Notes: generated by a model from the letters alone, not told the origin. 64,000 nucleotides of DNA from Candidatus Poribacteria bacterium (GCA_028821605.1 JAPPFM010000016.1:5785-69784); one strand, 5' to 3'. Positions 1-64,000 are shown, numbered from the stretch's first letter. Numbers and translations: made by a program.

Positions 1-591
1 GTCAAGGTATTTCCACGCGACGCGCCCATCCTGATCAATAATATAGGTTGCGGGACGTGCTACCTCAATTTCACTTGGATCAACGACATTATAGTCAGCG
101 ATCGTCTTCGTGTCTTCATCTGCCAGCAAGAGATAGGTGATTTGAAGTTTCTCTTGTACTGAACTAACAATAGCCAGGGGATCGGCACTGATGGCAATCA
201 GTTCGGCACCTTCGGCTTGAATGTCTCCATAACCGTCTTGCAACTCACCGAGTTGCGTTTGACAGGTGCCTCACGTGCCAGTGCGATAGAAGACAATAAC
301 CAACTTCTGTCCTCGGTATTCCGACAGACTACGGGATTGCCCATCGCTATCTGGAAGCGTGAATTCAGGGGCGAGTGCCCCGATATCCAATCCCTCGCCT
401 GGAGGGAGTTGTTCAGCTGCGTCTTCCGGTGCTGTTATAATGTTTGTTGTTCGCTCTGCGTTGTCACAAGCGAGACATAAGAAAACGACAGCCGCCAATA
501 GAACTGAAAAGCATATTGAACTGGTACTACGTAAAAACGGTGCGTCCCGTCCTAAGTTTATGAGATAATTGTTTGTCAATTTGACTGGCAT
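1..591 (-). CDS. Peroxiredoxin-like (AhpC/TSA/BCP family) thiol peroxidase, truncated by the window start. Candidate selenoprotein: the in-frame UGA (complement of 271-273) gives an FYRTGT-U-GTCQTQL active site, a UxxC motif.
   Basis: The minus-strand translation continues in frame from 591 through the UGA down to position 1. It reads ..LAPEFTLPDSDGQSRSLSEYRGQKLVIVFYRTGT[UGA]GTCQTQLGELQDGYGDIQAEGAELIAISADPLAIVSS..TYIIDQDGRVAWKYLD. That matches the Prx/BCP pattern FYPxDFTxVCxTE..GiS.D, with Sec three residues before the conserved Cys. An N-terminal hydrophobic anchor is present. Confidence 0.65.
240..256 (-). promoter_or_regulatory. Candidate bacterial SECIS hairpin (mRNA GCAACUC-GGU-GAGUUGC), 14 nt 3' of the UGA
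   Basis: Perfect 7-bp inverted repeat with a GGU loop directly downstream of the in-frame UGA. It has the same architecture as the three hairpins at 30234, 31902 and 40458. Confidence 0.45.
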
Positions 592-736
592 GTTTCAGGG
601 CTCCCTTCATCGACTTGCGAGTGCATCCAGTGTCGGACATCGGCACGCATTTTTTCATGCCTTGGGCGCATCTCCGCACTGAAAGTCAAATTTCAGATAG
701 ATAGACAACGATATTCGGTTTCTTCAATGCCATTGG

Positions 737-1615
737 TTAATAATCCTTAGCAGATGGAAACTGCTTCGGTTTCTGAGGATTTTCGATTTTCATCTCGACG
801 GTTTCCGGTGGAAATTGTGTGCAGACCGAACCCTCCTTCATCACCCATCTGAAATTGTGCCAGAAGCGTTTGCTTGTCTTGACAATTTCTGGGTTTGTAT
901 AGACCCCTGCGACAGCAATACGGCTCTTCTCACTCTTGTTTGGTGGACTGTAGTGCCACATACTGCTGTGCCAGATGACGACATCTCCGGTATCCAATTC
1001 AATATGATGCACGCCGTGCTTTTCAATCATCTCCTGAACGGCTTCGCGTGGTAGTTCTCCGTGTATGCTATCGGGATACAAGACGTGTTCAACGATCTCT
1101 GTTTTGTGGCTACCGGGGATAAACTGCATGCATCCATTTTCTTGGGTTGCGGGTTCAAGCGGTATCCAGAAGTTGAAAGGCTCCGTTTCGCCATCGCGCC
1201 AAAGTCCATTGTCTTGGTGCCACGGGGTCGCGCTACCCGTAAGCGACGGTTTGAGGAAGCAACTATTGAACTTCATAATGATGTCGTTGCCGAGGAAATA
1301 GCGAGCAATGTTAAGCACTGCTGGTGCAGCATGCACGTTGTGCCATATCAGCGGCGATTGGACGCAGAAGTTACTGAGTTTACGATAGCGTGCGATACGT
1401 CCTTGTGGTGAGTCCTCCATCGGATCCATCGGATCGCTATCGACGAAATCCCCTGGATCGGGTAGCATGATGTGGTTGCGGATTACGCCGCGGAGTTGTG
1501 CTGCCACATCCTTTGAGATAAGATTCGGGAGGATAAAGTAGCCTTCGTTTTCGTATTGCGTTTTTTGGACAAGTGACGGTTGCCATCGCCTCATTGTAAT
1601 GTTACCTCTTTGCAA
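737..1615 (-). CDS. Phytanoyl-CoA dioxygenase (PhyH) family Fe(II)/2-oxoglutarate oxygenase
   Basis: PhyH-like sequence with HxD..H motifs (..WHQDNGLW.., ..IPGSHK.., WHSSMWHYSPPN). Confidence 0.6.
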   Translation of the reverse strand: MQRGNITMRRWQPSLVQKTQYENEGYFILPNLISKDVAAQLRGVIRNHIMLPDPGDFVDSDPMDPMEDSPQGRIARYRKLSNFCVQSPLIWHNVHAAPAVLNIARYFLGNDIIMKFNSCFLKPSLTGSATPWHQDNGLWRDGETEPFNFWIPLEPATQENGCMQFIPGSHKTEIVEHVLYPDSIHGELPREAVQEMIEKHGVHHIELDTGDVVIWHSSMWHYSPPNKSEKSRIAVAGVYTNPEIVKTSKRFWHNFRWVMKEGSVCTQFPPETVEMKIENPQKPKQFPSAKDY

Positions 1616-1702
1616 AGTGGAAGGAATATGTCGCGTAGGGTAGTGGGACAGAAACCTATAGAGAATGTGTCTTAAATTTTAGCACATTGCGTTAGTTGTA
1701 GA

Positions 1703-2347
1703 TTACACAAAGATGTCTTGAACCTGGCATTGGAAACCTTCAACAACATCAACGCCATCAAGTGTATCGGTCCCTCGTAAAATGGCGAAATCCACATTGG
1801 GCCGATAGATTTCTACCGTTTCCCTACGTGGATTAACAACCCATACCATTCTACAACCGGCGGTTAACCATTCTTCCACCTTTTCGGCAACCTCGGCATA
1901 AGTATCACCGGGGGAAATGACTTCAACAACCAAATCGGGAGCCCCCTCCCAATAGCCTCTGACAATACCTTGTCGTTCAACTGATGCTCGACAAACGAAG
2001 GCAGCATCTGGCACGCGTACGGTATCTGGGTTTTGGGCAATCCTAAAACCTGTTTCGGCACCACAAACATATCCTAATTTATGCGTTTTGACGTGGACGT
2101 TAAGTCTGCTTCCGATTTCAGCAGCGCAGATGCCGTGCTCAAATCCAGCAGGCGGCATTTTCTGGAGTACTCCTTTCACGAGTTCATAGCGCGTGCCATT
2201 CTCAGGCTGTTTAGCCAAATCGTCAGCCGTTAACAGGTTCTGCTGCGCAGCTGGCACTATAGGTCTTGGTTGATTCGTTTCGATGTCTGCCACGGTGTCC
2301 ACCTGAATAAAATGTTTAAGAATCTGCGACTTCTTATATGATAGCAC
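1703..2347 (-). CDS. Uma2 family (DUF820) putative endonuclease
   Basis: Typical Uma2 layout: ..RYELVKGVL..MPPAGFEHG.., ..PDAAFV.., PDLVVEVISPGDT.... Confidence 0.75.
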   Translation of the reverse strand: MLSYKKSQILKHFIQVDTVADIETNQPRPIVPAAQQNLLTADDLAKQPENGTRYELVKGVLQKMPPAGFEHGICAAEIGSRLNVHVKTHKLGYVCGAETGFRIAQNPDTVRVPDAAFVCRASVERQGIVRGYWEGAPDLVVEVISPGDTYAEVAEKVEEWLTAGCRMVWVVNPRRETVEIYRPNVDFAILRGTDTLDGVDVVEGFQCQVQDIFV

Positions 2348-2371
2348 CTGCGAGCGTATGTGTCAAGTTGC

Positions 2372-3115
2372 TCAGCGACTCTTGAGTTGGCTCCATGTCG
2401 TTGTGAGCAACTCGTTCGGGGAAACGGGCAAGACAGCCTCTACACCTTTCATCAACGCCGCGATCTCTGCCTCTGTGATGCCACGGTCAAAGAAGACAAT
2501 CTCGTCCAATCTACCGATGAACTTCTCACCGCCAAAGGTACCGAACAGTAGTTCGCCTGCCTGATCTACATCACCGCCCTGTTTAACGGCAGCCTCAAGT
2601 GTGCCGTCCACATAGAGTTTCATCTCACTGCCATCGTAGAGTCCAACGATGTGATACCACTTTTCAGGCTCAACGACGGTTTTTCCCCAGACACCGCCGG
2701 TAAACCCACCGCCTGACCAGATACCGAAGACATAACCCCCCGGCACCCTTTCAGTTGCGGATTGAACTTCCAATAGATAAGAACCGTTCCGTCGAATAGC
2801 GGTATCGGAAACGCCTTTATTCATGTAGACCCAAGTTGCGATGGTCATCTGGTCTTTGAAATTGAGACTATCAGAAGGTTCAACCCTCACAACATGGGGC
2901 GGTTCAAATTCCAACGCGCCGCCGAACTTACCCTCTGCCCATTTCGCGCCGCTAACCTCGCCATCGTTTCCGTTGCCCGACGTATCCACTGCGACACCAC
3001 CTTTACCCTCATCAAAAAGCCAGATACCCGCTGCGTCATCCAACAACTCCGCTGAAAGAGAGTTTATTACTACACACAATCCACCGATGATAACAAACCA
3101 AAATATCTGTTTCAT
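2372..3115 (-). CDS. Secreted LamG/concanavalin-like domain protein with C-terminal ..LLTTTWSQLKSR tail
   Basis: N-terminal signal peptide. LamG_3-like core (DTSGNGNDGEVSGAKWAEGKFGGALEF..LYVDG..). Shares the conserved C-terminal tail motif. Confidence 0.6.
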   Translation of the reverse strand: MKQIFWFVIIGGLCVVINSLSAELLDDAAGIWLFDEGKGGVAVDTSGNGNDGEVSGAKWAEGKFGGALEFEPPHVVRVEPSDSLNFKDQMTIATWVYMNKGVSDTAIRRNGSYLLEVQSATERVPGGYVFGIWSGGGFTGGVWGKTVVEPEKWYHIVGLYDGSEMKLYVDGTLEAAVKQGGDVDQAGELLFGTFGGEKFIGRLDEIVFFDRGITEAEIAALMKGVEAVLPVSPNELLTTTWSQLKSR

Positions 3116-3327
3116 GTTTTCTTCCCCCTTGATAAGATACGAGTTTAGCAGAAAGGGGAAAATGTGTCAAGGAACTGGATGGGCCTCATCTGCTCCATTT
3201 TTTGTAGAGGATTTGTGTTAGAAGGTTTGTGATAGGAAAGTTGTTGGAAAGTCAGGGGTGTTCTGATAAAATACCTCCTTACAATGTTTTGACTTACCGA
3301 GCAAGGTTTAGCGGATTTTTCCTTTAT

Positions 3328-3762
3328 CTATTTCGTGCGTATGAGAATTAATATCACAATAACAACGCAAAGGATCAGGACCCAGAACATAGGCACAGAG
3401 CCTTGGAAAAAGTCCATGATCGTGTTCTTTTTCGTCATCTTGAGCGGGACGTAGTGATCTCCGCCATTAACGATTGTAACAGGTTTGCCAAGCCGATCGC
3501 CGTATCCGTCTTTGTAAATACTGATGAGATAGCGACCTGCAGGGATACCTGATTTCTCGTAATCACCATTCGCATCTGTTTTTGTTGTAAATTCCGTACC
3601 GTCTTGGGCAACAATTACGACTTCAACGCCCTCAATCGGGTTCTGTCTTTCAGTTGTATCGACAATCTGTCCGCGGACGGTGCCTCCATCTTGTGCACAG
3701 GCAATCCCAACAGATATAATCGTATAGGCGACGACCATTAGTGCTAAACGTAGACGAGTCAT
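3328..3762 (-). CDS. Carboxypeptidase-regulatory-like (CarbopepD_reg) domain protein with C-terminal TM helix
   Basis: Signal peptide, the motif VRGQIVDTTERQNPIEGVEVV...DANGDYEKSGIPAGRY, and a hydrophobic C-terminus. Confidence 0.5.
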   Translation of the reverse strand: MTRLRLALMVVAYTIISVGIACAQDGGTVRGQIVDTTERQNPIEGVEVVIVAQDGTEFTTKTDANGDYEKSGIPAGRYLISIYKDGYGDRLGKPVTIVNGGDHYVPLKMTKKNTIMDFFQGSVPMFWVLILCVVIVILILIRTK

Positions 3763-3799
3763 TATTATATTTCTCCTTGGGTTGGAAAGTTAGGAGGTG

Positions 3800-4648
3800 C
3801 TATTTCCGAGCAGCCGCCAACAGACGCTGAAGTGTTCCTCCTAAAATCTCTGCCTTGTCTGTTTCTGGAATAAATGTACAGTGCGTTCGGAACGCTTCAA
3901 GTGCGTGTTGATATGTCATAAAGTTACGAACAACCGGATAGTCGGACCCCCAGCAGAGACGACCGGGACCGAAATGTTCGTAGAGAGCGCGTACAATCCA
4001 GTGTGTGTCCGATTGCGGATAATCCCACGAGACCTGTGACACATAAGCAAATCCCGACATCTTGATGTGAATATTCGGTAGATCTGCCGAGGCAAGCACC
4101 TGCTTTAGTTGCGGGTAGGGGTGTTCTTCACCGGCTCGCGCGCCACCCATGTGATGACACAGAAATGGTACCGAAGGGAACTGTGCGGCGAGTTTTCGGA
4201 GTGGCTCGTGCTGGTGACTTCCCATGGCAATGCTGGTGATGAGTCCCAATTCGGCGGTTGTTTGAAAGAAGCGTTGTCCGTCGTCCGAAAAGAACCAGCT
4301 GCCGTCGTCATCGCCTTTGAGATAGTGCGTGTAACCTTTGAGGTTGTATGTCTCTGCGGCCTCTTTTAGACGGTCGGCTGCGCCCGGTGTGTGATATGTT
4401 TCTGTCCATGAGCAATCTACATCGGCGAATTGAATCAGTCGTTCAGGGTAACGCTTTACACACGCTGCGACGTAATCGTTGTTTTCTGGATTTCTGTCAA
4501 TGCGTGCACAGATAAGTACTGCTTGGTCAACGTTGTGCAGATCCATTTCGTGGAGGAGTTGTTCGACTTTGCCACGACTCTCATCATCGGGGACAGGGGG
4601 TTGATAGGGCCACCGGGGCCAGGCGTGTGTGTGGGAATCAATTATCAT
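3800..4648 (-). CDS. Amidohydrolase-2 family metal-dependent hydrolase
   Basis: MIIDSHTHAWPRW.. at the N-terminus and HxH..D metal-ligand pattern of PF04909-like TIM-barrel hydrolases. Confidence 0.7.
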   Translation of the reverse strand: MIIDSHTHAWPRWPYQPPVPDDESRGKVEQLLHEMDLHNVDQAVLICARIDRNPENNDYVAACVKRYPERLIQFADVDCSWTETYHTPGAADRLKEAAETYNLKGYTHYLKGDDDGSWFFSDDGQRFFQTTAELGLITSIAMGSHQHEPLRKLAAQFPSVPFLCHHMGGARAGEEHPYPQLKQVLASADLPNIHIKMSGFAYVSQVSWDYPQSDTHWIVRALYEHFGPGRLCWGSDYPVVRNFMTYQHALEAFRTHCTFIPETDKAEILGGTLQRLLAAARK

Positions 4649-4698
4649 TTTTTTCTCCTGAGAGAGTTTCTTCTTTGCTGGTGAGGTTTCTAACCCGC

Positions 4699-6228
4699 TT
4701 AATTTAGTCCCAGCATCAAGGCACCTAATTCTTGTTTGTTCGTTTCTTCGGGTTTCACGATACCGACGATTTTTCCATTATACATCACTGCGATCCTGTC
4801 GCTGAGGTGGAGCAATTCGTCCAGTTCGGAAGAAACCAGTAAAACAGCTTTTGCGCGATTCCGTGCTTGAATAAGCTGTGTGTGGACGAACTCTGCTGCG
4901 TGAATGTCTAATCCTCGCGTCGGGTGTGCTGCGATAATCACTTCGGGGTTCGCCTCTAATTCACGAGCGACAACGACTTTCTGTTGATTTCCTCCGGAGA
5001 GTGTCCGTATCGGGTGTGTGATGTCTCCAACGTGGATCTGATATTTATCAAGTGCGTTTAGTGCAGAGCGCTGAATCGATTTGCGTTGAAGTATGCCGTG
5101 GCGACAGAAACGTCTGTTTTTATGATGTCCAATGATGAAATTGTCATCAATTCGGTCATTCAGGCTAATTCCGTGTCGGTGTCTATCGGCGGGGACATGC
5201 GCAATCCGTTCGCTGTTTGACGTAAGCGTTCCGCTGTCAATGTGTCGTAGACCTGTCAGAACTTGAATCAGTTCCGTTTGTCCGTTCCCTTCCACGCCTG
5301 CGATGCCGACAATTTCACCGGGGAAAATTTCAAGGTTAATTTCGTCAAGGTGCCGTTTGCTGGACGCTTTATTTGTTATTGCGTTTTTCCATTTATGCCG
5401 CTTTGTGGTATCTGAATTACCAGAGAGTGTGACGTTTTCTAAGCGGATAAGCGGCGTTGTATTCTCCGTCTGCTCCCGCGTCACGGAGGATGGAATGATA
5501 GGCTCGCCAAGAATCATTTCCGCCAACGTTGTAGGATCGGTGTCGGAAATAGGAGAGGAGGCGACGGTTTGTCCGCGTCGCATCACCGTGACAGTGTCGG
5601 CTATTGCCATGACTTCATCAAGTTTGTGCGTGATGATGATGAGACTCTTTCCTTCACTTCTGAGATTCTGCATACAGTTAAAAAGCCCTTCAACCTCTTG
5701 TGGTGCAAGAACTGCTGTCGGTTCATCCATAATGAGAATGTCCGCGCCGTGATAAAGAACCTTCAGGATTTCAGTGTGTTGCTGTGCCCCAATCGGCAGG
5801 GATTCAACAGGAACGTTCAGCCGGACATCGAAACCGAGCTGCGCCGCAAGTGCCGTAATCCTTTCTTCTGCCTGTTGGTAGTCAAGCAGTGCGCTGAATT
5901 TGCGGGGTTCTTTAGCAAGGATGATGTTTTGAAGAGCCGTGAAAACAGGGATAAGCGTGAAGTGTTGCTGCACCATTCCTAAACCAAGATGCATCGCACG
6001 CCGCGGAGAAGAAATATTCACTCGATTGTCATTGACGAAGATCTCGCCTGCATCGGGTTGATACAGCCCGTAGAGAATCTTCATCAATGTAGATTTACCG
6101 GCCCCATTTTCACCGACGATGGCGTGGATCTCACCGCGTTGAAGTGTGAAATCCACAGCATCGTTTGCTTGTACGTGTCCAAACCGCTTGCTGATACCGC
6201 GCATCTCAATAATTGATGCGTGTGTCAT
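4699..6228 (-). CDS. ABC transporter ATP-binding protein with duplicated NBDs (nucleoside/sugar type)
   Basis: Two Walker A motifs (GENGAGKST; GVEGNGQTEL), signature motifs (LSGGNQQKV) and Walker B. Adjacent to a BMP-family binding protein. Confidence 0.85.
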   Translation of the reverse strand: MTHASIIEMRGISKRFGHVQANDAVDFTLQRGEIHAIVGENGAGKSTLMKILYGLYQPDAGEIFVNDNRVNISSPRRAMHLGLGMVQQHFTLIPVFTALQNIILAKEPRKFSALLDYQQAEERITALAAQLGFDVRLNVPVESLPIGAQQHTEILKVLYHGADILIMDEPTAVLAPQEVEGLFNCMQNLRSEGKSLIIITHKLDEVMAIADTVTVMRRGQTVASSPISDTDPTTLAEMILGEPIIPSSVTREQTENTTPLIRLENVTLSGNSDTTKRHKWKNAITNKASSKRHLDEINLEIFPGEIVGIAGVEGNGQTELIQVLTGLRHIDSGTLTSNSERIAHVPADRHRHGISLNDRIDDNFIIGHHKNRRFCRHGILQRKSIQRSALNALDKYQIHVGDITHPIRTLSGGNQQKVVVARELEANPEVIIAAHPTRGLDIHAAEFVHTQLIQARNRAKAVLLVSSELDELLHLSDRIAVMYNGKIVGIVKPEETNKQELGALMLGLN

Positions 6229-6230
6229 TT

Positions 6231-7208
6231 CTACTGCCGTTCGTGCGGAACAACAATGTCGCCCGCGATAATTTTCGCTTTAAATACCTCGACCTGTTTC
6301 AAAATCCCGTCTGAGAGAAGCGCGCGGTTCACGTCATCAACGATGTACGTAACGCCCCCCTCTTTAAGCCCGTAATCTTTCAAGCCTCCGGAGAAATTCC
6401 CTTCTTGGACACTCTTTATTGTCTCATAGACAGATATCTCCACACCTTTGATGACACTCGTAAGCACTAAGCCCGGAGCGAGATGGTTACCGTTAGAATC
6501 AACCCAGATGATCGATTTTTTTCTAGTTTTTGCGGCTTCAAGTACGCCGAGTCCACTCGCGCCCGCGGCGGCAAGGATAATATCTATCCCGCGATTGTAT
6601 TGTGCAAGAGCGAGCTCCTTGGCTTTCGCTGGATCGTTGAAGGCTTGCGGTGTGACACCGACGTAATCCGCCACGAATTCAATCTCTGGATTCGTCGCTT
6701 TAATACCAGCACCGAAACCTATTTCAAACGCCTCAACCAGTGGTACCTTCATCCCTCCGATGAAACCGATCTGTTTTGTCTCTGTTTTCAACGCTGAGAT
6801 GACACCCGCAAGAAATGTCCCTTCATGCGCCCGGTAGGTGAGCGATGCCACATTGGGTTGTTCTATGATTGCATCGATAAGCGCGAACTTGACATCAGGA
6901 AAATCGCTTGCGACGCGCTTCATCGGCTCTTGGAAGAGAAAGCCGACACCGATAATAAGATCATATTTCAGTTTTGCCAGTCTACGAAGCGTCAGTTCGC
7001 TATCTGTACTGAGGCTTGGGGTAACCTCTGTGAGTTTAAATCCCCATTCATCCTTCGCTTTTTTCGCGCCCGCGTAGGCGGCATCACAAAATGAGAGATC
7101 GCCGCGCCCTGTTACATCATAGATAAGGCCAACTTTCAGTGCCGCAGAGGTTGGCTCTATCACAGCCAAACATGCGATGAAAAGTGTAATCAAAATTTTT
7201 ATACGCAA
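6231..7208 (-). CDS. BMP family (PnrA/Med-like) ABC transporter substrate-binding lipoprotein
   Basis: Signal peptide, and a BMP/basic membrane protein pattern: KVGLIYDVTGRGDLSFCDAAYAGAKKA.... Confidence 0.8.
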   Translation of the reverse strand: MRIKILITLFIACLAVIEPTSAALKVGLIYDVTGRGDLSFCDAAYAGAKKAKDEWGFKLTEVTPSLSTDSELTLRRLAKLKYDLIIGVGFLFQEPMKRVASDFPDVKFALIDAIIEQPNVASLTYRAHEGTFLAGVISALKTETKQIGFIGGMKVPLVEAFEIGFGAGIKATNPEIEFVADYVGVTPQAFNDPAKAKELALAQYNRGIDIILAAAGASGLGVLEAAKTRKKSIIWVDSNGNHLAPGLVLTSVIKGVEISVYETIKSVQEGNFSGGLKDYGLKEGGVTYIVDDVNRALLSDGILKQVEVFKAKIIAGDIVVPHERQ

Positions 7209-7557
7209 AATGTTTTCCTTTCAGTTCTGTTGTTTTTTGATAGATAGAGTGAAGTCTGTCTCAACACTCTTTAGGATACATCATAGTAGATTCAAATGCA
7301 AGATTTATTGTTGGAAAGTTGGAAGGTTGGAAGTGTTTTTGCTTGGGTGTTTTCCCTAAGAAAATGGCACACGCAGCGTTTCTATCAGTCTTCCTGTTTT
7401 ACAACCTTCCTGAAAACCTGAAATTTGTTTCTTAATATTGCCGTTGACTTTTTTGATTTTTAACGTTATTCTATTTACAGAATTCCCGCTGTTGTTGTAA
7501 TAGTGAGGAATGGCCTGGCGAATGTCTAAATTAGATTGACAAAAATGGAGGAGAACT

Positions 7558-8238
7558 ATGAGAGTAACTATCACAGTGCCGAAGTTAGCGGCGTTAAGTC
7601 TCGTTGTGCTTTTCGGTTTGGCACTTTCGCTACCGACGTATGCGGGTACCCAATTGTGGGACTTTGAAGAAAAGCACGATGACTGGAAAGTTGCCAACGG
7701 AAATTGGGAAATTGCAAAGGGAGTCTATCACGTTGACAAGGGTGGACAAGCGGAACACTCTCTCGTTGGTGAAGAGGACTGGGATGATTACACCATTGAG
7801 GCGAAGGTTCGATTGGATAATCACCATTGGGCGGGTATTGTTTTTCGCGCCGAAAGCGAGATGGAGTACTACGTCTACTATCTCAATGTCCCAAATAACA
7901 AAACGGAACTCTGGCGACACAAAGATGGTGCCTGGAATGCCCGCGACAATGTCGCGCAAATCCCAGCTGTTGAGAAGGTCCAAATAAAGAACGGCGAATG
8001 GATTGATATGAAGGTTGTCGTTGAGGGTAGTGAATTTCAGATTTATCTGAACGGTAAACTTCAGGGTGAACATAAAGATGATGTCTACAAAACCGGCCAA
8101 GTCGGTGTGTGGGCATGGGAAACCGAGGCGAGTTTTGATGATTTCACCGTTAGCGGTGATAATATTAAGGACACCCTTGCCGTTGACCCGAATCGCAAGT
8201 TAGCAACAACATGGGGTCGTCTCAAACGGGTTTACTAA
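7558..8238 (+). CDS. Secreted DUF1080 (3-keto-disaccharide hydrolase/LamG-like jelly roll) protein with C-terminal ..LATTWGRLKRVY tail
   Basis: Signal peptide. Motifs: WKVANGNWEI..G.Y..HSLVG..DWDDYTIEAKVRLD..WAGIVFRA. Paralogous to 8385..9053. Confidence 0.65.
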   Translation: MRVTITVPKLAALSLVVLFGLALSLPTYAGTQLWDFEEKHDDWKVANGNWEIAKGVYHVDKGGQAEHSLVGEEDWDDYTIEAKVRLDNHHWAGIVFRAESEMEYYVYYLNVPNNKTELWRHKDGAWNARDNVAQIPAVEKVQIKNGEWIDMKVVVEGSEFQIYLNGKLQGEHKDDVYKTGQVGVWAWETEASFDDFTVSGDNIKDTLAVDPNRKLATTWGRLKRVY

Positions 8239-8384
8239 TTTGGCATAAGGTTTAGCCTCAGAAGTTTTCTACGTGAAAACCACGTTGAAGACTTTTGAGG
8301 CAACTTTAATTTGCGTCTATAGTCACGCTTGAGTATTTTCAAAGCGTGACTCCAGACAAGATTAAATTAAAAAGGAGTGAAAAT

Positions 8385-9053
8385 GTGAAGTATTTGTTTT
8401 CAACTGTTGTGAGTTGTTGTTTTCTCGTACTTATGACCTCTTTCGCTTTCGCAGGCGAACAGACTTGGTCGTTTGAATCGGATGCAGACGATTGGAAAGT
8501 CGCTAACGGTGCTTGGAGTGTTGAGGACGGCATTTATAAACTCGCTAGGGGCGGTAGAGCCGAGCACTCTCTTGTTGGTGATGCTGAGTGGGACGATTAC
8601 ACCGTTGAGGCAAAGGTTCGACTTGATGAAGGGAACTGGGCAGGTGTTGTCTTTCGTGCTCAAAGCGAGATGGAATACTATGTCTACTATCTTAATGTTC
8701 CGAATAACAAAACGGAGCTTTGGCGACATAAAACGGGAGCGTGGGATGCGCGTGACAAGATTGGTGAACTCGCTGGAAAGAACATCACTGTTGCGAATGA
8801 CGAGTGGTTTGACATGCGAATCGTCGTGGAAGGCACTTCAATGAAACTCTGGATTAACGGTGAAGAACAGGGTGAACTTAAGGATGAAACGGGTGCTGGA
8901 TATCCTGCTGGGCAAGCCGGTGTCTGGGCATGGGAAACCGCCGCGAGTTTTGATGATGTCAAAGTCTCTGGAGATGCTATCATTAACCTTACCCCGGTGG
9001 AACCAATGGATAAATTGGCTACCACGTGGAGTCGCCTCAAACAGCACTTTTAA
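8385..9053 (+). CDS. Secreted DUF1080-like protein, paralog of 7558..8238, C-terminal ..LATTWSRLKQHF tail
   Basis: Likely GTG start at 8385 after AGGAG at 8373 (the ORF track starts at 8346). Signal peptide, same domain motifs as its neighbour. Confidence 0.6.
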   Translation: MKYLFSTVVSCCFLVLMTSFAFAGEQTWSFESDADDWKVANGAWSVEDGIYKLARGGRAEHSLVGDAEWDDYTVEAKVRLDEGNWAGVVFRAQSEMEYYVYYLNVPNNKTELWRHKTGAWDARDKIGELAGKNITVANDEWFDMRIVVEGTSMKLWINGEEQGELKDETGAGYPAGQAGVWAWETAASFDDVKVSGDAIINLTPVEPMDKLATTWSRLKQHF

Positions 9054-9097
9054 ATTGTTGGGGCGAGGTCACCACATCCCTACTCGGAGGGTAGCAA

Positions 9098-10933
9098 GTG
9101 ATACGGAAACTTTCCTATTACACAGTTGCATGGGTGGCACTCGTCGGGTGCTACCTTACCCTCTCGCTGGTCCCGAACGCGTTCTGTCAAGAAACAGGTG
9201 ATGCGGACCCCACAGCGCAGATTCGTGCTTACAAAGCGCAGTTGACTGCCGATGGTACTCAGACCGAAGTTCGCTTGAAACTTGCGAAGGTGTACCTTCA
9301 AATTGAGGCATACACTGAAGCAATTACTGAATATCAACAGATAATAGCGATTGTCGAAGCGAACGGAGTTCTGGGAACCACAACACCTCCACTCGATTCG
9401 GATATTCCGACAGTTTACTACGGTTTGGGATTGGCATATACAGGGCTTGAAAGGTTTGAGGATGCCATAACCGCTTATGAACGCTCGATTGCGTATCAAC
9501 CTGACTGGGCATATAGCCACGCGGCTTTGGCGAGTGCTTACGCGAACATGCACCGTTACGCTGAAGCACTTGATGCTTACAAAGTGGCGATTGGGTTGAA
9601 CCCGAACGATGAAATGATTCATCACCAACTCGGGAATGTCTATAGCAAGCGTGGTGAACATGCAGCAGCTATTCGACATCAACAGCAGGCAATTGCTATC
9701 GCACCAGAATTTGCAGAGGCACACTATCAGTTAGGACTTCTCTACACACAAAAAAAACAGTGGACTGACGCAATCGCATCGTATCAAACTGCGTATGCGC
9801 ACGATGACGCGTTGGTTGAAGTGCTCTATAATCTCGCACAAGCATATCTCCGGGTTGGAGATACATCTGCTGCACGCCAGCAGATGGCACTCTTTGAGAA
9901 ACGAAAAGCAGTAATTACGCCTCTTCACCAACTACGCGGCGCACTACAGCGAACACAAGACACAAACGAACGCGCACAAATTCTCGCCAACATTGGTAGA
10001 ATCTACCTCAAAGATGGACACTACGAGAAAGCAGTATGGGAGTATCAGAAAGCACTGGGAATTGATCCGCAACTGGCCTCTGCTTATAACGGGCTTGGTC
10101 TTGCCTATACGATGCTTGAGAGGTATTCGGAAGCCGTTATTGCGCAACGGAAAGCGTTAGAACTTCAACCAGATCTCGCGAAGGCATACGCAGGACTCGG
10201 TTTGACATATTTCAGGCAGAATCTGTTGGAATCCGCATTGGAACATTACCGACACGCTGTCGCTCTGGACCCTGAATTTCTGGAAGCGCGTCTGAAGATT
10301 GGGATAATTCTGTTGAATCAGAAGCACTATGCGGAAGCGATTGATACGTATCTGGCAATTCTTGACCTTAAACCGGACGATCCTGAGGTCTATTATAATT
10401 TGGGATTGTGTTACGCACATCAAGCGAAAGCCAGTGCTGATGAATCGTCTGTTGAAGGTTTGACTTTTTCAGCATTGACGACACTTGAAAAAGCGGTTGC
10501 ACTTTCGGTGTCTGATGCTGGTGATTTAAGTGAGACGGAACAGCCTCCGTTTTTAGCAGAGACCTATTATCTTATCGGTGAACTTCAGGCGAGTAAAGCG
10601 GATTTTAATGCAGCAGAGAAGGCTTACTTAGCATCCGGTTTACCAAAGGCATATCATGCGCTTGCCCAGTTAATCGCGAAGTTTGTGAGGAAAAATAGGG
10701 ACAACAGCAAACAAGGTGTGAATTTAGAAACCGCTCGGCGTTATGCACAAGAGGCTGTCCGATTGGATCCGAACGTGGCGAGTTATTATAATACACTCGC
10801 GCTTATTGATTTTCAGCGCGGTGATTATCCGCAAGCAGAGAAGGCGATCCGAAAAGCGTTGGAACTTGAACCCAAAAATCCGAACTACCAACAAGGGCTG
10901 AAACAGATTTCTGGTAAATTAGCTGCTGAGTAA
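9098..10933 (+). CDS. TPR repeat protein (secreted/periplasmic)
   Basis: Signal peptide followed by about 12 TPR-like 34-aa repeats (..AYxxLGxxY..A..). Confidence 0.8.
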   Translation: MIRKLSYYTVAWVALVGCYLTLSLVPNAFCQETGDADPTAQIRAYKAQLTADGTQTEVRLKLAKVYLQIEAYTEAITEYQQIIAIVEANGVLGTTTPPLDSDIPTVYYGLGLAYTGLERFEDAITAYERSIAYQPDWAYSHAALASAYANMHRYAEALDAYKVAIGLNPNDEMIHHQLGNVYSKRGEHAAAIRHQQQAIAIAPEFAEAHYQLGLLYTQKKQWTDAIASYQTAYAHDDALVEVLYNLAQAYLRVGDTSAARQQMALFEKRKAVITPLHQLRGALQRTQDTNERAQILANIGRIYLKDGHYEKAVWEYQKALGIDPQLASAYNGLGLAYTMLERYSEAVIAQRKALELQPDLAKAYAGLGLTYFRQNLLESALEHYRHAVALDPEFLEARLKIGIILLNQKHYAEAIDTYLAILDLKPDDPEVYYNLGLCYAHQAKASADESSVEGLTFSALTTLEKAVALSVSDAGDLSETEQPPFLAETYYLIGELQASKADFNAAEKAYLASGLPKAYHALAQLIAKFVRKNRDNSKQGVNLETARRYAQEAVRLDPNVASYYNTLALIDFQRGDYPQAEKAIRKALELEPKNPNYQQGLKQISGKLAAE

Positions 10934-10994
10934 GGGATATTGCGACCAGGAGGTCCCTCCTACAGCGAAGAGTTAAAAAATAGAGGGGATTGAT

Positions 10995-12440
10995 ATGGCA
11001 TATGATAGCCTTGCGGAGTTTGTGAAAGTCTTGGATCGGGCAGGCGAACTCAAACGCATTAAAACAACTGTCTCACCGGACTTAGAAATTGCCGAAATTA
11101 CCGATCGCGTGAGTAAGGCAGAGGGTCCCGCCCTCCTGTTTGAAAAGGTCGAAGGCAGTAAGATGCCGCTCCTCATCAATACTTACGGCTCTTATCAACG
11201 GATGGCGATGGCACTCGGTGTTGATGATCTCGGACAGGTTGCGTCCGAAATTGAGAGTATGATTAAATTGGACGCGCCTGATACCCTCCTTGATAAAATG
11301 AAAATCTTGCGGATGCTGTCCCAACTGACCAACTTTCCACCGAAAACAGTCAAAAAAGGCGCGTGCCAAGAGGTCGTCCTGACCGGTGAAAATGCATCTT
11401 TAGATGTCCTACCGCTTATCAAATGCTGGCCCCTTGATGCTGACCGATATATTACTTTACCTCAAGTTTTTACGCATAGTCTCAAAACCGGTCAACGAAA
11501 TGTCGGCACTTATCGTTTACAGAAGATAAACCCGCACGCTTTAGCGATGCATTGGCAGATTCACCATGATGGTGCTTCACATCATCGTGAATATCGACAA
11601 GCAGGGGAACAGATGCCTGTGGCGATAGCCCTTGGCGGCGATCCAGTGATGTCTTACATTGGTACGGCACCGCTGCCCTCTGGCATTGATGAACTCCTAT
11701 TTGCAGGATTTCTCCGCAAATCGAATGTGGAGATGGTCCCTGCCAAAACTATTGACATGCTTGTGCCTGCAGATGCGGATATCGTGATTGAAGGATATAT
11801 TGAACCGGATGAGACCTGCATTGAGGGACCCTTCGGCGATCATACAGGTTTTTATTCTTTGGCAGATGAGTATCCACTCCTTCGTATCACGGCGATTACG
11901 CACCGTAAGAACCCCATCTATCAGACGATCATCGTTGGCAAACCGCCGATGGAGGATTGCTACATGGGCAAGGCGACTGAGCGAATTTTTATGCCGCTGA
12001 TTAAGACGCAGCTACCGGAACTTGTGGATATGAACCTACCCTTGTTCGGCGTATTCCACAATTTCGCCTTGATTTCTATTGACAAACGCTATCCGTATCA
12101 TGCCAAAAAGATTATGCACAGTTTCTGGGGACTCGGGCAGCTGATGTTCAGCAAAATCATCATCGTTGTTGATAAAGACGTTGATGTTCAGAACGTCGAA
12201 GAGGTGCTTTTCTACGTTGGAAGCAATGTCGATCCGAAACGCGATGTAACAATTGTCGAAGGACCCGTTGATGTCTTGGATCATGCTTCTCCGCTTATGG
12301 GTGCCGGTTCTAAGATGGGGATCGATGCGACAACAAAGTGGGCAGAGGAAGGGTATCAACGCGAGTGGCCCGAGGAGATCCAGATGTCTGATGAGGTTGT
12401 TGCGTTAGTCGATGAAAAATGGAAAAAATATGGGTTTTGA
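10995..12440 (+). CDS. UbiD family decarboxylase (prenylated-FMN dependent; menaquinone/ubiquinone-type)
   Basis: Full-length UbiD-like protein: N-terminal ..EFVKVLDRAGELKRIKTTVSPDLEIAEI.., and the ..GFYSLADEYPLLRITAITHR.. region. Confidence 0.85.
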   Translation: MAYDSLAEFVKVLDRAGELKRIKTTVSPDLEIAEITDRVSKAEGPALLFEKVEGSKMPLLINTYGSYQRMAMALGVDDLGQVASEIESMIKLDAPDTLLDKMKILRMLSQLTNFPPKTVKKGACQEVVLTGENASLDVLPLIKCWPLDADRYITLPQVFTHSLKTGQRNVGTYRLQKINPHALAMHWQIHHDGASHHREYRQAGEQMPVAIALGGDPVMSYIGTAPLPSGIDELLFAGFLRKSNVEMVPAKTIDMLVPADADIVIEGYIEPDETCIEGPFGDHTGFYSLADEYPLLRITAITHRKNPIYQTIIVGKPPMEDCYMGKATERIFMPLIKTQLPELVDMNLPLFGVFHNFALISIDKRYPYHAKKIMHSFWGLGQLMFSKIIIVVDKDVDVQNVEEVLFYVGSNVDPKRDVTIVEGPVDVLDHASPLMGAGSKMGIDATTKWAEEGYQREWPEEIQMSDEVVALVDEKWKKYGF

Positions 12441-12507
12441 GAAATAGGACTTAGATGGGTATCGGGGTTATAAGCCCCTCCCACAATGAGAGGTTAGGAG
12501 AGAAACA

Positions 12508-13578
12508 ATGGCAGAAACGATTTACGATGTCGCAGTTATTGGTGCGGGACCTGCGGGGGCACAAGCCGCGGTTTCAGCGAGCCATCAAATGCGTCATGTG
12601 CTTGTGCTGCACTCAGGAAAAGTGAGTTTTAGTCGTGGACGCGCATATTGGTCGAAGTCGGTGGAAATTGAGGATGCTCCGGTCTTTCCGGGTATCATTG
12701 GACCCCATTTTGCAAAAGAACTCATGAAATGGATGGAGAGTCGTCCCGTTGTTGATTTCATGCTCGGATCGGAGAAACGGAAAACCGGAATTGACATACG
12801 CGATGGTTTGGTACAAAAACTCACGCGAAACGGTGAATACTTTGAACTCGAAGCATCTACAAAAACACTCAAACAAAATACACCCTTAGAGATAGTCCAT
12901 TTTAAATCACGTACCGTTGTGGTTGCTGCTGGGTTTGACGACAAGTGGCCCGATATTGAGTTTGATCCCGGTGAGGAACGGCTCTATAAGCAGTATGCTA
13001 CGGTCTTTCGCTATGCGGGTAACAAAAAAGGATGGCACGTCTGCATCCGTTGCGATGGGCATTTGCATGTGAATGAGCATCTCGCGCTTCTCGGTGTCGG
13101 CGACTATATCTATGAGGCGGCGATCGGTGCGCAAGACTTTACAGATAAAATTACAATTCTAACGAACGGTAGACCGCACGGTATGTCCGCACCTGTATTG
13201 GAACAGGTGAAAGCACGTAAAATTAATATCATTGAGACAAAAATTAAACGACACATTGGTGAAAAAACAGACCTTTTAGGATTTGAGATGGTTGATGGAA
13301 GCGAGTTGTTTTTCCACGGTTTCCTTGTTGATGAAGGGTTAATCCCCAATACGAAATTTCTTGACGGATGGGACTACCAAAAAGATGAGGAAGGCTTGAT
13401 TATCGCAAACGAGGATATGCAGATGCTGGACGGCAATGGGGATCCGATTCCTGGACTATTTGCTGCAGGAGACATTATATCTGGTGAGCGGAACCTAATT
13501 GCAACCGCGTTCGCACTTGGACAGGAAGCAGGTTTGTCGGCATCAGACTCCTTGCGTCGGTGGCACTTTCCGGATTAG
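12508..13578 (+). CDS. FAD-dependent pyridine nucleotide-disulfide-type oxidoreductase
   Basis: N-terminal Rossmann motif DVAVIGAGPAGAQAA. A second dinucleotide motif near the C-terminus (GLFAAGDI). Confidence 0.55.
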   Translation: MAETIYDVAVIGAGPAGAQAAVSASHQMRHVLVLHSGKVSFSRGRAYWSKSVEIEDAPVFPGIIGPHFAKELMKWMESRPVVDFMLGSEKRKTGIDIRDGLVQKLTRNGEYFELEASTKTLKQNTPLEIVHFKSRTVVVAAGFDDKWPDIEFDPGEERLYKQYATVFRYAGNKKGWHVCIRCDGHLHVNEHLALLGVGDYIYEAAIGAQDFTDKITILTNGRPHGMSAPVLEQVKARKINIIETKIKRHIGEKTDLLGFEMVDGSELFFHGFLVDEGLIPNTKFLDGWDYQKDEEGLIIANEDMQMLDGNGDPIPGLFAAGDIISGERNLIATAFALGQEAGLSASDSLRRWHFPD

Positions 13579-13595
13579 GGGGACACATAGAAATA

Positions 13596-16478
13596 ATGCA
13601 GAACGGACAAAAGGACACTGTCTACATTATTGATACGCACGCTGAAATATTTCGGGCGTATTACGCGATTCGTAGTGGTTTGACAAGCAGTATCACCGGC
13701 GAAGCGACACATGCTGTGTTTGGATTTGCCGGGACATTGATTAGAATTTTAACCGAACTTCAGGCAAAATATGTCGTCGCTGCGATTGATACGCCGGGCG
13801 ACACATTTCGCAATGAACTTTATTCGGAATACAAGGCGAATCGAGATCCAGCACCTGACGATTTGGTGACGCAGATTCACCGCATCCTGCAGTTGCTTGA
13901 GGCATTTGGCATCTTGACGCTCGGTAAACCTGAATTGGAAGCGGACGACATCATCGCCTCTGTTACACAGGCAATACTTGACAATCCAGATACACAAGAT
14001 GTCGATGTCACTATCATTTCCAGAGATAAAGATTTGGAACAGTTACTCGGTGATCGGGTAACAATGCTTGATCTCCATAACGATAAAATTATTGATGTTC
14101 GGTCCCTGAAGGAAACGAAAGGCATAGAACCCTCTCAGGTTGTTGATGTGCTTGCGTTGATGGGTGATACTTCAGACAATGTTCCGGGTGTTGAGAAAAT
14201 CGGCTTAAAAACGGCGGCGCAATTGATTCAGCAGTACGGTTCCATTGACGGTATTTTTGAGAATATTGATGAGATTAAAGGGAAGCGTCGCGAGAATCTC
14301 GAAAAGGCGCGCTCGCAACTGGCACTCGCACAGCAGCTTGTAACGTTAAAGCGGGATGCTGCTTCGGATTTCTCTATAGAGCAGGCACGGGTCAAACCGC
14401 TGGATCTCCAGAAAATCTTGCCGCTGTTTCGGGAATTAGAACTCAAGCGTTATGAACAGGTTGTAACGGAACTCGCGGATGGAGATTCTGCGTCCGTCGC
14501 ACCAGCACCGACGACACGCAAAGAGCGAGTTGCAGAATTAGCGCAGAAAACGGACTCAATTTTAAACAAGGGGGACTATGACACTGCTGAAACTGGCGAC
14601 TATTCAGCAGTTGTTACGACCTCCCAGTTGACGGAACTCATTGACACCCTTTCAGGACAGGAGATTATCAGCTTTGATACCGAGACGGATGGTTTGGAAC
14701 GTGAGTCCACACTTTGCGGATTAAGTTTTTCATGGAAACCGAACCATGGTGTTTATGTGCCAGTTCGTTCACCTCATCCTGAAAACCATCTGAATACGGA
14801 GACTGTGCTTGGAGCACTCAAACCGCTTTTGGAAGATCCTAATTTGCCCAAATGTGGACATAACCTGAAGTTTGATGCGGGCATTCTCATCCGGAATGGG
14901 GTTAAACTCCAAGGAGTCGTTTTTGATACACTGCTCGCAAGCCAGTTAGTTGACGCACGAACACCCTCCCACAATCTTGATACGCTTGCGCTGCTCCACT
15001 TGAACCACAAGATGATCTCTTTTGAGGAACTTACATCGCCCCCCGACAATGCAACCGATATCGATGACACCGATAAAGAAGCCGAAGATCTCGGTGGACT
15101 GTTTGATTCGGCAGGACAGAAAACAATTGATGAAGTTCCCTTGGAACAGGCGACAGTTTACGCTGCAGAAGATGCCGATGTCGCGCTACGCCTCTATCAT
15201 TTTCTTGTACCGAAACTGGATGAGATGGGCATTACGGCATTGGCGCGCGATATAGAGTCGCCGCTCGCACCTATTCTCGCTGAGATGGAGTATAACGGCA
15301 TTGTTTGCGATAAGGCGGAGCTCAAACGTCAAAGTGGTGTGATTAGCGAACTGGTTGAGGCACGGCAAGCGCAAATTCACGAAATCGTTGGTTATCCGTG
15401 TAACATTGATTCTCCAAGGCAACTGGCGCAGGTATTATTTGAAGATCTCGGTTTCAAACCAGTGAAACGGACGCGAGGTGGCAACGTTTCGACGGACGTG
15501 ACCGTGTTGGAGGCACTCTCTCTGAGGGAGGATATCAACGATCCGAAGACCAGTGTGCCGCGTTTGATAATTGAATACCGTCAGTTTCGTAAGTTGCAAA
15601 GTACTTATCTGGCACAACTCCAGAGTGCTATCGACCCAAAGACGGAGCGTATCCATACACATCTTTATCAATTAACAACAGCAACAGGTCGTTTGAAATC
15701 TGACGGTCCAAACTTGCAAAATATTCCTGTCCGGACCGAGATTGGCAGGCAATTGCGGTGTGCATTCAGAGCACCGGAGGGGTATAAGTTAATTTGTGCA
15801 GATTATTCACAGATTGAGCTGCGTATTCTTGCCCACTTTAGCGAAGATACGCAATTAATCGAGACCTTCGCTCAGGATTTGGATATCCACACGGCAGTCG
15901 CTTCGCAGGTGTTTGAGATGCCGGCAGCGTCGGTTACTCGTGAACTTCGGGATAAGGCAAAGACTATTAATTTTGGCATCATTTACGGGGTATCCCCGAC
16001 AGGGCTTTCACGTCGGATTAAAGGGATGAGTGTAAAGGAGGCGGCTGCTCTTATTGATGACTATAAAGTACGTTTTCCGGGGATAGACCGTTTTCTGCAG
16101 CAGTGTGTCCAACAAGCGTCGGATCACGGGTATGTAAGCACACTCACTGGTAGACAGCGTGCGATTCCTGAAATCTATGCCACCAACCGAAGTCGGCGCA
16201 GCCTTGGTGAACGGCTGGCGATCAATACTGTGGTGCAAGGTTCTGCTGCAGACCTGATGAAAGCGGCGATGGTACGTGTGCAACACCGAATTGATGCGGA
16301 CAGATTACCCTTAAAAATGCTGCTGCAGATCCATGACGAATTGGTACTTGAAACGCCAGAAGGACTTGCGGAGGTGCATGCCGCAATTGTCTGTGAAGAG
16401 ATGGAGAATGCAATGTCGCTTCGGGTACCGCTTCGGACAGAGGCGGGAATCGGTGATAATTGGATGGTCGCAAAGTGA
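13596..16478 (+). CDS. polA: DNA polymerase I
   Basis: 5'-3' exonuclease domain, 3'-5' exonuclease domain (..ISFDTETDGL..) and polymerase motifs A/B/C (..DYSQIELR.., ..RRxxKxxNFGxxYG.., ..QIHDELV..). ATG at 13596 after AGGGGG is preferred over the GTG at 13560. Confidence 0.9.
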   Translation: MQNGQKDTVYIIDTHAEIFRAYYAIRSGLTSSITGEATHAVFGFAGTLIRILTELQAKYVVAAIDTPGDTFRNELYSEYKANRDPAPDDLVTQIHRILQLLEAFGILTLGKPELEADDIIASVTQAILDNPDTQDVDVTIISRDKDLEQLLGDRVTMLDLHNDKIIDVRSLKETKGIEPSQVVDVLALMGDTSDNVPGVEKIGLKTAAQLIQQYGSIDGIFENIDEIKGKRRENLEKARSQLALAQQLVTLKRDAASDFSIEQARVKPLDLQKILPLFRELELKRYEQVVTELADGDSASVAPAPTTRKERVAELAQKTDSILNKGDYDTAETGDYSAVVTTSQLTELIDTLSGQEIISFDTETDGLERESTLCGLSFSWKPNHGVYVPVRSPHPENHLNTETVLGALKPLLEDPNLPKCGHNLKFDAGILIRNGVKLQGVVFDTLLASQLVDARTPSHNLDTLALLHLNHKMISFEELTSPPDNATDIDDTDKEAEDLGGLFDSAGQKTIDEVPLEQATVYAAEDADVALRLYHFLVPKLDEMGITALARDIESPLAPILAEMEYNGIVCDKAELKRQSGVISELVEARQAQIHEIVGYPCNIDSPRQLAQVLFEDLGFKPVKRTRGGNVSTDVTVLEALSLREDINDPKTSVPRLIIEYRQFRKLQSTYLAQLQSAIDPKTERIHTHLYQLTTATGRLKSDGPNLQNIPVRTEIGRQLRCAFRAPEGYKLICADYSQIELRILAHFSEDTQLIETFAQDLDIHTAVASQVFEMPAASVTRELRDKAKTINFGIIYGVSPTGLSRRIKGMSVKEAAALIDDYKVRFPGIDRFLQQCVQQASDHGYVSTLTGRQRAIPEIYATNRSRRSLGERLAINTVVQGSAADLMKAAMVRVQHRIDADRLPLKMLLQIHDELVLETPEGLAEVHAAIVCEEMENAMSLRVPLRTEAGIGDNWMVAK

Positions 16479-16505
16479 ATTTTTCTATACATAAAAAATT
16501 AAAAT

Positions 16506-16540
16506 TGACAAACAACAAAAGTTGTGATATAATTTATTGT
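16506..16540 (+). promoter_or_regulatory. Sigma70-like promoter (TTGACA-N17-TATAAT)
   Basis: Exact consensus hexamers at 16506-16511 and 16529-16534, 360 bp upstream of the RRM gene. Confidence 0.4.
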
Positions 16541-16896
16541 AAATTTTAAGGGAAATGTGGATAATGTCCGCTGGCAAAGTTACGAGTAGTGTTTTGACAG
16601 TTTTACGGTTTGGGACCAGAAACATACTCATTGTGAAGTGTGACAAGGCTTCCAACAAGAGATTGATGAGAGTTAATTTTTGCCAATCTTTGCAATTTGG
16701 GCATTGCGTGCAATGTCCTCCTACGCTTGCTGCCGAATTTCTGCCTTTGAAAATGCTGACAGTGCTCAGTTTTCTCATTTTCCCGTATTTCTATTCCCTA
16801 TACTGGTTTTTTGAGAGGCATCGGTTCGCGTGAATGTACCGGTTGTCTTCGTGATGCTCGGTTAGGGTACATATAATTTCTAAAAGGAGAAACGAG

Positions 16897-17184
16897 ATGA
16901 ATATCTACGTTGGCAACGTGCCTTATGCGGCCACGGAAACGGACCTTGAAGAACTGTTTGGTGAACATGGTCCGGTTGCTACCGCCACGATTATTCGTGA
17001 CCGGTATGATGGTCGTTCCAAAGGGTTTGGCTTCGTCGAGATGGAAAACCAAGAGGATGGCGAGCGAGCGATAGAAGCGTTGGATGGTCAAGAAATGATG
17101 GGACGTCCGCTGAAAGTCAATCCCGCGCGTCCTCGCACAGAACGTCGCGAGCCACGTCGCTATGATGACGACGCGGAACTGTAA
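16897..17184 (+). CDS. RRM-type RNA-binding protein
   Basis: RNP2 (NIYVGNV) and RNP1 (KGFGFVEM) motifs, with a Gly/Arg-rich tail. Confidence 0.85.
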   Translation: MNIYVGNVPYAATETDLEELFGEHGPVATATIIRDRYDGRSKGFGFVEMENQEDGERAIEALDGQEMMGRPLKVNPARPRTERREPRRYDDDAEL

Positions 17185-17443
17185 TATGTTTCTTACCCGC
17201 TTCGGCGTTATTCGACTTGTATGGATCGCTGGAGTTGGATAAAAAATGCTGCAACAGAAACGGCAATTGCTGCTTCGTGTTCTGCTGCGGCTGACAAGTT
17301 TTACCCCGGTTTTGGGATCTGTTTTGTCTAAACGGGTTTTGAACTGGGGTTTATCTATTTAAACTGACAGAAAACAGACTGGGGATACGGCAATCAGTGT
17401 TGTAGTCGTATCCCCAGAATTTTCGCTATGTGCTGGGATTTGC

Positions 17444-18223
17444 CTAATAGTCTTTCCGTTTGAGTGCTCCCCAAGTTACTGCGATTTTCCCTGCGGGTTC
17501 CACCGCAACGCCTAAGGCAGTCAAACCGTTATTCATAACGTCAGCAATATCGTTATCCGTCAAAGGTGCGTGGAAGAGAGCTACTTCGTCCATTGCCCCT
17601 GTGAACCAATTACCAGTGCCGTCCCAAACACCGCATCCACCGATATTCACGTTGAAATCAGATCTGCCATGGTTGGGCCAGTTGCCATTTACCGTTGTAG
17701 CATCTCCATCAATGTAAACCTTCGTGAATTGTCGGGTCGCAACAGCAGCGACGTGGTGCCACTCACCGGGTGGATGTTCGTATGCATTGTTATTACTACC
17801 AGCTGTGGGAGTCCATAGGGCAACGGTAGTGGGATTAATAAAACCGAATTCCGGTGAATCGTTCTGTCCTATCAACCCGATTCGGTTGGAGGTAATATTC
17901 CCTGGCTTTACCCAAGCGACGACTGTGAATTCACGTACACCGTTGAGAAGTTTTTGATTTGTATTCACACAGTTGCCTGTGCCATCAAATCCTAAGGCAC
18001 CGCCGAATCGTCCATCGACCCAAATAGGTGCGTTGACAATCGTCCCGTGGTTATTGTTTCCTGAAGAGTCCATCGCTGTGGTTCCTCCCCCATCATCAAA
18101 CAGCCAAATACCGACAACACTACTCTGGTCAATTGCGGCACTACTGGTGTTCACAGCAACGAGACTAATCGCCATCAGCCCTAAACTAAACAGGATAAAT
18201 GTTAAAGTGTTAAATTTCATCAA
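17444..18223 (-). CDS. Secreted LamG/concanavalin-like protein with C-terminal ..AVTWGALKRKDY tail
   Basis: Signal peptide, and a LamG_3-like core (DSSGNNNHGTIVNAPIWVDGRFGGALGF). Confidence 0.55.
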   Translation of the reverse strand: MMKFNTLTFILFSLGLMAISLVAVNTSSAAIDQSSVVGIWLFDDGGGTTAMDSSGNNNHGTIVNAPIWVDGRFGGALGFDGTGNCVNTNQKLLNGVREFTVVAWVKPGNITSNRIGLIGQNDSPEFGFINPTTVALWTPTAGSNNNAYEHPPGEWHHVAAVATRQFTKVYIDGDATTVNGNWPNHGRSDFNVNIGGCGVWDGTGNWFTGAMDEVALFHAPLTDNDIADVMNNGLTALGVAVEPAGKIAVTWGALKRKDY

Positions 18224-18668
18224 TATATTCAGGCCGGAAACCCATTCTTTAGATTGGGGATGAAGCCTGCTCCTTTTTGTAAAATAGCCTAAGCCTTTTT
18301 AGAGTTTTTCGTCTAAAAAACCGGTAATAGTTCGACCACACGGCAGTCGTGTGTGAGGTTGTCCGCAGTCTACTGATGAAGCACAAACTCCAACCTTTAG
18401 GTTGTGGGTGCCTTGACTTGAATCCTCTCACTCTCTTTACAGATTTGCCGCGCTGCAACGCGGACTGTTTCATGTGCCTACTCCGCTATCTGTAAAACTA
18501 TCAGCACGTGTTCATCGCGCGATGTTCCTCGCAACGTCCGAAATAGGAGATAAAAACATTATGACATATTTTGCATTAAAATGCAAATTTTTTTTCTGCC
18601 ACTGCTATTTTATTTTTATATTAATTCTGGAGTGTCAAACGCAATTATATCCATGCCTCGCCTTCCGT

Positions 18669-19664
18669 TCAGAGGTTTACACCAACGGCTTTACGGACCT
18701 TCGCCAAAATCGGTCTGGCGATGTCGCGTGCTTTTTCCGCACCTTTTTCGAGTATTTTATCCAATTCATCAAGATTGTCCATCAAAGCATTATATCTGTC
18801 TCGCTTGTCGGAAAAAGTTGCCTCCAGTAACTCAAACAGTTCCTCTTTCATTGCCCCGTAGGCGAGTCCACCCTCCAGATAAAGTTTCCGCTTCGCATCA
18901 ACGGCATCTGCATCCGCGAGATGACGGTAGATTGCGAAGATGTTGCACTCATCGGGGTCTTTCGGCTCTTCGGGTCGCTTGGAATCGGTTACAATACGCT
19001 TGACGGGTTTGAGGACTTGGTCCGGTGGTGCGAAGATTGGAATGACGTTGTTATAACTTTTGCTCATCTTTCTACCATCAATTCCGGGAATCGTCATCAC
19101 TTCTTTCCGAATTACGGCTTCTGGAATCGTCAAGACATCGCCATAATTTTTATTGAAGGTAAGCGCGACATCTCGTGTAATTTCAAGATGTTGTTGTTGG
19201 TCAAGCCCAACCGGCACAAAATGTGTTCCGAAGAGTAAAATATCTGCCGCCATCAAAACAGGATAGGTAAAGAGCCCTACGTTAATGTTCTTATCCTCTT
19301 CACGTCCGGCTGCAATGTTGTCGTCAACGATCGCTTTGTAGGCGTGCGAGCGGTTAAGTAAACCTTTTGTTGTGAAACAGGACAACGCCCACGCCAACTC
19401 GAATACCTCTGGAATATCGGATTGGCGATAGATAATCTCCTCATCTGGATTTAACCCAAGTGCCAACCACGTTGCTACTGCTTGGTAGGTGAGATCCGCC
19501 AATTGTTTTCGGTCTCTGACTGTTGTGAGGGCGTGATAATCCGGTATGAAATAAAGTGCTTGAAATTTTTCAGCGAGTTCCAACGAGGGCTTAAGCATGC
19601 CGAGATAGTTGCCGATATGCGGCGATCCTGACGGTTTAAGCCCAGTTAAAGCAATCTGTTTCAA
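18669..19664 (-). CDS. trpS: Tryptophan--tRNA ligase
   Basis: HIGN class-I motif (PSGSPHIGNYLG) and KMSKS motif (GRKMSKSYNN). Length is typical for TrpRS. Confidence 0.9.
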   Translation of the reverse strand: MKQIALTGLKPSGSPHIGNYLGMLKPSLELAEKFQALYFIPDYHALTTVRDRKQLADLTYQAVATWLALGLNPDEEIIYRQSDIPEVFELAWALSCFTTKGLLNRSHAYKAIVDDNIAAGREEDKNINVGLFTYPVLMAADILLFGTHFVPVGLDQQQHLEITRDVALTFNKNYGDVLTIPEAVIRKEVMTIPGIDGRKMSKSYNNVIPIFAPPDQVLKPVKRIVTDSKRPEEPKDPDECNIFAIYRHLADADAVDAKRKLYLEGGLAYGAMKEELFELLEATFSDKRDRYNALMDNLDELDKILEKGAEKARDIARPILAKVRKAVGVNL

Positions 19665-19700
19665 TTTGATCTGTGCTCCTTCTTGTGTTAAGGGCTCCTA

Positions 19701-20429
19701 CTACGATGAGTTTTCTTTTAAGCGAGCGAGTTCCTCGCGAAGGTGTGCGAGTTCAGTTTCAGCGCGTTCGGCGCGTTCTCTATCGCGTTCGGCGCGTTCT
19801 CTATCGCGTTTGGCGCGTGAGTTTGCTGCCTCCTCCGGTGTCTGTAACCACTTCCGTGTTACTGGATCATAAATCCCGAATCCATCCGCTAATAAGTGAA
19901 AATCTAAGCCCAGGGTCTCAGAAGAAATTCCACCATTAGCGTTAGGGGCAATCTCAATATACTCACCATCAACCAACCGAAAGCCCATCAACGGTGCAGG
20001 CAAATAGCGTCTATCAACATCACAGAGGAAGTATTCTGAAATTCCAAGCCTCGCGTAGAGTTCCATCTTATTGTTTAAGTCGTTTTGAACGGTACCTTTA
20101 CTTGAAAACTCAACGACAAAGTCAGGGGGTTTTCCTTCTTCCCATATCTTGTAGGTGCGGCGGGGTTTTTTACCCACTCCAAAAGAGATGAGTAGATCGG
20201 GAGAGACAGCTTTTGGGGGTCTGGTATCCTCGTAATACATCATGAGATTGCCGGAAACATAAGCATCGGGTGTGTCTGCGTAGTAGCTTCTGAAGATTAA
20301 CCGCATACGGAGTATTGCTTCTATGTGATGATCGGTTTCAGCCATAGGTTTCCCATCTGATTCAGGATAGAGGTCCGCTGTTTCGGTTGGGGCGTAAGAG
20401 GTTCGGAGCGCGTTTAGGGAAGTTTCCAT
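19701..20429 (-). CDS. Uma2 family (DUF820) putative endonuclease with C-terminal charged coiled-coil repeat
   Basis: Uma2 core (..PDFVVEFSS..), then an RDRERAERDRERAERAE tail encoded by a tandem 21-nt repeat at 19764-19820. Confidence 0.65.
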   Translation of the reverse strand: METSLNALRTSYAPTETADLYPESDGKPMAETDHHIEAILRMRLIFRSYYADTPDAYVSGNLMMYYEDTRPPKAVSPDLLISFGVGKKPRRTYKIWEEGKPPDFVVEFSSKGTVQNDLNNKMELYARLGISEYFLCDVDRRYLPAPLMGFRLVDGEYIEIAPNANGGISSETLGLDFHLLADGFGIYDPVTRKWLQTPEEAANSRAKRDRERAERDRERAERAETELAHLREELARLKENSS

Positions 20430-20501
20430 GAGAGCCTCTCCTTTTGTGTAGTGTGTCGCCAGATATGTGTTAGTTAAGTATACCTAAAAAAATTGAGAAT
20501 G

Positions 20502-21350
20502 TCAAATTTCTTGACAGGATTTATCAACTTTCCGTATGACGATGACATCCCCCCGTTTTAAGCCTAATTGCTTTTCGGCACTGCCACCGTTCACAGCGAT
20601 CTCTAATAACCCAGAACTTCCAATAATTGCCAGAGGCTTACCGACTCCAGATTCTGCGTAAGCACGGTTGAATCGGTTAAGTCTTACACTTCCAATTCTG
20701 ATTTCATAAGCGGAAATTCCTCCAGTAGACGCGCTTTCCAAACCGGCAATTGCGCTTTCTGAGATATTGGTTATCGCATTCCCAAATCTATCAATTTTGA
20801 CAATTTGTCCTGTCAGTGTATTACCGGATAGCTCCGGTGCTTGAATTGGTAGTTGAACAAGCGTTTGCACCGGTGGACCGATGTCCTCAAGTGGAACGCC
20901 AAGGGATAGGTGTGCGGCAACAGGTGCGAAAATATCCCTGCCGTGAAATGTGTTACTCACTTCTGGCAGATAGTACGCTTTGTTCTGAATCTCTACTGCA
21001 TTTATTGGTTGCTCCGCTTCGTCCTCAGTGCTTTGCAATAGGTAACTCAACACGCCATTGTCCGGACAGACGAAAAATGCGTTGTCTGTTTGGCAGACTA
21101 TCGCACGTCGATCACTCCCGACACCCGGATCAACTACGATAACATGAATCGTTCCTCTTGGGAAGTAACTGTGGGCAGCATTAATTGAGAAAGCGGCTTC
21201 GTAGATATCTTGTGGTGGGATGGCGTGCGTGAGATCAACCACTTGCACATTCAGATTGATGCCGAGGATGACTCCCTTCATGATCCCGACATAAGTATCG
21301 CGTATACCGAAATCCGTTGTTAGCGTGATGATACGGGATGATTCGCTCAT
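20502..21350 (-). CDS. SAM hydroxide adenosyltransferase family (DUF62) protein
   Basis: IITLTTDFGIRDTYVGIMKGVI...VVDPGVGSDRRAIV. The MSESSR start at 21350 is preferred over the ORF-track start at 21446 because it abuts the upstream gene's stop. Confidence 0.7.
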   Translation of the reverse strand: MSESSRIITLTTDFGIRDTYVGIMKGVILGINLNVQVVDLTHAIPPQDIYEAAFSINAAHSYFPRGTIHVIVVDPGVGSDRRAIVCQTDNAFFVCPDNGVLSYLLQSTEDEAEQPINAVEIQNKAYYLPEVSNTFHGRDIFAPVAAHLSLGVPLEDIGPPVQTLVQLPIQAPELSGNTLTGQIVKIDRFGNAITNISESAIAGLESASTGGISAYEIRIGSVRLNRFNRAYAESGVGKPLAIIGSSGLLEIAVNGGSAEKQLGLKRGDVIVIRKVDKSCQEI

Positions 21351-21354
21351 TTGA

Positions 21355-22155
21355 TTACAGGTTTGCCTGCATCCAAGCAAAACTTTTTCGTTGTCCTGTG
21401 CCGTCGTTTTCTCTACCCTCGTATTCACAGCACCAGACCCCATCATAGCCCGCGTCTCTCAGACATTGGATCGCCTTTGCGAGATCTATTTCACCTTCGC
21501 CAAGTGCTTCGCCTCGGTAATCCGCACGTGATCCTCTACCGTCTTTCAGATGTGTGTGCAATGTATAAGGCGCGACGATTTCATAGTATCTACCGACTGT
21601 TTCTAAGTCATGACCTGCCCATCGGTAGTTCATGGTGTCCATATTCGCTCCGACATACTTGGAACCGACCCGTTCAAAGAGTTCTACCTGCAAATCACCG
21701 TCGTTTGTAACGATGCCGTGGTTGTCCACTGCCAAGTAGACCTCGTCGCGTTCGGCAAATTCAAGGCATCGTTTTAGGCAGCCAGCCATCGCTTCCACCC
21801 ATCGGCTTTCTGGGACAGCGTCCTTTGCAGCACCACCCTCCGTGCGGAGAACCGAGGTGCCGAGCAATTTGGCAAGTCCTGCGATGCGCTCCATCCGTGC
21901 GACTTGGGATTGGATGGCTTCGTCTTCCAGCACGACGAAATCGTTCCCTGCAGCGAGTGCGGAGACGTGCAGCCCGTAACCTTCCACCTGTTTCCTCACG
22001 GCTTCCGCGTTTTGTTCGGGATCAGGGGTTTCCGAGTTCCATACATCGCCAATCTGGAGTTCGACATAGCCGAAACCTGTCTCACTTGTAAATTTCAGAA
22101 AATCGTCAAGCGATTTACTTGCGTAATTGTAATGAATCAATCCGAGTTTAGACAT
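21355..22155 (-). CDS. Sugar phosphate isomerase/epimerase (xylose isomerase-like TIM barrel)
   Basis: AP_endonuc_2-like pattern (..GYVELQ.., ..DNHG..). Operon with the DUF62 gene. Confidence 0.7.
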   Translation of the reverse strand: MSKLGLIHYNYASKSLDDFLKFTSETGFGYVELQIGDVWNSETPDPEQNAEAVRKQVEGYGLHVSALAAGNDFVVLEDEAIQSQVARMERIAGLAKLLGTSVLRTEGGAAKDAVPESRWVEAMAGCLKRCLEFAERDEVYLAVDNHGIVTNDGDLQVELFERVGSKYVGANMDTMNYRWAGHDLETVGRYYEIVAPYTLHTHLKDGRGSRADYRGEALGEGEIDLAKAIQCLRDAGYDGVWCCEYEGRENDGTGQRKSFAWMQANL

Positions 22156-22403
22156 AGGTTTTACCTTTCCTTTGGCAGTCGGCCATCAGCAGTGAGTAAG
22201 TCAGAAGTCAGAATTCGGGGATCCCTCCTACAGGAAAACCATACGCATCTGCTGATATTAAAAAGACTTGCATCTTTAAAAGTTGTTGTGCTATAATACC
22301 TTTGTTGTAAAACAAGTGTCAAGCAATTTTTCACTTTACTATAGCAAGTTCTTAACTTACAAACTTCGCAGAAAAATTAGAACCGAATCAGGATAAAGGG
22401 ATA

Positions 22404-23540
22404 ATGGAGAATTATAGTCGCTTTACGGATCCGAAATTGCCCGCCATTTATGAAAAAGTCAAAGCAGAACAACGGCTCTCCTTTGAAGAGGGCATCGCGC
22501 TTTACGAAAGCCCGGATATTACGGGAGTTGGTTTTATTGCCCATCATGCCCGTGAACGTCTAAATGGAAATCTCGCCTATTATAACATCAACCAACATAT
22601 TGATTACTCGAATGTCTGTATTCTGCACGCCCGGTGCCACTTTTGTGCGTTTGCCCGAAAAAACATGCAAACGGAAGGCGCGTGGGAGATGAGCGTTGAT
22701 GAATTTTTAGACAAGGCGATGTATTCTATAGAGAACGGATGTACTGAGATTCATAGTGTCGGTGGCTTACACCCTAAACTACCTTTCGATTATTACTTGG
22801 ACATCATTCGTGGACTCAAAGAACGGATGCCACAGGTACATCTCAAATTTTTCACTGCTGTTGAGATTCACCACTTCTCGCGTATCTTTAAAATGTCAAT
22901 GGAGGAAGTTCTAATAGCATTGCGGGAGGCGGGTTTGGATTCGTTGCCGGGCGGTGGTGCTGAAATATTTGCGGAGGAAACGCGTGAAAAAATTTGCCCG
23001 GGAAAATTGAGTGCAGAAGGTTGGTTAGAGGTTCACGATATTGCGCATCGCCTCGGTATTTCCACAAACGCAACAATGCTTTATGGACATCTTGAAACAA
23101 ACGAGGATAGGGTAGACCATCTGATTCGGTTGCGGGAACAACAGGATAAATCCGGTGGTTTCGTGACGTTCATTCCGCTTGCGTTTCATCCTGCGAACAC
23201 CCGCATGGCGTATCTGCCATCAACGACGGGCTTGACCGATCTTCGGAACATTGCCGTCGCACGCCTGATACTTGATAACCTGCCACATATTAAAGTTTAC
23301 TGGATTATGACGGGCTTGAAAACTGCACAGGTCGCACTTCGTTTCGGAGCCGATGATATTGATGGGACTGTAACCGAGGAAAAGATCACACACATGGCAG
23401 GCGCGGACACGCCAGAGGCTGTTTCTGTTTCATCGCTGACACACCTCATTGAGGAAGCTGGTTTCGTGCCTGTTGAGCGCGATACGCTTTACAATGAAAT
23501 TGTTCGAGAGGGGGATCGGTGGTACAGAAAAGCCGCTTAA
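22404..23540 (+). CDS. Radical SAM menaquinone biosynthesis protein, MqnC/MqnE (futalosine pathway) family
   Basis: ..NVCILHARCHFCAFA.. cluster motif of the CofH/MqnC/MqnE type. Adjacent to an MqnA-like gene. Confidence 0.7.
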   Translation: MENYSRFTDPKLPAIYEKVKAEQRLSFEEGIALYESPDITGVGFIAHHARERLNGNLAYYNINQHIDYSNVCILHARCHFCAFARKNMQTEGAWEMSVDEFLDKAMYSIENGCTEIHSVGGLHPKLPFDYYLDIIRGLKERMPQVHLKFFTAVEIHHFSRIFKMSMEEVLIALREAGLDSLPGGGAEIFAEETREKICPGKLSAEGWLEVHDIAHRLGISTNATMLYGHLETNEDRVDHLIRLREQQDKSGGFVTFIPLAFHPANTRMAYLPSTTGLTDLRNIAVARLILDNLPHIKVYWIMTGLKTAQVALRFGADDIDGTVTEEKITHMAGADTPEAVSVSSLTHLIEEAGFVPVERDTLYNEIVREGDRWYRKAA

Positions 23541-24358
23541 GGGTTGGTGCGGTCTCATTTTTGAATACCAAACCGCTTATTTATCCCCTTTTGAACGAAG
23601 AAATCCAGACGGATATTGCGCTCAGTGTTGATGTACCAAGCCGCGTCGCAACATGCTTCAGTGAAGGTAAACTTGATGTCGGGTTAATCCCGATTATCGA
23701 ATATTTTCGTGCGAAGCCTTCGGGTACGAATTTCTGCATTCTACCAAATATATCAATTGCATCGCACGGAAGTGTCAAAAGTATCCAACTGTTCAGTCGC
23801 GTACCGATTCGCGAAATTCGACGCATCGCACTTGATACGAGTTCCCGTACCTCCGTTGCCTTACTAAAAGTCTTACTCGCTGAAAAATATGGAATTTCGC
23901 CAGCGTTTACAACGTGCGCACCGACAGTAATTCCAAGCACAGCACTTCAAAACCGTCAGTATCCGCCTTTTGAGGCGGTCCTCTTGATTGGGGATCCAGC
24001 CCTCAGACACCTCGGTTCAACAGAATATAGTGTTGACCTCGGCGAGGCGTGGTATAAGTTAACAGGATTGCCGTTCGTCTATGCGTGTTGGGTAGCAAGA
24101 AAAGAAGCACATCTTGGCAACTTACCGCAAGTACTCCTTCAATCGAAAACGTGTGGGATCGCACAAATCCCAGAAATCGCGCAAATTGAGGCACAGAAAC
24201 TCGGCCTACCTGAAACGCTCTGCCTCGACTATTTGCAAAATCGGATCAAATATGATCTTGACGAATCTGCAATCGCTGGCATTGAACTCTTTTATAAGTA
24301 TGCTGTGAAGAATAACCTCGCGCCGACATGCCGTTCATTAACTTTTGCATCCAGTTGA
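23519..24358 (+). CDS. MqnA/MqnD family protein (chorismate dehydratase-like, futalosine pathway)
   Basis: N-terminal ..RVGAVSFLNTKPL.. signature of the MqnA/MqnD periplasmic-binding-like fold. Confidence 0.65.
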   Translation: MVQKSRLRVGAVSFLNTKPLIYPLLNEEIQTDIALSVDVPSRVATCFSEGKLDVGLIPIIEYFRAKPSGTNFCILPNISIASHGSVKSIQLFSRVPIREIRRIALDTSSRTSVALLKVLLAEKYGISPAFTTCAPTVIPSTALQNRQYPPFEAVLLIGDPALRHLGSTEYSVDLGEAWYKLTGLPFVYACWVARKEAHLGNLPQVLLQSKTCGIAQIPEIAQIEAQKLGLPETLCLDYLQNRIKYDLDESAIAGIELFYKYAVKNNLAPTCRSLTFASS

Positions 24359-24370
24359 AAGAGGCGGGAA

Positions 24371-24871
24371 ATGGAAACCGTTGAAAAATCCACTAACGGT
24401 ACTGAATTTGTAAAACAGTTTGAAGACTATCTCAAAAGTTGTGGACTCCGCTTGACCCAAAAACGATTAGATGTCCTAAACCAAGTCTTCGACTATCCGG
24501 GTCATTTTCAAACGGAAGACCTCTTGGTTCAGATGCGCCGCAACGGTTACCTTGTGTCGCGCCCGACGATCTATCGGACATTGCCGCTGCTGGTGAGAAG
24601 TGGGTTACTGACGGAATTTATTGATGCACAGAAGAACACCCGCTACGAGAGTATTCATTCGCTCCGAGAACATGCGCATCTCATCTGTCTACGGTGTAAT
24701 CAGATTGTTGAGTTTAAAGAGCCGGGGATTGATGCCTTACAAAAGGCGGTGTGTGAAGCACACGACTTTAAAGCCGTGCGCTTCCGTAATGAGATCATCG
24801 GTTACTGCGCCGAGTGCCAAGCAGAATTAGAACCAAAAACACCTGATGAAGCGGACGCAACTACTGCTTAA
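24371..24871 (+). CDS. Fur family transcriptional regulator
   Basis: ..LRLTQKRLDVLNQVF.., ..RPTIYRTL.., HxH..CxxC metal sites (HAHLICLRCNQ...CAEC). Confidence 0.8.
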   Translation: METVEKSTNGTEFVKQFEDYLKSCGLRLTQKRLDVLNQVFDYPGHFQTEDLLVQMRRNGYLVSRPTIYRTLPLLVRSGLLTEFIDAQKNTRYESIHSLREHAHLICLRCNQIVEFKEPGIDALQKAVCEAHDFKAVRFRNEIIGYCAECQAELEPKTPDEADATTA

Positions 24872-25553
24872 GCCGTGCCCATGTTGTGGTGAGCAGCCCT
24901 ACCGGATTAACGTCCGTAAGCCCACTGGAAGCATTTTCGTAGTCTTCGTTTGTAGGTTCATAATCTAAGTCGCTAGACCAGCAGATAACGTCTAACTGGA
25001 CCTGGTTCGAGCTCTGCCGTGTCCATATCATCATGACGTTTTCACCATCTTGTAATTTGTTGACCGTGCCACCGTCACTTCCGAAATCACCCGTCCGCAA
25101 CCATGTCCATTCAGGGGCGTTCTCTTCCATGATGATGTGATCAGGACGAACAAAAGCGGGTTTGTCCGTTGGAATTTCATCACCATCATCGCCCAAAACC
25201 CACAACCAATCCGAATGGTTGCTCGGATTAATGACGCGCACGATAAACCGCCAGTCCCCTGCTTTTCCATCAGCGGCACTGATGTCGAACCTGTAGAGTA
25301 TCCAACCTTGTCCACCGGCGTTGGTGATGATATCCCCAAACGCACCTTCCGTGGGATCAAGTGCCCCTTCACCCTTGCCTAATTTATAGACATCCGCGGA
25401 GTCCCTTTCATCAAAGGCTTCTGCCTCAAACCATATCTGTTCGCCACTCCCGTATTTAGAGACTCTAAATTCTTCTACGGCAAAGCCCGTAAACGGTTGT
25501 ATCAACAGGAAACAGAAAACGAAGCCGAAGGTTAACTGACATCTTTGAAGCAT
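24861..25553 (-). CDS. Secreted hypothetical protein with C-terminal ..LLTTTWARLKQ tail (paralog of 25596..26294)
   Basis: Signal peptide, no recognisable domain, shared tail motif. Confidence 0.5.
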   Translation of the reverse strand: MLQRCQLTFGFVFCFLLIQPFTGFAVEEFRVSKYGSGEQIWFEAEAFDERDSADVYKLGKGEGALDPTEGAFGDIITNAGGQGWILYRFDISAADGKAGDWRFIVRVINPSNHSDWLWVLGDDGDEIPTDKPAFVRPDHIIMEENAPEWTWLRTGDFGSDGGTVNKLQDGENVMMIWTRQSSNQVQLDVICWSSDLDYEPTNEDYENASSGLTDVNPVGLLTTTWARLKQ

Positions 25554-25595
25554 AATAATTCTCCTTCATCGTATTTTTGTGCTATTTTGAAGCAG

Positions 25596-26294
25596 TTACT
25601 GCTTAAGCCGACTCCATGTCGTGGTTAGCAACCCATCTGGATGCACCGGCAAAGTTTTTTCCTCCGCTTTTTCGTAGTCTTCATCCGTAGGTTGATACTC
25701 TAAGTCACTGGACCAGCAAAAAACGTCGTACTGGACCTGGAGCGAACTTTGTCGTGTCCATATCATCATGACGTTTTCACCGTCTTGTAATTCGTTAATC
25801 GTCCCAGCATCCTGTCCAAAATCTCCTGTCTTCTTCCATGTCCATACGGGGACATTTTCTTCAAAAATGATATGATTGGGGCGGACGAAGGCAGGTTCCG
25901 CATCTGGAATCTTATCGCCATCGTCGCCCAAAACCCATAGCCAATCCGAATGGTTGCTTGGATTAATAACACGCCCGATAAACCGCCATTCTCCGGCTTT
26001 CCCGCCAGCACGACTGATGTCGAACCTGTAAAGTATCCAACCCTTTTTCCCAGCACCGGCGTTGGTAATGATATCCCCAAACGCACCGTCGGCAGGGTCT
26101 ACAGCCTTTTCGCCTTTACCCAATTTATAAACATCCTCGGAATCCCTCTCATCAAAGGCTTCTGCCTCAAACCAAATTTGTTCACCTTTTCCGTTTTCCG
26201 AGACTTTGAATTCTTCCACGGCAAAGCCTGTAAACGGTTGGACCAGTAGAAGACCAAGGGCTAAACTGAGCGTTAATTGAACTCTCTGAAACAT
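25596..26294 (-). CDS. Secreted hypothetical protein with C-terminal ..LLTTTWSRLKQ tail
   Basis: ATG start at 26294 (GGAG RBS) is preferred over the ORF-track start at 26417. About 60% identical to its neighbour. Confidence 0.5.
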   Translation of the reverse strand: MFQRVQLTLSLALGLLLVQPFTGFAVEEFKVSENGKGEQIWFEAEAFDERDSEDVYKLGKGEKAVDPADGAFGDIITNAGAGKKGWILYRFDISRAGGKAGEWRFIGRVINPSNHSDWLWVLGDDGDKIPDAEPAFVRPNHIIFEENVPVWTWKKTGDFGQDAGTINELQDGENVMMIWTRQSSLQVQYDVFCWSSDLEYQPTDEDYEKAEEKTLPVHPDGLLTTTWSRLKQ

Positions 26295-26653
26295 TGTGCA
26301 TTCTCCTTCATCTGAGTTTGAACTATTGTAGATTTTGCAATTATAGGACTTACGCGAAGCGCAATAAATTGCGCGACTACGAACCATACGCCCTTTGAGA
26401 AACACCTGTATTTCCAAAGTATATCTGTTTGCTACTGGTAGACAAGGATGGACGGTGAACTGCCTTACGACAAACTCGGAAGTTTCATCTATCTTAAAGC
26501 AGTTCGTGATGCACCGAGATGTCTACATATTTCGATAATTCACCATAGTTTAAACGAATTCGGTTAAAATTGTAAACTTAAAATTTGACAATCGTTTGGA
26601 AATATCGTATAATTGCAAAAATAGGTTTTCCTCTGCAATGCAGGAAACGTCCG

Positions 26654-27034
26654 ATGTATACGCCACAAGTGACCGAACATTATGAAAACCCGCGCAATAT
26701 CGGGACGATCGCTGACGCAGATGGTTCAGCTACCGTTGGTTCTCCCGCTGACGGTGAGATGGTAAAGTTGACGCTCAAGATAACGGACGATGTAATTGTT
26801 GCAGCAAAATTTCGAGCGTTCGGATGTCCGACTGCTATCGCGAGTGCATCTGTCCTCACCGAATTAGTTACGGGAATATATATCCCGGAAGCGAAAGAAA
26901 TTACAGCGGTTCAACTCTCTGAAGCGTTAGGAGGGTTGCCGCAAGATAAACAGCGTTACGCCAACGCTGCTGAAAAAGTCCTAAAAACGGCAATTGCTGA
27001 TTTTCTGTCCAAAAAGGAGGGGCAAGCACCATGA
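26654..27034 (+). CDS. IscU/NifU-N-like protein with a degenerate cysteine set
   Basis: YTPQVTEHYENPRNIGTIADADG..FRAFGCPTAIASAS is clearly IscU-like. The first conserved Cys (GAPACGD) is replaced by SPADGE and the third Cys is absent. Confidence 0.6.
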   Translation: MYTPQVTEHYENPRNIGTIADADGSATVGSPADGEMVKLTLKITDDVIVAAKFRAFGCPTAIASASVLTELVTGIYIPEAKEITAVQLSEALGGLPQDKQRYANAAEKVLKTAIADFLSKKEGQAP

Positions 27035-27360
27035 TTACTGTCACAGAATCTGCCGCACAAAAAGCAATTACACTTATTAGTAATAGTGAAACCTCAGCTG
27101 AATCCGAACTCGGCTTGCGGATGCAGGTTGTCGGCGGTGGATGCTCCGGGTTCCAATATAACCTCGAATTTGGTGCCGCGAAGGATACCGACAAAGTGTT
27201 TGATTTTCACGGCTTAAAGGTTTTCATTGATCCGCGCAGTACGCTCTATCTTGCAGGTTCCGTACTCGACTATAACGACGGGTTGATGGATTCAGGTTTT
27301 AAAATAACAAACCCGAATGCTACAAACACGTGCGGTTGTGGTGAGTCGTTTAGCGTTTAA
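27031..27360 (+). CDS. A-type Fe-S cluster carrier (IscA/HesB/ErpA family)
   Basis: ..GGGCSGFQY.. and C-terminal ..CGCGESF.. motifs. Confidence 0.85.
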   Translation: MITVTESAAQKAITLISNSETSAESELGLRMQVVGGGCSGFQYNLEFGAAKDTDKVFDFHGLKVFIDPRSTLYLAGSVLDYNDGLMDSGFKITNPNATNTCGCGESFSV

Positions 27361-27496
27361 CAATTTCCGTCTGTTCGGTACGCTCACTTTGCAAGCACCT
27401 CTGGAAAAAAGATAACCGGTTTAAAATATAGAGCTTTATATAAGCGCGCCCAGTGAGGCGCGCTTTTTGGCGAATTGGGTTTCCCTTCCTTGGATA

Positions 27497-28876
27497 TTAC
27501 ACCCACGAAGATTTTAACTCGTTTACTTTCAGTGAGCCTAAAGTCGCTGCGCTTCCCTCCGCGTAGATTCCGATGTCCGCATTGTCCAAATCTGGGAGGA
27601 AATAAGAAGTCATAGAGAGTTCCCCGTCGTTACCGAATGCCTCAATAGAGATACGGTCAACCAGAATTTGCAAACGGATTTTCCCATCTTGTGGCGCGAG
27701 GGGTCCACTTCTTTCCAAGAATGTCAATTGTTGCGATGCGACATCGTAACGGATATCCTGCCCACGAATCTTGAAACCAACAGCGGCGGCATCGTTCAGG
27801 GCTATTTCAGCTCGGATATCAAACAGTTCACCTGTCAATCCTGCGAGCGGATCTTCATCTGGCTTAAGCGATAGATCGCTCCACGCATGCGTGTACGCAT
27901 GGATGTTTTCTATCTCTGCGACCGGTTCTCGATGTAGACGGATGCCCTCTGAAGTTGTCCGAAGGGTTAACTTGCACGGGAAACTCATCTGTTGGTTAAA
28001 GGGCATGTCCGGTGGATTACTGCCACTCATCCAAGCGATTTGAATACGTCTGCCATCGAATTCTGGTACATCGCTCCATGTTTGCGCTGCATAGAAGTTG
28101 GCACCATAGTCAGCCTGTTGTGCGTCACCTTCCGGTGTAAAGGTCGTTCCATCGAAGTTCCCGACGTAATATTTCCCCGCCGCGCCCCAGAAAACCCACT
28201 TGGTATTGTCGGGATCATCATCAACGGGAAGCTCAAAGATGTCAGGGCATTCCGTATCTGGAATTTGCAGGTCGGATAACCTTGTCCATTCCTTAAGGTT
28301 TGTCGAACCGAACAGCGCATAGTCATTTTGGTCGAGATAGAGAGCCATCACCCATTTCTGCGTAGGTTCATGCCAGATAACCTTGGGATCGCGGTTACTC
28401 CCGACAATATGCTCAATCACAGGATTCCCTTCATATTTTGTCCAACTCCGTCCGCGGTCGTTGCTGTAGGCGATACTTTGCGTAAACGGCACCTGCTCCG
28501 GTGCATGGCTGCCAGCAGATGTGTAGAAGTTGACGAGTACCGACTCGTCACTGGTCTGGAAACCACCGGTGTTTTTCCAGTCCACGACACCTGAACCGGA
28601 GAAGATTGTGCCGAGTTCATCTGGATGGATGGCGTGTGGAAGTTGCTTCCAGTGGACGAGGTCTGTGCTGACAGCGTGTCCCCAAGTCATGTTGCCCCAA
28701 TTGATGCCCGATGGGTTGTGTTGAAAGAAGAGATGAAACTCGCCTTTGTAATGGATTAAGCCGTTTGGGTCATTCGTCCAATTGGTTTTCGGTGTAAAGT
28801 GGAACTGTGGGCGGTATGATTCCTGATAAGCCGTTTGAATCATTAAACTGTTTCCTTTCGGTTTTAAGCGTTGCAA
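27497..28876 (-). CDS. Glycoside hydrolase family 32 (beta-fructofuranosidase/levanase-like)
   Basis: ..WTNDPNGLIHYKGEFHLFFQHNP.., RDPKV and EC(P) catalytic motifs of GH32. Confidence 0.85.
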   Translation of the reverse strand: MQRLKPKGNSLMIQTAYQESYRPQFHFTPKTNWTNDPNGLIHYKGEFHLFFQHNPSGINWGNMTWGHAVSTDLVHWKQLPHAIHPDELGTIFSGSGVVDWKNTGGFQTSDESVLVNFYTSAGSHAPEQVPFTQSIAYSNDRGRSWTKYEGNPVIEHIVGSNRDPKVIWHEPTQKWVMALYLDQNDYALFGSTNLKEWTRLSDLQIPDTECPDIFELPVDDDPDNTKWVFWGAAGKYYVGNFDGTTFTPEGDAQQADYGANFYAAQTWSDVPEFDGRRIQIAWMSGSNPPDMPFNQQMSFPCKLTLRTTSEGIRLHREPVAEIENIHAYTHAWSDLSLKPDEDPLAGLTGELFDIRAEIALNDAAAVGFKIRGQDIRYDVASQQLTFLERSGPLAPQDGKIRLQILVDRISIEAFGNDGELSMTSYFLPDLDNADIGIYAEGSAATLGSLKVNELKSSWV

Positions 28877-28990
28877 AGAGATACCGGTTATTGCTTCTAT
28901 TTTCCTGACTATTCTATGTAGATTTTTTATTTTGTCAAGAGTACTTGCTTATGGGTGCAGGGTCATTTAGTGAAAACGCATCATAGGATT

Positions 28991-29234
28991 GTAGGTTGGG
29001 TTGAGCGAAACCGAGAAAAATGATATGAACACTCCAAGCACATTTTATCACCCTACACCGCCCTATCAATCAAGGAAATAGCGAAACCCAACGGAAACTA
29101 TCTCCATGTTTGTAGTGTTTGACGCAAAGAGCGTTGGGTTTCACTCAATTTTTTTATGTCTATGTGGGTATATTAGGTTTGATGTATTTTGAAATACCTA
29201 CTTTTGATTTTGAACACCGTTCAACCCAACCTAC
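28991..29234. repeat. MITE-like nested palindromic repeat, copy 1 (TIR GTAGGTTGGGTTGAGCG ... CGTTCAACCCAACCTAC)
   Basis: Terminal inverted repeats plus an internal inverted pair GCGAAACCCAAC / GTTGGGTTTCAC. Paralogous copies at 52141, 56380 and 62968. Confidence 0.5.
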
Positions 29235-29354
29235 AGGACTTCATGTGGTCCATCAGCGAAGGTGCATCCGAAAGTGTGTATAAATGTTACAATTAGATGA
29301 TTCTACTTATCCAGCAATTTTCTGTAAATCCATGCTAAATCGAGCGTTTTAGGC

Positions 29355-29400
29355 AAAATTACGCAACCGTTTTGACCGAAATACGCGTCATTATATATTG
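29355..29400 (+). promoter_or_regulatory. ECF-type promoter, variant of the shared motif (ACGCAACCGTTTTG-N10-CGCGTCATTATATAT)
   Basis: Member of a 13-copy conserved promoter family. Sits 37 nt upstream of 29437. Confidence 0.5.
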
Positions 29401-29436
29401 AGGTAAGGACTCAAATTTTAGTGAGGGAATTGAAAA

Positions 29437-31059
29437 ATGGAAACTTTGAATACCTATAAAGAATCAACAACTAACAAAATCACGCTCAATCTTGATGGCA
29501 ACGCCGAAGTGTCTGTGAAAGGCTTCATCGCTCCAATTGAGAACACCCTGTCCAATTTTCATGTCGAGTGGGATGCATTGGCACATCTACGCGTCACTGA
29601 ACCAGAAAAACGCTATCCAGTATCTGTTTTTCGAGCATTTCTTCCGAACAAGCCTGTTTCGGTAGGCGACCTTTGGCAAATTGAAGAAGCCAGCGTCCTT
29701 GAATTGCTCCAGCAACTTCATCCCGATCCGACTTTGGATATGCACATTAATTCTGGCGATTCCCGTGGATTGTGGGCATGTCTGCGCGCTTACAACGATC
29801 AGTTTGCCGAGATCGTTTTTCGGATTCATGCGGAGTTCAAGTTAGAAGGAGGTTGGTTTACACCGTCGCAGTTTGCGGGCACTCTCGTTATTGATAGGAT
29901 TGAACAGCGTGTTGTATTTTTTGAGATGTACGTCCCAGAAAGTACTGTGAATTTTGATCTCAACTGGACGAGTGCTGATGCTGGCTTCTGCTCGCAGATG
30001 GAACTCCGTGCTGGGACACAGGATATTATTCGAGAGATTGAATTCACAGAAGCCATCACCTATGAGGCAGCGAAGCACTCCTTAATACTGTGTTTCTACG
30101 AATCGGCGCGGATTAACTGGGTGCCACCGAGTCAGGTGTTAGAGACAGCACAAGCACAACAGAAACCGATTCATGCTATATCCATAGATGGACCCTTAGC
30201 AGATGAGTCGTGCTGAGGGAGTGGAAAAGGTTTGAGAGCAGTTGCTCTCTCTGATGAACAGAATATAGCGTTCTTGAACGAAAATTTCATCAACACTTGG
30301 GTATCGAATGTTGAATTAAGAAGGACACCGAGGAAGCGTGCCTTCATGACACGGCGGTTTCAAGATGAATCCAAGACATTTGACAGAAGTTATCCTTTGG
30401 CACAGGCTATCATGAAGGGGTGGAGCGAGCATTCACCCGTGGATTGTTTGATTCTCTCGCCGGAACTTGAGTTGATGGGCAGTATGCCTGTTAACGATTT
30501 CTTTGATACCGAATTGGAAGGACTTGGGGATGAGGAGGCGTATCTTTTCTTTCTTGAAGCATCGTTAACCGGGAAAAAACCCGGATTGGATGGTAGCACT
30601 TTGAAACCTCAGCCAACAACTGATTGGAATGCTTTTTTCAATTCAGGGACTGTTGTGAACAGTTTGAAAGTTGCGCTCACCCATGAGTGTCCTGAACAAG
30701 AGGTATTGAACATTTTTCGGACACCAGAATCTGGCTATCAAGATTATACCGTCACTGAGGTTGATACAACGGCATTTGAAAATGGCGGCACGCTCATTGT
30801 TGATATATCAGTAGGAGGTGCTGAACCTGCAGGGTCATTTGATTTATACAGTGGGGATAGCGAATTACCCACTGAAGGTGTGCCTCAGGACGCACTCGGC
30901 TCGGCATGGGGTGTTCCGCCTTGTAAAACGGGAATTATTAGGTATCCGTTTGAGCGAGGTGGGTTTTTTAAGTTGGGTGCTACTGGTGATTGGTTCAGTG
31001 AGAAGGGGAGTATCAACGCTTTTCTCGCTAAAGTTTCCGTGAAATCTGAAACGGAATAG
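29437..31059 (+). CDS. Candidate Cys-Sec selenoprotein, paralog 1: ORFs 29437..30216 and 30232..31059 joined by an in-frame UGA at 30214 (..DGPLADESC-U-GSGKGLRAVALSDEQ..)
   Basis: Both ORFs are in the same frame and separated by 15 nt. The downstream ORF has no ATG (only a TTG). The Cys-UGA sits where the thioredoxin-fold CxxC would be (beta-strand PIHAISIDG before, helix ..NIAFLNENFINTWV.., cis-Pro-like SPVDCLILSP after). A conserved hairpin lies 17 nt 3' of the UGA. The C-terminal domain is shared with the sensor of the 41739 sigma fusion. Confidence 0.5.
30234..30249 (+). promoter_or_regulatory. Candidate bSECIS hairpin GAGAGC-AGUU-GCUCUC
   Basis: Perfect 6-bp stem 17 nt after the UGA, conserved in all three paralogs. 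Confidence 0.4.
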
Positions 31060-31080
31060 CTGTGGATATGGAGGTAAAGA

Positions 31081-32622
31081 GTGATAAACCTTTGTAATGT
31101 ACTAAATAGTTCGACACGTCTACAGGTGCATGCACATTGGGATCCTATTGCGGATTCTACGTTTAATATGCACAAAGACTCACCAGAACTCACTGAGTTA
31201 TTTGACCTGTCTCCAAATCAGCCTGTCAAGGAATACGGGATAGATGTTTTCAATGCGTTCCTTCCACCATCAACTGTAGCGGTAGGAGATGTTTGGGAAC
31301 TTGATCCGAACAGGCTTATTTCCTTCTTTCATCAGTTTCATCCCGGTGCGACCACAGCCGTCTATCACGGGGCGGAAGGTGCGTTCGCATGTTTGCGTGC
31401 GTTTTCATCGGATTACGCTGAGGTCGCTTTCCGAATTCATGCTGATTTCACACTGGAGAGCGCTGCCTATAAGGCGTGGCAAGACGAAAACTCGTCGGAG
31501 GACGATGATAATAAATCCCGTTTTGTCCCTTCTCATTTTGTTGGACGGTTGTTAATCAATCTGAAAGAAGGGACAGTTCGAGCGTTTTCATTTTATCTTC
31601 CTCCACGCAATAGTAACGTTATCATCAGTGCCTTTGGTGGTATTGACATGGTATTTGTGCCGCGCATGGAACTCCTCACTACAGATGAAACCGATCAGGA
31701 CGAAATCGCGTGGGACGCTGCTATCACAACGGAAGAGGCACACCGCACCTTGGAACTGAAGTTCTACAAATTCGCGGAGGTTGATTGGCTCCCGATGGAT
31801 AAGGCGGTCGCACAGGCGAAAGCAACCAATCGTCCGATCCATGCAATCTCGGTCTGGGGGTGCTTAGACAATGAATCGTGCTGAGCGAACGGCAAGTATT
31901 TGAGGGCGGGTCCGCTCTCCGATCCAGAGGTTATAAGAACGCTCAACGAAAAGTTTGTCAATACGTGGGTGCTCCTCCGAGAATTGCCGGAACTGATAAG
32001 TGGTGCAAAAGGGGAGGCAGTTAGTCTCGTTGCTAAAAAAATGAAACACCACTATACGGACTCTGTAGACATCCTTGCACTGACTCCCGATGCGGAAGTT
32101 ATCATGCATCAACCGGAGATGGCACTGCCTTACAAGAATCAGGCACAAGCGTACCTATCAGTGTTACAGCATACTGTGAGTACGTTTGAAGGGAGACGTA
32201 TTCGTGTTGGACAAGGGTCAAAATTAGATGGAAATCCAATCAGTTTGGGGACGGAGTTAATGGAGGTCTTGCAGGTTTTTCGCGCTTCTGATACCGATAT
32301 GCCGAATTACACGGTCGTTGAAATTGATACGACATCGTTTGAACGCGGCGGGATACTTCACATTGAGATACAAGTCGGAACAGGTGAGGCAGCAGGGACG
32401 TTTGAGTTGTTTGATGCCGATGCCGAAATTCCTACAGAAGGTGATACAGATGAAGCACTGGAAGGTGCATGGGACGTTCCGCCCGGTGGTATAGGGCATA
32501 TCTTCCACGATTTTAGACGGGGTCGGCGTTTTAAGTTGGTCGCTACGGGTTCGGAGAATCAGGCAAACTGCACCAATGCTTTTCTGGCGCGTGTTTCTGT
32601 CGTCCCACCGTTTGAAAAATAG
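31081..32622 (+). CDS. Candidate Cys-Sec selenoprotein, paralog 2: ORFs 31081..31884 and 31900..32622 joined by an in-frame UGA at 31882 (..VWGCLDNESC-U-ANGKYLRAGPLSDPE..)
   Basis: Same architecture as paralog 1: same frame, a 15-nt gap, TTG-only downstream start, a hairpin 17 nt after the UGA. Confidence 0.5.
31902..31919 (+). promoter_or_regulatory. Candidate bSECIS hairpin GAGGGCG-GGUC-CGCUCUC
   Basis: 7-bp stem with one G-U pair and a GGUC loop, 17 nt after the UGA. Confidence 0.4.
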
Positions 32623-32794
32623 AATATATTATCTTAGCCTATCTGTCAACGTCGGACTGCATGTCCACGTTTCTATTCAACAAGCATGCGTTCGACGTTG
32701 ATTTTCAACATTCACCTCCGTTTTTATTCTCAAACCCACCAAAGTACATACCAAATTGGTAATTTTGTGTCCGATTTCTCTAATTTTTTTGAAA

Positions 32795-32837
32795 AATTCG
32801 GCAACCGTTTTGTTTGTCACCCGCGTCACTATATATC
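32795..32837 (+). promoter_or_regulatory. Shared ECF-type promoter (TTCGGCAACCGTTTTG-N9-CGCGTCACTATATAT)
   Basis: Member of the conserved promoter family, preceded by a TTTTTTGAAAAATT element. Confidence 0.5.
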
Positions 32838-32900
32838 GACACGATATTTATGTGACAAATTTTGGAAGATTTAAATGACTCCATAGGGGGAAAAGAAAAC

Positions 32901-33716
32901 ATGTTACGGGCGTTTATTGCTGCTTTTTCGAGTGTCGTTATGTTATTGTTGGTGGCTTCTGCCAACGCCGGTTTGGATGAAGACCTTGTTTTTTATTTGA
33001 CGTTTGATAATGTTAAAAATCAGACGATTATTGATGAATCTGGGAACGGTCTTGATGCAGAAATACTTGAGCATGCCGAGATTGTCAAGGGTAAATATGG
33101 AGATGCAATCCGTCTTACAGATCAAGGGGGGAATTGTGTTAATATTCCTGCTCAGGAGAAATTGAAAGTTGTAGGTGAAATAACAATGACGCTATGGGTT
33201 TATTATCAAAAACCATGGGTAGGTAGTAGAACACATTGGTTTGATAAAGACTGTCATACGGTTGGTTGGGGTGCTTCTTATGGTATTATGAGTGCTGATA
33301 TTGGTAACGGACCGGAGATCTGGCTGTTTTTGGGATCCCTGGATGAACGAAGAAATACAAATCGACAGCAACTCGTAATTCCACACAAAATGGATGGAAA
33401 AAAATGGCATCACGTTGCTGGAAGCTACGATGGGAAAACCATGAAAATCTATGTAGATGGTGAAATCATAGGGGAAGAAGAGAAAAAATTCAACTTCGTT
33501 GGTGATAATGACTCAGATTTTCGGATCGGGTGCGCAAAAGAGAGAGCACATGTTACATTCGTCAACGGTTCTATTGACGAAGCTGCAGTATGGCAACGAG
33601 CATTGAGCGATAATGAAATCAAACAAGCCATGACAGGAAACTTTCTCGCTGTTTCACTGGGTGATAAGGTCGCCACGACTTGGGCGGATATGAAAAAGAG
33701 GGCAATAGCCCGTTAG
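32901..33716 (+). CDS. Secreted LamG/concanavalin-like protein with C-terminal ..VATTWADMKKRAIAR tail
   Basis: ATG at 32901 after GGGGGA. Signal peptide, LamG_3-like motifs (..DESGNGLDAEI.., ..KIYVDGE..). Confidence 0.6.
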   Translation: MLRAFIAAFSSVVMLLLVASANAGLDEDLVFYLTFDNVKNQTIIDESGNGLDAEILEHAEIVKGKYGDAIRLTDQGGNCVNIPAQEKLKVVGEITMTLWVYYQKPWVGSRTHWFDKDCHTVGWGASYGIMSADIGNGPEIWLFLGSLDERRNTNRQQLVIPHKMDGKKWHHVAGSYDGKTMKIYVDGEIIGEEEKKFNFVGDNDSDFRIGCAKERAHVTFVNGSIDEAAVWQRALSDNEIKQAMTGNFLAVSLGDKVATTWADMKKRAIAR

Positions 33717-33825
33717 CGAATTTCTGAAACGTGAGAATGCTATTACCTTATTAATGCTTCAGAATCCTTTAAGTGATAATGAAGGGGCATATTTAAGCAT
33801 ATTATTTTACGTATGTGCACCTATG

Positions 33826-33871
33826 CAGAATTAAGCAACCGTTTTGTCTGTCACCCGCGTCACTATATATT
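33826..33871 (+). promoter_or_regulatory. Shared ECF-type promoter plus start of the conserved leader
   Basis: TTAAGCAACCGTTTTGTCTGTCACCCGCGTCACTATATAT. Confidence 0.5.
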
Positions 33872-34135
33872 GAAGGTCAGAATCTACGCGAACAGAACTC
33901 TTTGTAGAGGGGTATTTATGTAGCGTATTTCCTATAATTTACTAAAGTTTGGACAATGTCGGTCAGGTTCATGCTCGGTTTTCAAGGGGCTCTGATTTTT
34001 CTGAAAGTTCCTGACACAAACGCAACTCACAAAAAATAAACTCGGATGCACCCAGTAGCAGCCCCAGCGGGGCGAAAGGTGTATAGAATTAAAAATTGTC
34101 CAAAGCTTAGTCCAGATAGATAAGGAGAATAAACC

Positions 34136-34642
34136 ATGAAATGCTTCGCAATAATAGTCCTAAGTATGGCAGTATTAATTATTGGAAATGCTCAGGATGC
34201 TCGATATGATGTTGGTATTAGTGTATTTAGCGATGAAAACGAGGTGGGTGAGAAGGTAAAGGCTCTCCTCACAGAGGAACTCCAGAAGATCGGAGACATT
34301 AATGTGGTGGATCCGACATGGAGCACCTACAAGTTGTCTGTGATTGCCATTGAGACTAAAACTAAAGACAGGCAGGAAAAAACTGGCGATATTGCAGTAG
34401 TGTGCAGTATTCTAATAGCATACGATAATAGTCGTGTTGTCAGTCTGATTCCAGAGGACATGCCAGAACTACGGAAAAAGGTCTACGAAGAAACGAAGCA
34501 TCTCTATCAAGAACCTGTAATGGGATTGTATAGTGATGATACGGCTAAAATAAGAACGATATGCAGAAACATCGTAGAACAATTCAATATGAATGTCCTT
34601 AACGAACAGCGGAGAGAAAAAGGAAATCTCTTCTTTCACTAG
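34136..34642 (+). CDS. Secreted hypothetical protein
   Basis: Signal peptide, no recognisable domain. Sits downstream of a shared promoter and the conserved leader. Confidence 0.45.
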   Translation: MKCFAIIVLSMAVLIIGNAQDARYDVGISVFSDENEVGEKVKALLTEELQKIGDINVVDPTWSTYKLSVIAIETKTKDRQEKTGDIAVVCSILIAYDNSRVVSLIPEDMPELRKKVYEETKHLYQEPVMGLYSDDTAKIRTICRNIVEQFNMNVLNEQRREKGNLFFH

Positions 34643-34720
34643 GAAAAGAGAGTTGTGAATCCTCGCGAGTTCAAAACTACAAATTTCAGTCCAAACCTGC
34701 TGATTGCATTTCTTTTTCCA

Positions 34721-34769
34721 GAATTAGGTAACTAACCGTTTTGTCCGTGTACCCGCGTCACTATATAAG
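34721..34769 (+). promoter_or_regulatory. Shared ECF-type promoter, variant with 4-nt insertion (GGTAACTAACCGTTTTG...CGCGTCACTATATAA)
   Basis: Directly precedes the RBS of 34779. Confidence 0.45.
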
Positions 34770-34778
34770 GAGAAAACT

Positions 34779-35588
34779 ATGCAGATAGTCCACACGCTTA
34801 TGTTGGGTATCATTGTCACCGGTTTATTGTCCATTGCCGATGCAGAGGCTGATAGTATAAAAACGCAACTTGAAGTATCCGCGCGACACAGCGAATCGGT
34901 GAAAGTTACGACCTCCGATGAGCGTATCGTCAATGCGTTTATCGTTTATCCAGCGGTGAAAGAACCCGCAACGGCTATCATCGTCATCCACCAGGGTCGC
35001 GGACTCACCAACTGGGTCCGGCTCGTCGCAGACACACTCGCTGCCGAAGGGTTTGTCGCAATTTGTCCAGATCTGCTTTCCGGCATGGGGCCCGACGGTG
35101 GCGGCACAGAAAGTTTCCACTCAAGGGACGACGTACCATGGGCTATCAGTGAACTCCCACCCTCCCAAGTCACATCCGACCTGGATGCCATCCAAAAATA
35201 TGTCCGTAATCTGCCTTCAACCAACGAAAAAGTAGCAGTTTCCGGATTCTGCTGGGGAGGCGGTCAAACGTTCAGGTACGCTGTCCATTCCGACACAATA
35301 GCGGCTAGCTTTGTGTTTTACGGTCCTGCCCCATCAACGGAAGATATCCCCAAAATATCAGCACCCGTGTATGGCTTCTACGCCGAGAACGACAATCGTA
35401 TCAATGCCACAATTGATGCCACTAAAGCCGCGGCGGATGCCGCAAACATCACCTACGAGCCCGTCATCTATGAAGGGGTCGGTCACGCCTTCCTGATGCG
35501 CGGTATGACAGAAGATGCCGACGAAGCACAGAAAACTGCCACCAAAGCCGTATGGGAACGGTGGGTATCCCTCCTAAGAGGGCTCTAA
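34779..35588 (+). CDS. Secreted dienelactone hydrolase family protein
   Basis: Signal peptide, ..AIIVIHQGRGL.., nucleophile elbow GFCWGG, C-terminal ..GVGHAF... Confidence 0.8.
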   Translation: MQIVHTLMLGIIVTGLLSIADAEADSIKTQLEVSARHSESVKVTTSDERIVNAFIVYPAVKEPATAIIVIHQGRGLTNWVRLVADTLAAEGFVAICPDLLSGMGPDGGGTESFHSRDDVPWAISELPPSQVTSDLDAIQKYVRNLPSTNEKVAVSGFCWGGGQTFRYAVHSDTIAASFVFYGPAPSTEDIPKISAPVYGFYAENDNRINATIDATKAAADAANITYEPVIYEGVGHAFLMRGMTEDADEAQKTATKAVWERWVSLLRGL

Positions 35589-35651
35589 AGGAATACGCGT
35601 GAATAATTTTGTGTATTTTCTCGGATTTGTGTCCGATTTCCTCGATTTTTT

Positions 35652-35698
35652 GAAAAATTAGGCAACCGTTTTGTCTGTTACCCGCGTCACTATATATT
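35652..35698 (+). promoter_or_regulatory. Shared ECF-type promoter
   Basis: TTAGGCAACCGTTTTGTCTGTTACCCGCGTCACTATATAT after a TTTTTTGAAAAATTAGG element. Confidence 0.5.
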
Positions 35699-35817
35699 AA
35701 GGTCAGAATCTACGCGAACAGAACTCTCTGTAGAGAGGATGTTTCTGTAGCGTATTTCCTATAATTCAGTATAGGGAAAATAAAAGATCAAAATTTATCC
35801 ATAGTTGGGAGCATCCT

Positions 35818-36843
35818 ATGACGCGCAAGTCTGTTTCTCTTTATTCAATGGATCGGGGTTATACCAAGTTTACGATATTATGTTATGCTGTCAGCGTGTT
35901 ATTTGTGTTCAGTAGCAGTGCTTCTGTGTGGGCAAAAATTCCGGAAACAGCAAAAATAGCGTTTACGTCAACCAGAGATGGAAGGACCGAAATCTATCTC
36001 ATGAACCCTGATGGCACCGTGCCGGTGAATGTAAGCCAGCATGCAGGAGCAGAGGATTACAATCCTGTCTGGTCGCCAGACGGAAAGCAAATTCTGTTCA
36101 TCTCAGATCGGGAAAAACTCTTTGATTTGTATCTTATGGATGCAGATGGCACAAATGTCCGGAAGGTATTTAAAACCGAGGCACTCAGAAGAGATCCGGC
36201 GTGGTCTCCTGATGGCAAACGAATTACCTACGCACAAGGAGAAGAACCCAACCAAGAAATCTATATTGCTGCAATAGATGGTACATTCGTTGAAAAACTG
36301 ACAGACGGGTTCATGCCAAATTGGTCGCCCGATGGGAACGAGATAGCCTTTGTGGTGGGAGGTATCAAACACACTCCACTGGGTATCTTCGACTTACAGA
36401 CAAGTACCCAAAGGATACTCCTCTCAAAGGAGGTACCGTGGATAGTTAATCCAAACTGGTCACCACGCGGAGACAAAATCGCCTTTTCAAAAATAGACGG
36501 ACGCTTCGATCCAAATGGTTTTCTTTGGTGGGAGAGGTCAAACATTTACGTTGCAAATCGTGATGGAACAGGACTTCATCAGATTACCAAGGATGAAGAA
36601 TCAATTTGTCAGAGTCCCACTTGGTCTCCACACGGCAGCGAACTCATTTACACGGATGTAGTCAGACAACCGGGGAAAAACATTTCTGTGCAATTGTTCA
36701 GAACAGATTTGAGTGGTGCTAACCCAACACAATTGACGCATAAAGGAAATAATTCTCGCGCGGATTGGTTTGACCCAACGTTAAGCGTTTCACCTTCGGT
36801 GCAATTGTTAAGGACGATATGGGGAAAAATCAAAGTGGATTAA
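35818..36843 (+). CDS. TolB-like PD40 beta-propeller protein, paralog 1, C-terminal ..VQLLRTIWGKIKVD tail
   Basis: Signal peptide, repeated ..SPDGKxIxF.SDR..DLYLMDADG.. PD40 units. Confidence 0.7.
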   Translation: MTRKSVSLYSMDRGYTKFTILCYAVSVLFVFSSSASVWAKIPETAKIAFTSTRDGRTEIYLMNPDGTVPVNVSQHAGAEDYNPVWSPDGKQILFISDREKLFDLYLMDADGTNVRKVFKTEALRRDPAWSPDGKRITYAQGEEPNQEIYIAAIDGTFVEKLTDGFMPNWSPDGNEIAFVVGGIKHTPLGIFDLQTSTQRILLSKEVPWIVNPNWSPRGDKIAFSKIDGRFDPNGFLWWERSNIYVANRDGTGLHQITKDEESICQSPTWSPHGSELIYTDVVRQPGKNISVQLFRTDLSGANPTQLTHKGNNSRADWFDPTLSVSPSVQLLRTIWGKIKVD

Positions 36844-36989
36844 GTTAACCGTGAACTGTAAGGAGCATTAAATAAACATGAAAAGGAAGGGTTGATTTTC
36901 TCAATGTTAACAATATGGGTCTTGGGGTTAAGCTTAACGCTTCAAAGCGCTGCTGATAAGATAAACATCGAAAACATATCTAATTTTTT

Positions 36990-37036
36990 GAAAAATTAGG
37001 CAACCGTTTTGTCTGTTACTCGCGTCACTATATATC
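36990..37036 (+). promoter_or_regulatory. Shared ECF-type promoter
   Basis: Identical core, part of a tandemly duplicated unit. Confidence 0.5.
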
Positions 37037-37155
37037 AAAATAGCATCTACACGAACAAACCTCTTTGTAGAGAGAATGTTTATGTGGCGTATTTCCTATA
37101 ATTCAGTATAAGATAAAATCGAAGATCAAAATCTATTCATAATGGAGAATGTCTT

Positions 37156-38202
37156 ATGCAGTGCAAAGCTGTTTTTCCTTGTTCAGGAGATCAAGGCTAT
37201 GTCAAGTTAGCAATGTTAAGTTATACGATTAGTGTTCTACTTGTGTTCAGTGGCAGTGCTATCGTATGGGCGGAAGGCCCAGCGACAGCGAAAATCGCGT
37301 TCATGTCAAAGCGGGACGGCAATCCTGAAATCTATATAATGAACTCTGACGGGAGTGACCAAGTCAATTTGACCCAGCATCCCGCAGCCGATTATCATCC
37401 AGCCTGGTCGCCAAACGGAAAACACATACTTTTCAGTTCTGATCGAGATGGAATCTTCGATTTGTATCTTATGGATGCCGATGGGACAAATGTGCGAAAG
37501 GTGTTTGCAAGCAGCAAATATAGATGGGAGCCTGCTTGGTCGCCCGACGGTAAACGGATTGCCTATGCACAGGGAGACCCAGGAAAAGCAAAACTACAAT
37601 TTGGGATGCGATTTGTTCCTTACGCTGACCTCACGCTCTGCGTCGCGACCCTAAATGGAGGCTCCGTTGAGAAATTGACAGATGGATTCATGCCAAGTTG
37701 GTCTCCTGATGGGCGCGAGATAGCTTTTGTGGTGGGTGGACGCGAAAGCACACCATTGGGTATTTTTGATCTACAGAGGCGCACCCGAAAGATACTCCTT
37801 TTAAAAGAGATGCCGTGGATATTTGATCCGAAGTGGTCTCCACAAGGTGACAAAATCACTTTTGCGAAACTCGAGGGAGCAGAGTTTGATGGACAGGGTT
37901 TTCTTGTGTCTAGGAAGGGGACGATCTATACTGTGGATAGCAATGGCAAAGGACTTCATCAGATTACCGATGAACATTCCTCCTATAACCCCACTTGGTC
38001 TCCAGATGGCAACGAACTCATTTACAACGCTCGGGCGGGCGTTTTTTCACAACTCTTCAAAATGGATCTGGACGGCGGTAATCCAACGCAACTGACACAC
38101 GACGGCAGTAATTCGAGTCCAGATTGGTTTGACCCAACATTAAGCGTTTCACCTTCGGTACAATTATCAACGACGATGTGGGGAGAAATCAAAGCGGATT
38201 AA
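37156..38202 (+). CDS. TolB-like PD40 beta-propeller protein, paralog 2, C-terminal ..VQLSTTMWGEIKAD tail
   Basis: Same architecture as 35818. Confidence 0.7.
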   Translation: MQCKAVFPCSGDQGYVKLAMLSYTISVLLVFSGSAIVWAEGPATAKIAFMSKRDGNPEIYIMNSDGSDQVNLTQHPAADYHPAWSPNGKHILFSSDRDGIFDLYLMDADGTNVRKVFASSKYRWEPAWSPDGKRIAYAQGDPGKAKLQFGMRFVPYADLTLCVATLNGGSVEKLTDGFMPSWSPDGREIAFVVGGRESTPLGIFDLQRRTRKILLLKEMPWIFDPKWSPQGDKITFAKLEGAEFDGQGFLVSRKGTIYTVDSNGKGLHQITDEHSSYNPTWSPDGNELIYNARAGVFSQLFKMDLDGGNPTQLTHDGSNSSPDWFDPTLSVSPSVQLSTTMWGEIKAD

Positions 38203-38349
38203 GTTAACCGTGAACTGTAAGGAGCATTAAATAAACATGAAAAGGAATTGGTTGATTTTCTCAATGTTAGCAATATGGGTCTTGGGGTTAAGCTTAACGC
38301 TTCAAAGTGCTGCTGATAAGATAAACATTGAAAACACATCTAATTTTTT

Positions 38350-38396
38350 GAAAAATTAGGCAACCGTTTTGTCAGTCACCCGCGTCACTATATATC
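38350..38396 (+). promoter_or_regulatory. Shared ECF-type promoter
   Basis: Identical core, tandemly duplicated unit. Confidence 0.5.
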
Positions 38397-38515
38397 AAAA
38401 TAGCATCTACACGAACAAACCCCTTTGTAGAGAGAATGTTTACGTAGTGCATTTCTTATAATTCAGTGTAAGATAAAATCGAAGATCAAAACCTATTCAT
38501 AATGGAGAATGTCTT

Positions 38516-39583
38516 ATGAAGCGCAAAGTTGTTTTTCCTTGTTCAAGAGATAAAGGTTATGTTAAGTTTGCAGTGTTAAGTTATATGATCAGTGCTCTAC
38601 TTGTGTTCAGTAGCAGTACTTCTGTGTGGGCAAAAGCCCCGGCGACAGCGAAAATTGTGTTTATGTCAAAGCGAGATGGCAACGCCGAAATCTATATCAT
38701 GAATCCTGATGGGAGTGAGCAGGTGAATTTGAGCCAGCACCCTGCAGCAGATTATGATCCGGCTTGGTCACCGAACGGAAAACATATCCTATTCAGTTCT
38801 GATCGAGACGGTGGCGTTTTCGATTTATACCTTATGGATGCAGACGGCAGAAATGTCCAGAAGGTGTTTGAAAACAGCGCATATAGAAGAAATCCAAATT
38901 GGTCGCCTGATGGTAAACAGATTGTCTATGCGCAGGGAGATCCACAAAAGGCAAAACTACACTTTGGATTACGACTCATCCCACTAGCCGATCTCACGCT
39001 TTATGTTGCAACACTAAAAGGGGACTCTGTTGAGAAATTAACGGATGGGTTTATGCCGAGTTGGGTGATTGATGGCAGCGAAATAGCCTTTGTGGTGGGT
39101 GGCATCGAACATACGCCGCTGGGTATTTTCGACTTGCAGACGCATATCCAAAAGATGCTTCTCTTGAAGGAGATGCCTTGGATAATTCATCCGAGCTGGT
39201 CCCCACAGGGGGACAAAATCGCCTTCACGGAAATCAATAGGGCAGGGTTTGATGGGCAAGAATTTCTTTCGTTTGAGGACTCAGCACTCTACATAACGAA
39301 TAACGATGGAATAGGACTTCATCAGATAACTAAAGATGAAGAAGACTTCCCTTCTGAGCCCACTTGGTCTCCACACGGCGATGAACTCATTTACACAGCT
39401 TTAGTCTTGGAACCGGGTAAAGGTGGGGCACAACTTTTCAAAACGGACCTGAACGGTGGTAATCCAACGCAACTGACACACGACGGTAGTAACTCGAGTC
39501 CGGATTGGTTTGACCCAACATTAAGCGTTTCACCTTCGGTACAATTATCAACGATGATGTGGGGAGAAATCAAAGCAGATTAA
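38516..39583 (+). CDS. TolB-like PD40 beta-propeller protein, paralog 3, C-terminal ..VQLSTMMWGEIKAD tail
   Basis: Same architecture. Immediately followed by selenoprotein paralog 3, probably in one operon. Confidence 0.7.
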   Translation: MKRKVVFPCSRDKGYVKFAVLSYMISALLVFSSSTSVWAKAPATAKIVFMSKRDGNAEIYIMNPDGSEQVNLSQHPAADYDPAWSPNGKHILFSSDRDGGVFDLYLMDADGRNVQKVFENSAYRRNPNWSPDGKQIVYAQGDPQKAKLHFGLRLIPLADLTLYVATLKGDSVEKLTDGFMPSWVIDGSEIAFVVGGIEHTPLGIFDLQTHIQKMLLLKEMPWIIHPSWSPQGDKIAFTEINRAGFDGQEFLSFEDSALYITNNDGIGLHQITKDEEDFPSEPTWSPHGDELIYTALVLEPGKGGAQLFKTDLNGGNPTQLTHDGSNSSPDWFDPTLSVSPSVQLSTMMWGEIKAD

Positions 39584-39606
39584 GATAACTATAAGGAGAT
39601 TTAAAA

Positions 39607-41610
39607 ATGAAAATCTTAACAATGGGACTGCTCATTCTGGTAGTGATGGGTGGACAACTGAGTGCTGATGACCACTCGGCAACTAACAACAAAATTACAC
39701 TGAGTCTTGATGGGGCATCAAAAGTGTTAGTAAAAGGCTTCATCGCCCCAATTGAATATACACAATACAACTTCCATGTGGATTGGGACGAATTGGCGAA
39801 CCTACGGGTTGCTGCGCCAGAGAAAAGGTATCCAACGTCGATTTTCCGTGCTTTTCTGCCCTCCGAAGCGGTTTCTGTCGGCGACCTCTGGCAGATTGAG
39901 GAAGAGGGCACGCTGGAATTACTGAGGCAACTGAACCCCAACCCGAGGCTGGACCTGGACATCAATGCGGGAGATTCCCGCGGACTATGGGCATGTCTGC
40001 GCGCCTACAATGATGAATTTGCTGAGATTGTATTCCGCATCCATGCAGAATTTGTCTTAAACGACGGGCGATTCACTCCCTCTCAGTTTACAGGATATCT
40101 TGTTATTGATCGAATTAGAGAGGAGATTGCCGCCTTCAAGATGTATGTTCCTGAAGGTATACTGAATTTTGATGTCGGACGAAACAGCACCCGAGCTATA
40201 GATGTCGGTTTTTGTCCGCAAATAGAACTCCGTACGGGGAAGCAAAATGTTGTGCGAGAGAGTAAGTTCACAGAAGCCATCACGCACCTGGAAGCGGAAC
40301 GCTCTCTAATACGACGTTTCTACAAATCGCAGCAGATCGAATGGGTATCTTTAGAGGAGGCATTGGAGATGGCACCAGCACAAGGGAAGCCGGTTCACGT
40401 TATCTCCATAGATGGACCTCTTGCGGATGAGTCGTGCTGAGGGAGCGGAAAGACTTTGAGGGCAGGTGTCCTCTCCGACGACCGAATTATAAAGTACTTG
40501 AACGAAAATTTTATCAACACTTGGGTCCCCAATTCTGAATTAGGTCGCGTCCCAAGTTTGCGGGAACCGATTACCAAGAGACGCGAACGCGAATCCAAGA
40601 CGTTTGACACAACGCATGCTTTGGCACAAGCTATTATGGAGAGTTGGAAGAAAGGTTCCCCTGTAGATTGTTTTGTTATATCACCAACATTTGAATTAAT
40701 GGGGAGGCAACCTGTCAATGAACTTCTTTTTGATGGTGGAAACACACCGCGACATTACTTGACGTTTCTCCAGGAGTCTTTGGCAGGAAAGCTCCCTGGG
40801 TTTGGTGAGGATACCTCGCAACCTCCACCAGTACCTGATTCGGAGGCTTTTTCTGAATTAGATGCTGCTATGTCAAAGGATTTGAAAGTTATACTCACGA
40901 GTGAAAGACCTAAGCGGGAAGTTCTCAACATTTTTCGGACACCAAAATCAGGATACCAAGATTATACTGTCATTGAAATTGACGCTACAGCGTTTAAGGG
41001 CGAGGGGTTACTTACTATTGACATCTTGGTAGGGAGTGCTGACCCCGAGGGGTCGTTCGACCTTTATGATGGTGACACTGAACTCCCTACACGGGGTACG
41101 CCTCATAGCGCGCTCGCCTCTGCATGGGGTGTTCTCCCCGGTAAAAAGGGAACAATCAAGTATCGTTTTGACCGGGGGAAAGTTTTTAAGTTGGGCGGTA
41201 CTGGCAGTTGGTTCAGTGAGGAAGGGAGTATCAACGCTTTTTTGGCGAAAATCTCTGTTGAATCGGATCAGGAACCGGAGCCAAGAAAAGAGGCATCGGC
41301 GCGCTCAGAGCAATCTGCGGAAGATGTAATGAACGCTTTCGTGGAAGCATTCAAGAATCTTGACGCAGAAGTAATACTTTCGATGCTTACAGAGGATGCC
41401 AAAGAAACATTTGGAGATAATTTTCAGGATGTGCCAGAGGATGTGCGTACGCAGATGCGTCAAATGTTGCGTCAGATGGAGGTTTTGAGCAGCGAATATG
41501 TGGGTAATGAATTCCATTTTCGATTAAGAGTGCCGATGGCACAGCCGCCCGAGAAATCTGTTAAAATGCGAAAAGTGGAAGGTATCTGGCGCATTTATGA
41601 TATTGAGTGA
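39607..41610 (+). CDS. Candidate Cys-Sec selenoprotein, paralog 3: ORFs 39607..40440 and 40456..41610 joined by an in-frame UGA at 40438 (..DGPLADESC-U-GSGKTLRAGVLSDDR..). Has N-terminal signal peptide and extra C-terminal extension.
   Basis: Same frame, 15-nt gap, TTG-only downstream start, a hairpin 17 nt after the UGA. N-terminal MKILTMGLLILVVMGGQLSA signal peptide. Confidence 0.5.
40458..40473 (+). promoter_or_regulatory. Candidate bSECIS hairpin GAGGGC-AGGU-GUCCUC
   Basis: 6-bp stem with one G-U pair and an AGGU loop, 17 nt after the UGA. Confidence 0.4.
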
Positions 41611-41738
41611 TTCAAAGTGCGGTGCGTGGAATGACATGTATAAGCAGGTTGGACGAAGGTCTATGGATTTTCGTCCAACCTAACGGATCCACTATCATTC
41701 TTAAGGATTCTCCAAGTTTAGTTCTTTGGAGGTAATGG

Positions 41739-43067
41739 ATGAAGAACGACGATGTTGAACTGATTCAAGACAGTCTCATAGGCGATGAAAACGCGTTTGC
41801 TACTTTGGTAAGAAAATACCAAAAGCATGTCCACGCGCTTGCGTGGCGGAAGATTGGCGATTTCCATGTTGCTGAAGAGGTCACACAGGATACCTTTTTG
41901 CAAGTCTATAAGAAACTGGCAACACTAAAGGATCCGCATCGTTTTGCTGGGTGGCTTTATAGAATTGCTGCGCGTCAATGCCACGCGTGGTTGAGAAAGA
42001 AGCGGATGCAGACGCAATCGCTGGAAGACACAGACCCCGAACTGATAGAAAGGATGACGTATTCTCAATATATCGCCGAGGAGCAGGAGAGAGCTGCGAC
42101 TGACGCGCAGCGCGACATCGTCCAAAGATTGCTTGCCCGGCTGCGGGAGAGTGAACGCACCGTCGTCACACTCCACTACTTCGGGGAAATGACGGTTGAA
42201 GAGATTAGTCGGTTTTTAGGTGTGTCGGCGAGTACCATTAAAAGTCGGCTCCGTCGCGCGCGACACCGCTTAAAGAAATCGGAACCCATGATCCGAGAGG
42301 CACTGGAAGGTTTCCAAATTAGGGCGAATCTCACCGAAAATATCATGCAAGAGATTTCCCGTATGAATCCTACACCGCCTTCCTTTAGCAAACCATTTAT
42401 ACCGTGGGCGATTGCGGCTTCAACGCTTGTCCTCGTTGTGATGGCATTTGGAGCCAGCAATCAGTACCTAACACGTTTCCAACAGCCTTACAATTTTGAT
42501 GCGCCATCGGAGATGACGATAGAACTCATTGACACACCTATTGTTTTGGATCTCGCGTCGAAACCGGATGTGCGGACACAACTCGGGAAGTCTACGGAAA
42601 CCCCCAGTAAAGGCAGTGAACTTGCCCCGAACACAGATCAACCGGAATATGTGCCGAGGTTTCTCTCAGCACAGGCAAAGAAGGTTGTCCTCAACGATCA
42701 AGAACCTTCGCAGCAGGTCTTGAGCATTTTGCGAACACCGGCGGCAGGTACGCAAGATTACACTGTCGTTGAAATCGATGCGACAGCGTTTAAAGATGGT
42801 GGTGTACTCACGATTGATCTCTGGATTGGGAGCGCAGAGGCTGCTGGTGCGTTTATTCTGTTCGCGAGCGACAGCGAATTTTCCACGGACGGTATGCCTG
42901 AAGTTGTACTCACCTCGGCATCAGGGATCATCCCCGGTAAAGCGGGGAGAATCACGCACCGTTTTGACGAAGGCGAGCACTTTAAATTAGGTGCTACCGG
43001 TAATTCGTTCAGTGGAGAAGAAAAGGTCAATTCTTTTCTCGCAAAAATCTCTGTAGACGCTGAATAA
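41739..43067 (+). CDS. ECF sigma factor fused via a single TM helix to an extracytoplasmic domain homologous to the C-terminus of the adjacent selenoprotein candidates
   Basis: Sigma70 region 2 (..HALAWRKIGDFHVAEEVTQDTFLQVY..) and region 4 (..ISRFLGVSASTIKSRLRRARHRL..). TM helix (WAIAASTLVLVVMAFG). Conserved juxtamembrane RFQQPYNFDAPSEMTIELIDTPIVLDL. C-terminal ..ILRTPAAGTQDYTVVEIDATAFKDGG..FKLGATG..FLAKISV domain. Confidence 0.75.
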   Translation: MKNDDVELIQDSLIGDENAFATLVRKYQKHVHALAWRKIGDFHVAEEVTQDTFLQVYKKLATLKDPHRFAGWLYRIAARQCHAWLRKKRMQTQSLEDTDPELIERMTYSQYIAEEQERAATDAQRDIVQRLLARLRESERTVVTLHYFGEMTVEEISRFLGVSASTIKSRLRRARHRLKKSEPMIREALEGFQIRANLTENIMQEISRMNPTPPSFSKPFIPWAIAASTLVLVVMAFGASNQYLTRFQQPYNFDAPSEMTIELIDTPIVLDLASKPDVRTQLGKSTETPSKGSELAPNTDQPEYVPRFLSAQAKKVVLNDQEPSQQVLSILRTPAAGTQDYTVVEIDATAFKDGGVLTIDLWIGSAEAAGAFILFASDSEFSTDGMPEVVLTSASGIIPGKAGRITHRFDEGEHFKLGATGNSFSGEEKVNSFLAKISVDAE

Positions 43068-43208
43068 AAAAGATAGAAAGATGACGAAAATTGTAAACGG
43101 TCTCTTACACCCGCTACCGAGCCTCCCATTAGATTTATCACCATATTCAGCGTCAAAACTCCATGCCTTTAGGAAACCGGAGATATAGACGCTGCCTAAG
43201 GTTTCTCT

Positions 43209-43247
43209 TGACAAAAATTGCCAAAGATGTTAAAATATCTATAGTGT
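43209..43247 (+). promoter_or_regulatory. Sigma70-like promoter (TTGACA-N17-TAAAAT) ahead of a roughly 750-bp ORF-free region
   Basis: Consensus -35, 17-nt spacer, near-consensus -10. No ORF of 60 aa or more on either strand from 43215 to 43974. Confidence 0.35.
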
Positions 43248-43853
43248 TCGGCATAGGTTGTGATTGATGTGTTGTCGGAACACTTGTCAATGAGACAATC
43301 ACGTAAAAGCCTCACACGACTCTATATTGACAAAACCCTTTCGGGCATCCGTTGCACGTTCAGGGAAAGACGCTTAAAGGTGCATCCCGCTAAAAATCAC
43401 GTGTCATATAATTTAGGCTGACTCTCTTAGAGTCACAAGGTTGGGACATCAACCTTTGGAGTAGAAGGTGTCAGACTTGCTATCACAAGCAACCTTTGTT
43501 GATACCACAATCTCACACAAAGTACAGAATTCTAAGAATCTCTGTGCTTTAGCACAGAGAGTATGTCAATGCAAATTAACCTACCCAATCATCAGTTTTT
43601 TGTCCCGCCATTTTCTCTCCGCTGATCTCACCAAAAGGTAAACTTTCCTGTACATCCTGCCTTATTTATGATAAACTATGAAAATATCGTAAAATCTACA
43701 ATTAATTAGACATTGTAGAAGGGCGAGGATACTACGAAGAAACACCGCAGCAAAAATACCCTCACGAGCGGCGGTGGGGTGTTTGTTCCCTGACGAATTG
43801 TAAACATATTTTTGGATTTTACTATAAAGGCGTTCCGTTTATCGATTTTTTTC

Positions 43854-43896
43854 GGAATTATGCACCCTTTTCATTCCTAAACATCGTCACTGTAGG
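43854..43896 (+). promoter_or_regulatory. ECF-fusion-type promoter, distal copy (GGAATTATGCACCC...ATCGTCACTGTAG)
   Basis: First of two tandem copies upstream of 44113. Confidence 0.4.
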
Positions 43897-43970
43897 GTAG
43901 TCGGGTCAGAATTCTGTTCCGATTTACTGGTTCAGGAATTCACATTCTGCCTGTGGTATAATATTTTTTC

Positions 43971-44014
43971 AGAATCATGCACCCTTTTCGTCTCTAAGTA
44001 GCGTCACTATAGGG
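43971..44014 (+). promoter_or_regulatory. ECF-fusion-type promoter, proximal copy (CAGAATCATGCACCC...AGCGTCACTATAG)
   Basis: Second tandem copy. A TGGTATAAT extended -10 also lies at 43955. Confidence 0.45.
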
Positions 44015-44112
44015 TGATTGAAGGTGATTCTTGGAATGAAGTGGTGGGTCTGTATATGGCGTGGAACAATTTCGTCATACCTGCCTGAACGAACCGCAAG
44101 GAAAATTAAAAA

Positions 44113-47100
44113 ATGAAAAACAGTGATGTTGAACTCATTCAGCAGATTCTTGATGGTGATGATAATGCTTTCAGTGAACTTGTGAAAAAATATGAAAAGC
44201 CGGTTCACGCACTTGTGTGGCGGAAACTTGGTGATTTCCATACCGCTGAGGAGATTACCCAAGATACGTTCCTGAAAGCGTACCAGAGACTTGCGACATT
44301 GAAGAAACCGCAGCGTTTTGCGGGCTGGCTTTATGTCATAGCCGCAAATAACTGTAGTACATGGCTGCGGAAAAAGCGTTTGCGGATGCAGTCATTAGAG
44401 GAAACAAGTGTCTCACAGTTAGAAAAAGCGACATATTCCGGATATGTTGTTGAGGAAAACGAGCGGACAGCGGCGGAAGTGCAGCGTGAAGTCGTGAAAA
44501 ACTTGCTTGCGAAACTCCAAGAGAGTGAACGCACGGTGATGACCCTGCATTATTTCAGCGAAATGTCGGCTGCAGAAATCGGTGAATTTTTAGGTGTATC
44601 CGTAAATACTATTAAGAGTCGTCTTCAGCGTGCCAGGCAGCGTTTAAGGAAAGAGGAACCACTCATAAGAGAGGCGTTAGAAAATTTCAAAATCACACCG
44701 CATCTAACGGAGAACATCATGCGAGAGGTTTCACGTATGAAGCCTACTGCACCGTCTGGTGGTAAGCCGTTAATGCCGTGGGCACTTTCTGCAGCAACAG
44801 CCATTGTTATTTTTCTCATAATGGGAGTAGGATCTCAATACCTTGCCCGCTTTCAAAGACCCTACAATGTGGATGCACAATCGGAAACCACCATTGAAAT
44901 TATTGACGCGCCCATCGTCCTTGACACACAGGCAAAACCTGATTTACGGAACCAAGCGGGGCGGTTCGATACCATTGGCAAGAATGTCGGTGCTGGTGCG
45001 CAACTTTCGGAACCTGTTGCACTTGGTGCAGCGCAGGTAGAAAAAGAAGTACGACCGTCAACGAAACAGCAGTGGATACAAGCAAGCGGACCGGAAGGCG
45101 GTGCGATATCGGGTTTGCTGGCAAGTTCCAGCGGAGATGTCTATGCTGCCTCCTCCATTGGTATCTATAGGTTGAGTCCAGATGCTCAGGCGTGGACGCT
45201 TGTCAACACTACCGTTCCGACGACCGATCCATCAAATTCTGAACCCTCTGGTCTGATACCGATGGCAGAGCGAGGTGATGTCCTCTATCTTGTTTCCACT
45301 GATAAGGTATTTGCCTCGACCGATAGAGGCGAAACATGGAAGTCATTTGGTGTGCGTCCAAAGGGATCTGCTGTCGGTTTAGTGGTAACGGATAAAGCAT
45401 TGTATCTTGGGCTTCGAGAGAAAGGGGTTTTCAGGTACACGGATACTGATAAGCAGTGGACTTCTCTAACTGATGGGGCATTGGATGGAAAAGTGTTCGC
45501 ACTGACTGCGCTTGGAGATACAGTATTTGTTGGCACGAACCGAGGTCTCTATCGCCTAAGCTCAGGCGTGTGGGAAAAGTTATCGGTAGAGACTACCAAA
45601 TCCGTTCAGTCCTTGGCGGTTTCTGGAAACAATCTCTATATAGGTACAGGGCTGGATTTTTATGAATTCAATGAAGAGATTGATCCCGTGGCAATAGGAC
45701 AGTTGATGGGACAAATGTTCATGAACAATAAAGGGGCATACGAGATTTTCCACTCAACTGATTTGGGAGATTCGTGGACTGAGATAACGCCCACAAACAG
45801 ATCTATTACCAGAATAATATCACTGGGTATCAGAGTCGTGGCTGTCGGTGATACTCTCTTGGCACTTGGGGTGGGTGGATTTCGTTCAACCGACCGTGGA
45901 CAAACGTGGACAGAATTTGCCCTCAATGAGAATTCACTGACTTTGAGTATATTTCCAGCTGTGAGCGTAAACGAAAATACTTTTTTCAAGGCGGGACCCC
46001 TCGGTGCTACACGTTCAATTGATGGTGGCGCGTCATGGCATCGCTTTATGGCAAATATGGTGGGGACCAGAATACTGGATTTAGTGGAATTTAAAAATGG
46101 TCTCTACGCCAATACCGGCAGAACTGTTGTCAAATCGGTTGACGGTGGGGAGTCTTGGAAACGTGTTTTTGTTGATTTTAGTGTCTCTGCACTTGAACCG
46201 ATAGAGAAGAAAAACCGCACAAGTCAAATCCATTTCCCAAAGTTAGCGGTTGCCGATGGTGTGTTTTACATTGTTACACCGGAAAAAAGCAAACTGCGCG
46301 TTTTTCATAAATCTGTTGACGGCAACACACTAACCTCAATTGCAGGCATGCCCGTTTTGGGAAAAGATGTTTCCAGAAATGTACAAGAGGCAGAGCAGGA
46401 CGAAGCGTATGAAAAAGTTATGGCAGATGACACCGCTAATACCATCGAAAAAGCAGGTAAGGTAACTGGTATTTTCAGTAATCTCCTTGAAGCACTACAA
46501 GAGGAACAGGAAGAACGGGAATTGGTCGAGGCTGGTGGATTTGCGGTCAGTGGAGATACATTTTACCTGGAATATAAACGAGGGCTTTTCAAATGGGAAC
46601 CGGGCGAACCAGAATGGGTGCATACGGGGTTAATAGATGCCAGTGAACAGAATGATGACGAACTTGACAGAGGATTCCAATTAGCGGTTTCCGGGGAGAC
46701 GATCTACGTAGGAAAACGCGACGGTCATCTTTTTCGATCACTCGATGGTGGTGACACATGGAGAGACTTAACTCCAAATTTACCGCTCCGTTTTACACGT
46801 TTCAACGAGATAGTCTTCACGAATTCAACGGTGTATGTCGCCACGGACGCAGGTGTTTTGGCATCGCAAACTGGAGAAGATTGGCGCGCGATAACCGATA
46901 AGGTGGGGACGCACATCGTCATAGATCGCTTGGCTATGGCAGACACGGAGGTTTATGGTGCTGGCGATCCTGGTGTTTACCGGTTGAACAGTCGAAACAG
47001 GTGGGAAAAAATCTCGCCGGAAGTTCCAGATGGTGTTGTTGCTCTTGTTATCAATGGTAAGAGACTTTATGTAGCTACCGAACAGCGCGGGATGTTTCAC

Positions 47101-47139
47101 GTCTTGCTCGAAACAGAAAATGATTCATTAACGCAATAG
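44113..47139 (+). CDS. ECF sigma factor fused via a TM helix to a BNR/sialidase-like repeat (beta-propeller) extracytoplasmic domain
   Basis: ECF sigma regions 2 and 4, TM helix, conserved juxtamembrane RFQRPYNVDAQSETTIEIIDAPIVLD. Multiple S-T-D-x-G-x-T/S-W BNR motifs (STDRGETW, STDLGDSW, STDRGQTW, SIDGGASW, SVDGGESW, SLDGGDTW). Confidence 0.8.
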   Translation: MKNSDVELIQQILDGDDNAFSELVKKYEKPVHALVWRKLGDFHTAEEITQDTFLKAYQRLATLKKPQRFAGWLYVIAANNCSTWLRKKRLRMQSLEETSVSQLEKATYSGYVVEENERTAAEVQREVVKNLLAKLQESERTVMTLHYFSEMSAAEIGEFLGVSVNTIKSRLQRARQRLRKEEPLIREALENFKITPHLTENIMREVSRMKPTAPSGGKPLMPWALSAATAIVIFLIMGVGSQYLARFQRPYNVDAQSETTIEIIDAPIVLDTQAKPDLRNQAGRFDTIGKNVGAGAQLSEPVALGAAQVEKEVRPSTKQQWIQASGPEGGAISGLLASSSGDVYAASSIGIYRLSPDAQAWTLVNTTVPTTDPSNSEPSGLIPMAERGDVLYLVSTDKVFASTDRGETWKSFGVRPKGSAVGLVVTDKALYLGLREKGVFRYTDTDKQWTSLTDGALDGKVFALTALGDTVFVGTNRGLYRLSSGVWEKLSVETTKSVQSLAVSGNNLYIGTGLDFYEFNEEIDPVAIGQLMGQMFMNNKGAYEIFHSTDLGDSWTEITPTNRSITRIISLGIRVVAVGDTLLALGVGGFRSTDRGQTWTEFALNENSLTLSIFPAVSVNENTFFKAGPLGATRSIDGGASWHRFMANMVGTRILDLVEFKNGLYANTGRTVVKSVDGGESWKRVFVDFSVSALEPIEKKNRTSQIHFPKLAVADGVFYIVTPEKSKLRVFHKSVDGNTLTSIAGMPVLGKDVSRNVQEAEQDEAYEKVMADDTANTIEKAGKVTGIFSNLLEALQEEQEERELVEAGGFAVSGDTFYLEYKRGLFKWEPGEPEWVHTGLIDASEQNDDELDRGFQLAVSGETIYVGKRDGHLFRSLDGGDTWRDLTPNLPLRFTRFNEIVFTNSTVYVATDAGVLASQTGEDWRAITDKVGTHIVIDRLAMADTEVYGAGDPGVYRLNSRNRWEKISPEVPDGVVALVINGKRLYVATEQRGMFHVLLETENDSLTQ

Positions 47140-47298
47140 GACTTACGCGAAATTGAGCCGGAACGCGTCTCTTGCTATGGGATAAAACAGTTACCATCAT
47201 GGAGTGCGTAAGTCCTACTGAAAAAATTAACATCCAAACTTAACATCCAAACATGGAGTGGTTACGTTTACAAACCTCACGCTCCTAAGGAGAAAACA

Positions 47299-49164
47299 AT
47301 GAAAAAGCAATGTTTACACGCATTCTTCACCGTATTGGTGCTTCTGACAACGCTTCTATTTGCCGGTTTTAATGTGGCAGAATCCGAACAGACACCCACA
47401 GATACGCCGCAAAAATTTGAAAACACACGAGTTGTCCCAGACAGCAGTATTCTGAATCTAATTCCGAAAGAGACTGTGGGTGTTGTCTACTGTCCCAACA
47501 TACTGGAAGCGGATAATAGGATTAACGCACTGATGACTGAGCTTGCCCCTGGATCCGAGGCACTCGAAATACCGGCGAAAGCCTTGGCGCATATCTTCCC
47601 TGCGGAACTTTTGACGGATATTTTCGTGGATAAATTTAAAGGTTTAACCGATTTTGAAAAAATCGGATTGGATCTGAATCAAGACTTCGCAATTTTTATT
47701 ACCAGTTTGCAGCCACTGCATCTCTCCGCACTCATGCGTCTGACAGATCCTGAGGTAATGAAACAGGTGCTTGAAGCGGAAGGAAGTACACCCACAGAAT
47801 ATAAAGGCGTAACCTATTGGAACACCACAAAAGGGAATCAGAGTTTTGCTATTTTAGGGGATACCCTCGTTTTTTCAATGCCTTCTGGGGCTTGTGAAAA
47901 CGTTATTGATACCTATAATGGGACGCGGCAGGCTATCGCACAGAACCCAAATTACAGCACTTTCCTTGCCGACATTTTGGCAGAGGACGATCAGGTGGGA
48001 GTCTGTTTTGATATTGCTAACCTTACTGCTACCCTTGATCTTCCGCTTGGAGAAGCATTGGAGTCCATCACGGATACCCTCAAGGAGGGAGACGAGGCAT
48101 CCAAGACAGTTGCATCTTTCCTCGATGATCTGCCCGTAGAGCAAGTAGAATTCATTGAGCAGTTGCTGTCTATGAACGCGAGAATTGAAATAGAGGGAAC
48201 CACTCTTCAAATCAAGCCGTTCCTAAAATTCGGAAACGATAGTGAATTTTTGGAAATCTTGGAAGAGAGGTCTAATGAATTAGCTTTCCTCAATGAGCTT
48301 CCAAATCGTGCAGCTACGAACGGTGCCGTTCAAGGTTGTCCACGATTGCTGAGTGAGCTGAGTAGGCTCTGGTTACCTATTTTACCAAACAAAACTCCAG
48401 AACAGCAGGCGCAACAAGAGTCACTCCTCGAACAGGTGAAAGATTTTCATGAATCTCTCGTGGATCAATGCAGTGTTTCTGCCGCCTTTGGGGATAACAT
48501 TTCAGGGGATAACATTTCACCGGATTATCTATTCATTTATGAACTGAAAGATGAACACGCTGCTAAAGTTTATATGGATGAGATATTTCTGGAACAACTC
48601 AATGACCAAGGCATTCGTATGGGTAAATCGATAATGCATAACCGCATTGAGATTAAAAGTTACGTCTTTCCCAGTCTCAAAGAGACACTTCCAGTGGAAT
48701 TGCCAGAGGAAATTTCTGGTTTGATCCCGACCGAATGGCACTGGTCTTATGCGTTCACTGAGGGGCAGCTGCTTTTCTCAGTGGGTACGGGTCCAGGATC
48801 AATTCAAATGGCACTTGATAGAAGATTAGGAAACGAGGAAAGGTTTTCTGACCATCCGAGTTATCAGAAACTCGTTGAAAACTTAGGGAGTGATAACAAC
48901 ATTTTCGTTGCGATCTCCCCGACTATTCTTGCTAAAAATTCTGCGTCGATATTAGGGGGAATGGACCCAGACAATGCAGGGATGCAACTTATTGCGGGAC
49001 TCTTCATGAGTCTGCCGGAGAACTACAGTATCGGTCTTTCTGCCAAAAAACGGGACAGTAGCAGCATTGGTGCGAAACTGTTCATTGATCTCGGTGATTT
49101 CAAACAGTTTATACAAATGATAACGATGATGGGTCAAATGGTCCAGATGCCAGAGATGCAATAA
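47299..49164 (+). CDS. Secreted hypothetical protein (partner gene of the 44113 sigma fusion)
   Basis: Signal peptide, no recognisable domain. The 160-nt gap after the sigma-fusion gene suggests co-transcription. Confidence 0.5.
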   Translation: MKKQCLHAFFTVLVLLTTLLFAGFNVAESEQTPTDTPQKFENTRVVPDSSILNLIPKETVGVVYCPNILEADNRINALMTELAPGSEALEIPAKALAHIFPAELLTDIFVDKFKGLTDFEKIGLDLNQDFAIFITSLQPLHLSALMRLTDPEVMKQVLEAEGSTPTEYKGVTYWNTTKGNQSFAILGDTLVFSMPSGACENVIDTYNGTRQAIAQNPNYSTFLADILAEDDQVGVCFDIANLTATLDLPLGEALESITDTLKEGDEASKTVASFLDDLPVEQVEFIEQLLSMNARIEIEGTTLQIKPFLKFGNDSEFLEILEERSNELAFLNELPNRAATNGAVQGCPRLLSELSRLWLPILPNKTPEQQAQQESLLEQVKDFHESLVDQCSVSAAFGDNISGDNISPDYLFIYELKDEHAAKVYMDEIFLEQLNDQGIRMGKSIMHNRIEIKSYVFPSLKETLPVELPEEISGLIPTEWHWSYAFTEGQLLFSVGTGPGSIQMALDRRLGNEERFSDHPSYQKLVENLGSDNNIFVAISPTILAKNSASILGGMDPDNAGMQLIAGLFMSLPENYSIGLSAKKRDSSSIGAKLFIDLGDFKQFIQMITMMGQMVQMPEMQ

Positions 49165-49267
49165 GTTGGGAAAAAATCGAGATTAGTTGTCGGTAGGCGA
49201 GGTTTCCTAACCTCGCCTCTTTAGTTTGTCCAATTAATTCCAAAATCCACTAATGTTTATATTTTTT

Positions 49268-49312
49268 GCAGAATTATGCACCAGCTTCACTTCTAAGTCG
49301 CGTCACTATAGG
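49268..49312 (+). promoter_or_regulatory. ECF-fusion-type promoter (GCAGAATTATGCACC...CGCGTCACTATAG)
   Basis: Conserved promoter family, 18 nt upstream of the 49330 start. Confidence 0.5.
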
Positions 49313-49329
49313 TGATCGGAGGATGATAC

Positions 49330-52113
49330 ATGAAAAATAGTGATGTTGAACTCATTCGCCGCACGCTTGATGGCGACGATACCGCTTTTACGCACCTTGT
49401 GAGGAAATACCAGAAGCCGGTTCACGCGCTTGCGTGGCGGAAGCTTGGTGATTTCCACACTGCTGAGGAGATTACGCAGGACACTTTCCTGAAGGCGTAC
49501 CAGAAACTGGCGACACTGAAGGAGCCGCAGCGTTTTTCGAGTTGGCTTTATGTGATAGCGGCACGCCTCTGCGTTGCGTGGCTTCGTAAAAAGCGTTTGT
49601 TGACGCAGTCGCTTGAAGAAACGAACCTCGTGCAATTAGAAAAAGCGACGTATTCAGGATATGTCGTTGAAGAGAACGAGCGAACATCTGGAGAGACCCA
49701 ACGCGAAGTCGTGAAAAAGTTGCTTGCGAAACTCCAAGAGAGTGAGCGCACGATTATAACGCTGCATTATTTCAGCGAAATGTCCAGTGCGGAGATCGGT
49801 GAGTTTTTAGGTGTATCGGCGAATACGATTCGGAGTCGTCTACGCCGCGCACAGCAACGTTTGAAGAAGGAGGAGGAGCCGATGATAAGAGAGGCTTTAG
49901 AGAATTTTCAAATCACACCGAATCTCACTGAGAATATCATGCGCGAGATTTCACATATCAAACCTGCTGCGCCATCTAATGGTAAACCGTTGATGCCGTG
50001 GGCAATTGCTGCATCTACGGTAGCAGTTGTGTTTGTGATGTTAGGTGTAGGTAACCGATACTTGTCGCGTTTCCAGAAACCTTATAATTTCGACGCGGCT
50101 TCAGAGATGACAGTGGAACTCATTGAAGCACCTGTTGTGTTGGACCTTGAATCCAAACCAGATATTCGGACGCAACTTGGGGTCTCCACCGCTTCCGGAA
50201 AAAATGACACCTCTGAACAGCAGCCTGATAATGATACAGCGTTTCAGAACAGTCAGACATGGAATTTGCCAGAAAACGCGATTGCACGTTTCGGCAGAGG
50301 TGTTATGGGTGGTTCTGACCGAGCGATTGCCTTTTCATCCGATGGAAAACGTCTCGCTGTTGCAACCGGTGCTGGCATCTGGATTTACGATGGACAGACA
50401 TATCATGAACTGGCACTGCTGACTGGACATACGGACGTTGTCCGGGCGGTTGCCTTTTCCCCAGATGGAGAGAAACTCGCGTCCGGCGGGGAAGATGGTA
50501 CACTCAAACTTTGGAATCTTGAGACTGGAGATTTTACTGCGCTTGCTGGACACATATATCATACTGACTCCATAGCATTTTCACCCGATGGGAAGATGTT
50601 CGCCTCCGGTTCGTGGGATGGTACTGTCAAATTGTGGGACACAGAAAATGGACAAAATCTTGCTACATTTGCAGAACACAAATTGTGGGACACAGAAAAT
50701 GGACGGAAAAAATTTGTAGGACACCGATCTCGGGTTTTCTCTGTAGCGTTTTCGCCTGACGGTAAAACGGTTGCCTCCGGCGCAGAAGACCATGCGATTA
50801 GGCTATGGGACGTTGAGACAGGACGAAATATCGAGACGCTCACGGGGCATAAGAATGGGGTTTTTTCAGTGGCCTTCTCACCTGATGGTGAAAAACTCGC
50901 GTCAGGGGCATTGGATGACACAGTTAAACTGTGGAATGTCTTAACAGGACGAAATCTCCAGACATTCAAGCATAGAGAGAGAGTTTTTTCGGTAGCGTTT
51001 TCGCCGGATGGCAAGCTCCTTGCTGGTGGCGCATGGCGCGGAATTAAACTCTGGAATGTTGAAACAGGCACAGAGGTCAATGGGCTTAAAGATGGTGCAA
51101 CGGTTAGATCTGGTTCTATAGCGTTTTCACCCGATGGTGCAACGCTTGCTTCGGCAGCAGTAGATCGCTTTGGTGGAACATCTGGAGAGGTTACCTTGTG
51201 GAATGTAGAAACTGGGAGAAACCGGACCACACTACATGGACATACGGAAAGGATTTCCAACATATCGTTTTCGCCTGATGGTACGACCCTCGCATCTGGA
51301 TTGTGGAGCGGAGCGGTCAAACTCTGGGACATCAAAACTGGGAAAATTATGCACACCTACAACAGAGCAGGTAATTTAGCGGTATTCTCGTCTGACGGTA
51401 AGACGCTTGCCTCAGCTGGGTGGCGTGGTATTGAACTCTGGGAAGTAGGCACGCATAAGAATATTTCCTCCCTTAAAATGCTTAGGGCGGATATTCGTTG
51501 TTTGGCGTTTTCACCTGACAGTCAGATACTTGCTTGGGGGAATGGGGATCAGGTCAAACTGTGGAAGCATGCGTCCGGATCACTGCTTGGTTTTATAGGG
51601 CTGGACATCACTACCCTGAAAGGGCATACAGATGAGGTCCGCACCGTGGCCTTTTCGCCAGATGGTAAAACCCTTGCTTCAGCAGGTAGAGATAAGACGG
51701 TAAAACTTTGGGATGTTTCCACTGGAAGAAATATCCGCACGCTTGAACATGCGTATCCGGTTGTGAATGTCGTATTTTCGCCCGATAGTGCGACCCTCGC
51801 CGCAGGAAGGGTCGGTGGAGAAATTGAGCTTTGGGATGTTTCCACTGGGCAAAATCTCGCGACATTTGGAGAGCATGGAGGTGCTGTTTTCTCAGTGGCA
51901 TTTTCACCCGACGGCACGACCCTCGCTTCGGGGGCTGGGTTCGGAGAGATCAAACTTTGGGATATAGAAACGGGACAAGAGATCGCTACATTGGAAGGGC
52001 ATACCGATATTGCCTTTTCTGTCGCCTTCTCGCCTGATGGAAAAACCCTCGCCTCTGGATCTCAAGATGGGACAGTGCTGGTATGGAACCCCGAACGAGC
52101 GATTGATCGCTAA
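49330..52113 (+). CDS. ECF sigma factor fused via a TM helix to a WD40-repeat beta-propeller domain
   Basis: ECF regions 2 and 4, TM helix, juxtamembrane RFQKPYNFDAASEMTVELIEAPVVLDL. At least 14 WD40 units (..VAFSPDGKTLASG..D.T.KLWDV.TG..). Confidence 0.8.
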   Translation: MKNSDVELIRRTLDGDDTAFTHLVRKYQKPVHALAWRKLGDFHTAEEITQDTFLKAYQKLATLKEPQRFSSWLYVIAARLCVAWLRKKRLLTQSLEETNLVQLEKATYSGYVVEENERTSGETQREVVKKLLAKLQESERTIITLHYFSEMSSAEIGEFLGVSANTIRSRLRRAQQRLKKEEEPMIREALENFQITPNLTENIMREISHIKPAAPSNGKPLMPWAIAASTVAVVFVMLGVGNRYLSRFQKPYNFDAASEMTVELIEAPVVLDLESKPDIRTQLGVSTASGKNDTSEQQPDNDTAFQNSQTWNLPENAIARFGRGVMGGSDRAIAFSSDGKRLAVATGAGIWIYDGQTYHELALLTGHTDVVRAVAFSPDGEKLASGGEDGTLKLWNLETGDFTALAGHIYHTDSIAFSPDGKMFASGSWDGTVKLWDTENGQNLATFAEHKLWDTENGRKKFVGHRSRVFSVAFSPDGKTVASGAEDHAIRLWDVETGRNIETLTGHKNGVFSVAFSPDGEKLASGALDDTVKLWNVLTGRNLQTFKHRERVFSVAFSPDGKLLAGGAWRGIKLWNVETGTEVNGLKDGATVRSGSIAFSPDGATLASAAVDRFGGTSGEVTLWNVETGRNRTTLHGHTERISNISFSPDGTTLASGLWSGAVKLWDIKTGKIMHTYNRAGNLAVFSSDGKTLASAGWRGIELWEVGTHKNISSLKMLRADIRCLAFSPDSQILAWGNGDQVKLWKHASGSLLGFIGLDITTLKGHTDEVRTVAFSPDGKTLASAGRDKTVKLWDVSTGRNIRTLEHAYPVVNVVFSPDSATLAAGRVGGEIELWDVSTGQNLATFGEHGGAVFSVAFSPDGTTLASGAGFGEIKLWDIETGQEIATLEGHTDIAFSVAFSPDGKTLASGSQDGTVLVWNPERAIDR

Positions 52114-52140
52114 ACTCCGAATTTCAGAAAAAATGCGTTG

Positions 52141-52395
52141 TAGGTTGGGTTGAACGGATTGCCGCCCAAGGCTTTCCAATCAAAGAAAACCGACCTTTAT
52201 TTCATATACCCTCCATTGTAAAGATACTAAGTGAAACCCAACATTTCCTGCATTGTAGGTTGGGTTGAACGGATTGCCACCGAAGGCTTTCCAATCAAAG
52301 AAAATCGACTTTTATTTCTTATACCCTCCATTGTAAAGATACCAAGTGAAACCCAACATTTTCGTCCGAAATTGGGTTTCACTACATTTTTTATT
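52141..52395. repeat. Two tandem copies of a roughly 112-bp MITE-like repeat (TAGGTTGGGTTGAACGG...GTGAAACCCAACAT) plus a partial third inverted arm
   Basis: Direct repeat 52141-52252 / 52253-52365, with inverted arms GTTGGGTTGAAC / GTGAAACCCAAC. Related to the copies at 28991, 56380 and 62968. Confidence 0.5.
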
Positions 52396-52427
52396 CTCCT
52401 CTTCTCCGCAAAAATTCTTTCTTTTTC

Positions 52428-52472
52428 GCGGAATTAAGCAACCGTTTTGCCCCTAAATTGCGTCACTATAGT
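52428..52472 (+). promoter_or_regulatory. ECF-fusion-type promoter (GCGGAATTAAGCAACCGTTTTG...TGCGTCACTATAG)
   Basis: Conserved promoter family upstream of 52516. Confidence 0.5.
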
Positions 52473-52515
52473 TTGATATGTTCTGAATCAAACTATCGCT
52501 TTCTGGAGGCAGCTG

Positions 52516-55500
52516 ATGAAAAACGACGATGTTGCACTTATTCGGCGAATTCTCGCTGGTGATGAAACCGCTTTTGCTGAACTTGTGAAAAGATACCAAA
52601 AGCCGGTTCACACATTGGCGTGGCGAAAAATTGGAGATTTCCACATCGCCGAGGACATTACCCAAGAGGTCTTCCTGAAAGTGTATCAAGGACTTCGGAC
52701 GCTGAAACATCCGAAACAGTTTTCTGGGTGGCTCTATGTGATTACGGCAAATTTATGTGCCACGTGGCTTCGCAAAAAACGGATACAAACACAACCTTTG
52801 GAGGACGCAGAGAGAACAATGCCACAAAGAGACGCTTATTCCCGACACGTCGTAGAAGAGCGGACAAACACCGCAGCTGAATCACAACGCGAAGTGGTCA
52901 AGAAGCTGCTCGCGAAATTGAAAGAGAGCGAACGCACAGTGATGGCACTACACTACCTTGGTGAGATGACGGTTGAAGAGATTAGCCAATTTTTAGGCGT
53001 GTCGGCAAGCACAATTAAAAGTCGTTTGAGGCGTGCCAGACAACGTTTACAAAAGGAGGAGACAATGATTAGAGAGGCACTCGATCATTTTCAGGTATCC
53101 CCGAACCTAACCGACAACATCATGCGAGAAGTCGCACATCTAAAACCTGCTGCCCCTTCTGGCAGTAAGCCGCTCGTGCCGTGGGCGATTGCTGTTTCCA
53201 CGTTAGCGGTGGTGTTGTTGATGTTGGGCGTAAGCAGCCGATATTTAGAGCGTTTCCAGAGGCCTTACAGTTTCAATGCTGCATCAGAGATGAAGGTTGA
53301 GTTGATTGATACCCCCGTTGTGCTAAACCTTGAATCCGAGCCAGATGACCGAACGCAACTTGGAAATGCCAACGCGCAGGGTAAAAACAATGGATCTGAC
53401 CAGCAAGTCAATAACGCCGCTCCGCTTGACATAGAGACAATTATCACGAAGATGAAGCACTACGATAATTCCGTCATCTCCGTAACCGGTGATTTCGTCA
53501 TGGAAAGACATAGAGGCGGTGAAATCGAGAAAGATGAGTATACATTGACGTTTGAAGGTGAGAAAGTCCGGGTCGAACGAGAAAAACAGCGTTTCGTGAA
53601 TTTACCGCTCGTTGAGTATTGGGATGGAAAACAACAATGGGGAGTGTACAGACCTGATAATCTCCTCTTCAAGGTTGAGATTGCACCTAACAAGGAAAGT
53701 CCTGTCCTCGAAAAGATTCAACAGGCGTTCAAGCAGGTAGGCATTGAAATTGCCGACGATGTCCGTATCGTCGCTGGCGATTTGTCCAATAGTTTCAAGG
53801 TCAGCGAAAAAGATAAAACCTACTTTGTCTTGTTCGTAGGACAGACAACGCTGGAGGTTTATGATGGTAATGTTGGATACAGTGTTCGACCTCAGTGGAC
53901 TATTATTCCTTCTGACCTTGATCCACGGTTTTGGCTCACCTTCCCAAAATTTGGTTCAGACAATTCCTATCTATCCGAACCGCTTTGGCAATTGCTTAAA
54001 AAACATGAGAGTGAGCTTATAGGAAGTGAGGTCCTGAACGGGGAAATGACATCCGTTATTCGCCTTAATTTACCCGCTGGGTCCTTTAAACTCTGGATTT
54101 CTCACAACATAGGTTTCCGTCCCGTTAAATTAGAAAGAACATATATTAGGGACGATGGAACTTATATTCACACTCGGGAAATTGATTATCACGAATACCT
54201 GCCGAATGTTTGGTTTCCTCAAAGAATTGAAACATCTACTGTTCCAGAGAAATTACCAGAACAACAGCAAGGAGCGAATTTCACTTTCAAAAACGTTCTT
54301 CTCACGAAGCAGTGTCAGGTAAACGCCGATGTTAGTCAATTGCTTAGCTTAGACCTATCTACAAATACATCCGTTTTTGATTACGGGGTCGGTCACCCGC
54401 GCACGGTAGGCGACCTTGAAGTCAAACCGAATTTCCAGACACAACTCGGTGGTTCCGATGTGCCAAGTCAGAACACTGGATCTGAACAGCAAGTCAATAA
54501 CGCCACAACGCCAGATTCGCTGCAATGGTCCCTGCCGGAAGGTGCTAAAGCCCGTCTCGGTAAAGGGTGGATAAATGACATCGCCTATTCGCCAGATAAC
54601 ACGCTTTTGGCGGTTGCCAGTTCTGTTGGTGTATGGCTCTATGATGTACAGACTGGACAGGAACTCGACCTACTCACAAGTCATACGAACTGGGTACGGA
54701 CAGTGACATTCAGCCCGGATGGAAAAACACTCGCAAGCGGGAACTCGGATAGCACCATCTGTCTGTGGCATGTGCAGACACGCATACTCCACAAAACACT
54801 CACAGGGTATACAGACACAGAATCGAACGTGGTGTTCAGTGCTGATGGAACCTTACTGGCAAGCGGGGGTAAGGATAACACCGTTCGTATATGGGATGCA
54901 CAGACTGGCGAACTCCAAAAAACGCTTAAAGGGCATACAAATGAGGTCTTTAGCGGGGTATTCAGTGCTGATGGCAAAACCCTCGCAAGTGGAAGTTCGG
55001 ATAACACCATCCGGCTATGGGATGTGGAAACAGGAACTCTCCATAAAACGCTCAATCTTACTGAGTTTACGGAGGAGGATACGGATATAGAAATGGGAAT
55101 GGAAATGGTGTTCAGTCCCGATGGGAATACACTCGCTACTTGGGCGTGGGGTTGGGATATTCCTATCCGTCTGTGGGACACACAGACGGGCGAACTCCAA
55201 AAAACGCTTAAAGGACAAGAAAGGGACTTTGTAAAGGACATGGCGTTCAGTCCCGATGGAAATACACTCGCAAGTGCGATGGATAACCGCACCGTCCGCC
55301 TATGGAATATACAAACAGGAGAACGCCACCGAATCCTCACCGGACATAAGCACTTTGTCTCCAGCGTAGCGTTCAGTCCCGATGGCAAAACACTCACAAG
55401 TGGGAGTTATGATACCACCCTCCGTGTGTGGGATGTACAGACCGGAGAGCTCCAAAAGACCCTGACAGGGTATATGAACGCGGTTCTAAGCGTGGCATTC

Positions 55501-56340
55501 AGTCCTGATGGAAATACCTTTGTTAATTCAATGGACGAGGACACTATCTATATATGGGATGCACAGACAGGCGCGCTCCAAAAAACGCTTATAGGGGAGC
55601 ACATGTATATGTCATCTATCACGTGTGTAGCGGTCAGTTCCGATGGCAAGACACTCGCAAGTGGTGATTATTCCCGTGCTGTCTGTCTGTGGGATGCACA
55701 AACAGGTAAACTCCGAAAGACCCCCAAAGGACATCAGGATACTGTCAAGAGCGTGGTATTCAGTCCTGATGGTAAAATGCTGGCAAGTGCGAGTTGGGAT
55801 AAAACCCTCCATCTGTATGATGCACAGACAGGCGAACTTCAAAAAACTTTCGCAGGACATACGAACTGGGTCCTGAGCGTGGTGTTCAGTCCTGATGGCA
55901 AAACACTCGCAAGTGGAAGTCAGGATCAGACTGTTCGTGTATGGGATGTGGAGACGGGTGAACTCCGTAATACTCTCAATGGGCATACGGATACTATCAA
56001 TAGTGTGGCATTCAGTCCCGATAGCAAAACACTCGCAAGTGGAAGTAAAGACAGCACCATCCATCTGTGGGACGTACAGACGGGCGAATCCCAAAAAATG
56101 CTTACAAGGCATACGGACGAGGTCACGAGTGTGGCGTTCAGTCCCGATGGAAATACACTCGCAAGTGCGAGTTGGGATAAGACTATCCATCTGTGGGATG
56201 TAGAGACAGGTGAACGCCGAAAAACTTTCACAGGGCATACAGATTGGGTCTGGAGTGTGGCGTTCAGCCCGGACGGCAAAACGCTGGTAAGTGGAAGTAG
56301 AGATGGCACGCTGCTATTGTGGGAAATCACACTCGACTGA
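52516..56340 (+). CDS. ECF sigma factor fused via a TM helix to a bipartite extracytoplasmic region (a beta-rich domain of unknown function, then WD40 repeats)
   Basis: ECF regions 2 and 4, TM helix, juxtamembrane motif RFQRPYSFNAASEMKVELIDTPVVLNL. A second linker-like motif (..LEVKPNFQTQLGG..SLQWSLPEGAKARLGKG) precedes about 16 WD40 units. Confidence 0.8.
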   Translation: MKNDDVALIRRILAGDETAFAELVKRYQKPVHTLAWRKIGDFHIAEDITQEVFLKVYQGLRTLKHPKQFSGWLYVITANLCATWLRKKRIQTQPLEDAERTMPQRDAYSRHVVEERTNTAAESQREVVKKLLAKLKESERTVMALHYLGEMTVEEISQFLGVSASTIKSRLRRARQRLQKEETMIREALDHFQVSPNLTDNIMREVAHLKPAAPSGSKPLVPWAIAVSTLAVVLLMLGVSSRYLERFQRPYSFNAASEMKVELIDTPVVLNLESEPDDRTQLGNANAQGKNNGSDQQVNNAAPLDIETIITKMKHYDNSVISVTGDFVMERHRGGEIEKDEYTLTFEGEKVRVEREKQRFVNLPLVEYWDGKQQWGVYRPDNLLFKVEIAPNKESPVLEKIQQAFKQVGIEIADDVRIVAGDLSNSFKVSEKDKTYFVLFVGQTTLEVYDGNVGYSVRPQWTIIPSDLDPRFWLTFPKFGSDNSYLSEPLWQLLKKHESELIGSEVLNGEMTSVIRLNLPAGSFKLWISHNIGFRPVKLERTYIRDDGTYIHTREIDYHEYLPNVWFPQRIETSTVPEKLPEQQQGANFTFKNVLLTKQCQVNADVSQLLSLDLSTNTSVFDYGVGHPRTVGDLEVKPNFQTQLGGSDVPSQNTGSEQQVNNATTPDSLQWSLPEGAKARLGKGWINDIAYSPDNTLLAVASSVGVWLYDVQTGQELDLLTSHTNWVRTVTFSPDGKTLASGNSDSTICLWHVQTRILHKTLTGYTDTESNVVFSADGTLLASGGKDNTVRIWDAQTGELQKTLKGHTNEVFSGVFSADGKTLASGSSDNTIRLWDVETGTLHKTLNLTEFTEEDTDIEMGMEMVFSPDGNTLATWAWGWDIPIRLWDTQTGELQKTLKGQERDFVKDMAFSPDGNTLASAMDNRTVRLWNIQTGERHRILTGHKHFVSSVAFSPDGKTLTSGSYDTTLRVWDVQTGELQKTLTGYMNAVLSVAFSPDGNTFVNSMDEDTIYIWDAQTGALQKTLIGEHMYMSSITCVAVSSDGKTLASGDYSRAVCLWDAQTGKLRKTPKGHQDTVKSVVFSPDGKMLASASWDKTLHLYDAQTGELQKTFAGHTNWVLSVVFSPDGKTLASGSQDQTVRVWDVETGELRNTLNGHTDTINSVAFSPDSKTLASGSKDSTIHLWDVQTGESQKMLTRHTDEVTSVAFSPDGNTLASASWDKTIHLWDVETGERRKTFTGHTDWVWSVAFSPDGKTLVSGSRDGTLLLWEITLD

Positions 56341-56379
56341 TTAAAATTAGACCCTATAGTAAAATAACGGGAACAGCGC

Positions 56380-56605
56380 GTAGGTTGGGTTGAACGGGGA
56401 TCCACCAAAAGCCGCATGGAAAAGATGACCTTCAAGTTCACCGAGAAACCCAAAATCACCAAGACACGAGTGAAACCCAACATATTTTCTACAACACCTG
56501 GATTGTTGGGTTTCGCTATGTCCACCTATATGAACGGTTCATTGAAAAGTGGAATTCTCCCTATAAATCGGATGGTTCTTGGTCATTACCGCTCAACCCA
56601 ACCTA
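56380..56605. repeat. MITE-like nested palindromic repeat, copy
   Basis: TIRs GTAGGTTGGGTTGAACGG / GCTCAACCCAACCTAC, with an internal GTGAAACCCAAC / GTTGGGTTTCGC pair. Confidence 0.5.
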
Positions 56606-56660
56606 CGTCTAAACTTGGATTACAATTATTCAACTCACGTTAACAGAATAGGAGAAAACG

Positions 56661-57989
56661 ATGCCGAAAGTTTTTGCCAAATCAACCTTTTCGTTTATGG
56701 CGGTGATGCTACTACTTCCCGTTATTCACATAGGGTGTAGTTCAAAGAGTCTTGATCAAAGTCAGCAAAACATTCTTGAGCAGCCTGAAAAAAACGCACC
56801 TGAACAGCATCAAAAGACGGTTCCCTCCATAAAACCGAAAGAGACAAGCATTTTCACCGTGATAGAGCTCGAAGATTTGGAATATCCAACACTCGCGGCT
56901 TCTATCCAATTACCCTTTAGCGTTCGTCCAAACAACACTATCATCCTCTCAGGAAAACACGCATACCTCACGACTGAACGCCACCTGCACGTCGTTGATG
57001 TTTCCATCCCGCAACGTCCTTCCTATCTAATATCTCTTGAGTTTCCTGATAAAATCGGCAAAGTCCTTGCTTCTGGAGACTATCTCGTTGTCGCAAGTCG
57101 AAAGAAATTTCATATTGTCGATGTCTCAGAGCCATCGCACCCTGTGCTGCAATCTACCACGCCTTTACCCCAACGAGACGCGATCAAGGACCTTGATGTT
57201 AGGGACGCTCACCTTTATGTTATCGGAGCGAATAGCACCCTATCCATTTTTTCCTTATATCGCGGACAGGCGCGACTCGTCAGGGCTGTTGAACTGGAGA
57301 AAAGATGGTGGTTGCTGAGTCTGAACGCCGTTCGCCCCGATGTGAAACAGGTTTCGCTATCAACCACAAACACTTTTCCGTCTGTTCTTTCGGAACCGCT
57401 CGCGTCTCGACGTGGGTTTTTACAACTTAGCAGCGGTAGACAAGAGAAAGTCCGCGCCTCTTCCGAGTTTATGGTTTTGGAGAGTTTGAGAGATCCGACC
57501 TGCGACCTGCTGACTTTTCATGTACACAGAGAGAATGATCCTCGGGCATTCCCAAGCGTGACATTACCAAGTGTAGACTACAACGTAGGTTTCTATAATG
57601 GCTACATGGGCTTCTATAATGTAGAACGGGAATATCGTGACCATCTCTCAGCAATAGGGGAAAAGACCCTCGTTCGCGGAAAACCGACAATTACATATAT
57701 CGTTGATGCCGGAAAGATGCAGCAAATTGCCCAAGATCCGTCGAGCGAGATGATAAATATTGAGGATAGGCGATTAACCGGACCTGTCACAGATTTTCAA
57801 ATGTCGGGGGATCTGCTTTATGTCGTCAACGCAAAAGGATTTTTTTCTGTAAAACGCCTTCATAAACCTGGACGAGATAACTATAGGTACGACCAATTTT
57901 TATCCGTCATACCGCTGCAGGCAAGTCGCCCGATAAGTCTGGCGGTTGTGGAAGGCTACGCCTTCGTATTAGCCACACCGAAAGATTGA
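56661..57989 (+). CDS. LVIVD-repeat-like lipoprotein (partner gene of the 52516 sigma fusion)
   Basis: Lipobox (VIHIGCSS). Repeated ..HLHVVDVS.., ..KFHIVDVS.., ..HLYVIG.. units resembling LVIVD beta-propeller repeats. Paralog of 61490. Confidence 0.55.
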   Translation: MPKVFAKSTFSFMAVMLLLPVIHIGCSSKSLDQSQQNILEQPEKNAPEQHQKTVPSIKPKETSIFTVIELEDLEYPTLAASIQLPFSVRPNNTIILSGKHAYLTTERHLHVVDVSIPQRPSYLISLEFPDKIGKVLASGDYLVVASRKKFHIVDVSEPSHPVLQSTTPLPQRDAIKDLDVRDAHLYVIGANSTLSIFSLYRGQARLVRAVELEKRWWLLSLNAVRPDVKQVSLSTTNTFPSVLSEPLASRRGFLQLSSGRQEKVRASSEFMVLESLRDPTCDLLTFHVHRENDPRAFPSVTLPSVDYNVGFYNGYMGFYNVEREYRDHLSAIGEKTLVRGKPTITYIVDAGKMQQIAQDPSSEMINIEDRRLTGPVTDFQMSGDLLYVVNAKGFFSVKRLHKPGRDNYRYDQFLSVIPLQASRPISLAVVEGYAFVLATPKD

Positions 57990-58290
57990 CAGTGATAAAT
58001 CTTTCTTCGTTGGTGAAATTTGTAATCTCGCCAGTTTTTGCATGGCGTGCGTGATTTTTCGTTTTTAACCCCCTAAATCCCCCTTATCAGGGGGACTTTT
58101 TCTCCTTTTTATCCGAAAACTAAATAGCCCTGAACCCGTAGTCGTATGCTTTACTATAGTCGAATCTGTGCTATAATTTTACCAATAGGAAAAGACAAGA
58201 CAGGCAGAATAATTACAATCACGCCTCACTACCCGTAATCAACAGAATAGCATCTCAAACCTCCTTTACATGAATCTGCTTTTTTCGTTT

Positions 58291-58333
58291 GCAGAATTGT
58301 GTGACTTTTTCATCGCAAATAGCGTCACTATGT
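58291..58333 (+). promoter_or_regulatory. ECF-fusion-type promoter (GCAGAATTGTGTGAC...AGCGTCACTATG)
   Basis: Conserved promoter family upstream of 58375. Confidence 0.45.
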
Positions 58334-58374
58334 GTTGAAATTAATACTGAACATTCCCTTTTTAGAGGTATCCG

Positions 58375-61300
58375 ATGAAAAACGATGATGCTCAACTTAT
58401 CCAACGCGTCCTTGATGGCGATGATACGGCATTCTCCATGCTTGTGAGAAAATATCAGAAATCCGTTCACGCGCTGGCATGGCGGAAGATTGGAGATTTC
58501 CATATCGCCGAGGATATTACACAAGAGACGTTCCTAAAAGCGTATCAGAAACTCTCTACGCTTAAGGAACCACAGTCCTTCGCGAGTTGGCTCTATGTGA
58601 TAGCGGCAAACCACTGCAGTACGTGGCACCGTAAGAAACGCTTATGGACACAGTCGTTGGAAAACACAAGCAGCGCGGCATTGGAAAGAGCAACGTATTC
58701 TGGATACCTCATTGCAGAAAACGAGCGAGTTGCGATGGAAACGAAGCGCGAGGTCGTCAAGAAACTACTTGCGAAATTACAAGAGAGTGAACGCACAGTT
58801 ATCACGCTCTACTACCTCGGGGAAATGAATTATGAGGAAATTAGCAGGTTTTTAGGCGTATCGGTAGGGACGGTTAAAACCCGTATTTATCGCGCTCGGC
58901 AACGTCTGAAAAAGGAGGAACCGATGATACGAGAGGCTTTAGAGAATTTCCAAATTACACCGAATCTCACTGAAAATATTATGCGCGAGATTTCGCGTCT
59001 GAAACCCGCTGCACCGTCAGGTAGCAAACCGTTAGTTCCATGGACAATAGGTGTTTCGGCGTTAGTCGTCGTGTTTTTGATGTTAGGTGTCGGGACGCAA
59101 TACTTATCGCGCTTCCAAAAACCTTACAGTTTCAATGCTGCGTCAGAGATGAAGGTTGAGCTGATTGATGCCCCCGTTGTACTGAATCTTGAATCCGAAC
59201 CAGATGATCGGACGCAACTTGGCAATGTCAATGCGCCGAATAGGAACAAAGGGTCCGTCCAGCAACCTGATGAGATTTTATTTGCTGGCGCGCAGACGGA
59301 AGGTGAAGATATTTCTCTCTCGAAACAACAGTGGATGCAGGCGGAGCCTGCCAGAGGCACCTGGTTGACTACGATATTTTCGACACCTAAAGACGAACTT
59401 TATGTGGTTGATGATGACCTGGATATGCACAAATTATCAGCCGATGGAAAGAAATGGCAGCATATCTCCGACATGGGGCCATTGGATACCAATTGGGCAG
59501 CAAGATCATTTGTCTCAAAGTGGAACGATACCTTCTATGTTGTTCCATCTGACCAACTTTTTGCTTCAACAGATAGTGGCGTGACATGGGATTTACGCTA
59601 CTCCTGGCAGGAAGAAAAGAAGTATTGGAATCCGGTTGAGTTGGTGCTAACGGATCAAGCGTTTTATCTCGCTTTTGAGAACGGTATTTTTCGTTCTGAA
59701 GATGGCGGTAAGACCTGGGAGGCGATGAACGATGGATTGGCGGCAGGCAAAATAGTATCCTTGGTGGTGATCCAGAATACAGTGCATTTGGGAACATTGC
59801 CAGTGTTTGCTGGAACGGAAGGTGGACTTTACCGGCTCGAGGGGGGAGGTTGGCAACACTTGGAACTTCCCGTGCCAGCCAAAGTCATTCGTTCAGTTGC
59901 TGTGGCTGAAAAACGACTCTATGTTTCGGTGGAGTTGGATTGGGATCAAATAGATCTTCAAAAAGCAGACCGCGAACAGCAGCGGACGTGGTGGATGTTC
60001 CGCTCGACTGACTTTGGGAATTCATGGGAAGATATAACGCCAACCAACGCTTGGCCCATAACAGGGAGGGCACCCTGGATCCAACTCGTTGCTGTCGGTG
60101 AAACGCTTTTGGCGAGCGAGATGTACGGAGGTATAGTGCGCTCTACTGATGGTGGAGAGACATGGCTGGCTCCGCAACCACCCGGGACTTCTTTTTCTTT
60201 TTCTCCTATATACGCCGCTGCCACAGTGGCTGAAAATACCATTTATGTTGCCGGAAATACTGGCCTCTATCGTACCACTAATGGCGGTGAATCGTGGGAC
60301 CTTGTCAATATCGGTCGTCATGGACGAATGTTTGACCTGGTCGCCTTTAAAGAAACCGGTAACGGACGGGATACGCCTGTGACTCTCTACGGAAGAGTCA
60401 AAGAAGAAATCATGAAAACCACCGACTCTGGGCACTCTTGGAAAGCCGTTCATGCGGAGATACCGATGAAAGTGCCTGTCAGAAATCCACATCCACCCGT
60501 AGTACACGTAACCAAATCTGGTGGCGTGCTTTATGCAAAAGGTAACTCACCTGATGATATACACCTGTATCGCGTGTCTATGGATGGTAATAGGCTTGTG
60601 CCGGTTCAAGAGATACCGCGCTTTGACTCGTCAATGTTGACGGGTGAGTTGTCTCTAAGAAGAATGGGCCGTTTTGATATACTAAAAGAAATGGGCCGTC
60701 TTGATTTACAAGGCAGGTCGTTAGCTGAACACTTACAAAAAAGTTTTCCGGGGGCAACCCAGTTCTTCAAACAACTGGCAGCGGATCCGAGACAAACTGA
60801 TCGACTTGTCCGTGGAGGTTTGCGTGGCGCGTTTGCTGTCAGCAACGACACATTTTACATGGAATACAACTTTAAACTCTTCCGATGGGAGCCAGGTGAT
60901 ACAGAATGGTACGACACCGAACTGGAGGAAACCGCTGAGCTTGACGTTGATGTATGGCATAAGATAATGGAAGGGTTCAAACTTACTGCTTCAGGGAACA
61001 CTGTCTACGTCGGAAAACGGGATGGGCACCTCGTTGTCTCATTTGATAGGGGAAACAATTGGATTGATGTCACTCCGATCTTGCCATTCCCTGTTAAAGT
61101 TTTCAAAGAGATCGTGTTTGCCGGTTCCACGGTGTGTGTGGCAACAGACGCAGGTGTTGCTACGTCCAGCGACGGAAAACATTGGCGTGCTATCACCGAT
61201 GCAGCGGGAACGCATCTTATCATGGAACGATTGGCTGTTGATGGCACAAATGTTTATGGTGCTTCAGAGAAGCGTGTCTATCGGTTGAAAAGTGATGGTA

Positions 61301-61425
61301 GTGTATGGAAACAGATTACACCAGAGGTCTCTGACAGCGTGACTTCTCTGGCTGTTGATGGTGATGTACTGTACGTCGGGACACAAAGCAGCGGTATGCT
61401 TCACTTCACCATCAATGAAGAGTGA
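58375..61425 (+). CDS. ECF sigma factor fused via a TM helix to a BNR/sialidase-like repeat domain (paralog of 44113)
   Basis: ECF regions 2 and 4, TM helix, juxtamembrane RFQKPYSFNAASEMKVELIDAPVVLNL. BNR motifs (STDSGVTW, SEDGGKTW, STDFGNSW, STDGGETW, TTNGGESW, TTDSGHSW, SFDRGNNW). Confidence 0.8.
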   Translation: MKNDDAQLIQRVLDGDDTAFSMLVRKYQKSVHALAWRKIGDFHIAEDITQETFLKAYQKLSTLKEPQSFASWLYVIAANHCSTWHRKKRLWTQSLENTSSAALERATYSGYLIAENERVAMETKREVVKKLLAKLQESERTVITLYYLGEMNYEEISRFLGVSVGTVKTRIYRARQRLKKEEPMIREALENFQITPNLTENIMREISRLKPAAPSGSKPLVPWTIGVSALVVVFLMLGVGTQYLSRFQKPYSFNAASEMKVELIDAPVVLNLESEPDDRTQLGNVNAPNRNKGSVQQPDEILFAGAQTEGEDISLSKQQWMQAEPARGTWLTTIFSTPKDELYVVDDDLDMHKLSADGKKWQHISDMGPLDTNWAARSFVSKWNDTFYVVPSDQLFASTDSGVTWDLRYSWQEEKKYWNPVELVLTDQAFYLAFENGIFRSEDGGKTWEAMNDGLAAGKIVSLVVIQNTVHLGTLPVFAGTEGGLYRLEGGGWQHLELPVPAKVIRSVAVAEKRLYVSVELDWDQIDLQKADREQQRTWWMFRSTDFGNSWEDITPTNAWPITGRAPWIQLVAVGETLLASEMYGGIVRSTDGGETWLAPQPPGTSFSFSPIYAAATVAENTIYVAGNTGLYRTTNGGESWDLVNIGRHGRMFDLVAFKETGNGRDTPVTLYGRVKEEIMKTTDSGHSWKAVHAEIPMKVPVRNPHPPVVHVTKSGGVLYAKGNSPDDIHLYRVSMDGNRLVPVQEIPRFDSSMLTGELSLRRMGRFDILKEMGRLDLQGRSLAEHLQKSFPGATQFFKQLAADPRQTDRLVRGGLRGAFAVSNDTFYMEYNFKLFRWEPGDTEWYDTELEETAELDVDVWHKIMEGFKLTASGNTVYVGKRDGHLVVSFDRGNNWIDVTPILPFPVKVFKEIVFAGSTVCVATDAGVATSSDGKHWRAITDAAGTHLIMERLAVDGTNVYGASEKRVYRLKSDGSVWKQITPEVSDSVTSLAVDGDVLYVGTQSSGMLHFTINEE

Positions 61426-61489
61426 GACAAATTTTAGGGCAGTAATCACCTTGTGTTGCGAATTCGATGCTTCCCTATAGGAGAAAACA

Positions 61490-62839
61490 ATGCCGAAAAT
61501 TTTTGCCAAATCAATCTTTTCGTTTCTGACAGTGATACTACTTTCTATTGTTAACATAGGGTGCAGTTCAAAGAACCTTGAGCAGCTTGAAAAAAACGCC
61601 ACAGAGCAGAATCAAAAGACTGACACCTCTGTAAAACCCAAAGAGACGAGCATTTTCAGCGTGATAGAAATCGAAGATGTCGAACACCCGACACTCCCGG
61701 TCTCTATTCACCTCCCCTATCGTGCCCGCCCAAACAACACGGTCTGCCTCGCAGAAAAACACGCATACCTGACGACCGAAAGGCACTTGCATGTTATTGA
61801 TGTTTCTATCCCGCAACGTCCGTCCTATCTGACATCCCTCCCGTTCGGCAATGTCATCGGTAAGGCACTGATCGCTGGACACTATGTGATTGTCTCAGGA
61901 AAAAAACAGTTGTATCTCGTTAATATAGAGCAACCCTTACACCCCGTGATTGAATCCACCTTGCATTTACCCGATCGGAACACCATCAAGGACTTTGATG
62001 TTAGGGACTCTCACCTCTATGTTCTGGGTGCGAATGACACCCTATATGTTTTTTCCATAGATCTCGAACAAGCGCGACTCATCAAAACTATTGAACTGGA
62101 GAAACGTTGGTGGTTGCTGAGCCTGAAACCCGGCAGTCGTGAAGTGGAACAGATCCCACTCCCGACTTCAAGCACTTTTCCCACAGAAATTGGGGATCCA
62201 CTCCCGTCTGAACGCCAGTTTTTACAACTCCTCAGTAGCAAACAGGAGAAAGTCCGCGCATCGTCTATTTTTCTCGTAGTGGAGTGGCTGAGAGACCCAA
62301 CTTATGATCTGTTCAGTTTTGATACACACCGCAGCGTTGATGATCCTCCCACGACAAGCGAAATTATAGGCTACTATAACCTGGCGTTGGATTTTCGCAT
62401 GTATCTCGCCGGGACTGGACAAAAGACCCTCACTCGCAGCATTCCTGCACGTGCGTATGCAGTCGCAAATGGAAAGACGCAGGAAATCCTCCCAGAGCCA
62501 TCGAACGAGACGATCGACGTTGAAGCCAAACGGTTAAAACAATTAATAGGACCTGTCACAGATTTTCAAGTTTCCGGGGATCGACTTTACATCGTCACCG
62601 CAAACGGGTTCTTTTCTATTATACCAATTATCGGCGATCATTATCAGGACTCACACTATAGATATCAGCAATTATACTATAATAGAGAAGAGAGCATGAA
62701 AGATAAATGGCGTAAATTGAGTAACGAAGAGATACGTCTATTTTTACCGTTTCTGGCGGGCAGCCCGATAAGTCTGGCGATCGGTGAAGGTGAACATCAT
62801 GCTTATGTGTTATCTCATCCGGAAGATTCACAAAGGTGA
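61490..62839 (+). CDS. LVIVD-repeat-like lipoprotein (partner gene of the 58375 sigma fusion; paralog of 56661)
   Basis: Lipobox (VNIGCSS). Same repeat pattern as 56661, roughly 50% identical to it. Confidence 0.55.
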   Translation: MPKIFAKSIFSFLTVILLSIVNIGCSSKNLEQLEKNATEQNQKTDTSVKPKETSIFSVIEIEDVEHPTLPVSIHLPYRARPNNTVCLAEKHAYLTTERHLHVIDVSIPQRPSYLTSLPFGNVIGKALIAGHYVIVSGKKQLYLVNIEQPLHPVIESTLHLPDRNTIKDFDVRDSHLYVLGANDTLYVFSIDLEQARLIKTIELEKRWWLLSLKPGSREVEQIPLPTSSTFPTEIGDPLPSERQFLQLLSSKQEKVRASSIFLVVEWLRDPTYDLFSFDTHRSVDDPPTTSEIIGYYNLALDFRMYLAGTGQKTLTRSIPARAYAVANGKTQEILPEPSNETIDVEAKRLKQLIGPVTDFQVSGDRLYIVTANGFFSIIPIIGDHYQDSHYRYQQLYYNREESMKDKWRKLSNEEIRLFLPFLAGSPISLAIGEGEHHAYVLSHPEDSQR

Positions 62840-62967
62840 ACCCCTCGCGCTGGTTAACACACCGTATTGCAAAGACCATTCCTATTGGTTTCCTGCTGCG
62901 TCCTCCAATTTTTTCATAGGTGTATAAAGTTTTGACACGCACCATAAGTGTCAATTTAGGATTTCCG

Positions 62968-63203
62968 TAGGTTGGGTTGAGCGGAACTCAGAAGACTGGT
63001 GTGTTCTCCGAATACCTCTCAAATACAGCCTCTCGCCGTATCTAATCAAGAACCCAGCGAAACCCAACTTCACACCGTCAGCGTTTTGGTAACCACAAAA
63101 ATGTTGGGTTTCACTCGGTTTTTGTTTGAGGTGACATCTATGAAGAAGGTTGATTTTTCTATTTTTTTTCAATGTTTTGGTGGCATCCGTTCAACCCAAC
63201 CTA
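62968..63203. repeat. MITE-like nested palindromic repeat, copy
   Basis: TIRs GTAGGTTGGGTTGAGCGG / CGTTCAACCCAACCTAC, with an internal GCGAAACCCAAC / GTTGGGTTTCAC pair. Confidence 0.5.
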
Positions 63204-63538
63204 CGATGTTATGAAACTGTTTTTTCTATAATTGACACCTATAGTGTGTAAAGTTTTTGACACGCACTTATGAGAAGTGCTCCTTTGTCGCATAAACTGT
63301 TAGTTTGTGCCTCGCATTTCATAATTCTAAAAGCCTATATCCTAAAAACCCCCTTTTTTGTCAGCCCGCCGCTAAAATATTTACACATCTATTTTTTTAT
63401 AGGGATGTATATTTTTAACTGGATCTGTGATATAATTCTACGGACAAAAAGAAACAGAAGCGAATCGGACAATTGTAAACCCTCCTTACCTTTCATTATC
63501 AGCAAAATGGAATCTTAACCTTCTTTCTCCTATTTTTT

Positions 63539-63581
63539 GCAGAATTCTGCAACCGTTTTCCCCCTAAGTCGCGTCACAAGG
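63539..63581 (+). promoter_or_regulatory. ECF-fusion-type promoter (GCAGAATTCTGCAACCGTTTTC...CGCGTCACAAG)
   Basis: Conserved promoter family upstream of 63626. Confidence 0.45.
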
Positions 63582-63625
63582 TGTTAATCAGAAATGCTGA
63601 AACACCCCTTTATCGGAGATGTCTG

Positions 63626-64000
63626 ATGAGAAATAACGATGCCAAGTTGATCCAACGCGTCCTCGCGGGTGATGATACTGCTTTCGCTGAGCTTGTGAAA
63701 AAGTACCAAAAACCGGTTCACGCGCTTGTGTGGCGGAAAGTTGGAGATTTTCACATCGCTGAGGAGATTACACAAGACACTTTCCTGAAAGCCTACCAGA
63801 AACTGGCGACGCTGAAAGAGCCACAAAGTTTTGTGAGTTGGCTCTATGTGATAGCGACACGACGTTGCATTGCGTGGCTCCGTAAGAAGCGTTTATGGAT
63901 GCAGTCGCTGGAGACAACGAGTAGTGTGCAATTTGAAAAAGCGACGTATTCTGGATACGTCGTTGCGGAAAACGAGCGGACAGCAATAGCAGCACAACGC
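63626..64000 (+). CDS. ECF sigma factor N-terminal region of a sixth sigma-fusion gene, cut by the window end
   Basis: MRNNDAKLIQRVLAGDDTAFAELVKKYQKPVHALVWRKVGDFHIAEEITQDTFLKAYQKL... is collinear with the other five sigma domains. No stop before position 64000. Confidence 0.7.
   Translation, partial: MRNNDAKLIQRVLAGDDTAFAELVKKYQKPVHALVWRKVGDFHIAEEITQDTFLKAYQKLATLKEPQSFVSWLYVIATRRCIAWLRKKRLWMQSLETTSSVQFEKATYSGYVVAENERTAIAAQR

Follow-up and report, generated by a model that had tools for sequence, protein, structure and literature searches.

The sensor domain of sig1, an ECF sigma factor fused to a transmembrane (TM) helix, is homologous to a jelly-roll domain carried by three candidate selenoproteins (sel1, sel2 and sel3) encoded in the same window, the whole 64,000-nt stretch of Candidatus Poribacteria DNA that was analysed. 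This suggests, without proving, that the sigma factor may sense what the neighbouring selenoproteins bind. When sig1 aa 301–442 were used as a BLASTP query, sel3 was matched at 54.7% identity over 128 aa (E = 1e-45), sel1 at 51.6% over 128 aa (E = 7e-42) and sel2 at 43.9% over 114 aa (E = 1e-25). Smith-Waterman scores of the sig1 domain against sel3, sel1 and sel2 were 347, 327 and 226, respectively, corresponding to z = 40–60 relative to shuffled controls (mean 28–29, sd 5, maximum 57), and an alignment of the four copies in the window contains 38 invariant columns, with a one-residue gap in sel2 as the sole gap. The homology, proposed in a sequence-only reading of this DNA, is thus confirmed, being well clear of shuffled controls, and the coordinates first given for the four genes hold (Table 1). 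That reading had also put the domain at the end of all three selenoproteins, a description from which sel3 departs, since its jelly-roll is followed by a 113-aa NTF2/SnoaL-like tail.

Table 1. Features of the sel and sigma region; positions count from the first letter of the window.
Feature	Position	Strand	Basis
ECF-type promoter-like motif 5' of sel1	29356..29399	+	PWM score 50.1
sel1, leaderless paralog (TGA at 30214; jelly-roll 30691..31050)	29437..31059	+	
sel2, divergent leaderless paralog (TGA at 31882; jelly-roll 32263..32601)	31081..32622	+	
ECF-type promoter-like motif (AAATTAGGCAACCGTTTTGTCAGTCACCCGCGTCACTATATATC), nearest 5' of the PD40-3, sel3, sig1 string	38353..38396	+	PWM score 71.8
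Secreted PD40/TolB-like beta-propeller gene	38516..39583	+	Pfam PD40 E = 6.9e-23, ORF table
sel3, candidate secreted selenoprotein, 668 codons, motif ADESC-U-GSGK	39607..41610	+	Translation
In-frame TGA of sel3, candidate selenocysteine codon	40438..40440	+	Conservation
SECIS-like hairpin of sel3, GAGGGC-AGGU-GUCCUC	40458..40473	+	Conserved pairing
Jelly-roll copy in sel3, aa 435–554	40909..41268	+	BLASTP, alignment
NTF2/SnoaL-like C-terminal tail of sel3	41275..41610	+	Weak Pfam SnoaL_2 match, tblastn map
Intergenic hairpin between sel3 and sig1, 11-bp stem	41647..41680	+	
sig1, ECF sigma, single TM helix and extracytoplasmic jelly-roll sensor, 442 aa	41739..43067	+	Pfam, TIGR02937
Sole hydrophobic TM segment of sig1, aa 220–240, FIPWAIAASTLVLVVMAFGAS	42396..42458	+	Kyte-Doolittle scan
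Conserved juxtamembrane extracytoplasmic segment of sig1, aa 241–285 (45 aa)	42459..42593	+	Six-paralog alignment
Jelly-roll sensor domain of sig1, aa 323–442	42705..43064	+	Homology to sel copies

The shared module, ~120 aa in length, folds as a beta jelly-roll and represents an uncharacterised binding domain. Its AF2 model is all-beta (pLDDT 89.8) and can be superposed on members of the PPC / collagen-binding / PliG superfamily, the nearest folds being PliG and collagen-binding/PPC-like modules at only 7–14% identity. None of the four copies matched a Pfam family and a PDB profile search returned no relevant match; the likeness to PliG, PPC and clostridial collagen-binding jelly-rolls is one of fold, with no membership of their Pfam or PDB sequence profiles. 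In other bacteria the domain is found in BlaR1-type M56 proteins, caspases, an S9 peptidase, and TPR and TIR proteins, and in eight of 64 long representatives, BlaR1-type M56 transducers of other phyla, it makes up the C-terminal extracellular part. A worry that it might simply be a promiscuous fold is therefore partly borne out for other bacteria, where it is a mobile module, and not for the window or for 73 Poribacteria loci, where it occurs in two contexts only: 158 copies in sel paralogs and 57 in sigma fusions.

The architecture read for sig1 was confirmed, its sigma domains by Pfam and TIGR02937 and its lone TM segment by the Kyte-Doolittle scan. Sigma70_r2 was matched at aa 23–89 (52.2 bits) and r4_2 at aa 126–178 (56.5 bits), together with Sigma70_ECF (30.3 bits against a cut-off of 21.1) and TIGR02937 (99.7 bits against 42.9), so that the protein has the sigma2 and sigma4 regions only, above model thresholds, that define an ECF (group 4) sigma-70 factor. 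About 200 aa lie beyond the TM segment. The jelly-roll had been taken to be the whole of this extracytoplasmic part, but a 45-aa juxtamembrane segment and a linker of ~37 aa precede it. The juxtamembrane segment is common to all paralogous sigma fusions, whatever their sensor (tblastn matches to the sigma-TM part at 53–60% identity), making it a candidate proteolysis or transmission module. Six such paralogs lie within ~22 kb, carrying unrelated sensors (jelly-roll, BNR/sortilin propeller, WD40) on one sigma-TM-juxtamembrane chassis, and they differ little in sigma2 and sigma4. In sig1, sigma4 and the TM helix are only ~38 residues apart, and Pfam and NCBIfam searches found no anti-sigma domain (FecR, zf-HC2/ZAS or RskA) between them.

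The sel proteins constitute a large, tandemly expanded, mostly secreted family (2232 database matches) with a Cys-Sec dyad and the jelly-roll at the C-terminal end, for which sequence searches of Pfam, NCBIfam and PDB gave no usable match. In sel3, a signal peptide (aa 1–20) is followed by an N-terminal domain, the Sec region, the jelly-roll and the NTF2-like tail; its orthologs likewise carry signal peptides, and a tblastn map places the tail in many, not all, sel genes adjoining a sigma fusion. As sel1 and sel2 have no signal peptides, the jelly-roll is not strictly a periplasmic domain. The region around Sec in sel3 may be thioredoxin-like. The best thioredoxin-like profile match was sub-threshold (Thioredox_DsbH, 15.7 bits against a cut-off of 27), and 0 of 70 sel members matched any thioredoxin-like family. 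An AF2 model of P0280, a Gly-containing paralog, had a pLDDT of 61.7 overall and below 50 around the active-site region; around the motif, this low-confidence model has an order of secondary structures that a thioredoxin fold would allow.

Support for the Sec sites at the sequence level is strong, with a TGA at every readable site and a conserved hairpin behind it. Among the 158 sel-paralog copies of the 73 Poribacteria loci, TGA was retained at 157/157 readable sites and a Cys codon was found at none of them, while one sel paralog clade has Gly at the Sec position. Coding sequence is conserved both 5' and 3' of the UGA, with the jelly-roll on the 3' side kept in frame. A hairpin at +20 to +35, which begins 17 nt past the UGA codon (20 nt counted from its first base), has AGGU, AGUU or GGGU as its loop and is paired in 96.6% of cells across 123 distinct sequences, with 11 compensatory G-C to A-U double changes, values reached by 0 of 500 shuffles. 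A bacterial SECIS is identified by its place just 3' of the UGA and by a small apical loop that contains a G (PMC1088965), and the sel hairpin has this form. Reassignment of UGA was ruled out because TGA is also the terminator of sel3 itself. The window contains no tRNA genes; Poribacteria are among the phyla with Sec-containing hydrogenases (PMC13582414).

Across Poribacteria the two genes are found together. In all 53 of the 53 cases with usable upstream sequence, the sigma fusion lies directly 3' of a sel gene, the gap being ~25 nt in L001 and L002. This conservation strongly suggests that the sel protein and the sigma fusion are functionally linked. In the loci examined, the sel gene that adjoins the sigma fusion encodes a signal peptide, which places both copies of the domain in the periplasm. 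All 57 sigma-fusion copies fall into one cluster free of sel-type copies and evidently form one monophyletic clade. The cluster includes a truncated copy from L036, which accounts for the one apparent sel gene with a sigma-type domain: this is a sigma fusion cut off by the contig end. Within the clade, the domain has a mean identity of 71% across 57 species and several positions that are 100% conserved, indicating that it has long been kept under purifying selection of its own. The adjoining sel gene was rejected as a recent source of the sigma copy, whether by duplication or by gene conversion, as identity between the sigma and sel copies is the same within a locus (0.513) as between loci (0.516) and the sigma clade is monophyletic.

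These data bear on the possibility that there is no signalling link, and that, in a family of sigma-TM fusions whose C-terminal modules are freely exchanged, this one captured the jelly-roll from the adjacent sel gene through local recombination and uses it in a generic way that has nothing to do with its role in the selenoproteins, such as a spacer, for envelope anchoring or for stability. The six paralogous fusions with unrelated sensors on a common chassis would fit such a history, as would the mobility of the domain across many architectures and a chimeric remnant beside an IS element (P0006, L077), from which it follows that recombination between the two domain copies occurs. Against this, the sigma-clade domain has long been under purifying selection in its own right, its adjacency to sel is invariant, and BlaR1-type transducers use the same domain in the sensor position; we regard a purely passive role as quite unlikely.

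The signalling link proposed in the sequence-only reading is partly supported, by the invariant pairing and by a promoter-like motif 5' of sel; its suggestion that sensor and selenoproteins may share a ligand or partner is complicated by changes in the sigma copy. Relative to the sel copies and the wider family, the sigma clade has W395 replaced by S (100%), D396 by G (100%), W423 by A or S, and D373 by I. Fixed differences at otherwise conserved positions make an identical binding mode doubtful for the main clade, and if the changed residues contact the ligand, the sensor may bind differently from the sel copies. A divergent lineage (L076, P0133), in which the sigma fusion is also flanked by sel genes, has a sensor in which the residues typical of sel are retained and which matches sel domains at 66% identity.

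The same substitutions could reflect a direct interaction, in which the partner of the sensor jelly-roll would be no external ligand but the C-terminal jelly-roll of the secreted selenoprotein whose gene lies upstream. As this domain is encoded 3' of the UGA, it is present only in protein that contains Sec and has been translated in full; the sigma fusion would then monitor the level of complete selenoprotein in the periplasm, and indirectly the supply of selenium, and adjust transcription of the operon. Strict changes in the sigma clade, including a hydrophobic Ile for the Asp of sel, fit a complementary protein interface better than an identical ligand site; structural neighbours that include PliG, the enterotoxin C-domain and GOLD domains bind proteins; two copies of the domain stand in tandem in some sel paralogs (P0121); and the sel partner is adjacent in all 53 loci with usable upstream sequence and, where examined, exported. 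However, a sigma copy is no closer to its neighbour's copy than to those of other loci, the upstream sel gene in L076 is without any jelly-roll, and many unrelated architectures contain a single copy of the domain; we consider this explanation unlikely. In a more specific form of it, only protein with successful Sec insertion would engage the sensor. By pairing with this post-UGA domain, the sigma fusion might check selenoprotein quality or supply and tune transcription of the entire sel/PD40/LamG island to available selenium or to the load of selenoprotein in the periplasm. We think this very unlikely; if true, a sigma factor would read out the success of translational recoding.

The arrangement of promoter-like motifs implies that the pair belongs to an operon. 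A motif of the form GGCAACC-N17-GCGTCAC, whose information content is bipartite (AAC and CGTC elements at a distance of 18 nt), gave 114 PWM matches, every one on the coding strand. Instances in the window include those at 29356, 32794, 35655 and 38353. The gene 3' of the motif was sel in 51 cases, LamG in 21, PD40 in 18 and another sigma fusion in 17; none of the 114 matches lay directly upstream of a sigma gene with the jelly-roll domain. Since the motif precedes sel, or PD40 and then sel, and never this sigma gene directly, the order promoter, (PD40), sel, sigma seems to be implied. In this genome the PD40 gene, which ends 23 nt before the start of sel3, is likely to be the first gene of the operon. 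A sigma-specific promoter in the spacer between sel3 and sig1 was considered and rejected: the spacer is enlarged by an insertion absent from the close relatives L001 and L002, and this carries only the intergenic hairpin. As the motif is common to the paralogous fusions, with their near-identical sigma2 and sigma4 regions, sel genes may answer to several sigma factors.

Taken together, these observations are compatible with a system resembling RsgI/SigI, in which a tethered ECF sigma factor carries a sensor paralogous to the binding module of co-expressed proteins, recognises the same or a related ligand, and is released by proteolysis. We put this forward tentatively, as a plausible account that falls somewhat short of being probable. 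The sigma factor would be the last product of an operon consisting of an ECF-type promoter, an optional PD40 gene, sel and sigma, and would be kept inactive at the inner membrane. Its periplasmic jelly-roll would recognise the same ligand or partner as the selenoprotein jelly-rolls, or a related one; occupancy would alter the conserved juxtamembrane segment and lead to regulated proteolysis that frees the sigma domain; and the freed sigma factor would drive the GGCAACC-N17-GCGTCAC promoters that precede sel, PD40 and LamG genes, and likewise that of its own operon, in a positive feedback loop. The sequences themselves give the homology, the fold class, the architecture, the conserved pairing of the genes, the placement of the motif and the strong support for the Sec sites; the shared ligand, the proteolytic release and the reading of this promoter by this sigma factor are what we infer.

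The output could also differ while the link is the same. The sigma factor might never be released, and act from its tether in the manner of ToxR and CadC, or the fusion might serve mainly as a membrane sink that titrates core RNA polymerase or a partner. The lack of a recognisable anti-sigma domain and the short stretch between sigma4 and the TM helix would suit this arrangement. A sigma factor must nevertheless join core RNA polymerase, the TM-fused sigma factor IutY is released by Prc and RseP (PMC8999054), and a juxtamembrane segment conserved in every paralog would suit a shared processing site, so permanent tethering has only a slim chance of being correct.

The RsgI-like account has precedents among known systems. 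A literature search turned up no paper that connects Poribacteria to ECF sigma factors or to the sel selenoprotein family. In Clostridium thermocellum, the GH10 sensor of RsgI6 is 57% identical to Xyn10D, and the xyn10D promoter is activated by SigI6 (PMC4711584); RsgI1, RsgI2 and RsgI4 have CBM3 sensors (PMC4711584, PMC10328401, PMC10556640). There as here, the sensor is paralogous to a module of the controlled proteins (57% for RsgI6-GH10/Xyn10D, 55% in the present case), several paralogous systems combine different sensors with a conserved juxtamembrane element (PMC4711584, PMC10328401, PMC10556640), and promoters are autoregulated, as proposed for the present system. RsgI/SigI-type sensing also involves an autoproteolytic SEAL juxtamembrane domain; in sig1 a conserved 45-aa segment occupies this position. 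By contrast, RsgI/SigI pairs a SigI-class sigma factor with a separate RsgI_N anti-sigma protein, whereas an ECF-class sigma factor is here fused to the TM helix and sensor in one polypeptide, in which Pfam and NCBIfam searches detected no RsgI_N domain. RsgI/SigI also controls glycoside hydrolases and not candidate Sec-containing redox-type proteins, and the present organism is Gram-negative, with the sensor facing the periplasm.

Closer in layout are IutY of Pseudomonas putida (ECF243) and SCO4117 of Streptomyces coelicolor (ECF52), in each of which, as in sig1, a single polypeptide runs from an ECF sigma factor through a TM helix to an extracytoplasmic domain. Activation by proteolysis has been shown for IutY and proposed for ECF52, the latter ending in a carbohydrate-binding domain (PMC8999054). 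Unlike these proteins, sig1 has no FecR or zinc-finger anti-sigma domain between sigma4 and the TM helix, and it differs in its sensor domain, phylum and gene context (3' of a selenoprotein gene). Relatives of the same jelly-roll form the C-terminal extracellular part of BlaR1/MecR1-type M56 proteins in Planctomycetota and other phyla, evidently a case of the domain serving independently as a sensor module. The output of BlaR1/MecR1-type proteins is a zinc protease that cleaves a repressor, whereas that of sig1 is a tethered sigma factor, and the M56 proteins that bear the domain have no penicillin-binding domain.

For the uncultured, sponge-symbiotic Poribacteria, these results set out a concrete candidate circuit made up of a promoter motif, a sigma factor and a target gene set. 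The sel proteins are an apparently undescribed selenoprotein family, with a Cys-Sec dyad, 100% UGA retention and no Cys homologs, and the undescribed jelly-roll family provides the extracellular part of signal transducers of two unrelated kinds, namely ECF sigma factors tethered to the membrane and M56 proteases of the BlaR1 type. A sensor copied from the regulated protein has so far been best known from clostridial RsgI; if the logic of the shared domain holds, the RsgI principle would extend to the membrane-tethered ECF sigma factors of a Gram-negative symbiont.

The sequence-only reading held that the extracytoplasmic sensor of sig1, an ECF sigma/transmembrane (TM) fusion, is homologous to the C-terminal domain of three adjacent candidate selenoproteins (sel1, sel2 and sel3). 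This was borne out by BLASTP, in which the C-terminal stretch of sig1 matched the C-terminal domain of sel3 with 55% identity over 128 aa (E = 1e-45), sel1 with 52% (E = 7e-42) and sel2 with 44% (E = 1e-25), and by Smith-Waterman comparison of the sig1 domain with the sel copies, which scored 40–60 standard deviations over 1000 shuffles. On alignment grounds the homology is beyond doubt. The boundaries of the domain required correction. In sel3 a 113-aa NTF2/SnoaL-like tail comes after it. In sig1, which has one hydrophobic segment (aa 220–240), it is not the whole extracytoplasmic part, since a conserved 45-aa juxtamembrane segment and a linker precede it outside the membrane.

Features of the selenoprotein–sigma region (positions in the window)
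Feature	Position	Description
sel1	29437..31059	one in-frame TGA after (D/N)ESC motif
sel2	31081..32622	one in-frame TGA after (D/N)ESC motif
sel3	39607..41610	one in-frame TGA after (D/N)ESC motif
NTF2/SnoaL-like tail of sel3	41275..41610	
Hairpin	41647..41680	perfect 11-bp stem, GGTTGGACGAA...TTCGTCCAACC; sel3–sig1 spacer; once in window
sig1	41739..43067	442 aa; Sigma70 region 2 and region 4 domains; above ECF superfamily model threshold
Six paralogous ECF sigma-TM fusions (gene starts)	41739, 44113, 49330, 52516, 58375, 63626	within ~22 kb
Promoter motif copies	29356, 32794, 33828, 35655, 36993, 38353, 52431, 63542	weaker copy at 43972

The window derives from Candidatus Poribacteria, and the related loci in the GTDB species set were all Poribacteria. 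Across 73 loci and the window (1.34 Mb), tblastn recovered 215 intact domain copies, 57 of them terminating a sigma-TM fusion and 158 in sel paralogs, a few of which bear two tandem copies; no third architecture was found in this sequence. A sel gene lay immediately 5' of the sigma fusion in all 53 cases with enough upstream sequence, the remaining four of the 57 being cut off by contig ends. The minimal conserved order is GH32 (opposite strand), sel and the jelly-roll sigma fusion; larger islands contain extra sel genes among genes for secreted PD40, LamG, dienelactone hydrolase and WD40 proteins, with more sigma-TM fusions after them. Loci of a second kind contain tandem arrays with as many as nine sel genes and no sigma (L055, L059, L061, L068, L069, L071, L073), several members of which have two consecutive jelly-rolls (e.g. 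L059, 7890–8297 and 8397–8747; also the database representative P0121). Stand-alone WD40 genes alternate with sel genes in many islands (L021, L023, L024, L026, L029, L033, L034 and others), and WD40 also serves as sensor in some sigma fusions, a hint that the match between a sensor and a domain in a secreted protein encoded nearby may not be confined to the jelly-roll.

The selenoprotein family itself numbers 2232 database matches and is unannotated. TGA occupied the aligned position in 157 of 157 readable members across the 73 loci, with a Cys codon in none (0/157), and Cys at the Sec position was found in no member of the family. A 6-bp hairpin begins 20 nt past the first base of the UGA, with an apical loop of AGGU, AGUU or GGGU. 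Across 123 distinct sequences 96.6% of cells were paired, above all 500 shuffles and all slid registers. The stem shows G-C to A-U double changes, some of which join a synonymous change in an Arg codon to a replacement of Val by Ala. The terminator of sel3 is also TGA, the usual stop there. Poribacteria have been named among the phyla with Sec-containing hydrogenases (PMC13582414). In one paralog clade with a 30-aa insert (P0280, P0334, P0366; 557–606 aa) Gly replaces Sec, giving DEAC-G-ASGK; a Sec-containing form of this clade is present in L076 (9395–11071). Around the C-U dyad, one sub-threshold DsbH match in a profile search and a thioredoxin-compatible order of secondary structure in a low-confidence model are the only signs of a possible thioredoxin-like fold. 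A paralog at L076:6301-7896 has the NTF2/SnoaL-like tail straight after the thioredoxin-like region, with no jelly-roll, so that the two C-terminal modules are exchangeable. Most sel paralogs, including those adjoining sigma, begin with a classical signal peptide (MKILTIGLLILV...NA|D). In the window, sel1 and sel2 are without one, and the sel1 start falls close to the mature start of secreted paralogs, 37 nt 3' of a promoter motif. Some sel2-type orthologs have a lipoprotein signal.

None of the four domain copies (sel1, sel2, sel3, sig1) matched Pfam, and a profile built from them found no relevant match among PDB sequences. An AlphaFold2 model of sig1 aa 305–442 (86 sequences; pLDDT 89.8, pTM 0.84) has nine beta strands, and its structural neighbours include the jelly-roll of Tk-SP subtilisin, the claudin-binding domain of C. 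perfringens enterotoxin, CorA/MopE, GOLD domains and CBM6, all at 7–14% identity. This resemblance establishes fold class, not function. The promiscuity that would have counted against the sequence-only reading was absent from the Poribacteria loci, but HMMER, run exhaustively against 1.84 billion cluster representatives, found the domain in 328 clusters (E ≤ 0.001) and shows it to be rare but mobile. Among 64 long representatives, it forms the C-terminal extracellular part of eight BlaR1-type M56 transducers (P0135, P0173 and six others, from Planctomycetota and others) and ends five caspase-like peptidases (e.g. P0163, P0197); further carriers include an S9 peptidase with PD40 repeats (P0138; L074, L075), TPR, TIR and CsgG-like proteins, and small secreted stand-alone forms. 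Planctomycetota and Syntrophobacteraceae are the source of some of these carriers. Only one of the 64, the divergent P0133, is a sigma fusion.

The sigma copies, all 57 of them, group in a single cluster (mean identity 71%) with no sel-type copy inside. A single non-sigma label within it proved to be a contig-truncated sigma fusion, and its reading as sel was dropped. Identity to the neighbouring sel copy (0.513) equalled that to sel copies of other genomes (0.516), so that adjacent copies show no concerted evolution. S395, G396, K401, G403 and S432 are fixed at 100% in the sigma clade and I373 is at 75%, where sel copies have W395, D396, W423 and D373 at the matching positions; the Trp equivalent to W423 is invariant across the wider family, which usually has an aromatic residue then Asp at W395–D396. 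The sensor copy is accordingly old, separately constrained and altered in its surface. In a divergent lineage (P0133, L076) the sigma architecture is the same and sel genes again flank the fusion, but the sensor retains both Trp, with 66% identity to sel domains versus 50% to the main sigma clade. Plain module shuffling, with no functional link between the proteins, is weakened as an explanation on two counts: the sensor copy has long been conserved separately, and BlaR1-type sensors use the domain independently. At L077:4001-4408, adjoining an IS element (DDE_3 transposase), a 135-aa ORF (P0006) consists of ~45 sel3-like residues followed by sigma-type domain, and looks like a deletion by recombination between two domain copies.

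A bipartite AAC/CGTC arrangement is what ECF promoters usually show. K-mers enriched in the regions 5' of sel genes yielded a 44-nt motif, GAATTAGGCAACCGTTTTGTCnGTTnCCCGCGTCACTATATAT, whose information content is concentrated in an AAC and a CGTC element 18 nt apart (core GGCAACC-N17-GCGTCAC, then TATATAT). A PWM scan of the 1.34 Mb gave 114 matches, all on the coding strand, with sel downstream of 51, LamG of 21, PD40 of 18, another sigma-TM fusion of 17, a 168-aa ORF with no assigned function (u168) of one, an unassigned gene of six, and a sigma with jelly-roll sensor of none. Window copies sit 5' of sel1, LamG, the 168-aa ORF, three PD40 genes and three sigma fusions; their position directly 5' of paralogous sigma fusions resembles that in autoregulated ECF genes. 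Upstream of the jelly-roll sigma, the motif nearest to it precedes sel, or PD40 then sel, as at 38353, which is followed by the PD40 gene PD40-3, sel3 and sig1. This sigma therefore seems to be autoregulated by way of an operon led by the selenoprotein. In L001 and L002 the sigma ATG comes only ~25 nt after the sel stop codon, whereas the sel3–sig1 spacer is 129 nt, owing to an insertion bearing the hairpin, which is present in some relatives (L008, L012, L056, L064), absent from L001 and L002, and may be an attenuator or mRNA-processing site. The conserved sel–sigma pair is probably co-transcribed.

The six window fusions are 60–64% identical over their sigma, TM and juxtamembrane parts, with unrelated sensors: a jelly-roll, BNR/sortilin-type propellers (two) and WD40 propellers (two), the sixth fusion (63626) continuing past the window end. 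All six have almost the same sigma2 and sigma4 recognition regions; judged from these, they probably read one promoter class, which suggests many inputs to a single class and makes cross-talk likely.

In sig1 a cytoplasmic ECF sigma is followed by ~38 residues, one TM helix, the juxtamembrane segment common to the paralogs and the variable sensor. Its closest characterised relatives in design are IutY, a sigma/anti-sigma hybrid released by Prc and RseP, and ECF52 fusions, which terminate in a carbohydrate-binding domain (PMC8999054). Closest in logic are RsgI/SigI systems, where the sensor of RsgI6 shares 57% identity with the Xyn10D GH10 module and the xyn10D promoter is activated by SigI6 (PMC4711584). 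By analogy with these, the model we favour is one where the jelly-roll of the sensor would recognise the target of the selenoproteins' jelly-roll, or something related; binding would lead to proteolytic release of sigma, which would then induce the island. There is real room for the sensor pairing instead with the selenoprotein's own C-domain, a possibility that the sigma-clade substitutions, including the exposed Asp to Ile, would fit; if so, the sensor would report only completed selenoprotein, because the C-domain is downstream of the UGA.

The signalling link proposed in the sequence-only reading is partly supported, as a regulatory link resting on synteny and promoter evidence. The domain, selenoprotein and Poribacteria sigma-fusion families appear undescribed in the literature searched. 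The principle of a sensor akin to a module of the protein it controls is already known and has precedent, and the sel–sigma pair is confirmed and extended as a conserved unit with a shared jelly-roll, a promoter resembling the ECF type and a family of sigma fusions whose sensors are modular.
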